Below are positions 1 through 64,000 of a stretch of DNA of 64,000 bases, piece by piece. Origin of the DNA: a phage. Every line of letters starts with the position of its first letter. Positions within the stretch are counted from its first letter, which is position 1. A program made the position numbers and the translations under genes. Where the stretch lies: the sequence record OZ335962.1, one strand, 5' to 3'. A model generated the notes under the pieces. It had not been told where the DNA came from, made no database searches, and saw only the letters and a program-made list of their open reading frames with translations.

Positions 1-166
1 CAATACCAGGTTTAGGCCATTTCTTGATATAATACTGTAGCCCACGAGAATAAGTCAGACGATATACTCGTTTAAGCAATTCATTATCTTTATTCTTTTC
101 AAGAATTGCTTGCTTCTGCTTAGTTGATCCAATAGATGCTATTTCATTCAGAATTTTAAGAATCAT
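1..166 (-). CDS. 30: DNA ligase gp30, N-terminal 55 codons only; gene continues beyond the window start
   Basis: Reverse strand from ATG at 166..164 translates MILKILNEIASIGSTKQKQAILEKNKDNELLKRVYRLTYSRGLQYYIKKWPKPGI, which matches the T4 DNA ligase N-terminus as I recall it. ATGA overlap with the upstream ORF stop. Confidence 0.85.
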   Translation of the reverse strand, partial: MILKILNEIASIGSTKQKQAILEKNKDNELLKRVYRLTYSRGLQYYIKKWPKPGI

Positions 167-432
167 TGCTCATCCTTCAAGGTTTGGTTTACAGCTCTAT
201 TATAAATCAATTCATCATTAAGCTCAGGCAAAGACCTATGATATGTAGTTCTAACTTTATTTCCTTGCATCCAGTGCTTAACGTAAATGAAACCTTGCTC
301 TACACATTTTTTAAAAATTCGTTCGTCTTTTTGAGCTCGGAATTCTGGATTGCATCTAAAAAATTGATTTACGTGACCGTAATCACGTGTAGTATTACCT
401 TCATTTTCATAAATAGTGTGAACAACAAACAT
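163..432 (-). CDS. hypothetical early protein (position of T4 30.1)
   Basis: 89-aa ORF; its TGA overlaps the gene 30 ATG (ATGA coupling). No recognisable motif. Confidence 0.5.
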   Translation of the reverse strand: MFVVHTIYENEGNTTRDYGHVNQFFRCNPEFRAQKDERIFKKCVEQGFIYVKHWMQGNKVRTTYHRSLPELNDELIYNRAVNQTLKDEQ

Positions 433-1271
433 TAGAATGCTCCTTGGAAAATATTATCACCGCTAGTAGGTCTATTATACAAATACTCTATGCCACCAGG
501 TTTAATGTAGTTCCATGTCTGAAACGGATGTGTCTGATATGGATGATATAGATGATTATAAGGATTAAATCCAGGCGTTCTCCAGGTAGTGTTCCAAGGA
601 AAAGAATCGTTTTTAACCATCTTCTCAATTAAATCTTTTATAGCTTTTTCACTATCAAAACTTTCTTTATTTTCCTTCGGCGAAAAAAGCTTATTTTCTA
701 CATCATTCCATGTATAAACTCGCTGCGCAGTTTTTGGAATATTGTCACGCTCTCCTCGAGCCATCCAATAAACCGGAACATTTAATATTTCACTCGCGTG
801 GTCGCAGTGGTGAGCAAGATCGTCAATATAACAAATTACGTTATATTTCTCTTTTGCCTTTTTGAACAACTCTTCTTTTGAAGAATCATGACCACACATC
901 ATTACTTCTGAGAAGGCACCAGGAAAAAGAGCATTCAAATTAAATTGACGATTCAGCAGAGCGTCAATAGAATCACCCAATGCTGTAACAGCTACAAAAT
1001 TATAATCTTCTTTTAGTTTGTTAATTACGCACAGGGCATCTTTATATGGAGACAAGTAACGAATAAAATCTGATCGATTGTATTTTTCAATTAGCTTGAC
1101 ACCAAGTTCTTCATCACAATTAAAGAGTTTACCTGGAGAAATAAATTTCTCATCTTGGATCATTTTTAAAATATGTTCTAACGGAAGATTATATTTCTGA
1201 GCAAAATAAGGAAGTCCTGATTGCCAGCTTAAACATACTCCATCAATATCAGTTAAAATAGTAGGCTTCAT
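432..1271 (-). CDS. HAD-superfamily-like hydrolase (position of T4 30.2)
   Basis: 279-aa ORF with N-terminal DIDGV (HAD motif I, DxDG) and a later DD motif; in-operon coupling. Confidence 0.55.
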   Translation of the reverse strand: MKPTILTDIDGVCLSWQSGLPYFAQKYNLPLEHILKMIQDEKFISPGKLFNCDEELGVKLIEKYNRSDFIRYLSPYKDALCVINKLKEDYNFVAVTALGDSIDALLNRQFNLNALFPGAFSEVMMCGHDSSKEELFKKAKEKYNVICYIDDLAHHCDHASEILNVPVYWMARGERDNIPKTAQRVYTWNDVENKLFSPKENKESFDSEKAIKDLIEKMVKNDSFPWNTTWRTPGFNPYNHLYHPYQTHPFQTWNYIKPGGIEYLYNRPTSGDNIFQGAF

Positions 1272-1732
1272 AGAGAGTCTCTTAATAGGTTTAACACATC
1301 AATAAATTCAGCTTCGGTTAGTATTGTATCATCTTTTGTTAGACCACTAGCCATGCTGTGCTTCAAAACTTTTCCTTTTGAGGCTTGTAATGCATCACGA
1401 AAGCCTCTGTTTTGGATCGCTGCTTCAAAATATGCATTTGTGTATAATTCTTTCCACGCTGGTGAATATCTTGAAAACGGAACTCCAAGCCAGAAGAGGG
1501 TCCCACGGTCCTGAGCTCTAGCATAAGACCTTCCGGCTTGTTGGGCGGCAAGCCCGGATAACCCAAATATACGACGTTGTTGTTCAACATTTTTCACCTT
1601 ACACCCTTGGAGGAATCCTTCTAGACCTCCAAATTGAATACCATCCATAACGAAAGGCCATTGGGCGAAATTACTTAATGCACATGATGGCCATTTAAAA
1701 TTGCTTCTTATCTCTAGCTCAGACATTTTCAA
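1268..1732 (-). CDS. NADAR/YbiA-like (DUF1768) domain protein (position of T4 30.3)
   Basis: 154 aa; LSNFAQWPF...GIQFGGLEGFLQGCK resembles the FSNFAAWP...EHYFQAQK signature of E. coli YbiA as I recall it. Confidence 0.6.
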   Translation of the reverse strand: MKMSELEIRSNFKWPSCALSNFAQWPFVMDGIQFGGLEGFLQGCKVKNVEQQRRIFGLSGLAAQQAGRSYARAQDRGTLFWLGVPFSRYSPAWKELYTNAYFEAAIQNRGFRDALQASKGKVLKHSMASGLTKDDTILTEAEFIDVLNLLRDSL

Positions 1733-1925
1733 TACTTATAATTTCAACATCAGCCCAATGACCATAGCAAGGAAGACGAAATTCAACTGGCCAGTTAGGG
1801 TCCTTTTCTAATATAATAGACTGAACTTGTGGCTCTTCATATTCATCGGTATACGGACCTTTATACGCTACTTTATATGTGACTTTAATGTATTGAATTC
1901 CAAAAATCTTATTAATTATATTCAT
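1719..1925 (-). CDS. hypothetical early protein
   Basis: 68-aa ORF in the minus-strand early gene chain, overlapping both neighbours. Confidence 0.4.
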   Translation of the reverse strand: MNIINKIFGIQYIKVTYKVAYKGPYTDEYEEPQVQSIILEKDPNWPVEFRLPCYGHWADVEIISIENV

Positions 1926-2119
1926 ACTAATTCCTTTAATCCGTAAATAGGAGATAATTCATCACCCATACGAAGGTCTTCATTTCCATCTACCCAGGAA
2001 ACAATATAAGCTTCTTTTATTTGAATACCACTCCATTTAAATGGAGGTAGAACCTTAGAAATTAATCCAGGTATACCAACTCCCTTTAATTCAACAGTTT
2101 GACCTAAAAAGAATTTCAT
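1922..2119 (-). CDS. hypothetical early protein
   Basis: 65-aa ORF, translationally coupled in the chain. Confidence 0.4.
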   Translation of the reverse strand: MKFFLGQTVELKGVGIPGLISKVLPPFKWSGIQIKEAYIVSWVDGNEDLRMGDELSPIYGLKELV

Positions 2120-2406
2120 TAGAACCTCATCTGAAAACCGTGCGATTTAACATTACCGCCGCCAATATCAGAAATATTAATTTCACGCGCAATTGAAGGG
2201 TCAATGTCAATTTCACGATTGAGTTTAGTGATAGCTAAAGTATCGCGCCCATTTACAGTACGGAACTCTAAAGGACATACTACATTAACATAGTTTTTAA
2301 TCGATTCACTGGTAGGTTGCAAATGAGCAGGAAGGTCTTTAGGCGCCTTAGAGAAAACCACTTCACAGAAATTTTTGCGAGTATCAAAATAAGTAGTCAT
2401 AAACAT
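2119..2406 (-). CDS. hypothetical early protein
   Basis: 95-aa ORF; GGGGC-UUCG-GCCCC hairpin and an SD-like GAGGAAAA just upstream of the ATG. Confidence 0.45.
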   Translation of the reverse strand: MFMTTYFDTRKNFCEVVFSKAPKDLPAHLQPTSESIKNYVNVVCPLEFRTVNGRDTLAITKLNREIDIDPSIAREINISDIGGGNVKSHGFQMRF

Positions 2407-2447
2407 AGTATTTTCCTCAGTAAGGGGCCGAAGCCCCTCATTTTATT

Positions 2448-2825
2448 TTAAATATCAAATTCGTTAATAACTACATCAAAGATTGCTTCAAGATGCTCAG
2501 GTTTAGCTCTGTTACTCAGAATATGACGAATCCAAGTTTTAACCAGAAGCTTGCGATTAACACCATTCCAGCAAGGATGAGTCCCTAAATCGCGTTGACG
2601 AAAATCATCATCCAAAGCGATTTTGAAGTTGGAACCTTCCATTGTGATTGAAACCGTGATGCCATTTTCAAATCGCATATAAACGTAGTTAGGAGTCATA
2701 TACTGTTCAATTTCGCATACTGATCCATTTTGATGTTTCCAAAGACAGATAGTATCAATAGAACCTGCAATACCGTTAGAAACATATTTACGTTCAAAGT
2801 TGATGTAGTTCATTTTATTCTCCAA
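2448..2825 (-). CDS. hypothetical early protein
   Basis: 125-aa ORF with its own early promoter upstream (2850..2878). Confidence 0.5.
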   Translation of the reverse strand: MENKMNYINFERKYVSNGIAGSIDTICLWKHQNGSVCEIEQYMTPNYVYMRFENGITVSITMEGSNFKIALDDDFRQRDLGTHPCWNGVNRKLLVKTWIRHILSNRAKPEHLEAIFDVVINEFDI

Positions 2826-2880
2826 GATGTTTAATTGCGGTACAGGTATATAATATCATATCCTGTACCAAAGTAAACAA

Positions 2881-3213
2881 TTATTTTACTACTTTCCAGT
2901 GCTGCATGTCAAGTTTACCAACTTTTTTCATCTTCTCAATTAAGCGTTCGGCACGTTGGCGAGCTGTAACATAATACCATTCACCCAATTCATTTTGTTC
3001 AATTTTTCCAACGATTACTGTATTCAATTCATAAATCCAACCAGTAAAGAAATTATGAACTTGAATTGTAAAGGTGAAATCTGTTCCCATACCTTCTGTT
3101 GTTTCTACTTCAATAATATCACCTTCAACTGCCATTAAGAACCACATAGTTTCATCATATTTACCATTGAAGCATTTAGTTTTAACTGCAGCGTTCAGAT
3201 TAATCGTTTTCAT
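2881..3213 (-). CDS. hypothetical early protein
   Basis: 110-aa ORF; early-promoter-like GTTTAC/-10 pair upstream at about 3238..3270. Confidence 0.5.
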   Translation of the reverse strand: MKTINLNAAVKTKCFNGKYDETMWFLMAVEGDIIEVETTEGMGTDFTFTIQVHNFFTGWIYELNTVIVGKIEQNELGEWYYVTARQRAERLIEKMKKVGKLDMQHWKVVK

Positions 3214-3291
3214 TTTATTCTCCTTTGTTTGTGTAAGATAATACTATCACAAAGGAACCATACTGTAAACAACTTTGTGCAGTCTTTGGAA

Positions 3292-3318
3292 AATAAAAAA
3301 GGACTCCCGAAGGAGTCC
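3292..3318 (-). terminator. rho-independent terminator
   Basis: On the minus strand, GGACUCC-UUCG-GGAGUCC hairpin followed by UUUUUUAUUU. Identical to the terminator after soc. Confidence 0.7.
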
Positions 3319-3323
3319 TCAAC

Positions 3324-3500
3324 TTATGCTTTCTGCTTACCAAAACGAGAAGCATCATCTCGAAGAACCGCACGTGCTCGGCGCATGATCTTCTCAACAG
3401 TTTGATTGATACGAGAGTTCGACCCACGCTTGTAACCAGCGCGTTTAGAATCACCAACTTTCTTTTCAACTGCTTTCTTTGCTTTAGCTTGTTTTGCCAT
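3324..3500 (-). CDS. small lysine/arginine-rich basic protein (58 aa)
   Basis: ATG at 3500..3498 (MAKQAKAKKAVEKK...), followed by a strong intrinsic terminator. The track ORF has a 14-codon N-terminal extension that I trimmed. Confidence 0.5.
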   Translation of the reverse strand: MAKQAKAKKAVEKKVGDSKRAGYKRGSNSRINQTVEKIMRRARAVLRDDASRFGKQKA

Positions 3501-3896
3501 TATAAATTCTCTTTTAAATGAAAATGCAGGACTTATTGGCATTGCCTGCGAAAGCCCTCAAGGGGGTACTTAGGTTTTGAGTATTTACCGACAGGATAAC
3601 CATAAACCCGTCATCATACTTATAACTCTTATCTGTTGCACACCGTTAGCTTAAAGGTTCCGGGTTCGATTTCTCGAGGATAAGATATATACTGATGGAT
3701 ATATAGGCCTTGAGGCGTACTCCCGATTGGCCATCACCTCGGGGTAGCATGCACTTGCCGCTATAAGAATAACATTCAAGAGGTACACCGTAAAACTGCC
3801 GGGGTCTTAAAACTATAATGATTCGCAAATCATTAATCAGACAGTTCGACGGCTCCTCGATTTTAGCTCACACTAAGGCAGTGAATCTCCAATAAA

Positions 3897-4145
3897 TTAC
3901 TTCAGTGTTACCACAAAGTGACGAACTGCTTTTCGTGCGGCAGAAGCCAGAGGCTTAGCATACTTAAGTTCATCTTTTTCCTGAAGCTCAGCAGCTAATG
4001 CAGTTTGAGCAGGATTCAGATGTTTGAAATAACGCAGGATTTCAAGAGCTTCGGCTTCAACATCAATAGATGCGCCATAGTTTTCGTGACCATTATTCCA
4101 TGCGTTTCGTTGCAGTTCAAGAGCGTGTTGTAATTGTTTAATCAT
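3897..4145 (-). CDS. rIII: rIII lysis-inhibition accessory protein
   Basis: 82 aa, same length as T4 RIII; sits between gene 31 and the 30.x genes as in T4. Confidence 0.8.
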   Translation of the reverse strand: MIKQLQHALELQRNAWNNGHENYGASIDVEAEALEILRYFKHLNPAQTALAAELQEKDELKYAKPLASAARKAVRHFVVTLK

Positions 4146-4284
4146 TTAAAAATTCTCGTTAGAGATTAAAACTCGGTAGTCACGTTCTTCTGAATTTCAT
4201 CTTCTTTCGACAGATCTCTCAGTTGTAGACTACCACATAGAATTGTTCGGTTAACTTATTATTCCGACACCCAATTCATATTAT

Positions 4285-4292
4285 TATTTATA
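4285..4292 (-). promoter_or_regulatory. late promoter TATAAATA (minus strand), upstream of rIII
   Basis: Plus strand reads tatttata, the reverse complement of the T4 late-promoter core. Confidence 0.45.
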
Positions 4293-4628
4293 TCACTTAT
4301 AAAGACACGGAATAGCTTTATAGTGACAGGTTACGAATTTTTGTTTAATTTCTTTTGGCTGCTTAAGACCCAGAGCTACAAGAGGATGCGGAACGTTTCG
4401 AATTTGACCAACTGGAAGAGAAGTCAAATCACCAACTTCGCAGAAACCTTCAGGAACATCAGGACCAACAGAGTGAATTACACACAGTTCAGGAACTTCA
4501 CCTTGAACACGTTTACCGATAATAAGTCCTGATTCTGTAACTTCTTCATCACCGGCTTGTGCAGGTTCAGAAACTAAAATAACATATTCACCGACAGCAC
4601 GAATTGGTAGCTGTTGTACTTCAGACAT
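4293..4628 (-). CDS. 31: gp31 co-chaperonin (GroES analogue for capsid folding)
   Basis: 111 aa beginning [30 protein letters not shown], as I recall T4 gp31. A MotA-box-like TGCTTTA plus -10 TATTAT lies upstream at about 4640..4678. Confidence 0.9.
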
Positions 4629-4684
4629 CGTTTTTCCTTTTTGTTAACAGATGAATTAATAATAACAAATAATTCTTAAAGCAT

Positions 4685-4993
4685 TTATTTACCAATAAAT
4701 TGAAGCAAATGCTCAGCTTTCATACCATTAACGGAAATCAATTTGTCAATAGAAAAACCTCGCCATGCACCGAGTTCAACATCAAATACTGGAACCATAT
4801 CAGTAGATTCTTTCCGAGCAGATTCAGTCAATTTACCAGTTTGCATGGTTGGCATAAAGTCCGCATCACGAGTGCCTTTCATAGTACGAATAGTACCATC
4901 AGACTTTTCAAAAACTACGTTTGAAACCCCCATGGACAATTTAGTTTTCAAAATTTCACGAATTGCTACTTTTTGTTCAGTCGTCAGTTTCAT
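4685..4993 (-). CDS. hypothetical protein (position of T4 31.1)
   Basis: 102-aa ORF. Confidence 0.5.
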   Translation of the reverse strand: MKLTTEQKVAIREILKTKLSMGVSNVVFEKSDGTIRTMKGTRDADFMPTMQTGKLTESARKESTDMVPVFDVELGAWRGFSIDKLISVNGMKAEHLLQFIGK

Positions 4994-5230
4994 TTATTTA
5001 CCTATTACAGTTTTATGATAAATTGTTCCACGTTCTTTAAGAGTGGAAAGTAATTTTTGATATTTTTCTAAATCAGATTTCCAACTATGCGGTCTATCAA
5101 TACAAACCCAGTTTGATTTATAATACTGTTTCCACCTAGAGAAAAAATATTTCTTATACTCTACAGCAAATGAAATGTTCTCGGTAGAATAAGAACTAAT
5201 TGCTGTGAGCTGTACCAAACGAAATTTCAT
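4994..5230 (-). CDS. hypothetical protein (position of T4 31.2)
   Basis: 78-aa ORF; stop abuts the cd stop/start region. Confidence 0.45.
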   Translation of the reverse strand: MKFRLVQLTAISSYSTENISFAVEYKKYFFSRWKQYYKSNWVCIDRPHSWKSDLEKYQKLLSTLKERGTIYHKTVIGK

Positions 5231-5811
5231 TATTCACCACAGAATTCGTTGATATTTTCCCAGTTTAACTTATTCAAGTTTTTCTTAGGAACATTAAACA
5301 CTTCAATACCTGCATTTCGCAGAATATCATCCCAGCCAGGTTTATTTTTATCGTATGTTTCACAATAAACCAGCTTTTTAATACCAGATTGAGCTATTGC
5401 TTTTGCACAATCTGGGCAAGGAGAAAGTGTTACATACATAGTAGCACCTTCAATTGAAGAACCGTTTCGTGCAGCAAACAAAATCGCATTTAGTTCAGCA
5501 TGAATTTCATTTTTAGACGACCATTCAGAGTGCGCGCTACGATGTTCTTTCGCCAAGACAAAACGATCAGTTGAACCAAATGATACACATTCAGGCTTAT
5601 GACCTTGAATGATAGTATGTTTAGGCTTATTCAGCAACCAACCTTGCTCAGCAGCATAATCACAGCAGTTCACACCACCTGCAGGTGAACCATTATATCC
5701 AGTAGAAATAATACGTCCATTCTTTTCAATTACTGCTCCTACCTTCCAGGAGCAACATTTTGATTCTTGTGATACTAAATATGCAATTTGAAGTACTGTA
5801 CTCGCTTTCAT
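5230..5811 (-). CDS. cd: dCMP deaminase
   Basis: 193 aa; cytidine/deoxycytidylate deaminase zinc motifs HAELNAI and PCPDC. Confidence 0.9.
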   Translation of the reverse strand: MKASTVLQIAYLVSQESKCCSWKVGAVIEKNGRIISTGYNGSPAGGVNCCDYAAEQGWLLNKPKHTIIQGHKPECVSFGSTDRFVLAKEHRSAHSEWSSKNEIHAELNAILFAARNGSSIEGATMYVTLSPCPDCAKAIAQSGIKKLVYCETYDKNKPGWDDILRNAGIEVFNVPKKNLNKLNWENINEFCGE

Positions 5812-6146
5812 TTCATAATCACCAGATAAGCAGATTTAGCAGTTTCAACACGATAAATTTCGTGACGAAGTTTAGTTATACTTTTAATAACAGAACTAAT
5901 TATATTCTGCCCATCTTTAAAGCGGTTTTTCTTATCAATAAAAATTGCGCCAACCATCTTTTTGTGAAGCTCAACTGGATACTTCGTCACAATAATAGCA
6001 TCATACACAGAAGGATGAATACTATTCACTAGAGTATCATTCATTAAAGTTATTCTAATGAACTGAGCTGTTTCAGAGTCAAGCGCTCTATGATCGCCAG
6101 TATCATTTTCAAGACAATTATCAATTATATCAGTTAAATTCATCAT
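5808..6146 (-). CDS. hypothetical early protein
   Basis: 112-aa ORF, overlap-coupled to cd. Confidence 0.45.
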   Translation of the reverse strand: MMNLTDIIDNCLENDTGDHRALDSETAQFIRITLMNDTLVNSIHPSVYDAIIVTKYPVELHKKMVGAIFIDKKNRFKDGQNIISSVIKSITKLRHEIYRVETAKSAYLVIMK

Positions 6147-6379
6147 AGTACGCCATACACCCTTTGTGCTTCAACTAATCCATCAAAATCCAATTTGAGA
6201 TGTGTTATTTGGTCACCATCACCTGGATTCACAATTACTAATACTGAACGAGGAGTTTCGGTAATAACGCGAACCGATGTTTCTGGAAATCGTTCAGAAA
6301 CCTTATTTACCAATTCCTGAGCAAATAGTTTAACTTTTTCTTGGAATTCTTTAACAGTAATTGGTTTTTCACTTAGCAT
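6143..6379 (-). CDS. hypothetical early protein
   Basis: 78-aa ORF, overlap-coupled. Confidence 0.45.
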   Translation of the reverse strand: MLSEKPITVKEFQEKVKLFAQELVNKVSERFPETSVRVITETPRSVLVIVNPGDGDQITHLKLDFDGLVEAQRVYGVL

Positions 6380-6900
6380 GTTGATCCCAGCTCCTTACTT
6401 TCAACGTTTTTAACTAATTTGACAGAAACTAATTCAGCATCTTGTGTAATCATTACCGGGCCTTCTTCATACTCTTCAAGATATTCTAGAGCTTTCTTTT
6501 TAGCTTCTTCCTTCGTATCAGTTTGAGCATAGATATAAAACATACAACCAGTAATACCTACTACTTTCCACTTAATTTCTTTATCAGTTTTAATTTCAAA
6601 TTTACTGACAGAATCATCTTTTTGAACTTCTTCGAAAAAAGAATATTCTAACATATAAGCAATTGAAAATAGCGGGCTAACTTTATAGGATTCGCCCATT
6701 ACATCAACAGCTTTATACCAGCGGTCATCAATTTCGCGTTTAATGCTAATAACATTTTTCGCAGGATCTATTTTTACTTTAAATGAATTTTCCCCAATAA
6801 ACTGGGCAATTCGTTTATTAGCCCCGCAAGTTTCATTAAAAATATCTTTATATCCAGCTTTAAAGCGATAAACCTTATCTTCTTCAAACCATTCGCTCAT
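6373..6900 (-). CDS. hypothetical early protein
   Basis: 175-aa ORF with an early promoter upstream (GTTTAC/TATTAT at about 6925..6958). Confidence 0.5.
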   Translation of the reverse strand: MSEWFEEDKVYRFKAGYKDIFNETCGANKRIAQFIGENSFKVKIDPAKNVISIKREIDDRWYKAVDVMGESYKVSPLFSIAYMLEYSFFEEVQKDDSVSKFEIKTDKEIKWKVVGITGCMFYIYAQTDTKEEAKKKALEYLEEYEEGPVMITQDAELVSVKLVKNVESKELGSTC

Positions 6901-6962
6901 TTCAATTTCCTCATTTGTTTTGGTATAGCTATAATATCACAACTCTACCATAAAGTAAACTA

Positions 6963-7238
6963 TTAAAATGCTTTGAATTCTGATGTCTGTGATTCAAAGC
7001 GAATATCGCCTTTGATGACTAGCTCAGCATCAAGACCGAATACGACAATGATATGCGCAGAACCTGGATACAGCGTAATGGCAATAGAATCCACCTGGTC
7101 TGGAAGCAAAGTGTTCAATACATGAGTCACTTGAGCATGAATTCGAAGCTCGGCAGCGTTATCAAGCTTTTCAAACATATTATTAGCAATAATTTGGCTA
7201 AACACTACTTCTACGATTTTAGAATAAGTCGGAAACAT
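6963..7238 (-). CDS. hypothetical early protein
   Basis: 91-aa ORF. Confidence 0.45.
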   Translation of the reverse strand: MFPTYSKIVEVVFSQIIANNMFEKLDNAAELRIHAQVTHVLNTLLPDQVDSIAITLYPGSAHIIVVFGLDAELVIKGDIRFESQTSEFKAF

Positions 7239-7240
7239 AT

Positions 7241-7433
7241 TTACCTCACATAATTTTCTTCAAGCCAATCAATAACATCCAACGCATTATCAAAAGTTGA
7301 ACCATCTACTTTGTCTTCTGTTTCATAATCAAGAACATCTAAGCCTACTCTTCCATCAACAATAGGCCATAAACAAAATAGATATTTCTTTTCTTTTTCA
7401 ATTTTATCACAAAGCCGATAAATCTTTTCTATG

Positions 7434-7441
<8 letters not shown>
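7241..7441 (-). CDS. hypothetical early protein
   Basis: 66-aa ORF. Confidence 0.4.
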
Positions 7442-8856
<1,415 letters not shown>

Positions 8857-8859
8857 TTA

Positions 8860-9090
8860 TTATTTCTCAACCAATGATTGAATATAATCATGTAGGTCTT
8901 TAGATGCTTTACCCCACTTATTTTGGTATTCATTTTTAAGATTAGCACGTGATTGAGCTAATAAAACATCATTAGTTGGAGGTAAAGATTCTAACCGCTG
9001 AATCTGGCGTCCGTAAATCATTGCAGCCATCTCGGATTCATAAATCAATCCTTTGAGATGTTCAAATTGATGCCATGAAATCATTTGCAT
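8860..9090 (-). CDS. hypothetical protein (position of T4 pseT.1)
   Basis: 76-aa ORF. Confidence 0.45.
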   Translation of the reverse strand: MQMISWHQFEHLKGLIYESEMAAMIYGRQIQRLESLPPTNDVLLAQSRANLKNEYQNKWGKASKDLHDYIQSLVEK

Positions 9091-9380
9091 TTATCCTCTT
9101 TTAACTCTTGGCGATAATAACATATCATAGTTTTCTGATCATGTACATATCGTTTTACATCATTAAGCCAAATACGAAATTCCTGGGAATCTTCGAATGG
9201 CATACCGACCCAAGCTTTACCATCAATAACTTTAACTTGCCAAGATAGTTTAGCTTCATCGTATGACTTTATTTGTACTGGCCAATTAGGATGAACTGTT
9301 TCTTTCTTTACTTCTAGAGGCTTTGTCGAACAACCAACTAGAAGACCAATAAATAATATTAATGCTGATAGTTTAATCAT
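9081..9380 (-). CDS. o-spanin (outer-membrane lipoprotein subunit), T4 pseT.2-like
   Basis: 99 aa; signal peptide plus lipobox LVGC; overlaps the preceding coiled-coil membrane protein (ATGA). Same locus as the T4 spanin pair. Confidence 0.7.
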   Translation of the reverse strand: MIKLSALILFIGLLVGCSTKPLEVKKETVHPNWPVQIKSYDEAKLSWQVKVIDGKAWVGMPFEDSQEFRIWLNDVKRYVHDQKTMICYYRQELKEDKCK

Positions 9381-9730
9381 TTAGAAAGGTCCTGGATGTC
9401 TTCTGCGAACTTGTTGAAGGAGTTGTTGATTTGTTTTTCAACCAATCCTGGCTTATGAGCCACCACATCCGCCTTCTTTGCGTCTTTGCGCAGTTTTTCA
9501 TTTTCACGCTCAATAGCAGCAATTGCCTCACGATTTTTATTATTCATCGCATCAATATAATTATACTGAATTCGCAAATTATTTAATGCTAAAGCGTTTT
9601 CATTGGCCGTTTTTGTAATTTCTACAACAGACGTTTCTAATCTTTCAATTTTATTTTTTAAAATTAAAGAAGTTCCGCCCAATGCAATTACAATTAATAG
9701 CAAGCCTGTTGTCGTATTACTTAATTGCAT
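9377..9730 (-). CDS. i-spanin (inner-membrane subunit), T4 pseT.3-like
   Basis: 117 aa; N-terminal TM helix followed by a long predicted coiled coil; paired with the lipoprotein gene. Confidence 0.7.
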   Translation of the reverse strand: MQLSNTTTGLLLIVIALGGTSLILKNKIERLETSVVEITKTANENALALNNLRIQYNYIDAMNNKNREAIAAIERENEKLRKDAKKADVVAHKPGLVEKQINNSFNKFAEDIQDLSK

Positions 9731-10227
9731 AAAGTTTTAATAACCTCTACAATATCGTCTTGAGAAAGACCGTTAATTAAAATATGATGTTCAGCAGGAG
9801 ATTTAGAAATTTTAAAGCATGCCTCAACATCTTCTGCCATATCTGATGCGCTACGATTTGGATTACTAATTCCAAGACGATGTTTTCCAGTCAAAGGATT
9901 AACGATGATATAGCATTTACAGTTATTGATATGAACATTAGGTTGAGTCTGATTAATGAACACATCACAATCATATTTCGCAAGCTGATTTTCTAAAAAG
10001 ACTTTCATCTCCTCAACTGCATCAGGAAGCATATCACGGGCTTGCTCAAGACGACGATTTCGATATTCTTTAATGGTCGTTTTCCGCTTGACTTGCTTAG
10101 CTAAATCTTTCTTAAGATCGGTGATATATCCAACTCGACGATTTCCTTTAAATACAGAAATCCCATCTGTAGTATCACCGTATGCTTCAACGACCATCTC
10201 AGTAGTAATAAACTGCAAATCCATCAT
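9721..10227 (-). CDS. alc: Alc, inhibitor of host transcription on cytosine DNA
   Basis: 168-aa ORF at the T4 alc position between gene 63 and the spanins. Assigned by position and size. Confidence 0.65.
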   Translation of the reverse strand: MMDLQFITTEMVVEAYGDTTDGISVFKGNRRVGYITDLKKDLAKQVKRKTTIKEYRNRRLEQARDMLPDAVEEMKVFLENQLAKYDCDVFINQTQPNVHINNCKCYIIVNPLTGKHRLGISNPNRSASDMAEDVEACFKISKSPAEHHILINGLSQDDIVEVIKTLCN

Positions 10228-10255
10228 AAAGTCCTCATGTTATGTCAGTAAGATT

Positions 10256-10285
10256 ATTATAACACAGCATGAGGGACTTGTAAAC
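10256..10285 (-). promoter_or_regulatory. early promoter (-35 GTTTAC, -10 TATAAT) for alc
   Basis: Minus strand reads GTTTAC, 18 nt, TATAAT. Coordinates approximate. Confidence 0.55.
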
Positions 10286-10288
10286 AGC

Positions 10289-11876
<1,588 letters not shown>

Positions 11877-11903
11877 AATAAAATGGGCCTTGCGGCCCAC
11901 TCC

Positions 11904-13082
11904 TTAAAAATATTTTTTAAAACTCATCATAACTTTATCATCAACATCATTATCAATCTGTGCTACAAGGTAAGATGACAGTTCTACTTCTTGTGGCGCG
12001 GATTGAACATTATCAGAATTAAGATATTCACGAATCCAAGGATACGGATGTTTAACCGGAGCATCGGTAATTGGGCATGGAAGACCGCACTGTTTCATAC
12101 GAGATACGGTTAAGTAATCAATAAAGCTCCACATGCTATTTGTATTTAATCCAGGAACATCACCATCTTTAAATAAATGAACTGCCCAGTCTTTTTCTTG
12201 ACGGTTAACTTCCATGAAAATATCAACTGCTTCTTGTTCACACTCTTGGGCGATTTTAACCCATTCATCACCATCAGTGCCAAGTTGAAGTTGACGAATA
12301 ATATATTGGGTGCCTTTAAGGTGAAGCTGCTCATCACGTGCAATGAACTTCATAATCTTGGCATTACCTTCCATGATTTCCATGTTCTTATGGAAGTTAA
12401 AGGTACATGCGAAAGATACATAAAAACGAATAGCTTCCAATGCGTTGATTACATGCAGACAAAGGTAAAGAGAACGCATTAGTTCGTATTTGCATTCTTC
12501 TACATGCATAAGGCTATTTGAATATGCGTCCAAATCATATTCATTCTCTGAAAAACACCTAAAAATTTCTTTTGCGTTTTCCCATTCACGAGTTTTCTCA
12601 ATAACATCATCATAATAACGACCAATAGATTCAGCACGTTTCATAATAGCTTTATCTAATACAATCTCATCAAATACCTTTGACGGATCAGTATAAAGAT
12701 TTCGCATGATATGAGTATATGAACGGCTGTGAATAGTTTCACTAAAAGTCCATGTAGCAACCCATGTATCAAGACTTGGGTCTGAAATTAACGACATAAG
12801 TACAGCAGACGGTGCACGACCCTGAATGCTATCCAAAAGTGATTGATACTTCAGGTTATTAGTAAAAATATCTTGCTGATACTGGGGAAGCTTGTTAAAT
12901 TGTGCAGCATCCATCATCAAGTTTACTTCTTCAGGACGCCAGAAAAATGACAATTGCTTTTCGGTTAAATCTTCAAAAACTTTATGGCGTTGAATATCAT
13001 AACGCGCAATACCAAGACCTGAACCGAAGAACATAGGTTCTTTTAAAACATCAACTGGATTTGTATTAAAAACTGTGCTCAT
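11904..13082 (-). CDS. nrdB: ribonucleotide reductase small subunit (class Ia)
   Basis: 392-aa uninterrupted ORF with NrdB-like sequence. No intron. Confidence 0.95.
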   Translation of the reverse strand: MSTVFNTNPVDVLKEPMFFGSGLGIARYDIQRHKVFEDLTEKQLSFFWRPEEVNLMMDAAQFNKLPQYQQDIFTNNLKYQSLLDSIQGRAPSAVLMSLISDPSLDTWVATWTFSETIHSRSYTHIMRNLYTDPSKVFDEIVLDKAIMKRAESIGRYYDDVIEKTREWENAKEIFRCFSENEYDLDAYSNSLMHVEECKYELMRSLYLCLHVINALEAIRFYVSFACTFNFHKNMEIMEGNAKIMKFIARDEQLHLKGTQYIIRQLQLGTDGDEWVKIAQECEQEAVDIFMEVNRQEKDWAVHLFKDGDVPGLNTNSMWSFIDYLTVSRMKQCGLPCPITDAPVKHPYPWIREYLNSDNVQSAPQEVELSSYLVAQIDNDVDDKVMMSFKKYF

Positions 13083-13133
13083 AAATTTTCCGCTTAGTTA
13101 ATAGATAGTGACTCGTCCGTGAGTCAAATTATA

Positions 13134-15398
13134 TCATAATTTACAGGATGAACAATCTTCAGCTTTTGGAGTTTCTATTTCATAATCATCAGTACCAGAA
13201 CCGTCACGGGTATTATGATAATAGAAATTTTTTCCGCCAAAATACCAAAAATACAAAAGGTCATCAATCATTATTGACATTGGAACCTTTCCTTTTGGAA
13301 AAATCTGCGGGTCATAATATGTATTCGCTGAAGCTGATTGACACACCCATTTCAGCATAATAGCTACTTGCGTAAGATAAGGTTTATTGCCTTTCTTAGC
13401 TAATTTCCATGTATAATCATAGAGGTCTATGTTGTGCTCAATATTGGGCACGACTTGATTAAAGGAGCCCTCTTTTGATTCTTTAACAGAGACTGGTCCA
13501 CGTGGAGGCTCGATACCGTTTGTACTGTTAGAAACTTGGGAAGATGACTCACATGGCATAAGTGCTGATAATGTGCTATTACGGATGCCAAAGAGCTTAA
13601 GGTCTTCCCGCAGCGACGACCAGTCACAAACGTATTTTGGAGCTGCGATTTGGTCAATCTTTTTATTGTACCAGTCGATAGGTAATTCGCCTCGAGACCA
13701 ACGAGTGTCTGAATAATATTCGCAAGGTCCTTTTTCTTTGGCGAGCTTAATGGATGCTTTAATGAGTCCATACTGTAGTCTCTCAAATAGTTCATGTGTT
13801 AAATCGTTAGCATCTTCATAAGAAGCAAAATTACTTGCCAGCCAAGCTGCATAGTTAGTAACACCTACGCCAAGGTTTCGACGCTTTTTAGCTTTTTCTG
13901 CTTCAGGAACTGGATATCCTTGGTAATCCAAAAGATTATCAAGAGCACGAACTTGGACTTCTGCCAATTCATTAATTTTATCTTGGTCTTGCCAATCGAA
14001 GTTATCTAACACAAATGCAGATAACGTGCACAATCCAATTTCAGCATCAGGACTATTCACATCATTTGTTGGAATAGCAATTTCACAGCACAAGTTGCTC
14101 TGACGAATAGGTGCCTTTTCACGAATAAATGGAGTATAGTTATTCGTATTATCAATGAACTGCACATAAATCCTTGCTGTTCCTGAGCGTTCAGTCATGA
14201 GTAATTCAAACAGTTCACGGGCTTTAATACGCTTTTTACGAATATTAGGGTCTTTTTCTGCAGCTTCGTATAATTCACGGAAACGGTCTTGGTCTTTAAA
14301 ATAAGAATAATAAAGTTCGCCACCCATTTCATGTGGACTGAACAAAGTAATGTAATCATTCTTTCCAAATCGTTCCATCATCAAATCATTCAGCTGGACG
14401 CCATAATCCATATGACGGATACGGTTTTCTTCTACGCCTTTGTTATTTTTCAAAACGAGAAGATTTTCAACTTCCAAATGCCAAATAGGATAATAAGCAG
14501 TAGCAGCGCCGCCACGAATTCCGCCCTGTGAACATGATTTAACAGCAGTCTGAAAATGTTTCCAAAAAGGAATAACACCAGTATGACGTACTTCACCTGT
14601 GCCAATCTTAGAACCTTCGGCACGAATCATACCAACGTTAATACCAATTCCAGCGCGTTTGGAGATATATTCAACAATTGAAGCGGAAGCCTTATTGATA
14701 GACTTTAATGAATCACCTGCCTCAATAACAACGCATGAACTAAACTGCCGAGTTGGAGTACGGCAACCAGCCATAATAGGAGTTGGCAGTGAAATCTGTC
14801 GAGTAGATACTGCTTCATAAAAACGAATAACATGTTTTAATCTATCAACAGGTTCATCTTGATGCAATGCCATTCCAATAGTCATAAATGCAAACTGTGG
14901 AGTTTCATAAATTTGACCAGTGGTTTTATCTTTAACTAGATATTTTTCTTTTAATTGCATCGCCCCGGAATAAGTAAATTCCATATCCCGTTCGTGCTTA
15001 ATTTTTGATTCTAAAAATGTAATTTCTTCTGCTGAATATTTTGACAACAGTTCAGGGTCATATTTACCTTCATTTACACAGTAAGAAATATGGTCAATAA
15101 ATGAACGTGGTTCATACTGCCCGTAAACATGCTTACGAAGAGCGAACATTAAGCAGCGTGCAGCTACATATTGATAATCAGGCTCTTCAACTGAAATAGA
15201 ATTCGCAGCAGCCTTAATGACAATAGTCTGAATGTCATCAGTTGTCATTCCATCACGGAGATATGATTTAATATTTTCATATAATTCATAAGGATCTACA
15301 GATGTTCCTTCAGCTGCCCAAGATAAAACTTTAATAATTTTTTGTGGGTCAAAGCTCTGAGAAACACCACTACTTTTGATAACATTAATTAATTGCAT
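13134..15398 (-). CDS. nrdA: ribonucleotide reductase large subunit (class Ia)
   Basis: 754 aa; N-terminal ATP-cone and catalytic CES/NLC motifs; matches T4 NrdA from memory. Confidence 0.95.
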   Translation of the reverse strand: MQLINVIKSSGVSQSFDPQKIIKVLSWAAEGTSVDPYELYENIKSYLRDGMTTDDIQTIVIKAAANSISVEEPDYQYVAARCLMFALRKHVYGQYEPRSFIDHISYCVNEGKYDPELLSKYSAEEITFLESKIKHERDMEFTYSGAMQLKEKYLVKDKTTGQIYETPQFAFMTIGMALHQDEPVDRLKHVIRFYEAVSTRQISLPTPIMAGCRTPTRQFSSCVVIEAGDSLKSINKASASIVEYISKRAGIGINVGMIRAEGSKIGTGEVRHTGVIPFWKHFQTAVKSCSQGGIRGGAATAYYPIWHLEVENLLVLKNNKGVEENRIRHMDYGVQLNDLMMERFGKNDYITLFSPHEMGGELYYSYFKDQDRFRELYEAAEKDPNIRKKRIKARELFELLMTERSGTARIYVQFIDNTNNYTPFIREKAPIRQSNLCCEIAIPTNDVNSPDAEIGLCTLSAFVLDNFDWQDQDKINELAEVQVRALDNLLDYQGYPVPEAEKAKKRRNLGVGVTNYAAWLASNFASYEDANDLTHELFERLQYGLIKASIKLAKEKGPCEYYSDTRWSRGELPIDWYNKKIDQIAAPKYVCDWSSLREDLKLFGIRNSTLSALMPCESSSQVSNSTNGIEPPRGPVSVKESKEGSFNQVVPNIEHNIDLYDYTWKLAKKGNKPYLTQVAIMLKWVCQSASANTYYDPQIFPKGKVPMSIMIDDLLYFWYFGGKNFYYHNTRDGSGTDDYEIETPKAEDCSSCKL

Positions 15399-15715
15399 AA
15401 GTCCTCAACTTGAAAATCGTCTTTAAACAATCGGTTAACTATATGAGCTATTATATCACCATGACACGGCTTTGGTTTACATGTGCATCCTAGCCTCATT
15501 CCACGTAAAGGCTCTAAATGTGCTTTAGTTATTTCTCCGGATTTAATTCGACGTATAAAATCTTTTTTGAATAATTCAATGGCAGCCTCCCGGCTGCCAG
15601 CATCTTTACCGACGTAATTTCCCCAAAATGTACCACGGTGAATATTAACATCAAAGTCGGATTTATATTTATTCACTACCTGGCATAGACGGCCCGCGCG
15701 GTGATAATTCGTCAT
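15389..15715 (-). CDS. hypothetical protein with C-x-C...C-H-G-D motif
   Basis: 108-aa ORF overlapping the nrdA start; contains [12 protein letters not shown]. Confidence 0.5.
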
Positions 15716-15944
15716 ATTGTTTTTCCGTTAAAACAGTAATATCATAATAACAGTCAGAAGAAGTTTTAACTGTGGAAATTTTATTATCAAAATACTCACG
15801 AGTCATTTTATGAGTATAATATTTTTTGCCATAAATGATAATAGGCTGATTTGGTCCTGGAACTTCTAACTCGCTTGGATTAGGAAGTGTAAAAAGAACG
15901 ACACCAGAAGTATCTTTAAATCGTAAAATCATATATCCTCGCAA
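15669..15944 (-). CDS. hypothetical early protein
   Basis: 91-aa ORF between td and nrdA. Confidence 0.45.
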
Positions 15945-15955
15945 TTAAATTAAAA

Positions 15956-16815
15956 TTATACCGCCATTTTTCCTTTAATTGGCGGGTGAGATACATAGTT
16001 TTTAAGAACAAAATCATGTGGCTTTGCAAATTGACTCAACCAAAATACCTGCGATTCTGTGTTCCATTCATCAAATTCATCTGGAAATTTTAATTGTAAT
16101 TCGCATAAATCCATAGGTTCACGACGCAAAATTTCTTTACATTGTTCTACGTGATTCATATAGATATGAGTATTACCACCAGAAAATATCAAATCTCCAG
16201 GAATAAGATTACACATCTTAGCTACAATATGAACTAACGTAGCATATGATGCAATATTAAATGGAAGACCGAGGAAAACATCTACCGAACGTTGATACCA
16301 CTGCAAATCCAAATAGCCATTACGCACATTAAATTGATAGAACATATGACAAGGTGGTAATGCCATTTGCTTGAGTTCAGCTGGATTCCATGCTGAAACA
16401 ATTTGACGTCTATCATTTGGCAGTTTTTTAATACGATCAACAACTTCTATAATTTGGTCTACACCACCAAAATCACGCCACTGTTTTCCATAAATTGGAC
16501 CAAGTTCACCGCTATGGTATCCTAAATCTTTTGCTTGATTTTCGTAATTTTCATCCCAGACTGTTTTGCCTTGAATTAATGAATCATGTTGAATTAATCG
16601 CAAATCATTGACATTTGTGCTTCCCGATAAAAACCATATTAGCTCAGCAATACAGGCTTTCCATGCTAATTTTTTAGTTGTTACCGCAGGAAAACCTTTA
16701 GTTAAATCCCAGCGTAATTTAGTACCAAACAAAGCAATTGTTCCTGTGCCTGTTCGGTCATCGGTTTCGTAACCATTTTCCAGGATATCTTTAATTAAAA
16801 ATTGGTATTGTTTCA

Positions 16816-16816
<1 letters not shown>
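15956..16816 (-). CDS. td: thymidylate synthase, uninterrupted
   Basis: 286 aa from MKQYQ; ThyA active site PPCH and the YQRSVD motif. No group I intron. The track start is a TTG 4 codons upstream. Confidence 0.95.
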
Positions 16817-17844
<1,028 letters not shown>

Positions 17845-17860
<16 letters not shown>

Positions 17861-18204
17861 TGAAAAGGGTCATGAGCATATCCGCTAGCGTCAATCATTT
17901 TAACTAAAGTTACCATTCCTCTGTTAACTGCTTGCGCGATTTCATCAAAAACTTCGTCACTATCATCGTAAAGGTCATTAAAAAGTTCTAATACGTTCTT
18001 CTGAACTTTTAATTTACGGCCGACAATTTCGCCTACAGTAAATTCGTTTCCGCCAAATCCAGCGTAAAATGTAATTACACCCATTAACTGGCTTTCACGG
18101 GAATCTATGTCGTGTGATAAATTAATAAAAGCCGTCCCAGGCGCGGTTTTAAGTTGGCAACGAATTTTTACTTGGGTAATTCCAGTTATATGAATGTTAG
18201 ACAT
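17845..18204 (-). CDS. hypothetical early protein
   Basis: 119-aa ORF. Confidence 0.45.
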
Positions 18205-18214
18205 AATATTTTTC

Positions 18215-18457
18215 TCAAACAGACTTTTTCACAATTTTCCAATCAGCTTTAAACTGATCAACGTCAGAATGGTAAATCCAGAATCCTGCGCTTTCTCCAT
18301 CCTCATAAAGAGGACATCCATCGCATTCATCTTCCCATCCCATATCGCGCAAAAGATGTTCAGCTTTTTCAACAAGTTCAGAATCTTTACCGATGATATT
18401 AAAATACCATTTACCTCTAACTTCTGAATCTTTAATGCTCTGACGTTGTAATCTCAT
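18215..18457 (-). CDS. hypothetical early protein
   Basis: 80-aa ORF with an early promoter upstream (about 18566..18597). Confidence 0.45.
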   Translation of the reverse strand: MRLQRQSIKDSEVRGKWYFNIIGKDSELVEKAEHLLRDMGWEDECDGCPLYEDGESAGFWIYHSDVDQFKADWKIVKKSV

Positions 18458-18595
18458 TTTATTCTCCTTAGCAAGCTTTAATCAAAAGGTATAAGCAAAC
18501 TAACATAACTGCTGCCATAATATAAGGTGCGAACATTTTCTTTTCTCCATTAGTTTTGATAGGGTAATAGTATCACACTACTACCCTTCTGTAAA

Positions 18596-19039
18596 CTACT
18601 TTTTGAAAGTTTTTTGCAAAAGTTCAATGATTTCATCTACATTGTTTTCGTCAACAATGCAATGAATTTTTGTTACGCCAGAAACCTTGTCTTTGACTTC
18701 ATCTTCTTCAGAAGTCGGTTCTTTATACTCACGAAAACAATAAAACTCTTCTTCACTAAGTTCAAAATAATCATCACCCATACCATCATCATTATAGATT
18801 TCGCCATTAGCACAAATGATTTCGGTTACATAATCAAAGCCATCTAAATTTGATATTGATTTAACTTCAAACCAATCACCATTTTCTTGAATGATGCCGA
18901 CCATATTAGCATTTGATGAGCTAATATCAATGAAAGATTTAATACGATGTGGATTTAACTCGTATTTTTTGCCGATTTCCATTTTGATTTTCCTCATTTT
19001 TAACGGGGCTATAATAGCCCCTTGATAATTATTGTTCAA
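18596..19039 (-). CDS. hypothetical acidic early protein
   Basis: 147-aa ORF. Confidence 0.5.
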
Positions 19040-19256
19040 TTAATCCCATGTAAAATTCTGTGTCTTCAGAATCCATACCATCACAATATTCATTAGCCAT
19101 AAAGCGGGTGAGATCTTCAAGAGGACCTTCAATAACGATTTGAATACTCCAAAACTTAGAATCTTGTACGCTTGTGATACTAAGCTCAGGATAACGATTA
19201 CGAATAATTTCTTCAATATATTCAAAATCAACGATGTCAATATCAACTTTAGCCAT
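19029..19256 (-). CDS. hypothetical early protein
   Basis: 75-aa ORF; early promoter at 19300..19329. Confidence 0.45.
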
Positions 19257-19299
19257 ATTGTTTTCCTCTTTAATCGTCAGCAGTATTGCCGATAGTTGT

Positions 19300-19329
19300 A
19301 TAGTACCACAATCCTTGTGGTATGTAAAC
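19300..19329 (-). promoter_or_regulatory. early promoter (GTTTAC, 18 nt, TACTAT); copy 1 of a repeated promoter module
   Basis: Minus strand GTTTACATACCACAAGGATTGTGGTACTAT with an A/T-rich upstream element. Confidence 0.55.
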
Positions 19330-19351
19330 CGTTTTATGAAAAATTTTTGAA

Positions 19352-19379
19352 ATAAAAAAGGGGACCTCTAGGGTCCCCA
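19352..19379 (-). terminator. rho-independent terminator downstream of gene 32
   Basis: Minus strand GGGGACCC-UAGA-GGUCCCC followed by UUUUUUAUUU. Confidence 0.7.
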
Positions 19380-19400
19380 ATTAATTAGTAATATAATCTA

Positions 19401-20309
19401 TTAAAGGTCATTCAAAAGGTCATCCAGGTCTGTGTCATCAGCACTAGATGAACTGCCAGAGCTTGAGCTCATAAAATCATCTTCAGTTTTTGTATTGAAG
19501 TCATCAACATTGAATGCATCCAAATCATCAGCAACTTTATCAGCTTTCTTAGCGGCAGTCGCTGCGGCACCACCCATAGCAGCAGTTCCCATAACTTGAC
19601 TGAACTTAGTGCTCAGTTCTTCAAACGATTTGAATTTATCTTTAGAAGTCATTTCAGAAAGGTCAACCATTTGTTCGAACAGTTCTTTCTGGAAAGATTC
19701 ATCATCAATGTTTGGAATCGCAGATTGATTCAGGAATTTAGATTCATCGTAGTTACTAAAACCAGAAACTTGTTTAACTTTCAGTACAAAGTTAGCACCT
19801 TCCCACGGACAAGTTACATCAACCGGAGTTTCACCCATTTCAACATCAACTGCAATCATTGCATTGATTTTATCCCAGATTTTCTTACCGAAACGGTATT
19901 TAAATACTTTACCTTCATTTTCTGGAGCAGCTGGGTCTTTTACTACAAGAATGTTAGCCCAGTAAGAAGTTTTACGTTTAACAAGACCGTATTCTTTATT
20001 GTCAGTGTTGTACAAATCATTTTTACTGATATACTGACATACTGGGCAAGAATCGTAATCACCGTGGGTAGATGAACAGTTTTCAATATACCATTTACCG
20101 TTTTTCTTGAAACCGTGATTTACAAGAATTGCGAATGGTGCTTGTTCATCATTTTTGGACGGAAGAAAACGAATTACTGCTTGACCGTTACCCGCATTGT
20201 CGAGTTTCAATTTCCACTCGCCTTTATCTTCAGAAGAAAAACCACCTTTATTTCCAGCCAGTTTAGCCATTTGCGCAGCGAGTTCAGCAGTAGATTTACG
20301 TTTAAACAT
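19401..20309 (-). CDS. 32: gp32 single-stranded DNA-binding protein
   Basis: 302 aa; near-identical to T4 gp32 from memory, including the acidic serine-rich C-terminal tail. Confidence 0.95.
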
Positions 20310-20340
20310 TTTTATTTCCTTTTTAATTTAATTAACAGTT

Positions 20341-20375
20341 GGTGCTATGACGATGTATGACCTCATAGCTGGTCA
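20341..20375 (-). promoter_or_regulatory. gene 32 translational operator pseudoknot
   Basis: Minus strand UGACCAGCUAUGAGGUCAUACAUCGUCAUAGCACC matches the T4 gene 32 autoregulatory pseudoknot as I recall it; an unstructured A/U-rich leader follows to the AUG. Confidence 0.7.
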
Positions 20376-20392
20376 GTGAGATAATTATAATC

Positions 20393-20400
20393 TATTTATA
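20393..20400 (-). promoter_or_regulatory. late promoter TATAAATA upstream of gene 32
   Basis: Plus strand tatttata is the reverse complement of TATAAATA. Confidence 0.5.
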
Positions 20401-20408
20401 ATAAGCAA

Positions 20409-21062
20409 TTAATACTTGCAAGATTTCACAGTTTCAATAAAAACACTTTTAGCTTTCTGTGAATCAATATTTAAAATTTTTCTATAAGCCTTTAACTTTA
20501 TAGAATAATTATTCCAGACTAAATTATCAGTCTGTTCATCATGTTTATCAATTATATTTAAAAACGAATCAAGCAAGATAAACGTTTCAAACGAAATTAT
20601 ATTCGATTGAAGTAGTTTAAAAATATAACTTGATTGGACTTTTGGATTATACTCAAAGATTTCTTTAAAAGCAGAAACTTCAACTTTTTTACTAAAATAA
20701 TAAATGTTGCGAATATCTTCTTCAAACTTAAATTTAATTTGCTTTAAGCGTCCGATATATTCACGATAAAACACAAGTGCATCAGCGTCAGAGATGTCAC
20801 CAATCCAAGCATCTTGGTTAGCAACAAGATTGCTTATAAAGATTAAAGCAAGTTCCTTTAATTTATATTTTTCTGATAACTTCTGGAAAAAATACTTATC
20901 CCTTCGCTTTTGATAAGCGGCATCAGACACCCGCATGCACCAATTATACTTAATTACATCATACTTTCCATTCATATGTTGTTTTATCATTAAGTATAAT
21001 TTATAAACTGATTTACCATCAATGTATCTTTCACCACCAGCAGGCATGCGGAGTTTAATCAT
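20409..21062 (-). CDS. 59: gp59 helicase-loading protein
   Basis: 217 aa, same length as T4 gp59; position between gene 33 and gene 32. Confidence 0.85.
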   Translation of the reverse strand: MIKLRMPAGGERYIDGKSVYKLYLMIKQHMNGKYDVIKYNWCMRVSDAAYQKRRDKYFFQKLSEKYKLKELALIFISNLVANQDAWIGDISDADALVFYREYIGRLKQIKFKFEEDIRNIYYFSKKVEVSAFKEIFEYNPKVQSSYIFKLLQSNIISFETFILLDSFLNIIDKHDEQTDNLVWNNYSIKLKAYRKILNIDSQKAKSVFIETVKSCKY

Positions 21063-21397
21063 AGTAGAAAATCTAATGTATTAGTTTTTTCACAACGAAC
21101 AACAGAAGGACGTAAAAGATTTTCGTCAATAGCTTCTGACTGAATTTTTTCAATTATACCCGAAGGAATAAATTTAGCAAATTGAGTTTCAGGAATAGAA
21201 TTTTCTTCTAAGAATGCTGTTGTAGCTTCAAGATAACTCATTCCAAACTCTTCTACCATTTTTTCAATAATAAATCCATTTTCTTGGCGGTCAAGAAGCT
21301 TTGCAATTTCATCCTTTTCTTTCTTAATTGAAAGTTCTTTTTCTGAAAGACCGGTCTCATCGACCGGACGAATATCATTTAGAGAAAACTGTGTCAT
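21059..21397 (-). CDS. 33: gp33 late-transcription co-activator
   Basis: 112 aa from MTQFSLNDIRPV; the track start is a TTG 3 codons upstream. Confidence 0.8.
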   Translation of the reverse strand: MTQFSLNDIRPVDETGLSEKELSIKKEKDEIAKLLDRQENGFIIEKMVEEFGMSYLEATTAFLEENSIPETQFAKFIPSGIIEKIQSEAIDENLLRPSVVRCEKTNTLDFLL

Positions 21398-21644
21398 AAA
21401 GTTCAACTACCTCTTCAGTTTCAGCTTCAAACACATCACGGTTATCTTTATGATACAAAGCTAACAGACGATTAAACATCTTACCATCAACGCCAAGTTC
21501 ATCTTTGGCACGAATTCGAATATCTTTAATCAATTCATTATAACCAGAAATTTTCAGTTTATGATCAGATGCTTCTTTAATAAATTTAGCCAAGTCTTCG
21601 CCATGGATAGCTTCATCAAATTCAACCATTTCTTTTTTAGCCAT
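21375..21644 (-). CDS. dsbA: DsbA double-stranded DNA-binding protein
   Basis: 89 aa at the T4 dsbA position between rnh and gene 33. Confidence 0.75.
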   Translation of the reverse strand: MAKKEMVEFDEAIHGEDLAKFIKEASDHKLKISGYNELIKDIRIRAKDELGVDGKMFNRLLALYHKDNRDVFEAETEEVVELYDTVFSK

Positions 21645-21652
21645 TATTCACC

Positions 21653-22570
21653 TCAAAATTCATTAATGCTATTAGTTAATTTAGAAAGACCCGCTTTTAC
21701 AAAATATGAATAAATTTTGCCACGCGGTGGTAATTTATATGAATTATAGTAATTCACAATGTTTGAAGCAATATTATCAGGAATATAATCAAAATCAATT
21801 AGAACTAAATTTTCTTTATAACGATTATATTCAGATTCTGTGAGAAGCACCTTAGCTTGCTCACGGTCATTAGCAATAGCTTCAACAATAGAGGTTTTCA
21901 TTGAAGGAGTTCGTTCACCTTCAACTCTAGTAAACCAAAAGTCAGACCGTACTTTAACTGAAGCAACGTTATCCTTTTTATCACCTTTAAGGATTTTAGT
22001 CATACAGTCAATTTCAGCAGAACCGCTTTTAATTTTAACCCATTTCTTGTGCATCGGTGACCATTGCTTAACATTTGGGTATTTGTGAAGTTGAGTAAAG
22101 TCACCATCCGACGAAATGATTAAAATCTTATGTCCTTCTAAAGAGAACTTTTTAACAAGAACAGCAATATGGTCATCTGCTTCATACTTATCAATATCCA
22201 TAACGATGTATGGCATATAAGCTTTCAATTCATCTATAACTTTATGACTGGATTCAAAATAACCTTCCCAGTCCCAAGTAGATTCTTCTCGTGCTTTTCC
22301 GCGGTTTTTCTTATAATAATAAGCGAAATCACGGCGCCAGTATCCAGATTTCGCGTTATCAATACACAGCACAATTTTAGTGTATCCAAGAGTTTTTGCT
22401 TTTTTGACATTAAACTTAATTGAGTTCAATATCAAATGACGAACCATTGATAAATTAATTTTTTCTTTATCTGGGAAGTTTACCAGAGCAGTTGAAAGCG
22501 CAATCTGACTAAAGTCAATTAAGCAAATTCCTTCTTTGTAATCTTCATCCAGCATCATTTCTAAATCCAT
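21653..22570 (-). CDS. rnh: RNase H (FEN-family 5'-3' exonuclease)
   Basis: 305 aa from MDLEMML; flap-endonuclease-like acidic clusters. Confidence 0.9.
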   Translation of the reverse strand: MDLEMMLDEDYKEGICLIDFSQIALSTALVNFPDKEKINLSMVRHLILNSIKFNVKKAKTLGYTKIVLCIDNAKSGYWRRDFAYYYKKNRGKAREESTWDWEGYFESSHKVIDELKAYMPYIVMDIDKYEADDHIAVLVKKFSLEGHKILIISSDGDFTQLHKYPNVKQWSPMHKKWVKIKSGSAEIDCMTKILKGDKKDNVASVKVRSDFWFTRVEGERTPSMKTSIVEAIANDREQAKVLLTESEYNRYKENLVLIDFDYIPDNIASNIVNYYNSYKLPPRGKIYSYFVKAGLSKLTNSINEF

Positions 22571-22598
22571 ATGAACCTCGTTCAATTAGTGAGATTTC

Positions 22599-22627
22599 TA
22601 TTATATACTCCAAATCTTAAAGTAAAC
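22599..22627 (-). promoter_or_regulatory. early promoter for rnh
   Basis: Minus strand GTTTAC followed by TATAAT at 16-18 nt spacing. Coordinates approximate. Confidence 0.5.
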
Positions 22628-22630
22628 AAG

Positions 22631-22638
22631 TATAAATA
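22631..22638 (+). promoter_or_regulatory. late promoter TATAAATA for gene 34
   Basis: Exact TATAAATA about 35 nt upstream of the gene 34 ATG. Confidence 0.7.
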
Positions 22639-22672
22639 CTTATTATTGAAAACACAATAGGAGCCCGGGAGA

Positions 22673-25600
22673 ATGGCCGAGATTAAAAGAAAGTTCAGAG
22701 CAGAAGATGGTCTGGACGCAGGTGGCGATAAAATAATCAACGTAGCTTTAGCTGATCGTACCGTAGGAACTGACGGTGTTAACGTTGATTACTTAATTCA
22801 AGAAAACACAGTTCAACAATATGATCCAACTCGTGGATATTTAAAAGATTTTGTAATCATTTATAATAATCGTTTTTGGGCAGCAACGGATAATATTCCA
22901 AAACCTGCTGGAAGTTTTAATAGAATTCGTTGGAAAGCATTACGTACTGATGCTGTATATACAACCGTATCATCTGGACCGTATCAATTAAAATCCGGAG
23001 AAGCAATTTCAGTAGATACGTCAGTTGGTAATGACATTGAGTTTACTTTACCACCTTCTCCGCTCGATGGAGAAACAGTAATAATTCAAGATATCGGTGG
23101 AAAACCTGGTATAAATCAGGTTAAAATAAGTTCTTCAAATCAGAGCATTGTTAATTTTAGAGGTGAACAAGTACGTTCAGTTTTAATGACTCATCCAAAG
23201 TCACAGATGATATTCATTTTTAATAATCGTTTGTGGCAAATGTATGTTGCTGATTATAGCAGAGAAGCTGCAATTGTTACTCCATCGACTGCGTATCAAG
23301 CACAATCTAATGATTTTATCGTGCGTAGATTTACTTCCGCAGCGCCGATTAATATTAAACTTCCGAAATTTGCTAATCATGGCGATATTATTAATTTCGT
23401 TGATTTAGATAAATTAAATCCTCTTTATCATACAATTGTCACGACATATGATGAAACAACTTCAGTACAAGAAGTTGGAACTCATTCCATTGAAGGCCGT
23501 ACATCGATTGACGGTTTCTTGATGTTTGATGATAGTGAAAAATTATGGAGATTGTTTGACGGGGATAGTAAAGCACGTTTACGTATCATAACGACTAATT
23601 CAAACATTCGTCCAAATGAAGAAGTTATGGTATTTGGTGCGAATAACGGAACAACCCAAACAATTGAGCTTCAGCTTCCAACTAATATTTCTGTTGGTGA
23701 TACTGTTAAAATTTCCATGAATTACATGAGAAAAGGACAAACAGTTAAAATCAAAGCTGCCGGTGAAGATAAAATTGCTTCTTCAGTTCAATTGCTGCAA
23801 TTCCCAAAACGCTCAGAATATCCACCTGAAGCTGAATGGGTGACTGTTCAAGAATTAGTTTTTAACGGTGAAACTAATTATGTTCCAGTTTTACAACTTG
23901 CTTATATAGAAGATTCTGACGGAAAATACTGGGTTGTACAACAAAACGTTCCAACAGTTGAAAGAGTTGATTCTTTAAATAATTCTACTAGAGCAAGATT
24001 AGGCGTAATTGCTTTAGCTACACAAGCCCAAGCTAACGTCGATTTAGAAAATTCTCCACAAAAAGAATTAGCAATTACTCCAGAAACATTAGCTAACCGT
24101 ACTGCTACAGAAACTCGTAGAGGTATCGCAAGAATAGCAACTACTGCTCAAGTAAATCAGAACACTACATTCTCTTTTGCTGATGACCTTATCATCACTC
24201 CTAAAAAGCTGAATGAAAGAACTGCTACAGAAACTCGCAGAGGTGTTGCTGAAATTGCTACGCAGCAGGAAACTAATACAGGTACTGATGATACTACAAT
24301 CATCACTCCTAAAAAGCTTCAAGCTCGTCAAGGTTCTGAAACATTATCGGGTATTGTAACTTTTGTATCTACCGCAGGAGCTACTCCAGCCTCTAGTCGT
24401 GAATTAAATGGTACAAATGTTTATAATAAAAATACTAATAATTTAGTTGTTTCGCCTAAAGCTTTGGATCAGTATAAAGCTACTCCAACACAACAAGGCG
24501 CAGTAATTTTAGCAGTTGAAAGTGAAGTAATTGCTGGACAGAGTCAAGAAGGATGGGCAAATGCGGTTGTAACGCCAGAAACGTTACATAAAAAAACATC
24601 AACTGATGGAAGAATTGGTTTAATTGAAATTGCTACGCAAAGCGAAGTTAATACAGGAACTGATTATACTCGCGCAGTCACTCCTAAAACTTTAAATGAC
24701 CGTAGAGCAACTGAAAGTTTAAGTGGTATAGCTGAAATTGCTACACAAGTTGAATTCGACGCAGGCGTCGACGATACTCGTATCTCTACACCATTAAAAA
24801 TTAAAACTAGATTTGATAGTACTGATCGTACTTCTGTTGTTGCTCTGTCTGGATTAGTTGAATCAGGAACTCTCTGGGACCATTATACCCTTAATATTCT
24901 TGAAGCAAATGAGACACAACGTGGTACACTTCGTGTGGCTACACAAGTTGAAGCTGCTGCAGGAACATTAGATAATGTTTTGATAACTCCTAAAAAGCTT
25001 TTAGGTACTAAATCTACTGAAGCGCAAGAAGGCGTTATTAAAGTTGCAACTCAAGTTGAAACTGTTACTGGAACGTCAGCAAATACTGCTGTATCTCCAA
25101 AAAATTTAAAATGGATTGTGCAGAGTGAACCTACTTGGGCAGCAACTACTTTGGTAAGAGGTTTTGTTAAAACTTCATCTGGTTCAATTACATTCGTTGG
25201 TAATGATACAGTTGGTTCAACACAGTCATTAGACTTGTACGAGAAAAATAGCTATGCAGTATCGCCATATGAATTAAACCGTGTATTAGCAAATTATTTG
25301 CCGTTAAAAGCAAAAGCTGTAGATAGTAATTTATTGGATGGTCTAGATTCATCTCAGTTCATTCGTAGGGATATTGCGCAGACGGTTAATGGTTCACTAA
25401 CCTTAACACAACAAACGAATCTGAGTGCCCCTCTTGTATCATCTAGTACTGCTACGTTTGGTGGATCAGTTTCGGCAAATAGTACATTAACTATTTCTAA
25501 TACTGGAACAGCAACTCAATTGATTTTTGAGAAAGGACCTCAAACTGGAACGAACCCAGCGCAGACGATGACTGTCAAAGTGTGGGGAAATCAATTTAGT

Positions 25601-26542
25601 GGGGAATCAGATACAACACGTTCTACCGTATTTGAAGTTAGTGATGAAACGTCTAGTCATTTTTATTCTCAGCGTAATAAAGCTGGTAATATAACATTTA
25701 ATATCAACGGTACAGTAACACCGATAAATGTGAATGCTTCAGGAACATTGAACGCAAATGGTGTAGCAACATTCGGTAATTCAGTTACAGCCAATGGTGA
25801 ATTTATCGGTAAATCGCCAAATGCTTTTAGAGCGATAAATGGAAATTACGGATTCTTTATTCGTAACGCTGGTAATGACACCTATTTTATGCTCACTGCA
25901 GCCGGTGACCAAACTGGTGGATTTAATGCATTACGTCCATTATCAATTAATAATCAGTCCGGTCAAGTAACGATTGGTGAAAGCTTGATCATTGCTAAAG
26001 GTGCTACTATAAATTCAGGTGGTTTAACTGTTAACTCGAGAATTCGTTCTCAAGGTGTTAAAACACCTGATTTATATACCCGTGCGCCAACATCTGATAC
26101 TGTAGGATTCTGGTCAATCGATATTAATGATTCAGCCACTTATAACCAGTTCCCGGGTTATTTTAAAATGGTTGAAAAAACTAATGAAGTGACTGGACTT
26201 CCATACTTAGAACGTGGCGAAGAAGTTAAATCTCCTGGTACATTGACTCAGTTTGGTAACACACTTGATTCACTTTACCAAGATTGGATTACTTATCCAA
26301 CGACTCCAGAAGCACGTACCACTCGCTGGACACGTACATGGCAGAAAACCAAAAACTCTTGGTCAAGTTTTGTTCAGGTATTTGACGGAGGTAACCCTCC
26401 TCAACCTTCAGATATAGGAGCGATCCCATCTGATAACGGAATAATAGGTAATCTTACTATTCGCGATTTCTTACGAATTGGTAATGTTCGCATTATTCCT
26501 GACCCAGTGAATAAAACTGTTAAATTTGAGTGGATTGAATAA
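22673..26542 (+). CDS. 34: gp34 long tail fibre proximal subunit
   Basis: 1289 aa, same length as T4 gp34; internal tandem repeats of about 40 aa (ITPKKL...TETRRG...IAT). Confidence 0.95.
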   Translation: MAEIKRKFRAEDGLDAGGDKIINVALADRTVGTDGVNVDYLIQENTVQQYDPTRGYLKDFVIIYNNRFWAATDNIPKPAGSFNRIRWKALRTDAVYTTVSSGPYQLKSGEAISVDTSVGNDIEFTLPPSPLDGETVIIQDIGGKPGINQVKISSSNQSIVNFRGEQVRSVLMTHPKSQMIFIFNNRLWQMYVADYSREAAIVTPSTAYQAQSNDFIVRRFTSAAPINIKLPKFANHGDIINFVDLDKLNPLYHTIVTTYDETTSVQEVGTHSIEGRTSIDGFLMFDDSEKLWRLFDGDSKARLRIITTNSNIRPNEEVMVFGANNGTTQTIELQLPTNISVGDTVKISMNYMRKGQTVKIKAAGEDKIASSVQLLQFPKRSEYPPEAEWVTVQELVFNGETNYVPVLQLAYIEDSDGKYWVVQQNVPTVERVDSLNNSTRARLGVIALATQAQANVDLENSPQKELAITPETLANRTATETRRGIARIATTAQVNQNTTFSFADDLIITPKKLNERTATETRRGVAEIATQQETNTGTDDTTIITPKKLQARQGSETLSGIVTFVSTAGATPASSRELNGTNVYNKNTNNLVVSPKALDQYKATPTQQGAVILAVESEVIAGQSQEGWANAVVTPETLHKKTSTDGRIGLIEIATQSEVNTGTDYTRAVTPKTLNDRRATESLSGIAEIATQVEFDAGVDDTRISTPLKIKTRFDSTDRTSVVALSGLVESGTLWDHYTLNILEANETQRGTLRVATQVEAAAGTLDNVLITPKKLLGTKSTEAQEGVIKVATQVETVTGTSANTAVSPKNLKWIVQSEPTWAATTLVRGFVKTSSGSITFVGNDTVGSTQSLDLYEKNSYAVSPYELNRVLANYLPLKAKAVDSNLLDGLDSSQFIRRDIAQTVNGSLTLTQQTNLSAPLVSSSTATFGGSVSANSTLTISNTGTATQLIFEKGPQTGTNPAQTMTVKVWGNQFSGESDTTRSTVFEVSDETSSHFYSQRNKAGNITFNINGTVTPINVNASGTLNANGVATFGNSVTANGEFIGKSPNAFRAINGNYGFFIRNAGNDTYFMLTAAGDQTGGFNALRPLSINNQSGQVTIGESLIIAKGATINSGGLTVNSRIRSQGVKTPDLYTRAPTSDTVGFWSIDINDSATYNQFPGYFKMVEKTNEVTGLPYLERGEEVKSPGTLTQFGNTLDSLYQDWITYPTTPEARTTRWTRTWQKTKNSWSSFVQVFDGGNPPQPSDIGAIPSDNGIIGNLTIRDFLRIGNVRIIPDPVNKTVKFEWIE

Positions 26543-26550
26543 GAGGTATT

Positions 26551-27666
26551 ATGGAAAAATTTATGGCAGAGTTTGGACAAGGATATGTCCAAACGCCATT
26601 TTTATCGGAAAGTAATTCAGTAAGATACAAAATAAGTATAGCGGGTTCTTGCCCGCTTTCCACAGCAGGACCGTATGTTAAATTTCAGGATAACCCCGTT
26701 GGAAATCAAACATTTAGTGCAGGTCTTCATTTAAGAGTTTTTGATCCTTCTACGGGAGCATTAGTTGATAGTAAGTCATATGCTTTTTCTACTTCAAATA
26801 ATACTACATCAGCTGCTTTTGTTAGTTTCATGAATTCTTTGTCAAACAATAGACTTGCTGCTATATTGACTAGCGGAAAGGTTAATTTTCCTCCTGAAGT
26901 GGTATCTTGGCTAAGGAAAGCAGGAACTTCAGTTTTTCCATCAGATTCAGTATTGTCAAGATTTGACGTATCATATGCTGCTTTTTATACTTCTTCTAAA
27001 AGAGCTATTGCATTAGAGCATGTTAAACTAAGTAATAGAAAAAGCACAGATGATTATCAAACTATTTTAGATGTTGTATTTGATAGTTTAGAAGACGTCG
27101 GAGCTACGGGATTTCCTAAAAGAACATATGAAAGTGCCGAGCAATTTATGTCAGCGGTTGGTGGAACTAATAACGAAATTGCGCGATTGCCAACTTCAGC
27201 TGCTATAAGTAAACTATCTGATTATAATTTAATTCCTGGTGATGTTCTTTATCTTAAAGCACAGTTATATGCTGATGCTGATTTACTTGATCTTGGAACT
27301 ACAAATATATCTATCCGTTTTTATAATGAATCAAATGGATATATTTCCTCGACCCAATCTGAGTTTACTGGGCAAGCTGGGTCATGGGAATTAAAGGAAG
27401 ATTATGTAGTTGTTCCTGAAAATGCAGTCGGATTTACTATATATGCGCAGAGAACTGCTCAAGCTGGTCAAGGCGGACTGAGGAATTTAAGCTTTTCTGA
27501 AGTATCAAGAAATGGCGGCATTTCAAAACCTGCCGAATTTGGCGTCAACGGTATTCGCGTTAATTATGTCTGTGAATCGGCTTCACCTCCAGATATAATG
27601 GTACTTCCTACACAATCCTCTTCTAAAACTGGCAAAGTGTTTGGGCAAGAATTTAGAGAAGTTTAA
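26551..27666 (+). CDS. 35: gp35 long tail fibre hinge protein
   Basis: 371 aa starting MEKFMAEFGQGYVQTPFLSE; SD AAGAGG. Confidence 0.9.
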   Translation: MEKFMAEFGQGYVQTPFLSESNSVRYKISIAGSCPLSTAGPYVKFQDNPVGNQTFSAGLHLRVFDPSTGALVDSKSYAFSTSNNTTSAAFVSFMNSLSNNRLAAILTSGKVNFPPEVVSWLRKAGTSVFPSDSVLSRFDVSYAAFYTSSKRAIALEHVKLSNRKSTDDYQTILDVVFDSLEDVGATGFPKRTYESAEQFMSAVGGTNNEIARLPTSAAISKLSDYNLIPGDVLYLKAQLYADADLLDLGTTNISIRFYNESNGYISSTQSEFTGQAGSWELKEDYVVVPENAVGFTIYAQRTAQAGQGGLRNLSFSEVSRNGGISKPAEFGVNGIRVNYVCESASPPDIMVLPTQSSSKTGKVFGQEFREV

Positions 27667-27671
27667 ACTGA

Positions 27672-27699
27672 GGGAGCCTTCGGGTTCCCTTTTTCTTTA
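27672..27699 (+). terminator. rho-independent terminator after gene 35
   Basis: GGGAGCC-UUCG-GGUUCCC hairpin followed by UUUUUCUUU. Confidence 0.6.
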
Positions 27700-27705
27700 T
27701 AAATA
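27698..27705 (+). promoter_or_regulatory. late promoter TATAAATA for gene 36
   Basis: Exact TATAAATA 24 nt upstream of the gene 36 ATG. Confidence 0.65.
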
Positions 27706-27728
27706 ATATTAAAATAAAGGGGCATATA

Positions 27729-28379
27729 ATGGCTGATTTAAAAGTAGGTTCAACTGTGGGTGGATCTGTCATTTGGCATCAAGGAAATTTTCCATTGAAT
27801 TCAGCCGGTGACGATGTACTCTACAAATCATTTAAAATATATTCAGAATATAACAAACCACAGGCAGCTGATAACGATTTCGTTTCTAAAGCTAATGGTG
27901 GTACTTACACCGGTCCAATTACTATTAATTACGGGGTAAATAGTTATCTTCAATTAAGTAATAATGAAACCCCCATTCGAATTCGTTCTGGTGGCGGTAC
28001 CGGTAATACTCTTGTAATCGGTGGCTCTTCTGGTGGTATTAGTTTTAGACCTGCAGGTAGTGAAATCACTACTGGACAAATTACTATTACGCCAGAAGGT
28101 TTGACAACATTTACTAGGGCTGTAACGGCTCCATCTGTAACTGTTACATCTACTCCTTCAGCAGCGTCTGATGTTACTCGTAAAGATTATGTCGATGGAG
28201 CAATAAATACTGTTACGGCAAATGCGAATTCTAGAGTTTTGCGTAAAGGTGACACCATGACAGGTAATTTAACAGCGCCAAACTTTTTCTCGCAGAATCC
28301 TGCATCTCAACCCTCACATGTTCCACGATTTGACCAAATCGTGATTAAGGATTCTGTTCAAGATTTCGGCTATTATTAA
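27729..28379 (+). CDS. 36: gp36 long tail fibre distal connector
   Basis: 216 aa at the gene 36 position. Confidence 0.85.
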
Positions 28380-28387
28380 GAGGACTT

Positions 28388-31372
28388 ATGGCTACTTTAA
28401 AACAAATACAATTTAAAAGAAGCAAAACTGCAGGTCAACGTCCTGCTGCTTCAGTATTAGCCGAAGGTGAATTGGCTATTAATTTAAAAGATAAAACAAT
28501 TTTCACAAAAGATGACTCAGGCAGTGTTATAGAATTAGGTTTAAAATATGGAGGAACAATTGATGGTTCTTTAACTGTTAATGGAAGTATAGTTGGAAAT
28601 TTAACAGGTAACGCTGCAACTGCAACGAAATTAAAAACAGCACGAAAAATTAATGGTATATCCTTTGATGGGTCAAAAGATATCACGCTAACTCCATCTG
28701 ACATAAATGTCAATAGCACAACGTTTATAAAAAATAACGGCGAATTACCGGTTGATGCTAATTTAGATGAGTATGGGCCTGTTGAAGAATATCTTGGAGT
28801 TTGGTCGAAAGCAACTTCAACCAACGCTCAACCAGCAAATAAATTTCCAGAAGAAAATGCTGTAGGTGTGCTAGAAGTATTTGTGTCCGGTCAATTTGCT
28901 GGTACTCAGAGATATACAACCAGATACGGAAATGTTTATATTCGTTCCTTGACTGCTACATGGAACGGAGTAAATGGTCCGTGGAGTGTGTGGCGAAATA
29001 TTCAATCCGGTACTCGTCCACTGTCAACAACAATTGATCTTAATGATCTAGGAGGTGCTGAACACTTTGGCTTGTGGAGGAATAGTTCAAATTCCATTGC
29101 CACCTTTGACAGAAATTTCCCAGAAGAGGGGTCGTCAGCTAAAGGTCTTTTGGAAGTATATGAAGGGGGAAGCTATTCTCGTACACAAAGATATACGACC
29201 ATGTTTGGTGTTGTTTATACTCGCTGTCTTACTGCCGCGTGGGATGCTACTGCTCCTAAATGGGGACCGTGGCAACAAGTCGGTAATGTCACACCAGCGA
29301 CTTTCTATGATGGAAACCTGAATGATTTTAAAACTCCTGGGTTATATAACATTTTAGGCACTGACAAAGTTACTAACCGTCCAGTCGCAGAAGGCGTTCC
29401 GGTTGAGATGACCGCATTGCTTGAGGTTAAACAACGTGCTTCCGGCGCCGCTATTTTCCAACGTTTCACTACCGCAGGAACGGGATCTACTACTCGTGGT
29501 CGTGTTTTTGAACGTGCAATGACAAATAATATCTGGGGAGATTGGCACGAAGTATATACATCTTATTCTCTGCCAATTACTTTGGGTATGGGTGGTATTA
29601 AAGCTCAATTAGCGGAGTTAGATTGGCAAACCTTTGATTTTGTCCCTGGTAGTATGTTTAGCGTTCCTTTGAATAAAATAAAGAACATGCCAGCAAATAT
29701 GGATTGGGGGACGATTGATGGAAACTTGGTTATGTTTTCTGTCGGTCCTAGCGAACATACTAGCACAGGGCGTACTGTTCAGGTTTGGCGCGGTACTGTA
29801 TCCCAGACAAACTACCGCTATTTTGTCGTTCGTGTATTCGGTAATTCAGGAAATAGAACTTGCACAGTTCGTCGTGTTGTTCTTGAAGATGGTCGCCACA
29901 AATGGACAGCGCAGCAAGATTTTAATGGCGCAGTTAACTTCGGTGCTCCTACCAATTTTAACTCTACTGTTAACCTTAATAACACTACCACTTTTAAAAC
30001 AGAAGTTAAATTCCGCTCATTGAATGCATTTAAAATGTACGGCGGTAAGTTTGGCGCAATTTTCCGTAATGATGGAGAGAGTCTTTATATTCTTTCCACC
30101 GACGAAGATGATCAAGATGGAAACTTTAATACAAATAGACCTTTCCGTTATGAATTGAGAACTGGTGATGTTACTTTAGGTGGTACTAGTGGTGCTAACG
30201 TTTTAAAATTAAAACGTGATTCTCTCACCGCATTTTTTGGTGGTGATATTAATATAAAAGGCTTGATGACTTTTGACGCCGGACGTTTAGGATCACGAGA
30301 TTATTTTAAATTTAACCATTGGGGTGATAGTAATAATGCGCGTGATAACATTATTCAGTTAGAAGACAGCAAAGGAGTTCATTTTTCCACTGAACGTACT
30401 TTAGCGACTGGTGCAATTAAGACTAAATTTTTTGGTGAAGTTGAATCCGATGGTAGATTGATTATTAAACGTCCGGGTGATTCTATTGTATTATCAGCAC
30501 CTGCTAGTAATTCTTTGCATATTCGTGGTGACGTAGACGGGACTAATAACTGGTATATTGGTAAGGGTGGTGATGATAATGGATTAGCGTTCTATAGTTA
30601 TGCTACTAATGCTGGTGTATACATTACAAACGCAGGGGATATCACGCTAAGTCCAAAAGGCGTCGAAATGGCTCATGTTAATAACGTTCGATTATATGTT
30701 CATGGTGAACGTTGGACCGCTAGTCAACCAGGTGATTGGGGCAACCAATGGCGAGTAGAAGCGCCAATATTCGTCGATCATGGTTATGTTGGATCAGATA
30801 GCTATTATCCAATTATTAAAGGAAGAAGTGTAGTCACCAATCAAGGGTATGTAACTGCCGTCGATCTTGGTATTCGTCGTATCCCTAATAATTGGGGACA
30901 AGCAATTATTCGTGTTGGATCTGCGGAGGCTTCTCCTGATGCTGGTCATCCTAACGCGGTATTCGAGTTCCACTATGATGGGTTCTTTTATGCACCAGGA
31001 AATGGAAGTTTTAATGATGTGTATATTCGTTCCGATGGTCGTCTTAAGATTAATAAAAAAGAGCTAGAAAACGGAGCGGTTGAAAAAGTTTGCCGACTGA
31101 AAGTTTATACTTACGATAAAGTTAAGTCTATTAAAGACCGTAGTGTTATTAAACGTGAAGTTGGTATTATTGCGCAGGATCTTGAAAAGGAATTGCCGGA
31201 AGCTGTATCTAAAGTTGAAGTTGATGGATCTGATGTTTTGACAATTTCTAACTCTGCTGTGAATGCTCTTTTAATTAAGGCCATTCAGGAAATGAGCGAA
31301 GAAATTAAAGAATTGAAAACACCTTTCTTCACTAAAATTGCTCGTAAAATTAGCAATTATTTTAAATTCTAA
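28388..31372 (+). CDS. 37: gp37 long tail fibre distal subunit with a C-terminal intramolecular-chaperone-like domain
   Basis: 994 aa; N-terminus [21 protein letters not shown]; C-terminal about 130 aa resemble self-cleaving chaperone domains (T2-type). Confidence 0.9.
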
Positions 31373-31404
31373 CAACAAGGGGCTTTGCCCCTTTGGAGAA
31401 AATT

Positions 31405-32205
31405 ATGGCAGTAGTTGGTGTTCCTGGTTGGATTGGAAGTTCATCCGTAAATGAAACAGGACAACGATGGATGAGTCAAGCGGCTGGTCAATTAAGATTG
31501 GGTGTTCCTTGCTGGATGAGTCAATTTGCAGGTCGCTCAAGAGAAATTATTCACACACTTGGAGCAGACCATAACTTCAATGGTCAATGGTTCCGAGATA
31601 GATGTTTTGAGGCAGGTAGTGCACCTATAGTGTTTAATATCACAGGAAATTTGGTATCATATTCTAGAGATGTTCCTTTATTCTTCATGTATGGAGATAC
31701 ACCAAATGAATATGTTCAGTTGAATATTATCGGTGGAGCTCATATGTGGGGCAGAGGTGGACAAGGTGGATGGACTCATTCTGGTGGAGATGGTAATGGT
31801 CAACAGGGTGGGCATTGTATTCAAAATGACATTGGTGGTCGATTAAGAATTAATAATGGTGGAGTAATTTGTGGCGGTGGCGGCGGTGGTGGCGGTATCG
31901 CTTATCGTCCTCACTCTGGTGCAAACTGGCAAGATATTGGTGGCGGTGGAGGAAGACCATTTGGCCCAGGAGGTGGCGGTGGTTATTCAGGAGGTGCTGC
32001 TTCTTATGATGGCCCAGGAGGCGGCTATAATTATGGTAATGCTCACTCTGGTCAGGGTGGCGACGCTGGCGGAAATGGACAAAATGCCTGGAATGATGGC
32101 GGTAAAGTACTAAAAGTCGGGGCTGGCGGGGCTGCAGGTTATGCTGTAATAGGGTCTGCTCCAACATGGCAAAATGTTGGAGTAATATATGGTCCAAGAG
32201 TATAA
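31405..32205 (+). CDS. 38: gp38 receptor-binding adhesin (T2/T6 type, glycine-rich)
   Basis: 266 aa from ATG with SD GGAG; N-terminus [13 protein letters not shown]...[10 protein letters not shown] and several polyglycine tracts (GGGGGGGG). Confidence 0.85.
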
Positions 32206-32236
32206 TTTTGAATAAATATCCTTAAAAGGAGGGTCT

Positions 32237-32893
32237 ATGGCAGCACCTAGAATATCATTTTCGCCCTCTGATATTCTGTTGGGTGTTCTAGATCGCTTGT
32301 TCAAAGATAATGCTACCGGGAAAGTTCTTGCTTCCCGAGTAGCTGTCGTAATTCTTTTGTTTATAATGGCGATTGTTTGGTATAGGGGAGATAGTTTCTT
32401 TGAGTACTATAAGCAATCAAAGTATGAAACATACAGCGAAATTATTGAAAAGGAAAGAAATGCACGCTTTGAATCTGTCGCCCTGGAACAACTCCAGATA
32501 GTTCATATATCATCTGAGGCAGACTTTAGTGCGGTGTATTCTTTCCGCCCTAAAAACTTAAACTATTTTGTTGATATTATAGCATACGAAGGAAAACTAC
32601 CTTCAACAATAAGTGAAAAATCACTTGGAGGATATCCTGTTGATAAAACTATGGATGAATATGCAGTTCATTTAAATGGACGTCATTATTATTCCAACTC
32701 AAAATTTGCTTTTTTACCAACTAAAAAGCCTACTCCCGAAATAAATTACATGTACAGTTGTCCATATTTCAATTTGGATAATATCTATGCTGGAACAATA
32801 ACCATGTACTGGTATAGAAATGATCATATAAGTAATGACCGCCTTGAATCAATATGTGCTCAGGCGGCCAGAATATTAGGAAGGGCTAAATAA
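32237..32893 (+). CDS. t: holin T
   Basis: 218 aa, single N-terminal TM helix and a large periplasmic domain, as in the T4 holin; SD AAGGAGG. Confidence 0.9.
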   Translation: MAAPRISFSPSDILLGVLDRLFKDNATGKVLASRVAVVILLFIMAIVWYRGDSFFEYYKQSKYETYSEIIEKERNARFESVALEQLQIVHISSEADFSAVYSFRPKNLNYFVDIIAYEGKLPSTISEKSLGGYPVDKTMDEYAVHLNGRHYYSNSKFAFLPTKKPTPEINYMYSCPYFNLDNIYAGTITMYWYRNDHISNDRLESICAQAARILGRAK

Positions 32894-33166
32894 TTATTTG
32901 TTTGTATACATCTCTAGATATCGATATACACCCTCAAAACCCTCGTTGAATTCGTCGATGAGGGTTTTCTTATCTTCTTGAGTTAAGTCAGAAACAATTT
33001 TACGGAATGAATTCTGATTTAACTTTCTACCTTCATGCGTTACTCCAATCTCATTCAGAAATGCAATAAAATTAGCGCGATTCTCAACAATATCTTCTCT
33101 GGAAAATTTAATCAAAATAGACGCAACAGTAATAATTTCACGAACTGTATCAATATTTTTATTCAT
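32894..33166 (-). CDS. asiA: AsiA anti-sigma-70 factor
   Basis: 90 aa starting MNKNIDTVREIITVASILIKFSREDIVENRANFIAFLNEIGVTHEGRKL, matching T4 AsiA from memory. Confidence 0.9.
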   Translation of the reverse strand: MNKNIDTVREIITVASILIKFSREDIVENRANFIAFLNEIGVTHEGRKLNQNSFRKIVSDLTQEDKKTLIDEFNEGFEGVYRYLEMYTNK

Positions 33167-33197
33167 TAACTATACCACTCAATTAGTTGACTTTGCT

Positions 33198-33227
33198 ATA
33201 ATATCATCAGACGTTTGATTTGTAAAC
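33198..33227 (-). promoter_or_regulatory. early promoter for asiA
   Basis: Minus strand GTTTAC, 18 nt, TATTAT. Confidence 0.55.
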
Positions 33228-33328
33228 TGGTCTGTGGTATTTTCTTCAAAAAATTTTTTCTACGAATTCCTTGAACGACTTACGTTCCTGAGCTACATTA
33301 TGCTCGATTACTTTTTCAAGATTATGAC

Positions 33329-33607
33329 TCATTCGAAATAATCTTCAATTTCATAATCAAGGACATAAATCATTATAGTTTTTAATACATCATCAATACT
33401 TTTTCCTGGAGCTGGAATTACGTAAAAATATCCCGCCTTTGAATTATCTTTATAAGTTCCAATCAAGAAATCATTATTCCCAAGATGTAGTTCTTCAACT
33501 AATTCATTAACAATTGAGTGGTATAAATTTGGTAGAAACTTGTATAGCTTTTCTAGAATATCAATTTTGATTGTGTATTGAACCACAGATTGAGAATCAA
33601 TAATCAT
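33329..33607 (-). CDS. arn: probable Arn (anti-restriction inhibitor of McrBC)
   Basis: 92-aa acidic protein directly upstream of asiA, as in T4. Assigned by position and size only. Confidence 0.5.
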   Translation of the reverse strand: MIIDSQSVVQYTIKIDILEKLYKFLPNLYHSIVNELVEELHLGNNDFLIGTYKDNSKAGYFYVIPAPGKSIDDVLKTIMIYVLDYEIEDYFE

Positions 33608-33690
33608 AGACCTTCCCCTTATGTTTCTGTTTGCGATTAGATTCTTTAAACGCTTTCTTCTTATCCTTATGGACAGAAGCTTTATTAAAA

Positions 33691-33909
33691 TTATGTTTTG
33701 CGACTAAATTGTTCATAGTGCTGAATTACCTCTCTTAAACAATTGCACGTGAATGAAAACTTTTTAGCTACACCACATTCAAATATATGTTCTCTTAAAT
33801 CACGTGTATCAGTATATCCCATCTCAACGATAAAATGCCGTATTAGATTTTTATCTTTATCATTGAGAGAATTAAAATAATCGGATTTTGAATTAATTTC
33901 CCTGGCCAA
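33691..33909 (-). CDS. hypothetical early protein
   Basis: 72-aa ORF. Confidence 0.4.
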   Translation of the reverse strand: MAREINSKSDYFNSLNDKDKNLIRHFIVEMGYTDTRDLREHIFECGVAKKFSFTCNCLREVIQHYEQFSRKT

Positions 33910-34189
33910 ATTGAATCACCTTCAGTTGACGTTTTAGTTCTTTTATCATTTCTTCGTTCATCGCAATATAAAGATCGCGTAAAGCAGGTTTTAACATGTC
34001 ATTTATTATAGAACTAAATGGACATACATAATCTTTTCCTACAAGCTTTTTAGTGAATTCCATATCGCAGAACTTAAATCCCGGTTCATTGGCATAAATT
34101 CCCCAATTAGTTGACATCATTTTATTAGCATATTCCAGTGCCTGGATTTGATTCATAATTCCATCAATTTGAAACTTTTTAATATTCAT
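33893..34189 (-). CDS. hypothetical early protein
   Basis: 98-aa ORF. Confidence 0.45.
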   Translation of the reverse strand: MNIKKFQIDGIMNQIQALEYANKMMSTNWGIYANEPGFKFCDMEFTKKLVGKDYVCPFSSIINDMLKPALRDLYIAMNEEMIKELKRQLKVIQFGQGN

Positions 34190-34650
34190 TAGTAAAGGTC
34201 CTCAGAGTAAAGTTCTTTTTCACTACCACCGCGTTCAATACGTACTTGTCCTGCGTAAGTTGCAATAATCATTGCTTCTTCACGTGTCCAATAATTACTA
34301 TACTGATCAATAAACCCTTGGTCATCATCACAAACTTGCTGAGTAACTAATTGGGGTTTAACTACATCTAAAACTTCTGCCATATCTTTAGAATAATGAC
34401 GAGCACCTGGAATAACAAGAGTTCGTCCATCTTTTAATTTAAAACGGTTGGCTGCGCAAACAATTCGTCGTTGATATTTTTGATTTTCGTCCCAATATGC
34501 AGACTGCCAACAGATTTCAGGAACTTCTTTCAGAATATCTTCTTCTGTGCATTTATAACCATGCGCTTTAAATTTTTCAACAAGACTTTCTGGAGTTTCG
34601 CGAGATAAAGGAACATTCAGCATTTTTAAACGATTAATAAATGGGTTCAT
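34189..34650 (-). CDS. hypothetical early protein
   Basis: 153-aa ORF. Confidence 0.5.
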
Positions 34651-34991
34651 TTAAACCATCCTTTAATACGCTGCCACAAAGTTTTCTGTCGAGCTTTGTT
34701 AACACCAATTGAGCGAATAACTGGTTGAGATTCCTGGAATTCTTTATAATCAGCAAGGTAAATTTCGTAAGCCGATTGAACAAAGGTACTAATCGCTGCC
34801 ATGAAGTTTTTACGTACACCGCCAGGAGCTACTCCGTTGGGTAATTCAGAATTTTCACGAATAATTAAATATAGCCCAGTTCTAACTTTAACAATAGTTC
34901 CAAGATAAGCTCCATGGTACCAGATGTCCCACCCCTCTTGAGTGGGTTCTGCACAACGACGAAGTTCATTAACAATTTCTAACTTGTTCAT
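34647..34991 (-). CDS. hypothetical early protein
   Basis: 114-aa ORF. Confidence 0.45.
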
Positions 34992-35001
34992 TATTTATTC
35001 C

Positions 35002-35637
35002 TCACAGTTCAGATGCTACGGTGATTACTGCTTCAATGTTTTCTGCCGAGCGTTTAATGTCAAGATACACATTGCCGTTTTTAGCGATTTTACATGACAT
35101 TCCAATATCAGTAAATTTCTGAATATGGTGTTCCATCATTTTGTATCCAAAAATTCGCATATTTCCATTGTTATTAATTTCAAAATTACGAATTCCGTGA
35201 GTGCGTTTTTCTAAAATAGCAAGATAGTTACTGCGGTAAGTTTCAACCTTTTTAAGAACAAATCCATTTTCATCTAAAAGTTTTAACATGAAGTCTTTAT
35301 CTTCTTCCATATCGGAAGTAATCTCGCGAGCTTTACGAGTTGCTCGTTTTTTCAGTAGTTCAGGAGCATTTTCCTGCGCGTATAAAGTTGCTGCATTTGA
35401 AATAATATCCTGAGCTTCGCCTGTAATGATTAATCCATCACCAGATTTCTCCACCAGGCCTTTTTTAATCAATACCCCAATATTACTATTAACTACTGCG
35501 TTACCTAAATCTGGATGCACCTCACGAACTTCTGCGGCTGTAATGAAATCTTTCTTAGCAATGGTAATTAAAATCGCAGCAGTTTTTTCATTCAGAACAT
35601 CGTTAGAAGCTTTGATGATGTAAGTTACTTTAGACAT
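35002..35637 (-). CDS. motA: MotA middle-transcription activator
   Basis: 211 aa, same length as T4 MotA; positioned before gene 52. Confidence 0.85.
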   Translation of the reverse strand: MSKVTYIIKASNDVLNEKTAAILITIAKKDFITAAEVREVHPDLGNAVVNSNIGVLIKKGLVEKSGDGLIITGEAQDIISNAATLYAQENAPELLKKRATRKAREITSDMEEDKDFMLKLLDENGFVLKKVETYRSNYLAILEKRTHGIRNFEINNNGNMRIFGYKMMEHHIQKFTDIGMSCKIAKNGNVYLDIKRSAENIEAVITVASEL

Positions 35638-35674
35638 TTTAATCTCCGTTTCAGTTCATTTATTTGATAGGTCT

Positions 35675-35703
35675 ATAGTATCATGTTTAAAGCAGAAGTA
35701 AAC
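35675..35703 (-). promoter_or_regulatory. early promoter for motA
   Basis: Minus strand GTTTAC, 17 nt, TACTAT. Confidence 0.55.
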
Positions 35704-35742
35704 ACTTTTTTGCACTCTTTTTCAAGAGCTCTAATAAAGTAC

Positions 35743-35970
35743 TTACTTAATGTTCAGATTACGAACTTCGATTTCGTCTTCATGGGCAAAATCAAACTGT
35801 TTGAATTCTGTGTCACCTTTAAATTTAAAAATCATTGTGAAGAAAGTCAGAACACCGGGTTTTTCTTCACGAACTCCACAGATATCATATTCAATACCAT
35901 CTACAACCAGTTTGTTAGCAGTCAGAGCATTTTTAGCTTTAACGATTTCGTTTTCGATTTTAAATTTCAT
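35743..35970 (-). CDS. hypothetical early protein
   Basis: 75-aa ORF with its own promoter. Confidence 0.45.
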   Translation of the reverse strand: MKFKIENEIVKAKNALTANKLVVDGIEYDICGVREEKPGVLTFFTMIFKFKGDTEFKQFDFAHEDEIEVRNLNIK

Positions 35971-36018
35971 TTTTTGTATCTCCGGGTTGTTTGTTTCAGT
36001 TCATTTATTTGATAGTTG

Positions 36019-36048
36019 TATAGTACCATAAAGCTTTATGCTTGTAAA
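36019..36048 (-). promoter_or_regulatory. early promoter; copy 2 of the repeated promoter module
   Basis: Minus strand GTTTACAAGCATAAAGCTTTATGGTACTAT; the spacer contains a perfect 14-bp palindrome. Confidence 0.55.
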
Positions 36049-36071
36049 CCGTTTTGTGAAAAAATTTTGAA

Positions 36072-36102
36072 ATAAAAAAAAGGGAGAGCCTCGGCTCTCC
36101 CT
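36072..36102 (-). terminator. rho-independent terminator
   Basis: Minus strand GGGAGAGCC-GAG-GCUCUCCC followed by a U8 run. Confidence 0.7.
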
Positions 36103-36106
36103 AAAA

Positions 36107-36256
36107 TTACTGCATGACTGTGATAACTGTCATGATAACACGTTGAATTCCGAACGCAAGAAGACCTCCTGCTACGGCAGGAACAACACCTAAACCCGCC
36201 AGTAAAATGCCACCAGATACTAATGCAGCGCTTGTAATACCTATGAATGGACTCAT
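36107..36256 (-). CDS. small hydrophobic membrane protein (49 aa)
   Basis: MSPFIGITSAALVSGGILLAGLGVVPAVAGGLLAFGIQRVIMTVITVMQ; its ATG overlaps the gp52 TGA. Below the ORF-track size cutoff. Confidence 0.45.
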   Translation of the reverse strand: MSPFIGITSAALVSGGILLAGLGVVPAVAGGLLAFGIQRVIMTVITVMQ

Positions 36257-37581
36257 TTGATTTCCTCTAAATCTTTGGTGTATTCTGTAACTACATCAGT
36301 AGTTTTCCAATATTCGTTTTCTTCTTTTTTAGCTTTAGCTTCTTCAGCAAGTTTCTTTGCTTCGTCGGAAGTCATATGAAAAATATTCATTCCAACTAGT
36401 TTATCAACATAAGAAGAATACATATCAATTTTAGAAAGTTCTTCGGTCAGTTCTTTGCGAGTTTTACCCTGCACAACAATTTCATCTGAAATTACTTTCT
36501 TAATGAAATGCGCCTTGGCAAAGGCTAAACGAAATGCTGATTCAGTTTCTTTGATTTTGTTATCAATTCGTTTTTGGACATAAGTTTTACGAACTTCAAC
36601 GAAGTCTTTGATTAAATCAACTACGTTATCGTAAACTTGTAGTTTTCCTTTCTCATTAATAACGGTAATATTCTGGGAACGACGCTCAATCAACCCGAAG
36701 TCTTTCATAATTTTTGCATGGCGTTCTTCTTCGTTATCGCTCAAAGAGTATTCTTTACGGAATTTAACTTTAAAGCCAAACCCGTGCTCACCACAAGCAT
36801 CATCCCACATAATGAAGCCTTTATCTTCAAGCGGGTCTAAGATTTTACTCACATAAGTTTCACGATCATACTTATACGGAATCTCAGTGATATTCATTTG
36901 AGTTCGTGAAGTAAACTTGTACGTTCCACGAATTTCATATTGACCGTCAATTTCAACGACTTCACCGCGAAATTCTGGAAATTCTACCTTCGGTTTAGTT
37001 ACTTTCTTTCCTTGAAGAGCTTGCAATACAGCTTTCTTGACAGAAGAAACACTATGAGGAAGAATATAAGTTGCATAACCAGTTGCAATACCGGAAACAC
37101 CATTAAGAAGAACAGTAGGAATAATAGGCAAATAGAAAGCAGGCGGAATGTGTTCTTTATCTTGATGTACCGGAGCATATTCAGTATCTTTATATACGCT
37201 ATAGAAATTTTTACTTACACGAGCAAAAATATAACGACTTGCCGCTGCTTTTTGAACGGTACGAGAACCAAAGTTTCCTTGACCATCTAACAGAGGAAAG
37301 TTATTATTCCAAGTATTAGCCATCAAAGCACCTGCGTCTTGTGCAGAGTTTTCACCATGATGATATCCAAGGTCTGCTACACCACCTGCAATAGAAGCGA
37401 GTTTGTGAAACTTATCTTTATTTCCTCGTGCCAAATCAAGAGCTCGAGCAATAACAAATCGTTGAACTGGCTTAAATCCATCAATCATATTTGGGATAGC
37501 ACGATTTTCAACCGTGTACATAGCATAAGCCAATGCTTCATTATCAATGATACTTTTTAAATCGCGATTATTCAGTTGCAT
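36253..37581 (-). CDS. 52: gp52 topoisomerase II medium subunit (GyrA-like)
   Basis: 442 aa, same length as T4 gp52; N-terminal GyrA-like DNA breakage-reunion region. Confidence 0.9.
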   Translation of the reverse strand: MQLNNRDLKSIIDNEALAYAMYTVENRAIPNMIDGFKPVQRFVIARALDLARGNKDKFHKLASIAGGVADLGYHHGENSAQDAGALMANTWNNNFPLLDGQGNFGSRTVQKAAASRYIFARVSKNFYSVYKDTEYAPVHQDKEHIPPAFYLPIIPTVLLNGVSGIATGYATYILPHSVSSVKKAVLQALQGKKVTKPKVEFPEFRGEVVEIDGQYEIRGTYKFTSRTQMNITEIPYKYDRETYVSKILDPLEDKGFIMWDDACGEHGFGFKVKFRKEYSLSDNEEERHAKIMKDFGLIERRSQNITVINEKGKLQVYDNVVDLIKDFVEVRKTYVQKRIDNKIKETESAFRLAFAKAHFIKKVISDEIVVQGKTRKELTEELSKIDMYSSYVDKLVGMNIFHMTSDEAKKLAEEAKAKKEENEYWKTTDVVTEYTKDLEEIK

Positions 37582-37585
37582 AAAT

Positions 37586-37726
37586 TTACCATACTAGTGA
37601 ATGTAGTGCCATAATAACATCAGAAATGAAAAGCACGACTTGAATTAATCCGAACATTACTCCATAATATAGTGCTACCAATAAAGTAGCAAGGGCTAAT
37701 GAATAGCCCAAGATTTTCTTAATCAT
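37586..37726 (-). CDS. small hydrophobic peptide (46 aa)
   Basis: MIKKILGYSLALATLLVALYYGVMFGLIQVVLFISDVIMALHSLVW; overlaps the upstream small ORF. No clear SD. Confidence 0.35.
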   Translation of the reverse strand: MIKKILGYSLALATLLVALYYGVMFGLIQVVLFISDVIMALHSLVW

Positions 37727-37877
37727 TAGTAGATAACAACACAAATGTTAAATATGCACACATACCCTGGGCTAAAGCTTGTGAAAACACACTGCTAGCA
37801 TCGATACAGATAGTTAAAACACATGCTACTATCCAACAAATAAATGAAATAACTCCTAATAATTTTGCGATATTCAT
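37719..37877 (-). CDS. small membrane protein (52 aa), paralog of the next gene
   Basis: MNIAKLLGVISFICWIVACVLTICIDASSVFSQALAQGMCAYLTFVLLSTND; SD GAGGAG. Confidence 0.5.
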   Translation of the reverse strand: MNIAKLLGVISFICWIVACVLTICIDASSVFSQALAQGMCAYLTFVLLSTND

Positions 37878-37887
37878 AATATTCTCC

Positions 37888-38043
37888 TCAACTATTTTTA
37901 GAACCAATGTACGCGAATAATGATAAAATCGCTAATACGCCCTGAGCTGATGCTTGCAAAAATACTGAAGTTTCTCCAGTTATTACTGTTCCGATGCATA
38001 AAAAGAACCAACAGAAAAAGGTTATACCGTGAACAAATTTCAT
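37888..38043 (-). CDS. small membrane protein (51 aa), paralog of the previous gene (T4 ac/52.1 position)
   Basis: MKFVHGITFFCWFFLCIGTVITGETSVFLQASAQGVLAILSLFAYIGSKNS; SD GAGGAAAA. Confidence 0.5.
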   Translation of the reverse strand: MKFVHGITFFCWFFLCIGTVITGETSVFLQASAQGVLAILSLFAYIGSKNS

Positions 38044-38050
38044 ATTTTCC

Positions 38051-38131
38051 TCACTGGCGTCCGAAGACGCCTTTAGTTTTAAGATTGTTACGATAGAACT
38101 GCATCACGTGTTCGTTATGGAAATTACTCAT
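38051..38131 (-). CDS. stp: Stp peptide (26 aa)
   Basis: Translates [26 protein letters not shown], the T4 Stp sequence as I recall it; TAATG overlap with the ndd stop. Confidence 0.8.
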
Positions 38132-38586
38132 TAGTATGCCTGCAAAACAAATTTAAAGTTATCAGCCAACATACGGTTCATTTCTTCAAGCGTTTGATAC
38201 TCAGAATGATGATTACGAGTAAACGCTAAAGCTAACTGGCCTTTTCCAAATCCAGTCGTTAGAGGTTTCATCTTAGAAGCAGGCAAATAAAATACTGTGT
38301 ATGGAACATTGTTATTTGTAATAGTACGCGCAAGCTGAGACCGACGTTGACGAATATGACTTAGAACTGCACTGAACCCTTGCTTAGAACGCTGATTACC
38401 TACATAAAATCGCGCAGATACACATGGACTATCAAATGGACCACCAAATTTGCTCACTAAAAAGTAAAATCCGGGTTTAGACAAAATGTCTTTATGTGGA
38501 GTTCCAAAAACCCATTCACCGCCCTTGATTGTACCAATAACAGTTGCGCCTGCATTATTCAGATCAGTAACAGTCATGTATTTCAT
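38131..38586 (-). CDS. ndd: Ndd nucleoid-disruption protein
   Basis: 151 aa from [25 protein letters not shown]; SD GAGGAAA. The track's 16-codon extension was trimmed. Confidence 0.85.
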
Positions 38587-38646
38587 ATTAATTTCCTCTA
38601 AATTATTTTCTACTCCAAGGCCGCATGAATACACACGGCCGATAAA

Positions 38647-38862
38647 TTAATCGTCGCAGTCGACGCTCAATTCCCAAAACTCTTCTACGGTATATGTTTC
38701 AGTATCATTTTCAATACAGAAACGTTTATTACTGTTGTTTTCTAAAGTAGCGTTAACTGTCATTTTCTCGCTAGTGCTCTTAAGAGGTGAAATACGAATT
38801 AACTGATCACCATTATCTAAACAAAAAATTTCACCAACTTTTACATCTTTAAAAATTTTCAT
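38647..38862 (-). CDS. hypothetical early protein
   Basis: 71-aa ORF. Confidence 0.45.
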   Translation of the reverse strand: MKIFKDVKVGEIFCLDNGDQLIRISPLKSTSEKMTVNATLENNSNKRFCIENDTETYTVEEFWELSVDCDD

Positions 38863-38977
38863 AATTCACCTCAAGGAGTATAAAATCCGAATGCAGTTGT
38901 TGACCATCCCATCCAATACGGAAAATTTGCACCGACGTAAAACATGAGAATATAAAACCAACCACTCAATAAATTCA

Positions 38978-39175
38978 TCATTTTACACCATTCCAAATTG
39001 TTTCAACCACAGATTTTAAGCCATTTTGATGAATGTCCATTCCGACAACTGCCATCAAATAAATTCCAACTACAACTGAACCTAAGGCGAAAATCAGCAT
39101 GAAAATGAATAAAGCCGGAAAAATATTATCAAAAAACCATTCAACAAATGTAAAAGCACTGCGTTTACGCTTCAT
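38978..39175 (-). CDS. small membrane protein (65 aa)
   Basis: MKRKRSAFTFVEWFFDNIFPALFIFMLIFALG...; SD GAGGAAAA. The track start is a TTG. Confidence 0.45.
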   Translation of the reverse strand: MKRKRSAFTFVEWFFDNIFPALFIFMLIFALGSVVVGIYLMAVVGMDIHQNGLKSVVETIWNGVK

Positions 39176-39182
39176 ATTTTCC

Positions 39183-39296
39183 TCACATAAATCCAAAGTA
39201 AGCGTTTAATACATCAATCATTAAAACGATTGGGAATATACTCAAAACTACTAGTATTATAACTACATTCCATATAGCTTTAACAATCTTTTTCAT
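39183..39296 (-). CDS. small membrane peptide (37 aa)
   Basis: MKKIVKAIWNVVIILVVLSIFPIVLMIDVLNAYFGFM; SD GGAGGAACAG. An early promoter lies inside the track's longer ORF. Confidence 0.45.
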   Translation of the reverse strand: MKKIVKAIWNVVIILVVLSIFPIVLMIDVLNAYFGFM

Positions 39297-39323
39297 TTTC
39301 TGTTCCTCCGTAGTTGATAGGGT

Positions 39324-39356
39324 AATAGTACCACAGAGGAACAGTCTTGTAAACCA
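39324..39356 (-). promoter_or_regulatory. early promoter
   Basis: Minus strand GTTTAC, 18 nt, TACTAT; flanked by a 9-bp inverted repeat CTGTTCCTC/GAGGAACAG. Confidence 0.5.
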
Positions 39357-39539
39357 CTTTTTTAAAAATATTCGTAATAAATGTGAATACCAATCACCAC
39401 TGCCGAAACTTGCGCAACCCACCATGCACAAGCAATAAGTACAGAATTCAAAATTTTCATAATAACCTCATTACAAAAGTAAATGTTAAACAAATTAATG
39501 GAATACTAATTAACCAAACGAAACACCACCATAATGAAC

Positions 39540-39803
39540 TCATAGTTCAATCTCAACGATTTTCATTTCATTACTATTAATAGCCGCTTTAAGACTATCT
39601 GAAAGAATTACACACCAGTGGTCATTCATATGACCATTAACTAAACGTGTAATTTCTTCAGGAGTTGAAAAATAAGGCGTATCAGACTCCCAATGCGATA
39701 GTCCCAAGCGAGTATAAATCATACCTTCATCATCGCTATAATATTCAACTGACACAAACTCATCAGTTATTTTATGTTTAGCGTAATAAAATTTAAATTT
39801 CAT
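39540..39803 (-). CDS. hypothetical early protein (87 aa)
   Basis: From MKFKFYYAKHK with SD GGAGGAG, downstream of the promoter at 39811..39840. Confidence 0.45.
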   Translation of the reverse strand: MKFKFYYAKHKITDEFVSVEYYSDDEGMIYTRLGLSHWESDTPYFSTPEEITRLVNGHMNDHWCVILSDSLKAAINSNEMKIVEIEL

Positions 39804-39810
39804 TTTTACT

Positions 39811-39840
39811 CCTCCGTAGCTGATAGTTGTATAGTACCAC
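39811..39840 (-). promoter_or_regulatory. early promoter; copy 3 of the repeated promoter module
   Basis: Minus strand GTTTACATACCACAAGGACTGTGGTACTAT. Confidence 0.55.
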
Positions 39841-39877
39841 AGTCCTTGTGGTATGTAAACCGTTTTGTGAAAAATTT

Positions 39878-40435
39878 TTAAATGGAAAGATACCATCCAT
39901 TGTAGTTGCTTTTTCTTACAACCTTACGAAGGTCTTCTCTGTCACCGATGAACTTCGGAGTGTACTGGATGACACCTGGATGAATTTCTTTAGTGTTGAA
40001 TATAATTATACAGTCAGCGACCTGATGATTCAGAATGGGCCCTAGATTTATTCCAGAACCGTATGGATACTCTCCGCTGCATCCGGTTGTTACCGAAATC
40101 CAACGTGAGTCAGTTTGATGTGTTTTGACTTCTACACGAAGCCCGCAGTATCTTGGATGCGCCAATACATCCCATGCATATGTATACGGGTCATTAACAT
40201 CCTCTTGCCCTTTGTTAACATAGCCGCTTAGCCAATCTGCTACAAAAAATTCTGCGTACACCGCGATACGACATCTTTCAATAACTTCTGCTTTATCCTG
40301 GTTCGGGTTTTGTTTTAAAGAGTATCTTGCTGTATCAGCAATTTTGACCTTCATTTCACTAGTCAAGTCACTGTTCGATAGGGTAAATGTCGGAATCTGA
40401 AATAGTCTCTGTAAACCCGGATTCGTTTTCTGCAT
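39878..40435 (-). CDS. denB: endonuclease IV
   Basis: 185 aa, same length as T4 DenB; position between ndd and rIIB. Confidence 0.8.
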   Translation of the reverse strand: MQKTNPGLQRLFQIPTFTLSNSDLTSEMKVKIADTARYSLKQNPNQDKAEVIERCRIAVYAEFFVADWLSGYVNKGQEDVNDPYTYAWDVLAHPRYCGLRVEVKTHQTDSRWISVTTGCSGEYPYGSGINLGPILNHQVADCIIIFNTKEIHPGVIQYTPKFIGDREDLRKVVRKSNYNGWYLSI

Positions 40436-40697
40436 TTAGACTTTCCTTTTTACCGCTGAGATAAGCGTTATATACTTTAAGAGTGCCGTAATAAATTCGG
40501 TCATTTTCATCTAAAGACTTATGGTCAAGTTCATCGAGTTCCTTTTTATCCATGACTATAACATCATTACAGTAAAGAAACCCAAGTTTTTCGTGACCAA
40601 ACTCAAATTTATTGCAGTACACAATATTAGCGTGATGATTTCCGTGCAGTTTAATCTCTTTTATGTCGGAATCACCTATATTCATACAATAAATCAT
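40368..40697 (-). CDS. hypothetical early protein
   Basis: 109-aa ORF overlapping the denB start by about 68 nt. Confidence 0.4.
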   Translation of the reverse strand: MIYCMNIGDSDIKEIKLHGNHHANIVYCNKFEFGHEKLGFLYCNDVIVMDKKELDELDHKSLDENDRIYYGTLKVYNAYLSGKKESLNAENESGFTETISDSDIYPIEQ

Positions 40698-40708
40698 AAT
40701 TTTTCCTT

Positions 40709-40731
40709 AAAACAAAAGGGCCGAAGCCCCT
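40709..40731 (-). terminator. intrinsic terminator-like hairpin
   Basis: Minus strand GGGC-UUCG-GCCC followed by UUUUGUUUU. Confidence 0.5.
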
Positions 40732-40735
40732 TATT

Positions 40736-40930
40736 TTATTTGAATTGTGCAATTCTTTTTTCTAAACAATCTGCGTAAGATTTCATTGAGATGAACTGCG
40801 AAAGCAGTAATTCTTGCTCAACTTCATTAATCGTTAGAAACTTTGTGCTTTCTAAAAATTTGCTCAGTGCATTAATTTTGAGCATTAATTGATCGTATTC
40901 TTCTTTTACTCGTGCTTGATAACCTAACAT
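40736..40930 (-). CDS. hypothetical early protein
   Basis: 64-aa ORF just downstream of rIIB. Confidence 0.45.
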   Translation of the reverse strand: MLGYQARVKEEYDQLMLKINALSKFLESTKFLTINEVEQELLLSQFISMKSYADCLEKRIAQFK

Positions 40931-40958
40931 AATTTTCCTTAGTTAAGGGCCGAAGCCC

Positions 40959-41897
40959 TTATTTAAATTGTTCAGTAACGTCTTCAACTACTTCGTATTG
41001 GCAGGTACGCATTTTAGCATCGTTGTAATCAATCGGAATTGATACTACATCACGCGGATGCACTTTAACTTTTACAACTCGACTGGTTGAACTGCCAAAG
41101 TGACGAATATAAGATTTAGAACACACATGCAGACCACGAGAACAAGTTTGTGTATCATCGTCATTCACACGAGTACGTGGCATTTTAACTACTTTACCAG
41201 GACTGTTATCAAAAGTATTTGAATGACAGTCAAAGTAATTGCTGCGAACTACTTTCCAAGCATAGAAGTAACCATCTTCTGTAATTTCAATATCGTTTGC
41301 TACCAAGAAATCAAAGAGTCGAGATACCGCTTTTTGGCTTGGGTTTTCCAACAGATTTTCCAAGAACGGAAAATAAAATTCAAAGTTTTCGCCTTTTTCC
41401 ATCGAATCGAGAATACGATCAACTAAACCAGATCGCAATTCAATATTTTGATAGAACAAGCTTCCACCTTCAATTCGAACATCACCGGAAATATATTTTT
41501 CAACAGCGCGACGAACATTAATTTTTTGTGCCGCTTCTTCCAATTTATCTGCAACAAGCAGATTAAGAATTTCCTGGAAGTTTGAATGAGTATTAGGAGT
41601 TGCGTTATAAGTTACACCGTCAACAGTAATTGAAATGAATTTTTTAGATGCATTCCAAATAATGTCAGATTTAGCAACTGGAGCAATAACTGCATCGCTA
41701 TTAACTTTAACTGTAATATCACCACTAATAGTAACTTTAGAGCGCTCAGCTTCTTCAGCATTTTTCAAAACACGACGGATTGTGTCCACCGATACACCTT
41801 GCCAATCAGCCAATTCCTGTTGGGTATAATTACCACTTGAATACAGTTTGACAATTTCAGCTTGTTCGTTTTTGGTCAGGCATTTAATATTGTACAT
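40959..41897 (-). CDS. rIIB: rIIB protein
   Basis: 312 aa, same length as T4 rIIB; N-terminus MYNIKCLTKNEQAEIVKLY. Confidence 0.9.
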   Translation of the reverse strand: MYNIKCLTKNEQAEIVKLYSSGNYTQQELADWQGVSVDTIRRVLKNAEEAERSKVTISGDITVKVNSDAVIAPVAKSDIIWNASKKFISITVDGVTYNATPNTHSNFQEILNLLVADKLEEAAQKINVRRAVEKYISGDVRIEGGSLFYQNIELRSGLVDRILDSMEKGENFEFYFPFLENLLENPSQKAVSRLFDFLVANDIEITEDGYFYAWKVVRSNYFDCHSNTFDNSPGKVVKMPRTRVNDDDTQTCSRGLHVCSKSYIRHFGSSTSRVVKVKVHPRDVVSIPIDYNDAKMRTCQYEVVEDVTEQFK

Positions 41898-41908
41898 AAT
41901 TTTCCTTA

Positions 41909-44086
41909 TTAGGCCGCAAGGGCCTTCATAGTTTTAGCGATTTGGGAAACTTCATCATCACTTAAAGAGTTGCGATAACCGATGAAGTCGGAAACAATAC
42001 GGAATTTCTTGGTAAACTCAGCAACCATTTTATCACTGTTTTTTGAAGCATTATTTGATAATACATCAAAAAGATTAGTTACTGTCCAGATGTCATGACC
42101 GATGGTATCTTTTCCACCGTTGAAATATATCCCCCGCAATGAACTAACCATATTACCGAGTCGTGTATATTCTTCGGAAACTTCATCTGTACTAAAATAC
42201 TTCATCATAAAATCTAGTTCAGGATACTTGATAATTTTATCAATATATCGTTGAGCTGAACTTGAATAACCTACGTACTTATCATAATCTACATCATCAA
42301 AAGCATCTACATATAAATCACGCAGAGTTTCAAAAATACATTGGCACTGACCAAGTTCTTTTACCTTTTTCTGCAAAAGCGGACGAATAACATAAAATTC
42401 ATTAATGCCAATAAGATTAGCCATACGAGTCAAAATACTCGTAGATGGATGACAAAGCGATGTAGTACCATCCATAGAGAAAATATCAGAACGATGCATA
42501 TATGCTACATAACCAGTAATTTCATCTGCTTCTGATGTGAGTGTAAACAGTTCCTCTTTTTCCCAGCGTCCGTCTTTAATTTCAAACTTAAATGCAGTAG
42601 CAGCTTTAGGACGAGGAGCTTTACTTTTAACTACCTTCGGAATATAACTTTTAACTAAAGCTTCAATTTCTGACAAATAATGAATGTTAACTTCATCACT
42701 TTCAAACATTGCCATAATATCAGGGAGTAAATCAATCTGCGATTCTACTTCCGGATTAATAAACAGAAGACGCTCATTATGATGAATATTCAAAGTGTTG
42801 TTAAATTCTTTATCATCTAACGCATGCGCTAATCCACGGACAATATTAACACGATTTTTAATATTATCAATAACAATATTAATTTTTGTTGTATTAATAC
42901 CAAACAGACGATAACTTGATGCAACGGCTGAAGTTTCATGACTTTGCTTAATGCGTTTCAGTCGAGGGTCAAGATTTACTTCATACACAACTCCTGCATT
43001 GCATAACTTACTATCAGGTTCAAACATGCTTTGCATCTTTTTATATGACAGATTTTTAGTCGTAAATTTGACTGAATTACTAATCATATAATCTCGAGCA
43101 GAATATCCCATCTTCATCAATTCACGGTATGTATGACGAGGAGATGTAGATTCTTTAAATCGTTTTACATCTTCATTGAATGCCTTCTCACTAAGCTCTT
43201 TAACACGCTCAATAATATTTTTACGAGTACGATCATCCAATGAAAGAGCTTCGCGTGATGGAGCAATATCAAGTGAACCCATTGGAAACTTAATGTAATT
43301 CACTTCATTGCGGATGCTTAACCAGTTACGGTCTCTAATAACACCATCGATAGGATAAACAATACCACCATAGATAGCATACAATCCACCACGATCTGGC
43401 CAATATCTTTCTGGATTTACACCGTAATAGTCATCAAAATCCGGAAAATAATCAATTTCGCGGTCAAGACCATTAATGATAGCTAAATCTTTGAATGGTC
43501 GCATGATATAAGAAACTTCATAAGCAAAGTTTCTAAAGTCTTTTTCTTCAACTGGAACTACGATTTCAATACCAGTTTTATCATCTGGACCCATTTCTTT
43601 TACGAATGTAGGTTTAATCTGCGGACCATCGCCATCCATGTAAGCTACATAACCACGAATTTCGCCTTTATGATATGAAGTAATACTAAATGTATCAGTA
43701 TAACTAAACGGAGATTTAGAACCTAAACCAAATCCACCAATGAAATCGTTAGATTCAGCCTTAGATGAACTAAAGTATGAATTATACAACCCAGGAGAAT
43801 TATCATCACCTTGAATATCAAAATCGCTCATACCCGGACCAAAATCTCGGCAAACAAATCGCGGATCTAATCGTCCTGGAACTTGAATGATAAATTTTTC
43901 ATGATTTCCATTGAGAGCATGGGCGTCAATCATGTTGGTAATCAATTCACGGACTACTGCGCGAATCTTGTTTGTATACAAATCAGATGACAGAATTTTG
44001 AATACTTTAGGAGATGCTGTGATGCTAAATGCTTTTGATTTAGAACCATTACCAAGAATTGTTTCTTTTTCAGTGGTGATAATCAT
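41909..44086 (-). CDS. rIIA: rIIA protein (GHKL-ATPase-like membrane-associated protein)
   Basis: 725 aa, same length as T4 rIIA; N-terminal ATPase-like region. Confidence 0.9.
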
Positions 44087-44096
44087 AATTTCCTCA

Positions 44097-44300
44097 TTAA
44101 TTCATATTGCGTTTAATAACTTCAGCAACTTCTAGTAGTTCATCTTTAGTTGCGGTGTCGGATTGAATTTTATCTCTAATATCCTTAAAGCGGTTTTTAA
44201 ACTCTTCGGCTTCTCCCATATCGAAAAAGCGTTGAATGATTCTATATTCTCGATGAACTGCTTTATCAAAAAGTTCTAAATTTACTCTGTATGATTTCAT
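44097..44300 (-). CDS. hypothetical protein (position of T4 rIIA.1)
   Basis: 67-aa ORF. Confidence 0.45.
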
Positions 44301-44325
44301 TTCAATATCCTCATTTGCCCAATTA

Positions 44326-44355
44326 ATTATACCACATCCTTGTAGTAAAGTAAAC
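44326..44355 (-). promoter_or_regulatory. early promoter upstream of rIIA.1/rIIA, inside the 3' end of gene 39
   Basis: Minus strand GTTTAC, 18 nt, TATAAT. Confidence 0.55.
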
Positions 44356-46172
44356 TATTGGCTCATCCATTCTTTACGAAGGTCAGCATTATCTCCCATG
44401 AGCATTTCAAAAAGCTCTTTCCAGTTCTCAGGAAGTTTAACAACATCATATACTGGGTTTTGAATCATCTCACGATATTCAGATTTTTCCAAAGAGCCAA
44501 GTCCCTTAATATAACGGATGCTATGTTTAGGTAGAGCATCTTTGGCACTCTCATATTCAGCGACTGTATAAAACCATTCTTGTTTTTTACCGACCTGAGC
44601 GATGATTACAGGAGTTTTGACGAAGCGAATTCTTCCTTGTTCAAACAGTTCTGGCCAATTACTAAAAAATCCGAGCAGAGAAGGATAAATGCTTCCTAGA
44701 CCATCATGGTCAGCATCGGTCATAATAGCAATATTATGATAATTCAAGTTTTCAGCCTTTTCACCAAGAACTAATCCGGTGATTGCGCAAATATCAAACA
44801 GTTCTTTATTTTTAAGCATATCAGCATAAGACATACCCCAGCTGTTAAGAACTTTACCGCGTAATGGATAACCACCATGAAGTTCTTTATCACGAACATC
44901 AATAAGATATCCGATAGCCGAATCACCCTCAGTCAAGAAAAGAGTAGTGTCAGCATCTTTACCGCAAAGATTCGCTTTAATATGTTTATGAACCTTAGCT
45001 TTAGAAGCCTTTTTAGCTGCTTTAGTTTCTGCTGCCTTTTCTGCCGCCAATTTACGAGCCAAGGCAGCTTCAATGATTGGCATTAAAATTGCTTCATTGT
45101 TTAAAATAGCGCGTGAAATCTTTTTAGCATCAAGCTGAATATGACTACGAATTTCACCAAATGGAGAAGTCAAACGCTCTTTAGTCTGAGAATCAAATCG
45201 CATGTTTTTCATATCACGAACAAACATAACGATAGTCAAACATTCTTTAACACGTGCTTTAGTTACATCAATTTTGAACTTACGTTTGATTTGTGGAATA
45301 AGGTCTTCACAAATATCATCCATAACGCAGTCAATGTGATGGCCACCATTCTTAGTATGAATGTTATTGACGTATGTTAATTGACGAAAACCATCCGGTG
45401 AACGACCAACCGCAATAGAACAATTTTCCTGTTCTTGAACGATAGCATGCTCATCATATTGGCGTGCATATTTCTTAAAATTGCCCTGAACCTTTTTACC
45501 ATTAAAGGTAAATTGAATATCAGGATAAACTACTGCAAGTGTCTGGAGACGATCTAGTGTAATGTCAAGATAAACCTGAGATAGCTCATTAGTTTCAAAT
45601 GACATAAAATCAGGAATGAAAGTAACACGAGTTCCTTTCCATTTTCCAGGAATAGTTTCCCATGATTTATTTTCCATGCCATTTGAACAACGAACTACAA
45701 TATTATTTTGACCGTCGCCAGTTTCACCGACAAACATAACAGAAAAAATGTTAGTTAAACTAGAACCAACACCGTTCATACCGCCAGTGACGCGTTCTTT
45801 ATCATCACCGAAGTTACCACCTGCTTTTGGAATAGTCCAGGCAGCAACAGGACCAGGAATTTCTTCACCAGTAGGTGTTTTAACCATCGCTTGTGGAATA
45901 CCACGACCGTTATCTTCAACTGTTACTTGATTGTTTTTGATAGTAACATTAATTTTATTTGCGAATTTAAACTTAGTACGAATACCTTCATCTACTGAGT
46001 TATCGATAATTTCATCAATAAGCTTAACAAGACCAGGTACATACTGAACACTTTCCCATTTACCAAACAGAAAGCGCTCATGCATTTCATTAGCGGAAGA
46101 GCCAATGTACATGCCGCTACGCTTTTTGATATGTTCAATATCGCTCAGAATTTTAATTTCATTCTTAATCAT
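44355..46172 (-). CDS. 39: topoisomerase II large subunit, uninterrupted (GyrB-like ATPase plus Toprim)
   Basis: 605 aa from ATG with SD GAGGA; a single ORF covering what in T4 is split into genes 39 and 60. Size matches T2/T6 gp39 as I recall. Confidence 0.9.
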   Translation of the reverse strand: MIKNEIKILSDIEHIKKRSGMYIGSSANEMHERFLFGKWESVQYVPGLVKLIDEIIDNSVDEGIRTKFKFANKINVTIKNNQVTVEDNGRGIPQAMVKTPTGEEIPGPVAAWTIPKAGGNFGDDKERVTGGMNGVGSSLTNIFSVMFVGETGDGQNNIVVRCSNGMENKSWETIPGKWKGTRVTFIPDFMSFETNELSQVYLDITLDRLQTLAVVYPDIQFTFNGKKVQGNFKKYARQYDEHAIVQEQENCSIAVGRSPDGFRQLTYVNNIHTKNGGHHIDCVMDDICEDLIPQIKRKFKIDVTKARVKECLTIVMFVRDMKNMRFDSQTKERLTSPFGEIRSHIQLDAKKISRAILNNEAILMPIIEAALARKLAAEKAAETKAAKKASKAKVHKHIKANLCGKDADTTLFLTEGDSAIGYLIDVRDKELHGGYPLRGKVLNSWGMSYADMLKNKELFDICAITGLVLGEKAENLNYHNIAIMTDADHDGLGSIYPSLLGFFSNWPELFEQGRIRFVKTPVIIAQVGKKQEWFYTVAEYESAKDALPKHSIRYIKGLGSLEKSEYREMIQNPVYDVVKLPENWKELFEMLMGDNADLRKEWMSQ

Positions 46173-46241
46173 CACTTATCCTCGTTTGGTTTCGGGAATA
46201 TTATACTCCGGTAATCATAAAGCTAAAGGCCCGAAGGCCTT

Positions 46242-46511
46242 TTATTTAAAACGGATAGTCGAATCCTTGAAGAATAGACCAGAACACACGGTTCCTTCTA
46301 CTTTCTGCCCAGTAGGTCCAATAGCACGAAATCCAGTATGTTGGAAGTCATTTTCAGAGCAACCGAACCAGTTGTATCCAGTGATTTCAATATTAGTAAA
46401 ACCGCTTGAAGACAAAACTTTGGTTGCATTATCAGCATCAGTACATCCTGCTAAAGACACTGCTAATACTAATGCTGCGATAGAACGATTAATATATTTC
46501 ATAGTTTTCAC
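46242..46511 (-). CDS. predicted lipoprotein
   Basis: Signal peptide with lipobox LAGC. The start may be the GTG at 46511 or the ATG at 46502. Confidence 0.5.
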   Translation of the reverse strand: MKTMKYINRSIAALVLAVSLAGCTDADNATKVLSSSGFTNIEITGYNWFGCSENDFQHTGFRAIGPTGQKVEGTVCSGLFFKDSTIRFK

Positions 46512-46879
46512 TTAAATTTAATGGCTTGAAGGAGACTAATAATTCTCAAGCGACTTCTTTCATCTTTAACTGTAAATGAAAGAGGGTCACCAGATTTCAT
46601 AGTGATAGTGCATTCAAAATCAAAACCTTCGGGGACTTCTTCGAATAGGTCAAATTCTTCATCATATATTAGAACATTACTCTGAAAACTGTGAAGAATT
46701 TTTCCATCATTTCCAGATGCTGTACTAATCATTGTAACATTATTACCTTTCATATCTTCAACGATAAATTCGCTTGTAGATATTACGGCATTAATAGAAC
46801 CATTCCTATAAATAGCAGAAAATAGATATTTCTTTTCTTCACCTTCGCGAATGCGATATTTCTTACCGATTTTAAACAT
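46508..46879 (-). CDS. hypothetical early protein
   Basis: 123-aa ORF. Confidence 0.45.
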   Translation of the reverse strand: MFKIGKKYRIREGEEKKYLFSAIYRNGSINAVISTSEFIVEDMKGNNVTMISTASGNDGKILHSFQSNVLIYDEEFDLFEEVPEGFDFECTITMKSGDPLSFTVKDERSRLRIISLLQAIKFK

Positions 46880-46881
46880 AA

Positions 46882-47058
46882 TTACCCTTTAAGTAAGTCG
46901 TAAAAACCACCATTCACATACTTAGGAGCGGAAACTAACCGAATAGCAATCCGATGACAATCAGGACATACATCAGTATCCCTTTCAGAAATTTTCTTGA
47001 TTTTTTCGTATTCTTTTGCACAGTCTTTGGATTGACATTTATAATCATAAAGCGGCAT
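46882..47058 (-). CDS. small zinc-ribbon protein (58 aa)
   Basis: MPLYDYKCQSKDCAKEYEKIKKISERDTDVCPDCHRIAIRL... with CxxC-17-CxxC; SD AAGGA. Below the ORF-track size cutoff. Confidence 0.5.
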   Translation of the reverse strand: MPLYDYKCQSKDCAKEYEKIKKISERDTDVCPDCHRIAIRLVSAPKYVNGGFYDLLKG

Positions 47059-47060
47059 AA

Positions 47061-47474
47061 TTATTCCTTAAAGTGAGCTTTCAACATCTGATACAAAGAC
47101 CATGCCTGTTCATTATTTTCAATAGTAACGTTCATGATCGGGAATTTAGATGGATCAGTTATTGTTGCAGATTCTTCCTGCTCTTCAGCTGCCTGGTATG
47201 GATTTTCAACTTCATTAAAGAATTCAGCTTCATTCGATGAAAGCCAAATAAAATCTTCATCCAAAATATCTTTACCAGAAGATAGTACTAAATTTCCAGC
47301 AAATGACATAATTTTAATAGGACGCCCAAGAGCATCCACATCTAAAATTTTAAAAGGATGCATACCTAAACGGCGTGCATAGATTCCGTTATCAGTATGG
47401 TCTTTAATAAAATTTTCTTGAGCTTGTTTATTTTTAAATTGATACCATTTATTAACTTCAAATTTAATAGCCAT
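47061..47474 (-). CDS. hypothetical early protein
   Basis: 137-aa ORF. Confidence 0.45.
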
Positions 47475-47689
47475 TAATAAATTTCCTTCCAGTAAGTTGT
47501 ACCGTCTTCAGTGATTTCACGAAATACACCGTAAATTGGTTGTTTATCCCCAACCTTTTCATACACATAAACCGAAGTCAAGTGAGTAAACTTAGCAGTG
47601 TGTTCCTTTTGAACTACTACCAAATCTGGATCGAATAACACATCTTCAAATTCGTCATTAGTGCAGTTCTGAACAATTTTACGTTTCAT
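47474..47689 (-). CDS. hypothetical early protein
   Basis: 71-aa ORF. Confidence 0.4.
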
Positions 47690-47788
47690 TACAATTTCCT
47701 CGTTAATTGAACATTGGAGCGATGCGTTTCAGAAGAGTAGCAGCACCTTTGGCAAATTTTCCATTTTATTCTCCAAGTTATTTTCTGT

Positions 47789-47831
47789 ATCAGTAGTTGA
47801 TATTGATATAGTACCATAATCAACTACTGAT
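47789..47831. repeat. 13-bp perfect inverted repeat with 17-bp spacer
   Basis: ATCAGTAGTTGAT, 17 nt, ATCAACTACTGAT in the 170-bp intergenic region. Confidence 0.8.
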
Positions 47832-47860
47832 GTATATAGTTTTATGAAAAAATTTAAACT

Positions 47861-48358
47861 TTATGCATAGCGAGCTTTGCTATAGTGTTTAATCCAACTT
47901 TCAGGAATGACTTTGTATGTTCCTAAAAATACCGCGTTGTACAACTTAACGCCATCTTCTACCCATTGATCGGTAATGTATGCACACATAGCGCAAGTAC
48001 GATGTTTTTGAACAACCCCTTCTTCGTCTTCAATAAATTCGAATTCATAAGGAGCAACGAACTTAATAGCTCGACCGAGTTTCCACTTAAAGTCTACACC
48101 TACATGCGAAGTATCAATCGTTTCAATTCCTTTAGCAGGAACAGCTTTTAAAAACGCAGATTCAAGAAATTTCGCACGAACATAGCCAAACTGAGGTTTA
48201 GACTTTCCATCTTTAGGAATGATACGCACTTTTACTTCAGAATCTTCATCTTTAACGCCGTGTTTAAGCTGAATGCTTACAATTTCGACCAATTTTCCTG
48301 CTGCTTTAGAACGGGATTTATCAGATACACGAGCAATTTCACCAATATTAATAATCAT
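47861..48358 (-). CDS. hypothetical protein, paralog A (T4 motB region)
   Basis: 165 aa; shares a C-terminal TDQW-x-EDGV-x-L-x-N-x-V motif with the next gene. Confidence 0.5.
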   Translation of the reverse strand: MIINIGEIARVSDKSRSKAAGKLVEIVSIQLKHGVKDEDSEVKVRIIPKDGKSKPQFGYVRAKFLESAFLKAVPAKGIETIDTSHVGVDFKWKLGRAIKFVAPYEFEFIEDEEGVVQKHRTCAMCAYITDQWVEDGVKLYNAVFLGTYKVIPESWIKHYSKARYA

Positions 48359-48401
48359 AGTTATCTCTCACTTGTTAAAAAGATTTTATACTCCACAGGA
48401 C

Positions 48402-48433
48402 CATTATACTCTGGTCCCCAAGAGTTTGTAAAC
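48402..48433 (-). promoter_or_regulatory. early promoter
   Basis: Minus strand GTTTAC followed by GTATAAT. Confidence 0.5.
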
Positions 48434-48435
48434 TA

Positions 48436-48978
48436 TTAATTCAAAATAGCTACCACTGCACTACGAGGTACTACGCTAAAATCACCTGCATGAACAACGT
48501 TCAGAAGTTCAACACCATCTTCAATCCATTGGTCTGTTACCCAACCACAGACCGAAATAAATGGGGTCTTAATAGCTACTGCACGAGTCAAAAGGTCAGT
48601 AGGATCGCATTCTTGGAAGAGGATAAGCTCTGCTTCAAAGACTATAGTTTTAATTACTTCATCATTATCTAAGCGTTGTGCTCGAATCACGTAAGCTTTA
48701 TTCTTATCATGCCAATTACTTTTTGAAAAACTTTTAACAACAAACTCGCCTTCACCAAAAACACTAGTCAATGCTTTATAACCCAAACTTAGTTCAGTAG
48801 TTTTAATTTCAGTTTCAACCAGTTTGTAGGTTTTGCCAATTTCGATGGTCCGAGCAGTCATAAAGGTTTCCTTAATTTCTAATGGTTTAACAAGAGTGCC
48901 ATGCATGCTTGCTATATCTATATCAAATATTTTATCTATAGGATTTGGGGTGTATTCAGGATTATAATTAAATTTCAT
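48436..48978 (-). CDS. hypothetical protein, paralog B
   Basis: 180 aa with the same C-terminal motif as paralog A. Confidence 0.5.
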   Translation of the reverse strand: MKFNYNPEYTPNPIDKIFDIDIASMHGTLVKPLEIKETFMTARTIEIGKTYKLVETEIKTTELSLGYKALTSVFGEGEFVVKSFSKSNWHDKNKAYVIRAQRLDNDEVIKTIVFEAELILFQECDPTDLLTRAVAIKTPFISVCGWVTDQWIEDGVELLNVVHAGDFSVVPRSAVVAILN

Positions 48979-48980
48979 AA

Positions 48981-49493
48981 TTATCTCATTTCAATAAAAT
49001 CTATAAGTTCAGCATGGGATTTACGGAACATTACTTGGTGTCCGCCAATGATAACTTCATCTTCAGGAACTTCATAAATCGCAATGTACATTCCACGATC
49101 TTTTAAGTCTTCACGCTCTTCTCGGGTGAACCATCTCATCATATCATATTCACTAGCGAAAGCAAAATGATATAATGAAATAAGCCACAATGGAATATAA
49201 TTTTCAAATTGCGAATAATCTTTATTCCATTTAGTTTTAATAGCATCATTAGCATTTTCAACTAATAACTTATCATCGTGCGGAATAGGAATACTTTCAT
49301 GGCTTTCATAATCATTGCTATGATGATGAAATGACGATGAATTAATACCGCAAAATTTTAGCCAAGTTCGAGTTTTCATAGAATCAAATCCACGATAAGG
49401 AGTTGATTGAACGCATAACTCTTGCCTAATTTTCACTATACCACTATCATCGTTTAATGCGCTAAACGATGATTCAACACGATAAATTTTCAT
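48981..49493 (-). CDS. hypothetical early protein (170 aa)
   Basis: From MKIYRV with SD GAGGA, downstream of an early promoter at about 49519..49551. Confidence 0.5.
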   Translation of the reverse strand: MKIYRVESSFSALNDDSGIVKIRQELCVQSTPYRGFDSMKTRTWLKFCGINSSSFHHHSNDYESHESIPIPHDDKLLVENANDAIKTKWNKDYSQFENYIPLWLISLYHFAFASEYDMMRWFTREEREDLKDRGMYIAIYEVPEDEVIIGGHQVMFRKSHAELIDFIEMR

Positions 49494-49556
49494 TTTATTA
49501 TCCTCAGTAGCTATGGTGTTATAATACCACAACTAACCGAGGAAGTAAACAACTTT

Positions 49557-50240
49557 TTATCGTTTTGTTGGAAGAGACAGAGGATCGCACTCTTCCTCTG
49601 ACGGAGCATCTTCAAGACCCATAGCATACCGCAAAGCATACTTCATCATCAGGATGTCTTTCGCACAGTCATGAATAGAATCATGTGCAACGAATCCATC
49701 TAAAGTTCCCTTTGGAAGAGGACATGTAGTCATATCACGAACAAGCAGAAGTGCTTCAATTCTGGTACGAATATCACGCTGATTCCAGAATTTACAAGGT
49801 TCTAACTTAAATGTGTCAAGTTCATTCTCAGAAACGCCGTTAAGACGTTGAATATCACGAATGAGATCGACTAAAATTGGAAAATCAAACGACATTCCAC
49901 GGCACCAGCCTTGAGATTTCCAAGGATCGATGTTATGTGCATTGATATAATCATTAAATTTTACAATACCATCGATGGTGCTTACATCTTCATCTGATGG
50001 TGCAATATTTTTTCGAGCTTCAGGAGACTGATTTTTCCACCATTCGATAGTGCTTTTAGTAAAAAGACGATGTCCTTTTTGACTTTTTAAATCAAACTTG
50101 ATTTTAATGCCGCGTGAAACTAATTCATCAAATGTTTCAACTACTTCTGGATTAGGATCAAAGGCAATAACAGCTAAGTCAATAACAGCTGCTTTTTCAC
50201 CGCTTCCCATTGTTTCAAAATCTATAATAAAATCAAACAT
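49557..50240 (-). CDS. dexA: exonuclease A (DnaQ-like 3'-5' exonuclease)
   Basis: 227 aa, same length as T4 DexA; N-terminal DFET exonuclease motif (FIIDFETMG). Confidence 0.85.
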   Translation of the reverse strand: MFDFIIDFETMGSGEKAAVIDLAVIAFDPNPEVVETFDELVSRGIKIKFDLKSQKGHRLFTKSTIEWWKNQSPEARKNIAPSDEDVSTIDGIVKFNDYINAHNIDPWKSQGWCRGMSFDFPILVDLIRDIQRLNGVSENELDTFKLEPCKFWNQRDIRTRIEALLLVRDMTTCPLPKGTLDGFVAHDSIHDCAKDILMMKYALRYAMGLEDAPSEEECDPLSLPTKR

Positions 50241-50515
50241 TAAATTTTCCTCGCTAAATCGCGAATTTGACCTACAGTATAATCTTGGATATAAACTTTA
50301 TTAATGGGCTCATCAATAAATTTTGCCATAGATTCAATATCTTTTTGTATCTCTTCAAGACTGTATACTATCTTTGAAGCTTTTTCGCGAATAGTAACAT
50401 TATCAGGTCCTGGATTTTCTTGAATGACAGCTTTAACGTTTGCCATAAGAGATTTAAATTGGTACCAACTTAATTCAATCATTAATAACCGCCTTATAAA
50501 GATGGCTAATTTCAC
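50240..50515 (-). CDS. hypothetical early protein
   Basis: 91-aa ORF. Confidence 0.4.
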   Translation of the reverse strand: MKLAIFIRRLLMIELSWYQFKSLMANVKAVIQENPGPDNVTIREKASKIVYSLEEIQKDIESMAKFIDEPINKVYIQDYTVGQIRDLARKI

Positions 50516-50735
50516 CTAAAACATAATCACTGATTGTAACAGTTTTCACTTCACCGCAAAAGAATTCTAATGCAATCAAATCTCGTTCAATTTCTTTCAA
50601 TTGAAGCATTAACTTGCCTGATTCAATTTTCACGTTTTTGCGATTTTTACTATAAGCTATTTCATAAATTTCGCTCACTTTATCTTGAAGCAGATAAAAC
50701 TGGTCTTTAGTTATTTCCACGAATAGCTTCCTCAA
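50475..50735 (-). CDS. hypothetical early protein
   Basis: 86-aa ORF. Confidence 0.4.
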   Translation of the reverse strand: MRKLFVEITKDQFYLLQDKVSEIYEIAYSKNRKNVKIESGKLMLQLKEIERDLIALEFFCGEVKTVTISDYVLGEISHLYKAVIND

Positions 50736-50967
50736 ATTTAATTAGTAATTTACAGACACTTTCATCTAATGTAATTACCGTGTCTGTATTACTATGATAT
50801 GATTGTTTTTCAATTCGTTTAATTGCTAGTATAGTATCACTTATAAGATTAAGTTTATAAAGGAGCTCAGCTCCTGTTACCATAACACTGAGGTTATCTT
50901 GCCTATCAGTATGCTTCTTTATACCATCTATTAGACGATTTAAATATTTTGAATTGATGTTAATCAT
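50707..50967 (-). CDS. hypothetical early protein
   Basis: 86-aa ORF. Confidence 0.4.
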   Translation of the reverse strand: MININSKYLNRLIDGIKKHTDRQDNLSVMVTGAELLYKLNLISDTILAIKRIEKQSYHSNTDTVITLDESVCKLLIKFEEAIRGNN

Positions 50968-50973
50968 ATATCC

Positions 50974-52293
50974 TCACACATAAAACACATCATAACGACC
51001 ACGAGTGACACCAACATAAAGAAGCTGCTGAGCTAGTTCAGCATCTGCATAATGAATACAAGGCGTATAGATGAAAGCACGGTCTACAGACATACCCTGC
51101 GCTTTATGGAACGTTGATGCAGGAAGTGCTTTCACTTTACTAAACTGTGATTTAGCATCCCAAAAATCACTCCACGGAGCTTTTCCACCTTTATTCCAAT
51201 TTTTATAAGTTTCTGCCGTTTTACCTAAAAATAAGTTAAACTTATACAGCTCTTCATCAGATGAAATTATTTTAATCTTTTCACGATAATATTCATCATC
51301 GCCGTAAGTTTCTACTGTTAAATCCCAATGACGAATTAGATATTCTCCAGAAACACCGCGAGCTTTAACAAACGTTGATGTATACTCTGCTTCTATAATA
51401 CGAACTAATTGTCCGTTATTAAAAATAATTTCTGACACAGGCTTTCCATCAATTTTATATGTTTTAATTAATGGTTCCTGCATTACAATAATTTCGCCAA
51501 CGATAAAATCTTTATCAGTTTCAAAAATCTTTTTGCGAATAATGTTATTTAACTTATCAACAGATTTATTCGTAAATGCCATGACGCGATTTTCAAACAA
51601 ATCATCTAGTGATTTTACGATTGAAAAATAATTTACCATAAAATCGCGTAAAGCGGCATCACCGGTAAATCCACGTACTCCATGCCCGTCAACAACTTTA
51701 TCATAAATCCACTTACCGTTGCGAACATCAGTAGCTACATCAATAATAGGAGCATTACTGCGTTTAACTTCAGTGAGTTCACACTGATAAAAATCTTTAT
51801 GTGTAAAGAACGGACTAATATAAGCAGTGTTTTCTCCTGGGTCAACGGGTCTAATTTGCTTATTATCACCTATTCCAATTATAGTACACCACGGCGGGAT
51901 AGTTGAAAGCAGAATTTTAAATAGCTTTCTATCATACATTGATACTTCATCGCAGATTAATACTCTGCATTTAGCCAAATCCGGTACTTCTTTTTGTTCA
52001 AAAAGAACGTTTTCTTCGTATGTTACCGGGTTAATTTTAAGAATACTGTGAATAGTACTTGCTTCTTTCCCTGACAGTTTTGAAAGAATCTTTTTAGCTG
52101 CGTGAGTAGGAGCTGCTAAAATAATGCCAGTTTCGCCCGTAGATATTAAGGCTTCAATAATGAACTTAGTAAGAGTAGTCTTACCAGTACCAGCAGGTCC
52201 ATTAATAGTTACATGATGTTTCTTTTCTTTAATAGCCCTCATAACGATGTTAAAGGCATTTTTCTGACCTTCGGTCAAATCATCAAATGTCAT
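50974..52293 (-). CDS. dda: Dda DNA helicase (SF1B)
   Basis: 439 aa, same length as T4 Dda; Walker A GPAGTGKTT. Confidence 0.95.
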   Translation of the reverse strand: MTFDDLTEGQKNAFNIVMRAIKEKKHHVTINGPAGTGKTTLTKFIIEALISTGETGIILAAPTHAAKKILSKLSGKEASTIHSILKINPVTYEENVLFEQKEVPDLAKCRVLICDEVSMYDRKLFKILLSTIPPWCTIIGIGDNKQIRPVDPGENTAYISPFFTHKDFYQCELTEVKRSNAPIIDVATDVRNGKWIYDKVVDGHGVRGFTGDAALRDFMVNYFSIVKSLDDLFENRVMAFTNKSVDKLNNIIRKKIFETDKDFIVGEIIVMQEPLIKTYKIDGKPVSEIIFNNGQLVRIIEAEYTSTFVKARGVSGEYLIRHWDLTVETYGDDEYYREKIKIISSDEELYKFNLFLGKTAETYKNWNKGGKAPWSDFWDAKSQFSKVKALPASTFHKAQGMSVDRAFIYTPCIHYADAELAQQLLYVGVTRGRYDVFYV

Positions 52294-52601
52294 CGTAAAT
52301 TCCCTGCAATTGGTATACTAACAATACGCCCAGTATCTAAAATTCGCCGATATAATCTTTGTGTGTCTACATCAGGCTTAACGCGTTTAACTTCTATTTT
52401 ATTAAACCAAAACTTGCGTGGAGTCTCAACTAATCTCGGAATTCCCATACCTAAAGCTAGTCGATACTGCTCTTTAAGAGTTGTAAAAACTTTATCAGCA
52501 ATCTCCCTTTCAAAAAATACAGCAGGACGATGTTCATCAAGAGGAACAGGCACTGCAAATCCATCTTTATCTCTATACACTATCGCATATACATAAAACA
52601 T
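52290..52601 (-). CDS. hypothetical protein (position of T4 dda.1)
   Basis: 103-aa ORF overlapping the dda start. Confidence 0.5.
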   Translation of the reverse strand: MFYVYAIVYRDKDGFAVPVPLDEHRPAVFFEREIADKVFTTLKEQYRLALGMGIPRLVETPRKFWFNKIEVKRVKPDVDTQRLYRRILDTGRIVSIPIAGNLR

Positions 52602-52602
52602 A

Positions 52603-53349
52603 TTATCCTCGGATAAGTTTAAAAATTGAACAATTTAGCGGGTATCCTCTTTTCAGTTTAAGTTTATCAATAAAAGACAAGTTTTGATACCGCTCTACAC
52701 CTTGAATAATTTTATCACACATATCATATTGCATTTCTGCTTCTGACAACTTTTTCACAGTTTTCCAATCAGAGCCTTTAAGAAGAACGTTCAATTTAAC
52801 AACTTCAGTGCCTTCTGCTATACGAGAACCATCAATACGAGCTTTGAGTGCTACAATCGTTAGCTTAATATCAGAGGTTTGTTTTGATTTAGAAAGCTGA
52901 GAAATGTGTTCAATTCGGTTTTCACGTTTTTTCTGTATAGCTTTAATTTGATTATAAGTCTTTTTGATTTTAGCCCATTTCTTTTCATCTAAATTTAGTT
53001 TATGAACTTTTTTCGCAGATGAACGACCAATTCGTAAAGCAAATAAATCACGCTTTTCAATCAACTCTTCTAAAGTATAATCAGAACGAAATGTATTGTA
53101 CTTTTTCTTTACTGCAATAACATTCCCTTTAATGTATCCAACGTTATTATCAAAACGTTCTAATGATAATTTCTCTCCTTCAATACGATTATCAAAAGGT
53201 TCTCCTGAGTAAGCGCAAACTTTCTGATCTAAAATGTTCTTAATGTAATTGAAGTCTAAGTTAAAATCTTTAGAACGTCTTTTAGCAGATGCCTGAGTGT
53301 GCTCTAGACGACGTGTAATTTTACGAATTTGATTTTTAGACAGTTTCAT
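52603..53349 (-). CDS. srd: probable Srd
   Basis: 248-aa basic protein at the T4 srd position between dda.1 and modA. Assigned by position and size. Confidence 0.55.
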   Translation of the reverse strand: MKLSKNQIRKITRRLEHTQASAKRRSKDFNLDFNYIKNILDQKVCAYSGEPFDNRIEGEKLSLERFDNNVGYIKGNVIAVKKKYNTFRSDYTLEELIEKRDLFALRIGRSSAKKVHKLNLDEKKWAKIKKTYNQIKAIQKKRENRIEHISQLSKSKQTSDIKLTIVALKARIDGSRIAEGTEVVKLNVLLKGSDWKTVKKLSEAEMQYDMCDKIIQGVERYQNLSFIDKLKLKRGYPLNCSIFKLIRG

Positions 53350-53377
53350 ATTTTTCTCACGGACGGGTTAACTACTT

Positions 53378-53409
53378 ATACTATAACATTTTTACTTCAG
53401 CTTGTAAAC
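53378..53409 (-). promoter_or_regulatory. early promoter for srd
   Basis: Minus strand GTTTAC, 18 nt, TATAGT. Confidence 0.5.
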
Positions 53410-53465
53410 AACTTTATGAAAAATGCTTTAAAACTTTCATGGTATAATGAATCTAAGTCCTTCCA

Positions 53466-54068
53466 TTATAGATTAAATCCTTCAAAATCAAGAGTATAGA
53501 TAGTGTATGTTGAATACTTTTTATACTCGTATCTATCCGCAATTCTAAATACACTTCCAGCTGGTATCATTACTTCTTGTTCATCTGAAACTAATTCCAT
53601 ATTACGATAACGATGGCTATCCGGAAATTTAAAACTCGGACTATATTCTTTACAACGTAGAGCTTTTATAGCATACTCCTGGAAATTAAACACCATAGGA
53701 GCTTTGAATTCAAAAATAACTTGTGTGTTATATTCTAATCCAGAAGCAAAATGTAGAGCTATATTTTTATCATATGAAGCTGATACTACTTTATCAAATG
53801 TAATAATATCAATTCCTTGATTTAACACCTGCTTAGTCTCAACTGGAACACCTCTCCAAAGAGGTTTATCGTTTGGAACCAAACGAGATTTGATTATTTC
53901 ATTTAACCAAGAATGATCGTCTGGTTTATTAGTAATACAATGAATTAAAAGTTCAATTTCAGATAAATTAAATCCTTCGGAAAGTAATTCTTCACGAATA
54001 GAAGCACGCACGGATGCATCCATTGATTTGATTTTAAAATCTTTTAATTGCATTGCTGAATATTTCAT
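53466..54068 (-). CDS. modA: ADP-ribosyltransferase ModA
   Basis: 200 aa with the R / S-x-S / E-Q-E triad (LWRGV, SASYD, EQEVMIP). Confidence 0.75.
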   Translation of the reverse strand: MKYSAMQLKDFKIKSMDASVRASIREELLSEGFNLSEIELLIHCITNKPDDHSWLNEIIKSRLVPNDKPLWRGVPVETKQVLNQGIDIITFDKVVSASYDKNIALHFASGLEYNTQVIFEFKAPMVFNFQEYAIKALRCKEYSPSFKFPDSHRYRNMELVSDEQEVMIPAGSVFRIADRYEYKKYSTYTIYTLDFEGFNL

Positions 54069-54688
54069 TCAACTACCTCAATATCATACACTTTAAATGT
54101 TCCAAATGAATCATGTAATTTTTCTTTTGAAATAGAAGTTATTTTATACTTTCCAATTGGAATCATCCATTCTTGTTCACGCACAATCATCATTAAGTTA
54201 TCAGTACGTTCTGAATCTAATCCATCAGTATCTTCATATGTATACTTAAACTCAGTATTAGGAGAAGAAAGTATAATATCACTGATATGGTCAGAATAAT
54301 TAAAAGCTTTATCAGTTTTTAAGCGAAATATTATTTCAGTGGAATATTCAACATAAGAAAAACCACATGCTGTGTGCAAACTAGTAGTAAATGAATCTAC
54401 TCTGTTCGTTGAAAACACTTCTCCAACTTGCAAATCTTTAATGAGTTCTTTTGTCGATTTTGATATACCACGATATAGCTGATAAGGCGATTTAGTTAAA
54501 TGCTTTTTAACGATTTTATTCAACTGCCGATGAAGGGCTTCATTCTTTTTGGCTTCCATACATTGCCAAAGAACTGACTGTTCGAAGTCAGTAAATTTTT
54601 CACAGACCTTTTTATACATATCATATTGAAAATCGACACTTTCAGCTTTTATAGATAACTGTTCAACATCTGCGAGATTAATAATCAT
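54065..54688 (-). CDS. modB: ADP-ribosyltransferase ModB
   Basis: 207 aa from the ATG with SD GGAGG; ART triad (LYRGI, FSTNRV, EQEWMIP). Confidence 0.75.
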   Translation of the reverse strand: MIINLADVEQLSIKAESVDFQYDMYKKVCEKFTDFEQSVLWQCMEAKKNEALHRQLNKIVKKHLTKSPYQLYRGISKSTKELIKDLQVGEVFSTNRVDSFTTSLHTACGFSYVEYSTEIIFRLKTDKAFNYSDHISDIILSSPNTEFKYTYEDTDGLDSERTDNLMMIVREQEWMIPIGKYKITSISKEKLHDSFGTFKVYDIEVVE

Positions 54689-54712
54689 GATAGCCTCCAT
54701 ATACTTCAGAAG

Positions 54713-54744
54713 CTATCATATCATTGTTAGGAAGGAAAGTAAAC
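54713..54744 (-). promoter_or_regulatory. early promoter for modB
   Basis: Minus strand GTTTAC, 18 nt, TATGAT. Confidence 0.5.
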
Positions 54745-54755
54745 AACTTTTTGAA

Positions 54756-54938
54756 TTATTTTGCCCAGGGAGCCCAGGGCGGAGGGTCAAGATGGTATGA
54801 AGCTAGTTCTTCTAGAAGAGCATCTGGGGCTTCAATTCCATAATTCTGTAATACTATACGGTACTCTTTCTTATAATCACTAGAATCATTCTGGATATTC
54901 GTAGAATGATTATCTTCTAACATCTCAAATAAATCCAT
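54756..54938 (-). CDS. hypothetical early protein
   Basis: 60-aa ORF. Confidence 0.4.
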   Translation of the reverse strand: MDLFEMLEDNHSTNIQNDSSDYKKEYRIVLQNYGIEAPDALLEELASYHLDPPPWAPWAK

Positions 54939-54946
54939 ATTAATTC

Positions 54947-55429
54947 CTAGCGATAAAAACCAAAATAACGATTAGCTTCAATAATCTTTCTTTCTTCTTC
55001 AGACATTCTCCAGCGTAGTCCAACATCAAAATGAGCCCAGACCATCTTAACAAATGCATTTATATCTTTAATATCTTCAATAATGAATGATTTACTTTTA
55101 GAAGGTTGACCTGCTAAATTAAGTGCTAATTTAACTTTATCGTCTTCAAACAGGTCAAAAAGACCATATTCATGGGCTCTTTTATAGCCTTTAATAGTTA
55201 AAGCTTCAGAAGAAGAAAAAGGTGAATCAGTATTCTGCAAAATATCTTCAGTATGCTTTATAATTAGAATAACATTTTCTGGATATTTTCTTTCTTTTAT
55301 ATCTTTAATTAAAAAATCCGGATTTTCTGCTAAAGGAATAATTAATGAGCACTTTTTATCAAGTGTATTTACCGATTTACCTTCTTTAGACATAAATTCT
55401 ATTGAATAATGTTTTGCTACTTCAATCAT
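54947..55429 (-). CDS. hypothetical early protein
   Basis: 160-aa ORF. Confidence 0.45.
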
Positions 55430-55586
55430 GTGATTTCCTCTTGCCTACTAATGGGCCGTCAGGAATTTTGTTTTCCTGGATATATTTCTCATTTTCTTCC
55501 ATCATTTTACTGCCAATTTTAAGAAGCAAATCCAGTGCTTCATTTGCTTTAGCCTTGGCCTCTTCTAATGTCATATCTCTGTTCAT
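55422..55586 (-). CDS. hypothetical small protein (54 aa)
   Basis: [54 protein letters not shown]; ATGA overlaps with both neighbours. Below the ORF-track cutoff. Confidence 0.4.
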
Positions 55587-55786
55587 GATTTATCCCCATA
55601 GATATCTCTCATCAATTTAAGCGCTGAGCGTTCTAATTTCTTTTCTTTCTCAGCACTAATCATTGATTTCATCCATTCTTCTGATTCGTTCTGCATTTCT
55701 TTATTTGCTTGTTCAACCCAACCATCGTCAATGTACATTGAGTTTGGTCTATTAAACCATTCAAGCATTTTCTTCAGAACTTTCAT
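55583..55786 (-). CDS. hypothetical early protein
   Basis: 67-aa ORF. Confidence 0.4.
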
Positions 55787-56258
55787 TTGTTTTACCTAAA
55801 ACAACAGTAGGAGCATCATCAAATTCATGAATTTTTAGCAAATTTGGATGTAAAATATTCCACACAGAAGAAATAAAGTATGATAAAGCATCTTCACTTG
55901 CAATTATAAATTTATTTCCTTTATCTATTTTCCAACTATATACTGAATCATACGAATAAAAAGATAAAGGTTTATCATTATATTGTTCTGCGCTAACATT
56001 AATGTATTCTGATTTAGTAAATGCTTCAATTGCTCTAAACGGAATATTTGGTACAGTTTCAATAATACCAATCTTTTTAAGTTTTATTTCAGCATCTTCT
56101 GGAACTGGCATTGAAACGAAATTTTCTACGAGATACATTGGGTCACAATAACCCTTATCAATCATTACTGCTACGGTAATTGGAACGTCTTTAGCAAACG
56201 ACAAACTATTACTGCTAATATACATTTCAAACAAAATCGCTTCCATAATTTTCCTCAA
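55761..56258 (-). CDS. hypothetical early protein
   Basis: 165-aa ORF. Confidence 0.45.
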
Positions 56259-56593
56259 TCACAAGATGTAGATGAACAACTAGAATCACAAGAACTTCCA
56301 CACGAATCGCCTGCCCATACATGAACAGGAACATTAGTGTCATATGAATCAGAACTAGACTGTGTATTCTGCGTATTAGATGATGCAGGTGTTGACCAGC
56401 GCCAAGGATTTTTATAATATTCTTGGGCTTCTTCATAAGTCATAGTAACTGCTTCTACTGTTCCATCTCCCATATAAACATATTCAACTACAGTTAAAGG
56501 AAGGTAGTCATTTGAAATAGGAACTACACCTTCTCCGGGAGTTGTAGAGAAAAAATCCGTAAAGAAACTTTTAAACCAATTAAAGATAAACAT
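56255..56593 (-). CDS. hypothetical protein with Cys/Ser-rich C-terminal tail
   Basis: 112 aa ending ...[20 protein letters not shown]. Confidence 0.45.
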
Positions 56594-56805
56594 TACAAAA
56601 AGCCTCTTTGAAATTCGACTCTTTGAAATCCACCCCAGTCAGTGTATCGCATTTCAGCATTGAACTCGACTGAACCATCTGTATGCATCATGAATGAATG
56701 CGTGACGATATCACAATCCCAGCTTTTCATACCCCATTTATCAGAGATAGCTTTATCAAGAACCTTCTGGAGGTCTTCATTTGGTTTAATCCAACGATTT
56801 AACAT
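56593..56805 (-). CDS. hypothetical early protein
   Basis: 70-aa ORF with an early promoter at about 56832..56861. Confidence 0.45.
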   Translation of the reverse strand: MLNRWIKPNEDLQKVLDKAISDKWGMKSWDCDIVTHSFMMHTDGSVEFNAEMRYTDWGGFQRVEFQRGFL

Positions 56806-56870
56806 AGTGCTCTCCTCTATAAGATAATTCTATTATACCATACTCATTGTGGAAAGTAAACCGGTAAAAT

Positions 56871-56896
56871 GAAAAAAGGACTCCCGAAGGAGTCCC
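56871..56896 (-). terminator. rho-independent terminator after soc
   Basis: Minus strand GGACUCC-UUCG-GGAGUCC followed by a U6 run. Confidence 0.75.
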
Positions 56897-56901
56897 TGAA
56901 T

Positions 56902-57147
56902 TTATTCACCAGTTACTTTCCACAAATCTTCGTTTGCAGCAATCCACGCAGCACGTTGATTTTCTTCATATACAGTAGTATATGCTGCTTTTTCTGAAGG
57001 GAATATTTGGTAATGAGAACCAGAAATTTTGTGAACGTCAGAATAAAGAGGGAAAGCTACAGAAATTTCTTTTCCTTCAATTTTCTTATTTCCATCTAAT
57101 TTCTGCTCAAATGTTTTAATATTAACATAACCGCGAGTACTAGCCAT
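56902..57147 (-). CDS. soc: Soc small outer capsid protein
   Basis: 81 aa starting MASTRGYVNIKTFEQKLDGNKKIEGKEISVAFPLY, matching T4 Soc from memory. Confidence 0.9.
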   Translation of the reverse strand: MASTRGYVNIKTFEQKLDGNKKIEGKEISVAFPLYSDVHKISGSHYQIFPSEKAAYTTVYEENQRAAWIAANEDLWKVTGE

Positions 57148-57177
57148 GTAATTCTCCTTTTATTTAAATTACATGAC

Positions 57178-57185
57178 TATTTATA
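57178..57185 (-). promoter_or_regulatory. late promoter TATAAATA for soc
   Basis: Plus strand tatttata about 25 nt upstream of the soc ATG. Confidence 0.6.
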
Positions 57186-57219
57186 ATAAATTCTCGCAGC
57201 TTTTAAGCTGTCGTTTATA

Positions 57220-57738
57220 TTAATAACCTCGGTCTTGACGAGCGAAGTTTTCGGCATTTTTTAGATAATAAAGTTTAAAGATTTCTTCAGCCGTAAGACC
57301 GAGACCTTGGAACATGTTCAGAACGAAATGAAGAATATCAATCATTTCGAATTTAATTTCCAACTGGTCTTGCGGAGACAAATCAGTAATTAGAGTTTCA
57401 CGGCGTTCACCGTGTTGAGCTTTCCAAGGCTTCCATACAGCGGATGCATCTTTTTCACCATTGCTCATACCACCAAGAGAAGTCAGAAGTTCGCGGAATT
57501 CATCATCAATATAATCTTTCTGATTACGCAACCAATCAACAACTTCGCCTGCGGTAGCCAAATCATCAGGATGACGGTTATATTCAGGTTTATCTTTAGC
57601 TAAACGAACCTGCAGAGATTTCTGCATATCAAGCATAACCTGCAGCGGGTCTTTTTCATCACCGAGAATATCCCAGTATTCATTTTGAGCTTTATCAGCG
57701 CCTTCGATCAGTTGTGAACATTCATTAAAGTAAGCCAT
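57220..57738 (-). CDS. 56: dCTPase / dCTP pyrophosphatase (MazG-like)
   Basis: 171 aa from MAYFNECSQLIEGADKAQNEYWDILGDEKDPLQVMLDMQ, matching T4 gp56 from memory; SD AAAGGAAAA. The track's 31-codon extension was trimmed. Confidence 0.9.
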   Translation of the reverse strand: MAYFNECSQLIEGADKAQNEYWDILGDEKDPLQVMLDMQKSLQVRLAKDKPEYNRHPDDLATAGEVVDWLRNQKDYIDDEFRELLTSLGGMSNGEKDASAVWKPWKAQHGERRETLITDLSPQDQLEIKFEMIDILHFVLNMFQGLGLTAEEIFKLYYLKNAENFARQDRGY

Positions 57739-57809
57739 TATTTTTCCTTTCAATTCATGGGTTAGTAGATTAATTATACAATAAATATATAAAGCAATAA
57801 GGAGGATAT

Positions 57810-58010
57810 ATGGTACAAAAATTAATGGCACTTGTAGATGCCATAAAAGGTAATAAAAGACGTATAGCTTTTACTATTTCTGCTATGGTAGGAATTTTAC
57901 TTTGGAATTTTGTTTTATCGCCAGTTGCTATTGCTCATGGTGTTAGTATTCCAGTAATTACTCTCGATACATTCGTAGATTTAGCATTTGCTTTAGTTGG
58001 GTTAATTTAA
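57810..58010 (+). CDS. small hydrophobic membrane protein (66 aa) on the opposite strand to the surrounding early genes
   Basis: ATG with strong SD GGAGG at 5-nt spacing; two predicted TM segments. Sits between gene 56 and gene 61. Confidence 0.45.
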   Translation: MVQKLMALVDAIKGNKRRIAFTISAMVGILLWNFVLSPVAIAHGVSIPVITLDTFVDLAFALVGLI

Positions 58011-59035
58011 ATCTTAGCATATTTAGATAGCCGCATTTTGGCCATCAACCCTTGGGCAATATTATTTTTCATATATTCCATAATTTGTTCAGGGGTTGCA
58101 CCTTCCTTTCTAATCATATCATTAACATCTTTTGATTTCCAGGGAGATTTGTCCCAAAACATAACCCTTTCTCCTGCATCAACCAATTTAGTCATTCGTT
58201 TAATAGTATCAGGGTGACGAGGTTCATTATCTAAAACCCATACACGTCTATCTTTAAATGGAACAATTTCTAGGTCTAATTGACCACCCGTAATAGCTAT
58301 ACCATTTTCAATAAAAAGTGAATCTATAGGTCCTTCTAGAACATATACATCACCATCTTTGACTCGTTCAACTCCATAAATTTTTGTTGCCTCAGGATAA
58401 GCTTTGATTGTGATATATTTTTGAGGAGCATCTTTCTTTAATGCACGCCCTTGAAAAGACTCAGCTTTTCCATTAGCATTATAAATTGGAATAACAAGAC
58501 GAGGCTCAGGTATTTCCTTTTTATATGTTCCTGGCGCTATACTATTAACTAATTTAGGCCATTCGGTTGTAAACCAAAGATATTTCCATTTATCCTTTGG
58601 AATACAACGAGCTTTTACATATTTTATAATTGGATGGTCTTCCGCCAGTTTATCTAATCTAATGCATGACGGAAGAGATTTAATTATTTTCTTCTCAGGC
58701 TGCTTAGGAAGTTCTTTAGGTTTTTCTACTGGACGACTTTTACCTTTTTCTTTTCTTATTTCAAAGATATACTCACGATATAAATCAGGTTCAAACTCCT
58801 TTAAATATATTCCGATTGGTGCATGATAGTTACAGTTATAACAATGAATATTTCCTTCATTATTATCACCATAATACCATCCACGGGCTTTATTTTGGTC
58901 GGTTTTTGAATCTCCACAAACAGGGCATCTAAACCGTAATTTAAAAGTTGAACTATTATTTACTTGTGCGAATTTAGGTAAATGAGCCAATGCACGGTAT
59001 GCAAACTCATTATCAATCCAAGGTATTGATGACAT
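58007..59035 (-). CDS. 61: gp61 DNA primase
   Basis: 342 aa, same length as T4 gp61; N-terminal zinc ribbon CPVCGDS...CYNCNYH and a Toprim-like core. Confidence 0.9.
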   Translation of the reverse strand: MSSIPWIDNEFAYRALAHLPKFAQVNNSSTFKLRFRCPVCGDSKTDQNKARGWYYGDNNEGNIHCYNCNYHAPIGIYLKEFEPDLYREYIFEIRKEKGKSRPVEKPKELPKQPEKKIIKSLPSCIRLDKLAEDHPIIKYVKARCIPKDKWKYLWFTTEWPKLVNSIAPGTYKKEIPEPRLVIPIYNANGKAESFQGRALKKDAPQKYITIKAYPEATKIYGVERVKDGDVYVLEGPIDSLFIENGIAITGGQLDLEIVPFKDRRVWVLDNEPRHPDTIKRMTKLVDAGERVMFWDKSPWKSKDVNDMIRKEGATPEQIMEYMKNNIAQGLMAKMRLSKYAKI

Positions 59036-59037
59036 TT

Positions 59038-59202
59038 TTACTCTTCTTTTTCTTTAGATTCCTCTTTTTTCTTTTTAGGAATCTGTTCAGGACCTTTATT
59101 TACTACAGCGCCTGACGTTGTTCCAGTGGAGATATTTTCAGGATTACCACCTGAGTCTCCAGCTACCATATCTTCTTTAATAAATTCTTTATATGTTTTC
59201 AT
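59038..59202 (-). CDS. hypothetical small acidic/lysine-rich protein (54 aa)
   Basis: MKTYKEFIKEDMVAGDSGGNPENISTGTTSGAVVNKGPEQIPKKKKEESKEKEE; SD GAGG; its stop lies 2 nt before the gene 61 ATG. Below the ORF-track cutoff. Confidence 0.45.
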   Translation of the reverse strand: MKTYKEFIKEDMVAGDSGGNPENISTGTTSGAVVNKGPEQIPKKKKEESKEKEE

Positions 59203-59203
59203 A

Positions 59204-59830
59204 TTAACCTCTATTCATAAAAGCATTAAAAATTTGGTCATCAATAGAAACATTTACTTTAGACTGTTTTTCTGATGGTAATTCATATCCACATATTACA
59301 ATTTTGTGATCAATATCAAAATACACAGAAGCAATATGATTAATGATGTTTTCAGTAAAGTCTAAATCAACATCAATATCTTTTTGACCACAGCCCAAAG
59401 GATAAATAATGCGAGTAATTCGATTATCTTTAACAAAGATTCCACCGACATACTCTGTGCTGCGTTTAAAATCTACACGCCGACGAAATGAAAAATATTC
59501 AGGCTCTTTATGAGCTCTGCTCATAGGACACAACGAGTAACTAGAATAAGAGATGTCAAATCCTACGCCTTCAATATGAGCCAAAGTATCATGATTAAAC
59601 CAATTATAATCGTACGCCAAATCCATTAGATCATAATATGTAAAAGGCACTGGATTAACATCATTAGTCACAAGCACGTAATTAGCAATTGCTATAATTT
59701 CATTGTTTTTAACGAATACAAACCGTGATTGATGGGAATGACCTGGACCCGCGTTTTCACGATTAATGATATAACACTGAGCACCTTTATATTTGTATGT
59801 ATCTTTACACTTGTGCATTTGATAGAGCAT
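59204..59830 (-). CDS. hypothetical early protein
   Basis: 208-aa ORF. Confidence 0.5.
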   Translation of the reverse strand: MLYQMHKCKDTYKYKGAQCYIINRENAGPGHSHQSRFVFVKNNEIIAIANYVLVTNDVNPVPFTYYDLMDLAYDYNWFNHDTLAHIEGVGFDISYSSYSLCPMSRAHKEPEYFSFRRRVDFKRSTEYVGGIFVKDNRITRIIYPLGCGQKDIDVDLDFTENIINHIASVYFDIDHKIVICGYELPSEKQSKVNVSIDDQIFNAFMNRG

Positions 59831-60123
59831 TATTCACCTACCACTTCAGCGATGATATTTTTATTATTAAAGTTTTTATCGCAATACAGAACATAATTAT
59901 ACTGCATTACACCACCAGACTTAAGCTGTTTTTGTACTTCAGCTTTCATTTCAGGACGATCACGCTCAACGATATTCATAATATCTGCTTCAATTTGAGT
60001 TTCAACCTCAGTCTGATCTGCAGTCATAGACCATTCACACAAATCTTTATCATAACCTGCCATAGCAGGCTGAGCAGCGCAAGAAGATAAAGCAAAAATT
60101 GCAGCAAAGATAAATTTTTTCAT
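59830..60123 (-). CDS. sp: Spackle periplasmic protein (superinfection exclusion)
   Basis: 97 aa with an N-terminal signal peptide (cleavage site AMA-G). Matches T4 Sp in length and, from memory, in sequence. Confidence 0.75.
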   Translation of the reverse strand: MKKFIFAAIFALSSCAAQPAMAGYDKDLCEWSMTADQTEVETQIEADIMNIVERDRPEMKAEVQKQLKSGGVMQYNYVLYCDKNFNNKNIIAEVVGE

Positions 60124-60180
60124 GATAATCTCCTCAGTAGTTTATGTTTATATAGTATCTCAATTTCCAACAAAAGTAAA

Positions 60181-60435
60181 CTATTTTATTTCCTCAAGTT
60201 CGTTAATCAATAAAAGTTCTCTGACGCTAAAAACAAAGAAAAATGTGTTCCCATCAACCAGAGCATGACCGCTAATAGAACACCCTCTGCGGAATTTAGA
60301 AACTTCACAATCTAGAACTGTAAAGGGTTTTAATCCTATGACTTTAGCTATGCGTCTATTCAGTTCACAACCACTTGCGAATTTTTCCAAATCTTCTTCT
60401 GATTTAAACTGATATTCTCTATTAACTAGCATCAT
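60181..60435 (-). CDS. hypothetical early protein
   Basis: 84-aa ORF with an early promoter at about 60466..60496. Confidence 0.45.
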   Translation of the reverse strand: MMLVNREYQFKSEEDLEKFASGCELNRRIAKVIGLKPFTVLDCEVSKFRRGCSISGHALVDGNTFFFVFSVRELLLINELEEIK

Positions 60436-60498
60436 TTTCTTTTCTCCGCGATTAGCTGATAGAATTACTATAACACAACTCTATCAGCTTGTAAACTA

Positions 60499-60741
60499 CT
60501 ATTTTACTAGCATCAATAACTGTTTCTCTAACTTGACGATTTTACGAAAGTATCTTTTGCATTGACGAATCTGTCGCTTCGTAGGACGCACAGCAAACTT
60601 AATAAATTCCACTCGACCAAATGGAGGACTTTCTTCTGCTGGAATATCTAATACTAATTCCCACGTATCTGCAACAAGTGCTTTGAATTGAGTATTTTTC
60701 CTGACGTTATACGGTGTAGGTTTAAATAAAACGATATGCAT
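60499..60741 (-). CDS. hypothetical early protein (80 aa)
   Basis: From MHIVLF with SD GAGGA, directly after the dmd stop. Confidence 0.45.
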   Translation of the reverse strand: MHIVLFKPTPYNVRKNTQFKALVADTWELVLDIPAEESPPFGRVEFIKFAVRPTKRQIRQCKRYFRKIVKLEKQLLMLVK

Positions 60742-60742
60742 A

Positions 60743-60925
60743 TTATCCTCGGCAATCCACTTCGCATACTTTCTTGTCATCAATGAAAGCTTTAACTAAT
60801 GCTTTATTAACTTCAGCATATTGAATAGTAGCCCATTGAACGTCATCTTTCATCATTGTGATTTCTTTAGTAAACATGCTTTCATTCTTAAACCACCCCA
60901 TAAAAACTACCTTTACCAATTCCAT
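60743..60925 (-). CDS. dmd: Dmd antitoxin (inhibitor of host RnlA/LsoA RNase toxins)
   Basis: 60 aa, MELVKVVFMGWFKNESMFTKEITMMKDDVQWATIQYAEVNKALVKAFIDDKKVCEVDCRG; at the T4 61.5 position directly downstream of gene 41; SD GAGGAG. Confidence 0.7.
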   Translation of the reverse strand: MELVKVVFMGWFKNESMFTKEITMMKDDVQWATIQYAEVNKALVKAFIDDKKVCEVDCRG

Positions 60926-60952
60926 AACAATCTCCTCATTTAACCAACAAGA

Positions 60953-60984
60953 CTACTATACCATAGTCTTGTCGGCTTGTAAAC
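60953..60984 (-). promoter_or_regulatory. early promoter for dmd
   Basis: Minus strand GTTTAC, 18 nt, TATAGT. Confidence 0.5.
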
Positions 60985-62411
60985 TAAAATTTTAATTCAT
61001 TTGCCAAAGCATCTAACTGAGCTCGAGCTGATTCGTTTCTTTGATAGCGATTCTGTTCAGCCTGAATCTGCTGTGAACCTGCTACTTCGTTTACTTCGGT
61101 TGGAGTAGAATCTTGCTCAATTTCTACCCATTTTTGATTTCCTTTTTGAACACCCATCAAAAACTTATTCCATTTATTCTTATCACCATATCGTGATTTG
61201 ATTTGCTTAATGAGTTGTTGTTCAGCGGCTGCTAACTCCTCGGTTTCAATGACCGCAAGCATAAAATCGGCTGTTGCTGGAAGACCGGCAGATTCTGCAA
61301 TATCGCTCATGTTAACATCAGAAGAATCCCAAGCTTGCTTACCAACCTGTGCTGCAGTCCAAAGAACAGTTTCGGTTTCAACAGCCAGAGCACGCAATTC
61401 TTCTGCGATGGCTTTAACAGTTGTGTAACTATTTTCTGAATAAACTCTGATGCGACAAGATTTACAAATACCCAGATAGTCAACAATAATGATTGTTGGA
61501 ACAAAATTCTTCTTGAGCTTTAATTCGTTTAAAAGCGATCGAAATGTATTAGCGTCTGCTCCACCAGTAGGATATTGCTTAACGATTAAACGACCGAGAG
61601 TAGATTTCTCACGCCATTTTTCCATTTTTCCTTTATACTCAGCGTAAGAAATATGCCCATCATCAATGTCATCAAGAGAAACATCAAGCATGTTAGCGTC
61701 AATACGCTTAGCACAGACTTCTTCTGCCATTTCCATGGAAATGTAAAGAACATTGTGTCCGAGTTGTAAATAATCCGCTGCCAATGAACACAGACCTAAT
61801 GACTTACCGACGTTAACACCAGCCATTAAAACGTTCAGTGTTCCAGTTTCAGCTCCACCTTTAGTAATTTTATTTAGAATTTTGAGTCTAAATGGAACCT
61901 TACGAGCTTTATTCATATAAGATAGCCAACGTGCTTCGTAGTCATCCATCCAATCATGACCAACGTAACTATCAAATGAAATTGATAATGCTTGGCGCAT
62001 GATGTCAGGAATAGCACCAACATCCGGCATTTTCTTATTTCGTTTTTCTGGAGGAAGCTCAGCATTAGTTTGAATTTCAATTATTTTAGACGTAGCATTA
62101 AACATCGCCCTTTGCTGAACATATTTTTCTGTTTCTTTTACTAACCAGCTGTGGTCTTCTGGAGAATCGGCTAGTTTCGAAATAAGTGTTTTTACACCAG
62201 AATATTCTGTTTCAGTAAATGAACTATTTTCTAATGCAACATTCAACGCATTAATAGATGGAACGCTATGGTACTCATTAACATGAGATTTAATTAATTT
62301 GAATGTATTTTTAGCTGGACCACTTTCAAAATATTCTGAATCCATATATGGCCAAACTTTTGAAAAATAAGCTTGATCAAATATGAGATGAGAAAGAATA
62401 ATTTCTACCAC
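60984..62411 (-). CDS. 41: gp41 replicative helicase (DnaB family)
   Basis: 475 aa starting MVEIILSHLIFDQAYFSKVWPYMDSEYF; Walker A GVNVGKS. GTG start with SD AAGGAG. Confidence 0.95.
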   Translation of the reverse strand: MVEIILSHLIFDQAYFSKVWPYMDSEYFESGPAKNTFKLIKSHVNEYHSVPSINALNVALENSSFTETEYSGVKTLISKLADSPEDHSWLVKETEKYVQQRAMFNATSKIIEIQTNAELPPEKRNKKMPDVGAIPDIMRQALSISFDSYVGHDWMDDYEARWLSYMNKARKVPFRLKILNKITKGGAETGTLNVLMAGVNVGKSLGLCSLAADYLQLGHNVLYISMEMAEEVCAKRIDANMLDVSLDDIDDGHISYAEYKGKMEKWREKSTLGRLIVKQYPTGGADANTFRSLLNELKLKKNFVPTIIIVDYLGICKSCRIRVYSENSYTTVKAIAEELRALAVETETVLWTAAQVGKQAWDSSDVNMSDIAESAGLPATADFMLAVIETEELAAAEQQLIKQIKSRYGDKNKWNKFLMGVQKGNQKWVEIEQDSTPTEVNEVAGSQQIQAEQNRYQRNESARAQLDALANELKF

Positions 62412-62420
62412 ACTTACTCC

Positions 62421-62765
62421 TTAAAAGAATTTAAATTTTTTCTTTGACCTTTTATTAAATGCATCTTGTAGTTGCATTGTAATACATTTTTCTACATGAG
62501 GAGCTAACTCAGCTTTTCTTTCTTGGTCAAGAACAGCAAAGTCCATTACAACTTTTCCATCAACCCAATCTAATTTTGTCACATACACAATGTGTGTAGA
62601 ACCATCTTCTAATTTAATGACAATCTCCTGGATAACATTTTCCATGGCAGATTTAATTATCTTAAGAGATTCATTAAAAAGACGTTCTTTTCTTTCTTCT
62701 TCCCCCTCCGAAGAGGGGGATTCATCGATAATTTCTAGATCTAAATCTAAATCATCTTTATTCAT
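62421..62765 (-). CDS. 40: gp40 head vertex assembly chaperone
   Basis: 114 aa from the ATG that overlaps the uvsX 3' end. The track's GTG start 6 codons upstream is an alternative. Confidence 0.6.
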   Translation of the reverse strand: MNKDDLDLDLEIIDESPSSEGEEERKERLFNESLKIIKSAMENVIQEIVIKLEDGSTHIVYVTKLDWVDGKVVMDFAVLDQERKAELAPHVEKCITMQLQDAFNKRSKKKFKFF

Positions 62766-63939
62766 TAAATTCTTCCATATCACTTAACTGATCTAGGTCA
62801 GTTTCTAAATCAGCTGCTGATTTACTTTTACTTTCTGGAGATTTAAATTTTTCAACCTTTGAGTTAATCAATTCATCAACTTCAGCTTCAACAATTTCAT
62901 TACTATCAATAGCACCTAACTGATAAGCGCGTTTAATAGCATCTCGGAATGGCTGATGCTTAAATAAAGGACCCCAGAATGTAGTGCAGTTGGTATCTTT
63001 TGCACGCCAAGATTTTTCTTCGCGAATCATCTCGCCGGTTTCTTCATCAAGAAATTCACGAGCATACCAGCCATTTTTAGGTTTTACCACAAATCCTAAT
63101 TCAAGAGCCATATCTAACAATCCAGAATAAGGATCGATACCACCGTCAAATTTAACATCAATAAAGAATTTACTTTTTTCTTTAACGGTACGAGATTTTT
63201 CTACATTTAGAACAAACTGATACCCCTGAAGATCTGAACCATCTTTAATCTGGCGCTTACCGATAATGAATACGGTATCAGCCGAATACATTACGCCTGT
63301 ACCACCTGTCATCACGGTTTTACTAAACATTTCAATTGTTTCAATTGTATGGTTAACCGCAACACATGGAATATTTTTAATGCTAAAATAAGGAGTAACA
63401 ATACGGAATAATGACTTCAGTGATTTAGCACGAGTCATATCTGCCACAGATTTTTCATTCAAGGCATCTTCCGTTTCTTTCTTAGAAGCCATATTACCAA
63501 TTGAGTCGATGAATACAATAACTTTTTCACCACGCTCAATAGCTTCAAGCTGATTCACCATATCAATTTTCAGCTGTTCAACTGACTGGATTGGTGTATG
63601 AATTACTCGTTCCGGGTCAACTCCCATGGATCGCAAATAAGCTGGAGTAATACCAAATTCGCTATCATAGAATAGACATACCGCGTCAGGATATTTGTTC
63701 AAATACGCCGCAACCATAGTCAAAGACATATTTGATTTAAAGTGTTTAGAAGGACCTGCAAAAATGGTTAAACCAGACTGCATACCACCATCAATCGCAC
63801 CAGAAATAGCGATATTAAGCATTGGGATTTTTGTACGGATTACATCCTTTTCATTAAAGAATTTAGATGTAGTCAGTTCAGCAGTCATTTTAGAAGTGGA
63901 AGCTTTAATCAAACGGGATTTTAAATCTGCAATAGACAT
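62758..63939 (-). CDS. uvsX: UvsX recombinase (RecA-like)
   Basis: 393 aa starting MSIADLKSRLIKASTSKMTAELTTSKFFNEKD; Walker A GPSKHFKS; near-identical to T4 UvsX from memory. Confidence 0.95.
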   Translation of the reverse strand: MSIADLKSRLIKASTSKMTAELTTSKFFNEKDVIRTKIPMLNIAISGAIDGGMQSGLTIFAGPSKHFKSNMSLTMVAAYLNKYPDAVCLFYDSEFGITPAYLRSMGVDPERVIHTPIQSVEQLKIDMVNQLEAIERGEKVIVFIDSIGNMASKKETEDALNEKSVADMTRAKSLKSLFRIVTPYFSIKNIPCVAVNHTIETIEMFSKTVMTGGTGVMYSADTVFIIGKRQIKDGSDLQGYQFVLNVEKSRTVKEKSKFFIDVKFDGGIDPYSGLLDMALELGFVVKPKNGWYAREFLDEETGEMIREEKSWRAKDTNCTTFWGPLFKHQPFRDAIKRAYQLGAIDSNEIVEAEVDELINSKVEKFKSPESKSKSAADLETDLDQLSDMEEFNE

Positions 63940-64000
63940 TCATTTTTTCCATAGGCATCATTATATTTTCCTCACTGGTTAAAGATAGAGTAATTATAAC

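What the first reader, a model, noticed from the sequence alone, without database searches (positions are those of the whole stretch)
37586..39543. Chain of translationally coupled 28-52 aa membrane peptides, including a tandem paralog pair, mostly missing from the ORF track
Between denB and gene 52 I find at least six tiny hydrophobic ORFs with SD sequences or ATGA/TAATG coupling: 37586..37726 (46 aa), 37719..37877 (52 aa), 37888..38043 (51 aa), 39183..39296 (37 aa), 39362..39460 (32 aa, MKILNSVLIACAWWVAQVSAVVIGIHIYYEYF) and 39457..39543 (28 aa, MSSLWWCFVWLISIPLICLTFTFVMRLL); a seventh, 36107..36256 (49 aa), lies just downstream of gene 52. The 52- and 51-aa proteins are clear paralogs (ISFICWIVACVL...SSVFSQALAQG vs ITFFCWFFLCIG...TSVFLQASAQG). 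Such single-TM micro-proteins in phages often act on host membrane transporters, lysis timing or superinfection exclusion and are usually unannotated.
Basis: partly seen in the sequence, partly recalled or inferred. Interest (0 to 1): 0.5.

Follow-up and report, generated by a model that had tools for sequence, protein, structure and literature searches.

The report
Known T4 small membrane genes; duplicated ac
The tiny hydrophobic reading frames are real but already catalogued early genes of T4-type phages (motA.1, 52.1, ac, ndd.4, ndd.5, ndd.6), and the "paralog pair" is two old, divergent versions of the acridine-sensitivity gene ac sitting side by side, an arrangement seen in about 50 sequenced relatives.

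Summary
The window is a Tequatrovirus (T4-like) genome. Each is a gene annotated in the T4 reference: motA.1, 52.1, ac, ndd.4, ndd.5 and ndd.6. The seventh (37888-38043) is a second Ac-family gene that T4 lacks, but relatives such as Aplg8 annotate it as a second "acridine resistance protein". The frames are conserved full length in hundreds of phages. They are under purifying selection (pooled dN/dS 0.16, against 0.8-1.8 in shifted frames), and their T4 counterparts are transcribed early. The two Ac copies share 43% of residues, while synonymous sites are saturated and DNA identity is only 55%. So this is protein-level homology, not a DNA repeat. It is also not a recent duplication. The copy next to 52.1 is the T4 type; the copy next to stp is the RB32/RB69 type, which occurs alone in other phages and genera. 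The tandem junction is found in 51 records, and T6/T2-like phages carry a deletion scar of it fused to stp. AlphaFold2 predicts a two-helix membrane hairpin with a conserved SVFxQAxAQG core. That core includes the glycine whose mutation inactivates T4 Ac. Function beyond acridine sensitisation (efflux-pump blockade has been proposed) is untested. The finding is ordinary and already known.

The parts
36081..36102 (-). Intrinsic terminator closing the transcription unit just after motA.1
   Evidence: 9-bp stem with 6 GC pairs followed by a T-run. Annotated as a terminator at the same place in Aplg8 and wV7.
36107..36256 (-). motA.1 (49 aa), a Gly-rich hydrophobic small protein. Its start overlaps the gene 52 stop by 4 nt (gap -4).
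   Evidence: 98% identical to T4 MotA.1. phrog_3487, E=7e-31. dN/dS 0.17.
36253..37581 (-). Gene 52, DNA topoisomerase II medium subunit (context only)
   Evidence: ORF of 442 aa. Annotated as gene 52 in T4 and relatives.
37586..37726 (-). Gene 52.1 (46 aa), a predicted membrane protein. Its start overlaps the end of ac by 8 nt.
   Evidence: Pfam DUF7396 (PF24129), 81.9 bits against a cut-off of 27. phrog_3595. 98% identical to T4 gp52.1; 54-72% in Jiaodavirus and Mosigvirus. dN/dS 0.30.
37719..37877 (-). ac, T4-type ('A-type') Ac protein, 52 aa. Ortholog of T4 Ac, with the extra Thr near the C-terminus as in phage PP01.
   Evidence: 96% identical to T4 Ac and 100% to PP01 Ac. phrog_2501, E=3.7e-25. 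dN/dS 0.10.
37888..38043 (-). Second Ac-family gene ('ac2', B-type, RB32/RB69-like), 51 aa. Absent from T4.
   Evidence: phrog_2501, E=3.5e-25. 69-84% identical to the single Ac of RB32, RB68 and wV7. Annotated 'acridine resistance protein' in Aplg8. AF2 helical hairpin, pLDDT 86. dN/dS 0.48 among B-type genes.
37878..37887 (-). ac2/ac1 spacer carrying the Shine-Dalgarno sequence for ac1 (TGA-GGAGAATATT-ATG). Together with the last 18 nt of ac2, it is the stretch retained as a deletion scar in T6-like phages.
   Evidence: Sequence. The 31-nt string GGTTCTAAAAATAGTTGAGGAGAATATTATG is identical in phage Paracelsus, where it is fused to stp.
38051..38131 (-). stp (26 aa), the soluble peptide that inhibits type Ic restriction and activates PrrC. 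Not a membrane peptide. Contains a C(UUCG)G hairpin at 38056-38071.
   Evidence: 100% identical to T4 Stp. phrog_6763. Hairpin folds at -13.6 kcal/mol in a 56-nt context.
38131..38586 (-). ndd, nucleoid disruption protein (151 aa; context only)
   Evidence: 95% identical to T4 Ndd. dN/dS 0.09.
38647..38862 (-). ndd.1 (71 aa, soluble; context only)
   Evidence: 94% identical to T4 Ndd.1.
38871..38981 (-). ndd.2 (36 aa), an aromatic-rich small protein. Its start overlaps the stop of ndd.2a/3 by 4 nt (gap -4).
   Evidence: phrog_4135, E=5e-24. dN/dS 0.10. 4-nt overlap.
38978..39175 (-). Intact 65-aa gene that corresponds to T4 ndd.2a plus ndd.3; one strong TM segment.
   Evidence: Pfam DUF7248 (PF23906), 71.8 bits against a cut-off of 27. 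phrog_2401. dN/dS 0.07. T4 differs by a 1-nt deletion after codon 2.
39183..39296 (-). ndd.4 (37 aa), single-TM peptide
   Evidence: phrog_3098, E=3e-21. Full length in 596 phage records, down to 56-61% identity in Mosigvirus and Enterobacter phages. dN/dS is uninformative: no synonymous differences among the 7 genomes compared.
39325..39353 (-). T4-type early promoter (TTTACA-17-TACTAT, extended -10 TG) that drives ndd.4 and downstream genes. Lies inside a 62-nt repeated cassette (39315-39376).
   Evidence: Matches the PST/T4 PeSL promoter consensus TTTACW-N17-TAYWAT (PMC4122927).
39362..39460 (-). ndd.5 (32 aa), single-TM peptide. Its start overlaps the ndd.6 stop by 4 nt (gap -4).
   Evidence: phrog_5011, E=4e-26. 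dN/dS 0.08.
39457..39543 (-). ndd.6 (28 aa), single-TM peptide. Its start overlaps the orfX stop by 4 nt (gap -4).
   Evidence: phrog_8851, E=3e-17. Full length in 594 records, including Mosigvirus at 54%. dN/dS 0.14.
39540..39803 (-). orfX (87 aa, soluble). A variable cassette gene absent from T4 and the first gene of the orfX-ndd.6-ndd.5 unit.
   Evidence: phrog_2390, E=1e-44. Present in SsoM113, Aplg8, RB68, wV7 and HX01 but not in T4 or RB32.
39831..39859 (-). T4-type early promoter upstream of orfX, inside the repeated cassette 39821-39882

Best explanation
What it is. This is the gene 52-to-denB early region of a T4-like (Tequatrovirus) phage, which lies in a known hyperplastic part of T-even genomes. 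All are real genes for small membrane proteins. At least two early promoters (39859-39831 and 39353-39325) drive them, and transcription ends at the terminator after motA.1. Translation is tightly packed, through overlapping start/stop codons or 4-10-nt spacers.

The Ac pair. It is not a recent duplication. It consists of two old, divergent Ac lineages. The A-type is T4 Ac and lies next to 52.1. The B-type is the form that occurs alone in RB32, RB68, wV7, Mosigvirus and Jiaodavirus, and lies next to stp. I infer that unequal recombination within the conserved stp...52.1 frame stacked the two in tandem.

How Ac works. Each Ac is predicted to be a roughly 50-aa two-helix hairpin in the inner membrane. 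I infer that both termini are cytoplasmic and the acidic loop is periplasmic. A conserved polar stripe, SVFxQAxAQG, starts helix 2. Published work shows that T4 Ac makes infected or Ac-expressing cells hypersensitive to acridines. The proposed but unproven mechanism is that Ac binds in the membrane and blocks the AcrAB-TolC efflux pump.

Inference for ac2. ac2 keeps the whole conserved core, so it most likely does the same kind of job. Carrying both versions may cover a second variant or target. The other peptides have no known function.
For: Identity of the region:
- The 4-kb region is 95-98% identical to hundreds of Tequatrovirus genomes.
- It maps gene for gene onto the T4 annotation and onto Aplg8 and vB_SsoM_113.

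The ORFs are real genes:
- Every ORF hits a PHROG family. 52.1 hits Pfam DUF7396 and ndd.2a/3 hits DUF7248.
- Pooled dN/dS is 0.16 in frame, against 0.81 and 1.79 out of frame.
- ndd.4 and ndd.6 are intact in about 595 records, including other genera.
- In T4 these genes are classed as early transcripts (PMC9697503 Table S2).

Transcription signals: three TTTACA-17-TACTAT promoters and a strong terminator. The promoters sit in a 62-nt repeated cassette that matches the published PST/T4 PeSL consensus.

The Ac pair:
- 43% amino-acid identity, E=5e-10; 55% nucleotide identity; pS 0.67, pN 0.39.
- B-type Ac occurs as a single copy at the same slot in RB32, RB68, wV7, HX01 and Kpn6N.
- A-type Ac is found in 460 records. 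The tandem junction is found in 51.
- A T6-type scar, with ac2's last 18 nt plus the spacer fused in frame to stp, is found in 32 records.
- REP4 has a different tandem whose junction keeps remnants of the 52.1 5' end and the stp 3' end.

Structure and core:
- AF2 gives helix 2-22, loop 23-26 and helix 27-50, pLDDT 86.
- W12, T19, V27, Q30, Q34 and G35 are invariant across 26 family members.
- G35 aligns with T4 Ac G38, whose G38R change gives acriflavine resistance (bioRxiv 10.1101/2025.06.30.662393).

Function of Ac: the same preprint covers the acridine phenotype, and both it and PMC13250531 state the AcrAB-TolC hypothesis.
Against: - There is no direct evidence that any of these peptides is translated, except the genetics of ac. 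The T4 proteome study detected none of MotA.1, 52.1, Ac, Stp or Ndd.2-Ndd.6. That is expected for tiny hydrophobic proteins, but it is still a gap.
- The AcrAB-TolC mechanism rests on one preprint with no binding data. The older literature proposed increased uptake instead.
- ac2 itself has never been tested.
- dN/dS for B-type Ac is comparatively high (0.48). ndd.4 gave no synonymous differences in my small sample, so selection on it is shown only by long-range conservation.
- G35 is not invariant in the most distant family members (F or A in P0029-P0031).
- The unequal-recombination origin of the window's own junction rests on short SD-like similarity. Only the REP4 junction and the T6 scar are clear-cut.
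- dN/dS values come from pooled pairwise counts over at most 11 genomes, so the pairs are not independent.
Confidence: 0.85

Rival explanations
1. The pair arose by a recent tandem duplication of ac within this phage lineage, followed by rapid divergence of one copy.
For: The two genes are adjacent, similar in length and preceded by similar TGAGGA(A/G)AAT..ATGAA junctions. B-type genes show a raised dN/dS of 0.48.
Against: - Synonymous sites between the copies are saturated (pS 0.67, dS ~1.7), while the flanking stp and 52.1 are 91-100% identical among the same phages.
- The B-type occurs alone, at the same position, in RB32, RB68 and wV7, and in other genera (Mosigvirus HX01, Jiaodavirus Kpn6N).
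- So both lineages predate the tandem.
Confidence: 0.07
2. ac2 (and perhaps some ndd.x frames) is a decaying relic or a chance hydrophobic ORF in AT-rich DNA, not a functional gene.
For: - T4 and about 360 other records do without ac2.
- T6-like phages have deleted it.
- The saDelta9 deletion, which removes 52.1 to denB, is viable in T4 (PMC6071114).
- The proteins were not detected by MS.
Against: - ac2 is intact at 96-100% identity in about 50 records.
- It keeps all six family-invariant residues.
- It has its own Shine-Dalgarno sequence.
- dN/dS is below 1, and far below the shifted-frame controls.
- The ndd.x frames are conserved full length across genera.
Confidence: 0.05
3. Ac-family proteins act by increasing membrane permeability or uptake of cationic dyes (the classical Silver model), or on another inner-membrane target, rather than by blocking AcrAB-TolC. 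On this view the two copies are simply additive in dose.
For: Early work, summarised in the preprint, attributed the phenotype to greater acridine uptake. No Ac-AcrB interaction has been demonstrated. No sequence or fold similarity to AcrZ or any solved protein was found.
Against: Ac expression also sensitised cells to ampicillin, which the authors read as efflux impairment. This is indirect.
Confidence: 0.35
4. These micro-proteins function in lysis timing or superinfection exclusion.
For: T4 does use small membrane proteins for these roles (Imm, Sp, RI, RIII; general knowledge). The genes here are early and membrane-directed.
Against: No similarity to Imm, Sp, RI, RIII or holin families in the Pfam or PHROG scans. 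The papers read here report no lysis or exclusion phenotype for this region. The saDelta9 phenotype they describe is loss of stimulated phosphatidylglycerol synthesis.
Confidence: 0.05

Closest known systems
T4 Ac (gene ac, NP_049877; phrog_2501; Pfam PF26944 as listed for homologues)
   Same: Window ORF 37719-37877 is its ortholog: 96% identical, same position overlapping the 52.1 start, and it carries the PP01-type extra Thr. ORF 37888-38043 belongs to the same family, with the same length, the same predicted two-helix hairpin and the same SVFxQAxAQG core, including the Gly that aligns with G38.
   Different: ac2 is only 41-43% identical to T4 Ac and has a TGET loop where T4 Ac has IDAS. T4 has one copy; this phage has two.
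RB32/RB68/wV7 and RB69-group (Mosigvirus) Ac: the 'B-type' single-copy allele
   Same: ac2 is 69-84% identical to these proteins and follows stp with the same TGAGGAAAATATG junction.
   Different: In those phages the B-type gene ends in ...KND and overlaps the 52.1 start. Here it ends in ...GSKNS and is followed by a new spacer and the A-type gene.
T4 genes motA.1, 52.1 (DUF7396), ndd.2, ndd.2a/ndd.3 (DUF7248), ndd.4, ndd.5, ndd.6
   Same: Same order, same overlaps and 92-100% protein identity.
   Different: The window has the intact 65-aa ndd.2a/3 gene, whereas the T4 reference carries a 1-nt deletion that splits it. The window also has an extra 87-aa gene (phrog_2390) between denB and ndd.6.
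PeSL-flanked hyperplastic regions of T4-like phages (Arbiol 2010; Comeau 2014, PMC4122927)
   Same: Repeated early-promoter cassettes with the PST/T4 consensus flank the variable genes. The published example of PeSL-mediated exchange is this very ndd.4/ndd.5 region in T4 versus PST.
   Different: The ac slot itself is not flanked by PeSLs. The rearrangements there use the conserved stp 3' end and 52.1 5' end, or short SD-like repeats.
E. coli AcrZ (49-aa small-protein partner of AcrB): a functional analogy only
   Same: A roughly 50-aa inner-membrane protein proposed to act on the AcrAB-TolC pump.
   Different: No sequence or fold similarity was detected. From general knowledge, AcrZ is a single bent helix that enhances export of some substrates, whereas Ac is a predicted hairpin proposed to inhibit. 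No binding evidence exists for Ac.

Membership tests
Ac family (T4 acridine-sensitivity protein; phrog_2501) | Significant match to the family profile | tested here: met
   ac1 E=3.7e-25 and ac2 E=3.5e-25, both full length, on phrog_2501. A profile of the family finds only T4-like phage proteins: 27 clusters and 10 representatives among 1.84 billion proteins.
Ac family (T4 acridine-sensitivity protein; phrog_2501) | Pfam PF26944 domain | tested here: inconclusive
   The local Pfam-A copy returned no hit for either copy. PF26944.1 is nevertheless listed as a precomputed domain on many homologues, including A-type and B-type clusters. The model is probably newer than the local library.
Ac family (T4 acridine-sensitivity protein; phrog_2501) | About 47-52 aa, with two hydrophobic helices joined by a short acidic loop | tested here: met
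   AF2 on ac2 with a 26-sequence alignment: helices 2-22 and 27-50, pLDDT 86.4. Hydropathy. The preprint reports the same for T4 Ac by ESMFold.
Ac family (T4 acridine-sensitivity protein; phrog_2501) | Conserved core W...T...SVFxQAxAQG, including the Gly equivalent to T4 G38 (G38R is resistant) | tested here: met
   W12, T19, V27, Q30, Q34 and G35 are invariant in 26 sequences and present in both window copies. The G38R phenotype comes from bioRxiv 10.1101/2025.06.30.662393.
Ac family (T4 acridine-sensitivity protein; phrog_2501) | Genomic position between stp/ndd and 52.1-gene 52 | tested here: met
   Both copies lie in that interval.
Ac family (T4 acridine-sensitivity protein; phrog_2501) | A functional copy makes infection sensitive to acridines | not testable with these tools
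   Needs phage genetics. ac1 is 100% identical to PP01 Ac, which the preprint reports as acriflavine-sensitive. ac2 has not been tested anywhere I could find.
gp52.1 / DUF7396 (PF24129) | Pfam match above the gathering score, and a position immediately upstream of gene 52 | tested here: met
   81.9 bits against a cut-off of 27, covering 1-46 of 46. There is a 4-nt gap to the gene 52 start.
T4 Ndd.4 / Ndd.5 / Ndd.6 / MotA.1 families (phrog_3098, 5011, 8851, 3487) | Full-length profile match and synteny with T4 | tested here: met
   E-values 3e-21, 4e-26, 3e-17 and 7e-31. Same order as T4p273-275 and T4p263.
AcrZ-like small-protein partners of AcrB (a works-like comparison, not claimed membership) | Sequence or fold similarity to AcrZ | tested here: not met
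   No AcrZ or other relevant Pfam hit at E<=1. Foldseek against the PDB gave nothing below E=9.7.
AcrZ-like small-protein partners of AcrB (a works-like comparison, not claimed membership) | Physical binding to AcrB in the membrane | not testable with these tools
   Needs co-purification, a two-hybrid assay or a multimer prediction. The structure tool here folds single chains only.
PeSL (promoter-early stem-loop) cassettes of T4-like hyperplastic regions | Early promoter matching TTTACW-N17-TAYWAT within a repeated cassette next to variable genes | tested here: met
   Three TTTACA-17-TACTAT sites lie in a 62-nt repeat family with 68-82% identity. Consensus from PMC4122927. orfX, downstream of one site, is variable among relatives.
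PeSL (promoter-early stem-loop) cassettes of T4-like hyperplastic regions | Associated stem-loop or terminator element of the composite motif | not tested
   I did not fold the cassettes. Only the site at 36048-36020 lies next to a clear terminator (36102-36081).

The most novel reading that the evidence does not exclude
The interval between stp and 52.1 may be a swap-and-stack slot for alternative ~50-aa hairpin membrane proteins: Ac A-type, Ac B-type, phrog_9347 in REP4 and phrog_5941 in Jiaodavirus. Each would be tuned to a different host inner-membrane target or allele, for example different RND efflux pumps. The slot would evolve under an arms race, as suggested by 77-83% nucleotide identity inside it against 91-100% in its flanks. 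Phages that carry two copies would then gain host range, or resistance to host chemical defence.
Probability: 0.15. Interest if true: 0.45.

Novelty: already known. Interest (0 to 1): 0.15.

Why it matters
It matters little as a discovery. These are named T4 genes in PHROG families, two of them also in Pfam families, and the double ac is already annotated in several GenBank records.

There is modest value in three points:
1. The analysis separates Ac into two old lineages and shows that they can be stacked. The lineage studied in T4 is the derived one, while the B-type is the widespread form. This bears on current work testing whether Ac blocks AcrAB-TolC, and on the reported sensitivity of T4-like phages to DNA-intercalating compounds.
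2. It explains one of the known polymorphic Stp C-termini (the T6/T2 type) as a deletion scar from ac2.
3. It flags that many deposited T4-like genomes omit 52.1, stp, ndd.6 or the second ac.

Tried and rejected
- IMG/VR scan for ac2 relatives gave one weak, unrelated locus. That collection was no use for Tequatrovirus, so I used the GenBank phage collection instead.
- Pfam scan: no family for ac1, ac2, motA.1, ndd.2 or ndd.4-6 in the local copy. Only DUF7396 and DUF7248 matched.
- Foldseek of the ac2 model against the PDB gave nothing significant. A two-helix hairpin is too simple to be informative.
- Rfam scan of 35600-40600 on both strands gave only a sub-threshold CrcZ match over the terminator hairpin. 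I treat it as chance, so no known RNA gene competes with the ORFs.
- Literature searches for ribosome profiling of T4 small proteins and for a published description of the double ac found nothing relevant.
- I considered a DNA-level repeat and rejected it: 55% nucleotide identity, and no repeat family covers the two genes.
- I considered a recent duplication and rejected it (see rival explanations).
- The exhaustive profile search found no bacterial or distant non-phage relatives.
- The junction count (410 records) cannot be read directly as 'T4-type'. In tandem genomes the tool joins the stp piece and the ac1 piece into one place. I therefore subtracted the 51 tandem records, and the resulting figure of about 359 is approximate.

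Full report
**1. Where we are.**
The 4-kb stretch 35900-39900 matches 739 phage records by megablast. Of these, 483 cover at least 80% of it, mostly at 90-98% identity, and nearly all are Tequatrovirus phages of Escherichia, Shigella and Yersinia. All genes lie on the minus strand.

Laying the window against the annotated T4 reference, Aplg8 and vB_SsoM_113 gives this gene order:
- denB (39878-40435)
- an extra 87-aa gene I call orfX (39540-39803)
- ndd.6 (39457-39543)
- ndd.5 (39362-39460)
- ndd.4 (39183-39296)
- a fused ndd.2a/ndd.3 (38978-39175)
- ndd.2 (38871-38981)
- ndd.1 (38647-38862)
- ndd (38131-38586)
- stp (38051-38131)
- a second ac-like gene (37888-38043)
- ac (37719-37877)
- 52.1 (37586-37726)
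- gene 52 (36253-37581)
- motA.1 (36107-36256)
- a strong terminator (36102-36081)

**2. The observation.**

They are strongly hydrophobic. The best 19-residue Kyte-Doolittle window scores 2.0-3.05, against -0.85 to 0.66 for the soluble neighbours.

The packing is as described, with two kinds of junction:
- Overlaps: 4 nt at four junctions (gap -4, consistent with ATGA), 1 nt at ndd/stp, and 8 nt at ac/52.1.
- Short spacers of 4-10 nt elsewhere, several of them carrying GAGG-type Shine-Dalgarno motifs.

The chain is interrupted, however. Gaps of 74 nt before orfX and 65 nt before ndd.4 hold T4-type early promoters (TTTACA-17-TACTAT with an extended -10). A third such promoter follows the terminator. 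These three sites sit in a 62-nt repeated cassette. They match the TTTACW-N17-TAYWAT consensus published for PeSL elements of the PST/T4 pair. That paper's own worked example of cassette exchange is the ndd.4/ndd.5 region (PMC4122927).

"Missing from the ORF track" simply reflects lengths below 60 aa.

**3. Are they real genes?**
- All hit PHROG families over their full length, with E-values from 3e-17 to 7e-31.
- 52.1 is Pfam DUF7396 and ndd.2a/3 is DUF7248, both far above the gathering score.
- Across up to 11 Tequatrovirus genomes, Nei-Gojobori dN/dS values are motA.1 0.17, 52.1 0.30, ac 0.10, ndd.2 0.10, ndd.2a/3 0.07, ndd.5 0.08 and ndd.6 0.14.
- Pooled, the small membrane ORFs give 0.16 in frame, against 0.81 and 1.79 in the two shifted frames.
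- ndd.4 had no synonymous differences in my sample, so it is uninformative by this test. Its frame is nonetheless uninterrupted in 596 records, down to 56-61% identity in Mosigvirus and Enterobacter phages. ndd.6 is intact in 594 records.
- In T4, the transcripts of all these genes are classed as early. None of the small hydrophobic products was detected by shotgun proteomics, whereas Ndd and Ndd.1 were (PMC9697503 Table S2).
- Only ac has genetic proof of a product.

**4. The paralog pair.**
The two proteins align at 43% identity over 40 residues, E=5e-10. They hit the same PHROG family with equal scores. At the DNA level they are about 55% identical. Synonymous sites are saturated (pS 0.67, dS ~1.7) while pN is 0.39.

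The pair is not a recent duplication:
- The copy next to 52.1 is T4 Ac. It is 96% identical to T4 and 100% identical to PP01, including the extra Thr.
- The copy next to stp belongs to a second lineage. This lineage is the only Ac in RB32 (whose annotators noted "more similar to RB69"), RB68 and wV7. It is also the only Ac in Mosigvirus HX01 and Jiaodavirus Kpn6N, at the same position.
- I call these the A-type and B-type. P0028 looks like an intermediate between them.

Counts in the 50,697-record phage collection (RefSeq/GenBank duplicates included):

| Class | Records | Source |
|---|---|---|
| A-type Ac at >=80% identity | 460 | |
| Tandem B+A junction fully covered | 51 | |
| T6-type junction | 32 | |
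| T4-type stp-to-A junction | about 359 (410 minus the tandem records, which the tool joins) | |
| B-like Ac at 60-90% identity | 44 | |

**5. How the arrangements relate.**
I aligned the stp-52.1 interval of ten phages.
- T6, T2 and Paracelsus carry only A-type ac. Their stp ends with ...GSKNS-TGA-GGAGAATATT-ATG.
- In Paracelsus this 31-nt stretch is identical to the end of ac2 plus the ac2/ac1 spacer of the window.
- IGSKN is native to B-type Ac (RB68 and P0003 end in CIGSKND). The T6-type Stp tail is therefore a deletion scar of a former tandem, fused in frame to stp after about residue 18-24.
- This fits the published finding that only the N-terminal 18 residues of Stp are critical and conserved, while the tail is polymorphic (PMC3014915).
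- REP4 shows a different tandem. An unrelated 53-aa hydrophobic gene (phrog_9347) is followed by a B/A-like Ac. The junction retains an 18-nt remnant of the 52.1 5' end and a remnant of the stp 3' end. That is the signature of unequal crossover between genomes carrying different alleles in the same frame.
- For the window's own junction, the evidence is weaker. AGTTGAGGAGAAT resembles CAGTGAGGAAAAT, but this is mostly Shine-Dalgarno sequence. That origin is an inference.
- The slot is a local divergence hot spot. B-type genes are 77-83% identical in DNA between phages whose flanking stp and 52.1 are 91-100% identical. The B-type dN/dS of 0.48 is the highest in the region.

**6. Structure and likely mechanism.**
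A profile of the family finds only 27 clusters among 5.8 billion proteins and 10 representatives among 1.84 billion. Those that carry a source name are T4-like phage proteins or phage sequence in bacterial assemblies, and no distinct non-phage relative appeared.

Six positions are invariant in 26 sequences: W12, T19, V27, Q30, Q34 and G35 in ac2 numbering. The core reads (G/D)(E/A)(T/S)SVFxQAxAQG.

AlphaFold2 on that alignment predicts two helices (2-22 and 27-50) joined by the TGET loop, with mean pLDDT 86. By the positive-inside rule (K2 and K49 against E24), I infer that both termini are cytoplasmic and the acidic loop is periplasmic.

G35 aligns with T4 Ac G38, and G38R makes T4 acriflavine-resistant (bioRxiv 10.1101/2025.06.30.662393). 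The same preprint reports two further points:
- Plasmid-expressed Ac sensitises E. coli to acriflavine and ampicillin.
- The authors propose that Ac blocks AcrAB-TolC. A 2026 PNAS paper repeats this as an assumption.

No binding has been shown, and the classical alternative is increased uptake. ac2 keeps the entire conserved core, so I infer that it acts in the same way. Whether it is redundant, additive or directed at another target is unknown.

The remaining peptides have no known function. The only regional phenotype I found is that the T4 saDelta9 deletion (52.1 to denB) abolishes the phage-induced stimulation of phosphatidylglycerol synthesis and halves the burst (PMC6071114).

**7. Comparison and novelty.**
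Six of the seven ORFs are named genes of the T4 reference. The seventh is a member of the known Ac family and is already labelled "acridine resistance protein" in Aplg8, PST, ESh33 and others. The region is a documented hyperplastic, PeSL-bearing part of T-even genomes.

Three things are possibly not in print. My literature searches found no description of them:
- the A-type/B-type split of Ac
- the count of tandem genomes
- the ac2-derived scar in T6/T2-type Stp

These are small refinements.

**Verdict:** The finding is already known and of low interest (0.15).

Noticed in passing
L010 (T6), L011 (T2) and L012 (Paracelsus), stp-ac junction; compare window 37878-37905: T6/T2-type Stp (27-28 aa, tail ...NFGILGSKNS) ends with 18 nt identical to the 3' end of the window's ac2, followed by the same spacer. 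It is a deletion scar showing that these phages descend from a tandem ac2-ac1 ancestor. About 32 records share this junction.
   Followed up: partly
L011 (T2, NC_054931), ac region: The T2 reference carries a TCA-to-TAA nonsense change at codon 11 of ac (annotated ac is only 42 nt). It also has an extra A in the stp tail that shortens Stp to 27 aa. This T2 stock is therefore an ac mutant.
   Followed up: partly
window 38978-39175 versus L003 (T4) 4933-5129: T4 'ndd.2a' and 'ndd.3' are two pieces of one 65-aa gene (DUF7248) that is intact in the window and in most relatives. The T4 reference has a 1-nt deletion right after codon 2, so its ndd.3 is an out-of-frame reading.
   Followed up: yes
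L013 (REP4) 1016-1177; L008 (Kpn6N) 2455-2610: Other phages hold unrelated ~51-53-aa hydrophobic genes (phrog_9347, phrog_5941) in the same interval, just upstream of their Ac gene. In REP4 the junction keeps remnants of the 52.1 start and the stp end, which indicates unequal crossover.
   Followed up: partly
window 36010-36071, 39315-39376, 39821-39882 (also 35648-35684): A 62-nt repeated early-promoter cassette (68-82% identity). It contains TTTACA-17-TACTAT and matches the published PeSL promoter consensus for the PST/T4 pair. One copy precedes the variable gene orfX.
   Followed up: partly
window 39540-39803 (-): An 87-aa soluble ORF (phrog_2390) between denB and ndd.6. It is absent from T4 and RB32 and present in RB68, wV7, Aplg8 and HX01. 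Its stop overlaps the ndd.6 start by 4 nt. It is not annotated in Aplg8. dN/dS 0.14.
   Followed up: partly
window 38056-38071 (-): A GGCGUC-UUCG-GACGCC tetraloop hairpin lies inside the 3' end of stp, just before the ac2 Shine-Dalgarno sequence (-13.6 kcal/mol in a 56-nt context, z=-2.2). It is present in T4-type stp and lost in T6-type stp. It may act as an mRNA stability or processing element.
   Followed up: partly
P0023 (81 aa) and P0019 (59 aa): On some contigs a frameshifted stp reads through into ac, giving a predicted Stp-Ac fusion ([34 protein letters not shown]...). One such fragment is filed under Enterococcus faecalis, which probably reflects phage contamination of that assembly.
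   Followed up: no
L001 (vB_SsoM_113), L002 (Aplg8), L005 (RB32), L010 (T6): Annotation of this region is inconsistent among deposited genomes. vB_SsoM_113 omits 52.1, ac2, stp and ndd.6; Aplg8 and RB32 omit ndd.6. T6 omits stp, ac and 52.1 and carries product names that look wrong for these small genes ('chaperone for long tail fiber formation', 'naphthalene 1,2-dioxygenase').
   Followed up: no

Follow-up and report, generated by a model that had tools for sequence, protein, structure and literature searches.

The short interval between gene 56 and gene 61 of this phage holds a single small ORF on the strand opposite to all of its neighbours and raises two questions: whether this ORF is a genuine gene, and whether it stands in place of dam, which lies between the same two genes in T4. 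The window analysed here, that is the whole stretch of 64,000 nucleotides from sequence record OZ335962.1, is a segment of a T4-type (Tequatrovirus) genome. Gene 56 (57220..57738, minus strand) encodes the dCTPase/dUTPase, a nucleoside triphosphate pyrophosphohydrolase (PHROG 173 at E 1e-46 and Pfam dUTPase_2; annotated as gp56 in relatives), and gene 61 (58007..59035, minus strand) encodes the DNA primase (PHROG 47 at E 9e-107; about 98% identical to T4 gp61 by reading both translations). Between the two lie 71 intergenic bp and one 66-codon plus-strand ORF (57810..58010), which is convergent with gene 61 (stop at 58007-58009) in such a way that the two stop codons share 4 nt (TTTAAA). A sequence-only reading of this interval had described one plus-strand 66-aa ORF with a strong Shine-Dalgarno sequence, opposite in strand to all neighbours, and this description proved accurate: the quoted translation is exact, the Shine-Dalgarno sequence AAGGAGG (57799-57805, plus strand) stands 4 nt before the ATG, and the neighbouring genes are all on the minus strand over at least 53.4-62.4 kb. 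In Shigella phage sb3, a close relative with a complete genome that is 96-98% identical to the window over the full window length and that has the same 56 / ORF / 61 order, the 66-aa ORF is the sole plus-strand CDS among the first 160 CDS.

With T4 Dam as the query, tblastn returned no homolog in the 64-kb window (best E 6) or in the complete sb3 genome (best E 0.99). The earlier claim that the interval between genes 56 and 61 lacks dam is upheld, a dam homolog was not detected elsewhere in either sequence, and from these searches it is very likely that dam is missing from the whole genome of this phage. A second methyltransferase was also considered and rejected, the scan of long ORFs in the window and sb3 for [DNS]PP[YFW] having returned incidental matches only. 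Similarly, GATC avoidance was rejected as a sign of lost methylation: GATC occurs at 0.38 of expectation but CTAG at 0.39, and the depletion is unspecific.

Within the window alone the ORF fills the slot of T4 dam, and the sequence-only reading had the ORF there "instead of" dam, which would make it an acquisition in place of dam specific to this phage. The comparison with relatives refutes such a replacement. T4 itself has both genes; its copy of the ORF (NC_000866 17738-17938, plus strand) lies between dam and gene 61, is 92% identical to that of the window and overlaps gene 61 by 4 nt in the same manner. ORF and dam are likewise side by side in L013-type and T2-type phages, practically all Tequatrovirus records contain the ORF as against about one third with dam, and other dam-less genera carry the ORF too. 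T4-type Dam was found in about 182 phage records (at least 90% identity) as compared to about 500 Tequatrovirus records with the ORF, with about two thirds being without Dam. The dam-less order 56 / ORF / 61, which is found in T6, VR7, Mosigvirus, Dhakavirus and about two thirds of the Tequatrovirus records, is the majority state of sequenced T-even phages. T4 Dam, an N6-adenine methyltransferase for GATC, and the 66-aa protein are unrelated and have the genomic slot alone in common.

Mapping of the junctions by blastn of the window against L013 and T4 located the empty site of dam at 57759..57798: in place of this 40-nt stretch, L013 has about 1.47 kb (dam together with a 186-aa ORF) and T4 about 0.93 kb (dam together with a remnant). 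Dam in T-even phages is an accessory cassette between the middle promoter of gene 56 and the putative late promoter of the 66-aa ORF, and the window has the empty cassette site, like T6 and most sequenced relatives.

The 186-aa ORF precedes dam on the early strand with a 4-nt overlap in L013 and about 155 records including T2. It belongs to PHROG 8706, a family with no assigned function, contains the motif D72 ... E85-x-K87 and gives weak matches to Pfam DpnII (E 0.0045, below threshold) and PADLOC REase_II (E 1.5e-4); in T4, a 540-bp deletion leaves about the last 28 codons. The sequence comparison suggests that T-even Dam is the methylase component of an accessory cassette akin to a restriction-modification system, and outside T4 dam is usually accompanied by this putative restriction-endonuclease-like partner.

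The neighbourhood of genes 56 and 61 is also an insertion hot spot. A homing endonuclease gene is located between the ORF and gene 61 in Yersinia phage vB_YenM_P8 (L007 1780-2547), and HNH/homing endonucleases or extra soc-like genes enlarge the region in Killian, JE01, WL-3, ime09 and others. Gene 61.2 is full length in the window (208 aa; 59204-59830, minus strand) and shortened to 357 nt in sb3 (23280-23636), and the blastn alignment of the window with sb3 is interrupted at this gene (window 59249-59828).

The sequence-only reading had named conservation of the small ORF at this locus in other T-even phages as an outcome that would refute it, and the ORF turned out to be conserved there. 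By tblastn it is present in 693 phage records, including T4 and T6, and is intact, with a coverage of at least 80%, in 686 of them. About 503 of the matches are at least 80% identical, and about 502 records have a gp61 at least 95% identical to that of the window; given the agreement between these two numbers, essentially every Tequatrovirus carries the ORF. The encoded protein matches the profile of PHROG 2024 at E 8.8e-30 (residues 2-66 onto profile positions 1-65 of 65). This family, which has no assigned function, is that of RB32 ORF030w and VR7ORF033w, and the window copy agrees with the family in length, locus, orientation and motifs, its differences amounting to a few residues. Family members are 63-66 aa in length, hundreds of them are labelled "hypothetical protein", and the best database match of the window's protein is that of BF15 (97% identical).

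The ORF occupies the same position in the same orientation in EC121, W143, T4, T6, VR7, mar005P1, P8, JS98, Roth51 and sb3. It is annotated in the Gaprivervirus VR7, as VR7ORF033w, "similar to RB32 ORF030w", and T6, Yersinia phage P8 and a Mosigvirus have it in the same place and orientation. Profile searches additionally brought out two unannotated homologs, one in Dhakavirus JS98 (EF469154; L020 2526-2726, minus strand) with a 4-nt overlap with gene 61 and one of 63 aa among the candidate ORFs of Klebsiella phage Roth51. Judged by these searches, the ORF is conserved across the hmC-type T-even phages and near relatives, i.e. Tequatrovirus (T4, T2-type, T6), Mosigvirus, Gaprivervirus, Dhakavirus and a Klebsiella T4-like phage. 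It is absent where genes 61 and 56 directly abut, as in Pseudotevenvirus leN and Krischvirus G5211, and is not at the locus in one Karamvirus (AS6). Its absence in these phages argues that there is no universal requirement for the ORF among T4-like phages. A profile search of 1.84 billion proteins matched 7 cluster representatives, demonstrating that the family is narrow; six of these are short (proteins or fragments, 44-72 aa) and we take them to be of the same family, and the seventh is a marginal match to a 1255-aa protein. A fold search of BFVD returned the family itself and two weak matches to 63-aa proteins of T4-like phages, A0A6B9Y0M4 (Enterobacter phage CIP9) and A0A873WJ41 (25-27% identity, Foldseek E 0.06-0.12), and nothing else. 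Both matches suggest that the family may reach into some Karamvirus phages.

The annotation of the T4 reference genome NC_000866 has gene 56, dam (16846-17625), an unannotated gap of about 310 bp and gene 61. The exact T4 66-aa sequence was found in a large protein collection from raw assemblies only and has no NCBI accession or name. The annotators of phage W143 used Swiss-Prot T4 names where these exist and named the ORF after a hypothetical protein of another phage. This naming, combined with the T4 sequence, indicates that the ORF is unannotated in T4 and not absent from it. T6 differs in another respect: ATT replaces the ATG start codon found in all other copies (AP018814, L008 1501-1503), and the T6 annotators placed the CDS start at Met6. 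The ATT codon may reflect weak or N-terminally shortened expression in that laboratory strain, which perhaps makes little of the full-length product or can do without it.

The way in which the ORF has changed suggests that a protein is being conserved. In 14 pairwise comparisons within and between genera, dN/dS is 0.18-0.36 (Nei-Gojobori); between genera synonymous change has reached saturation, and among the codon positions the second has changed least. The length, the hydrophobic pattern and the motifs survive down to 25-50% identity, the conserved motifs being AIKG with a basic cluster, WNF, P38, H/Q-G, P48 and D/E-x-x-V. Moreover, the ORF is kept even where it does not adjoin gene 61, the two being set apart by a gap of 207 bp in VR7, by the homing endonuclease in P8 and by a bidirectional GC hairpin in Roth51. 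This persistence and the evidence for selection imply that a constraint from the neighbouring gene or an antisense constraint alone is insufficient to explain the conservation and, on these comparative data, we conclude that the 66-codon ORF is a genuine protein-coding gene.

Alternatively, the ORF could be untranslated and the locus conserved for its nucleic acid, i.e. as a terminator of gene 61, as a pair of back-to-back promoters or as the source of a late antisense RNA that dampens primase synthesis. In line with this possibility, codons 6-12 of the ORF contain a terminator-like hairpin of the early strand with a T-run (57815..57844, minus strand; ATGGCAT..loop..GTGCCAT), located between the end of gene 61 and the middle promoter of gene 56, where it would function as a terminator. 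Also, the ORF and the stop of gene 61 have 4 nt in common, and past the end of the ORF we saw no terminator on the plus strand, from which it follows that any late transcript would be antisense to gene 61; transcription of both strands at different times is established for some sites in T4 (PMC2988020). However, the hairpin is kept in 5/5 Tequatrovirus loci folded and is absent from the other genera, and we therefore rejected it as a family-wide trait; in T6 and L013 its stem is longer through a synonymous ATA-to-ATC change. The low dN/dS in the face of saturated synonymous change, the retention of length, hydrophobic pattern and motifs, the conservation of the Shine-Dalgarno sequence in all homologous loci and the survival of the ORF after loss of contact with gene 61 all speak against an untranslated ORF, and an antisense role could add to coding without replacing it. 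We consider it very improbable that the ORF is untranslated and favor the model in which it encodes a protein.

How would this protein be expressed? The Shine-Dalgarno sequence upstream of the ORF, present at every homologous locus, is itself preceded in the window by a late-promoter-like element, AATAAATA (57780..57787, plus strand), which departs from the T4 late consensus TATAAATA by an A at -13; its end and the ATG are 22 nt apart, and AT-rich sequence lies between it and the Shine-Dalgarno sequence. T4 late promoters consist of the 8-bp TATAAATA element with no -35 element, 32 of the 50 listed are perfect while 9 of the 50 have A at -13, the commonest variant, and late transcripts can be of either polarity (Geiduschek and Kassavetis review, PMC2988020). 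The core ATAAATA and the Shine-Dalgarno sequence are kept upstream of the ORF in seven unrelated sequence contexts (window/T6 type, T4 type, L013 type, Gaprivervirus, Mosigvirus, JS98 and Roth51). The distance from ATAAATA to the ATG is 16-22 nt in the five contexts measured; in JS98 and Roth51 the heptamer lies shortly before the Shine-Dalgarno sequence. Its shuffle probability is 0.02-0.05 per context in the five contexts computed. The first base of the element is G in the T4 copy (GATAAATA, at about 17,710-17,717 of the T4 genome). In the window, the element also stands at a similar spacing before two of the three other plus-strand ORFs led by AATAAATA or TATAAATA (216 and 218 aa). The late-promoter call is weakened by the fact that the motif is short (7-8 bp), AT-rich and set in AT-rich DNA.

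The opposite strand carries a putative MotA-type middle promoter of gene 56 (57773..57798, minus strand), with the MotA box ATTGCTTTA at 57798-57790 and the -10 element TATAAT at 57778-57773 separated by a spacer of 11 nt. It is the counterpart of P(M) 16.53 (mot-box and -10), which T4 record X01416 annotates ahead of the start of gene 56/69, and would function as a MotA-type promoter. The plus-strand AATAAATA sits within the spacer of this promoter so that the two are back-to-back and overlapping; in the dam-carrying phages the middle and late elements are about 0.9-1.5 kb apart, one on each side of the cassette.

Combining these signals, we infer that the ORF is most likely a late gene, which would be transcribed late in infection from a gp55-type promoter at AATAAATA (57780-57787) and translated from its strong Shine-Dalgarno sequence. 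It would then be the lone plus-strand late-type gene within an early/middle block of about 75 kb. The late genes of T4 that depend on gp55/gp33/gp45 are alike in having a TATAAATA-type -10 element, a Shine-Dalgarno sequence and, for most of them, an orientation opposite to the early genes. By comparison, the 66-aa ORF is solitary inside about 75 kb of early/middle genes, its promoter is putative, and the T4 copy of the element reads GATAAATA. The literature searched yielded no named T4 gene, late promoter or Ribo-seq/RNA-seq evidence for this locus.

The sequence-only reading had predicted two transmembrane helices in the 66-aa protein. By hydropathy and AlphaFold, the membrane-type character of the protein stands, with one secure helix at about residues 19-42, but a second helix in the membrane (52-63) is not established. 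The hydropathy profile has one strongly hydrophobic stretch, at about residues 19-42, and the C-terminal 22 residues are moderately hydrophobic and include two Asp. The AlphaFold model (11-sequence alignment, pLDDT 76) has helices at 2-12, 16-42 and 52-63, the last being 12 residues long and containing the two Asp. The conservative reading of these predictions is one transmembrane helix with the basic N-terminus (KGNKRR) inside. The N-terminal part consists of an amphipathic helix and this basic cluster, and the putative transmembrane helix carries the conserved WNF..P..A-x-A-HG motif with the most conserved columns at its end (P38-V-A-I-A42 / H43-G44); here, every homolog retains the Pro and has small residues at -3/-1 (AIA, ALA, LVA, AAS, AST). 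We suggest that the KGNKRR segment would be in the cytoplasm, that residues from about 19 to 42 would cross the inner membrane and that the helix end (WNF..P..A-x-A / HG), like the hydrophobic tail of 24 residues that follows it, would face or re-enter the periplasmic side.

The same features could be read differently. The first 42 residues might constitute a Sec signal peptide or SAR domain, in which case the product would be a released 24-residue peptide, HGVSIPVITLDTFVDLAFALVGLI, in the periplasm or the outer leaflet. The KGNKRR n-region, an h-region at 19-37, the helix-breaking Pro38 and A-I-A at 40-42 immediately before H43-G44 are what such a signal would look like, and the retention of Pro and of small -3/-1 residues in all homologs, with conservation peaking around the junction, is consistent with this reading. 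On the other hand, the h-region (about 18-24 residues) and the n-region (18 residues) are both long and favor an uncleaved anchor, the AlphaFold helix 16-42 is continuous, and the likeness to the SAR segment of T4 RI is not significant. The last point concerns the shared ..FVLSP..A segment, for which homology to T4 RI was rejected (hhalign E 0.25, BLASTP E 0.33). The RI antiholin is, like the 66-aa protein, a small envelope protein with a single N-proximal hydrophobic segment and a signal-peptidase-like ..VLSP..A end; RI has a 70-residue soluble periplasmic domain, however, and the 66-aa protein only a 24-residue hydrophobic tail. Cleavage and release therefore appear unlikely to us, and an uncleaved inner-membrane protein is the reading that we follow below.

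Database comparisons provide few hints as to function. At a cut-off of E up to 1, Pfam returned DUF6124 alone (E 0.09), NCBIfam and PADLOC gave no match for the 66-aa protein, and Foldseek found no match for its model in the PDB. Class II holins and pinholins such as S68 of phage 21 and gp17.5 of T7 have 60-70 aa, membrane helices and late expression, and holins typically have a charged hydrophilic C-terminal tail. The 66-aa protein shares with class II holins and pinholins the size class, a membrane helix and the inferred late expression and differs from them in three respects: it matches no holin family, it lacks a charged tail at the C-terminus and its gene is not linked to that of an endolysin or spanin. 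A function as a holin or pinholin-like lysis protein would agree with a small, membrane-spanning and likely late-expressed product, and one homolog, in the UniProt entry of phage OE5505, is indeed named "Holin". However, this name is on one record as opposed to "hypothetical protein" on hundreds, no holin Pfam family was matched even at E 1, and the C-terminus is hydrophobic (..DLAFALVGLI) and not a charged hydrophilic tail. Furthermore, in sb3 the endolysin gene e is at 67.7 kb and the holin gene t at 161.8 kb, i.e. 46 kb and 140 kb away, and these phages already own the T holin, the RI antiholin and RIII. We regard a holin function as very improbable and the single "Holin" label as unsupported. 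In a comparison with type I toxin-antitoxin systems, the gene order is such that an early read-through RNA from gene 61 to gene 56 would be antisense to the ORF; there was no family match.

Taking the locus as a whole, the best explanation, and in our judgement a probable one, is that the ORF is a genuine conserved late gene for an inner membrane protein and that dam is an accessory cassette that is absent here. The feature picked out by the sequence-only reading thus exists but is unremarkable, a conserved hypothetical gene that is already catalogued and sits in its usual place. With somewhat more conviction than doubt, we suggest further that it is an overlooked late gene of T4 and its close relatives, which would produce an envelope peptide of 24-66 residues, membrane-inserted or released by signal peptidase, from a transcript antisense to the primase mRNA. 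If this is true, the peptide would have an envelope role late in infection, e.g. in lysis timing, lysis inhibition or exclusion. As to the function of the inner-membrane protein itself, a late envelope function, e.g. in lysis timing or in a membrane-linked step, is a weak guess.

For the T-even phages, these findings have two modest implications. First, annotation of the T4 reference genome passes over a gene on which purifying selection acts in several hundred relatives and which resembles a lone late gene for a membrane peptide. Second, dam in T-even phages behaves as a mobile accessory cassette, which outside T4 usually includes a restriction-endonuclease-like partner, and this recasts the question of why dam is found in T2 and T4 but not in T6 or the phage studied here.
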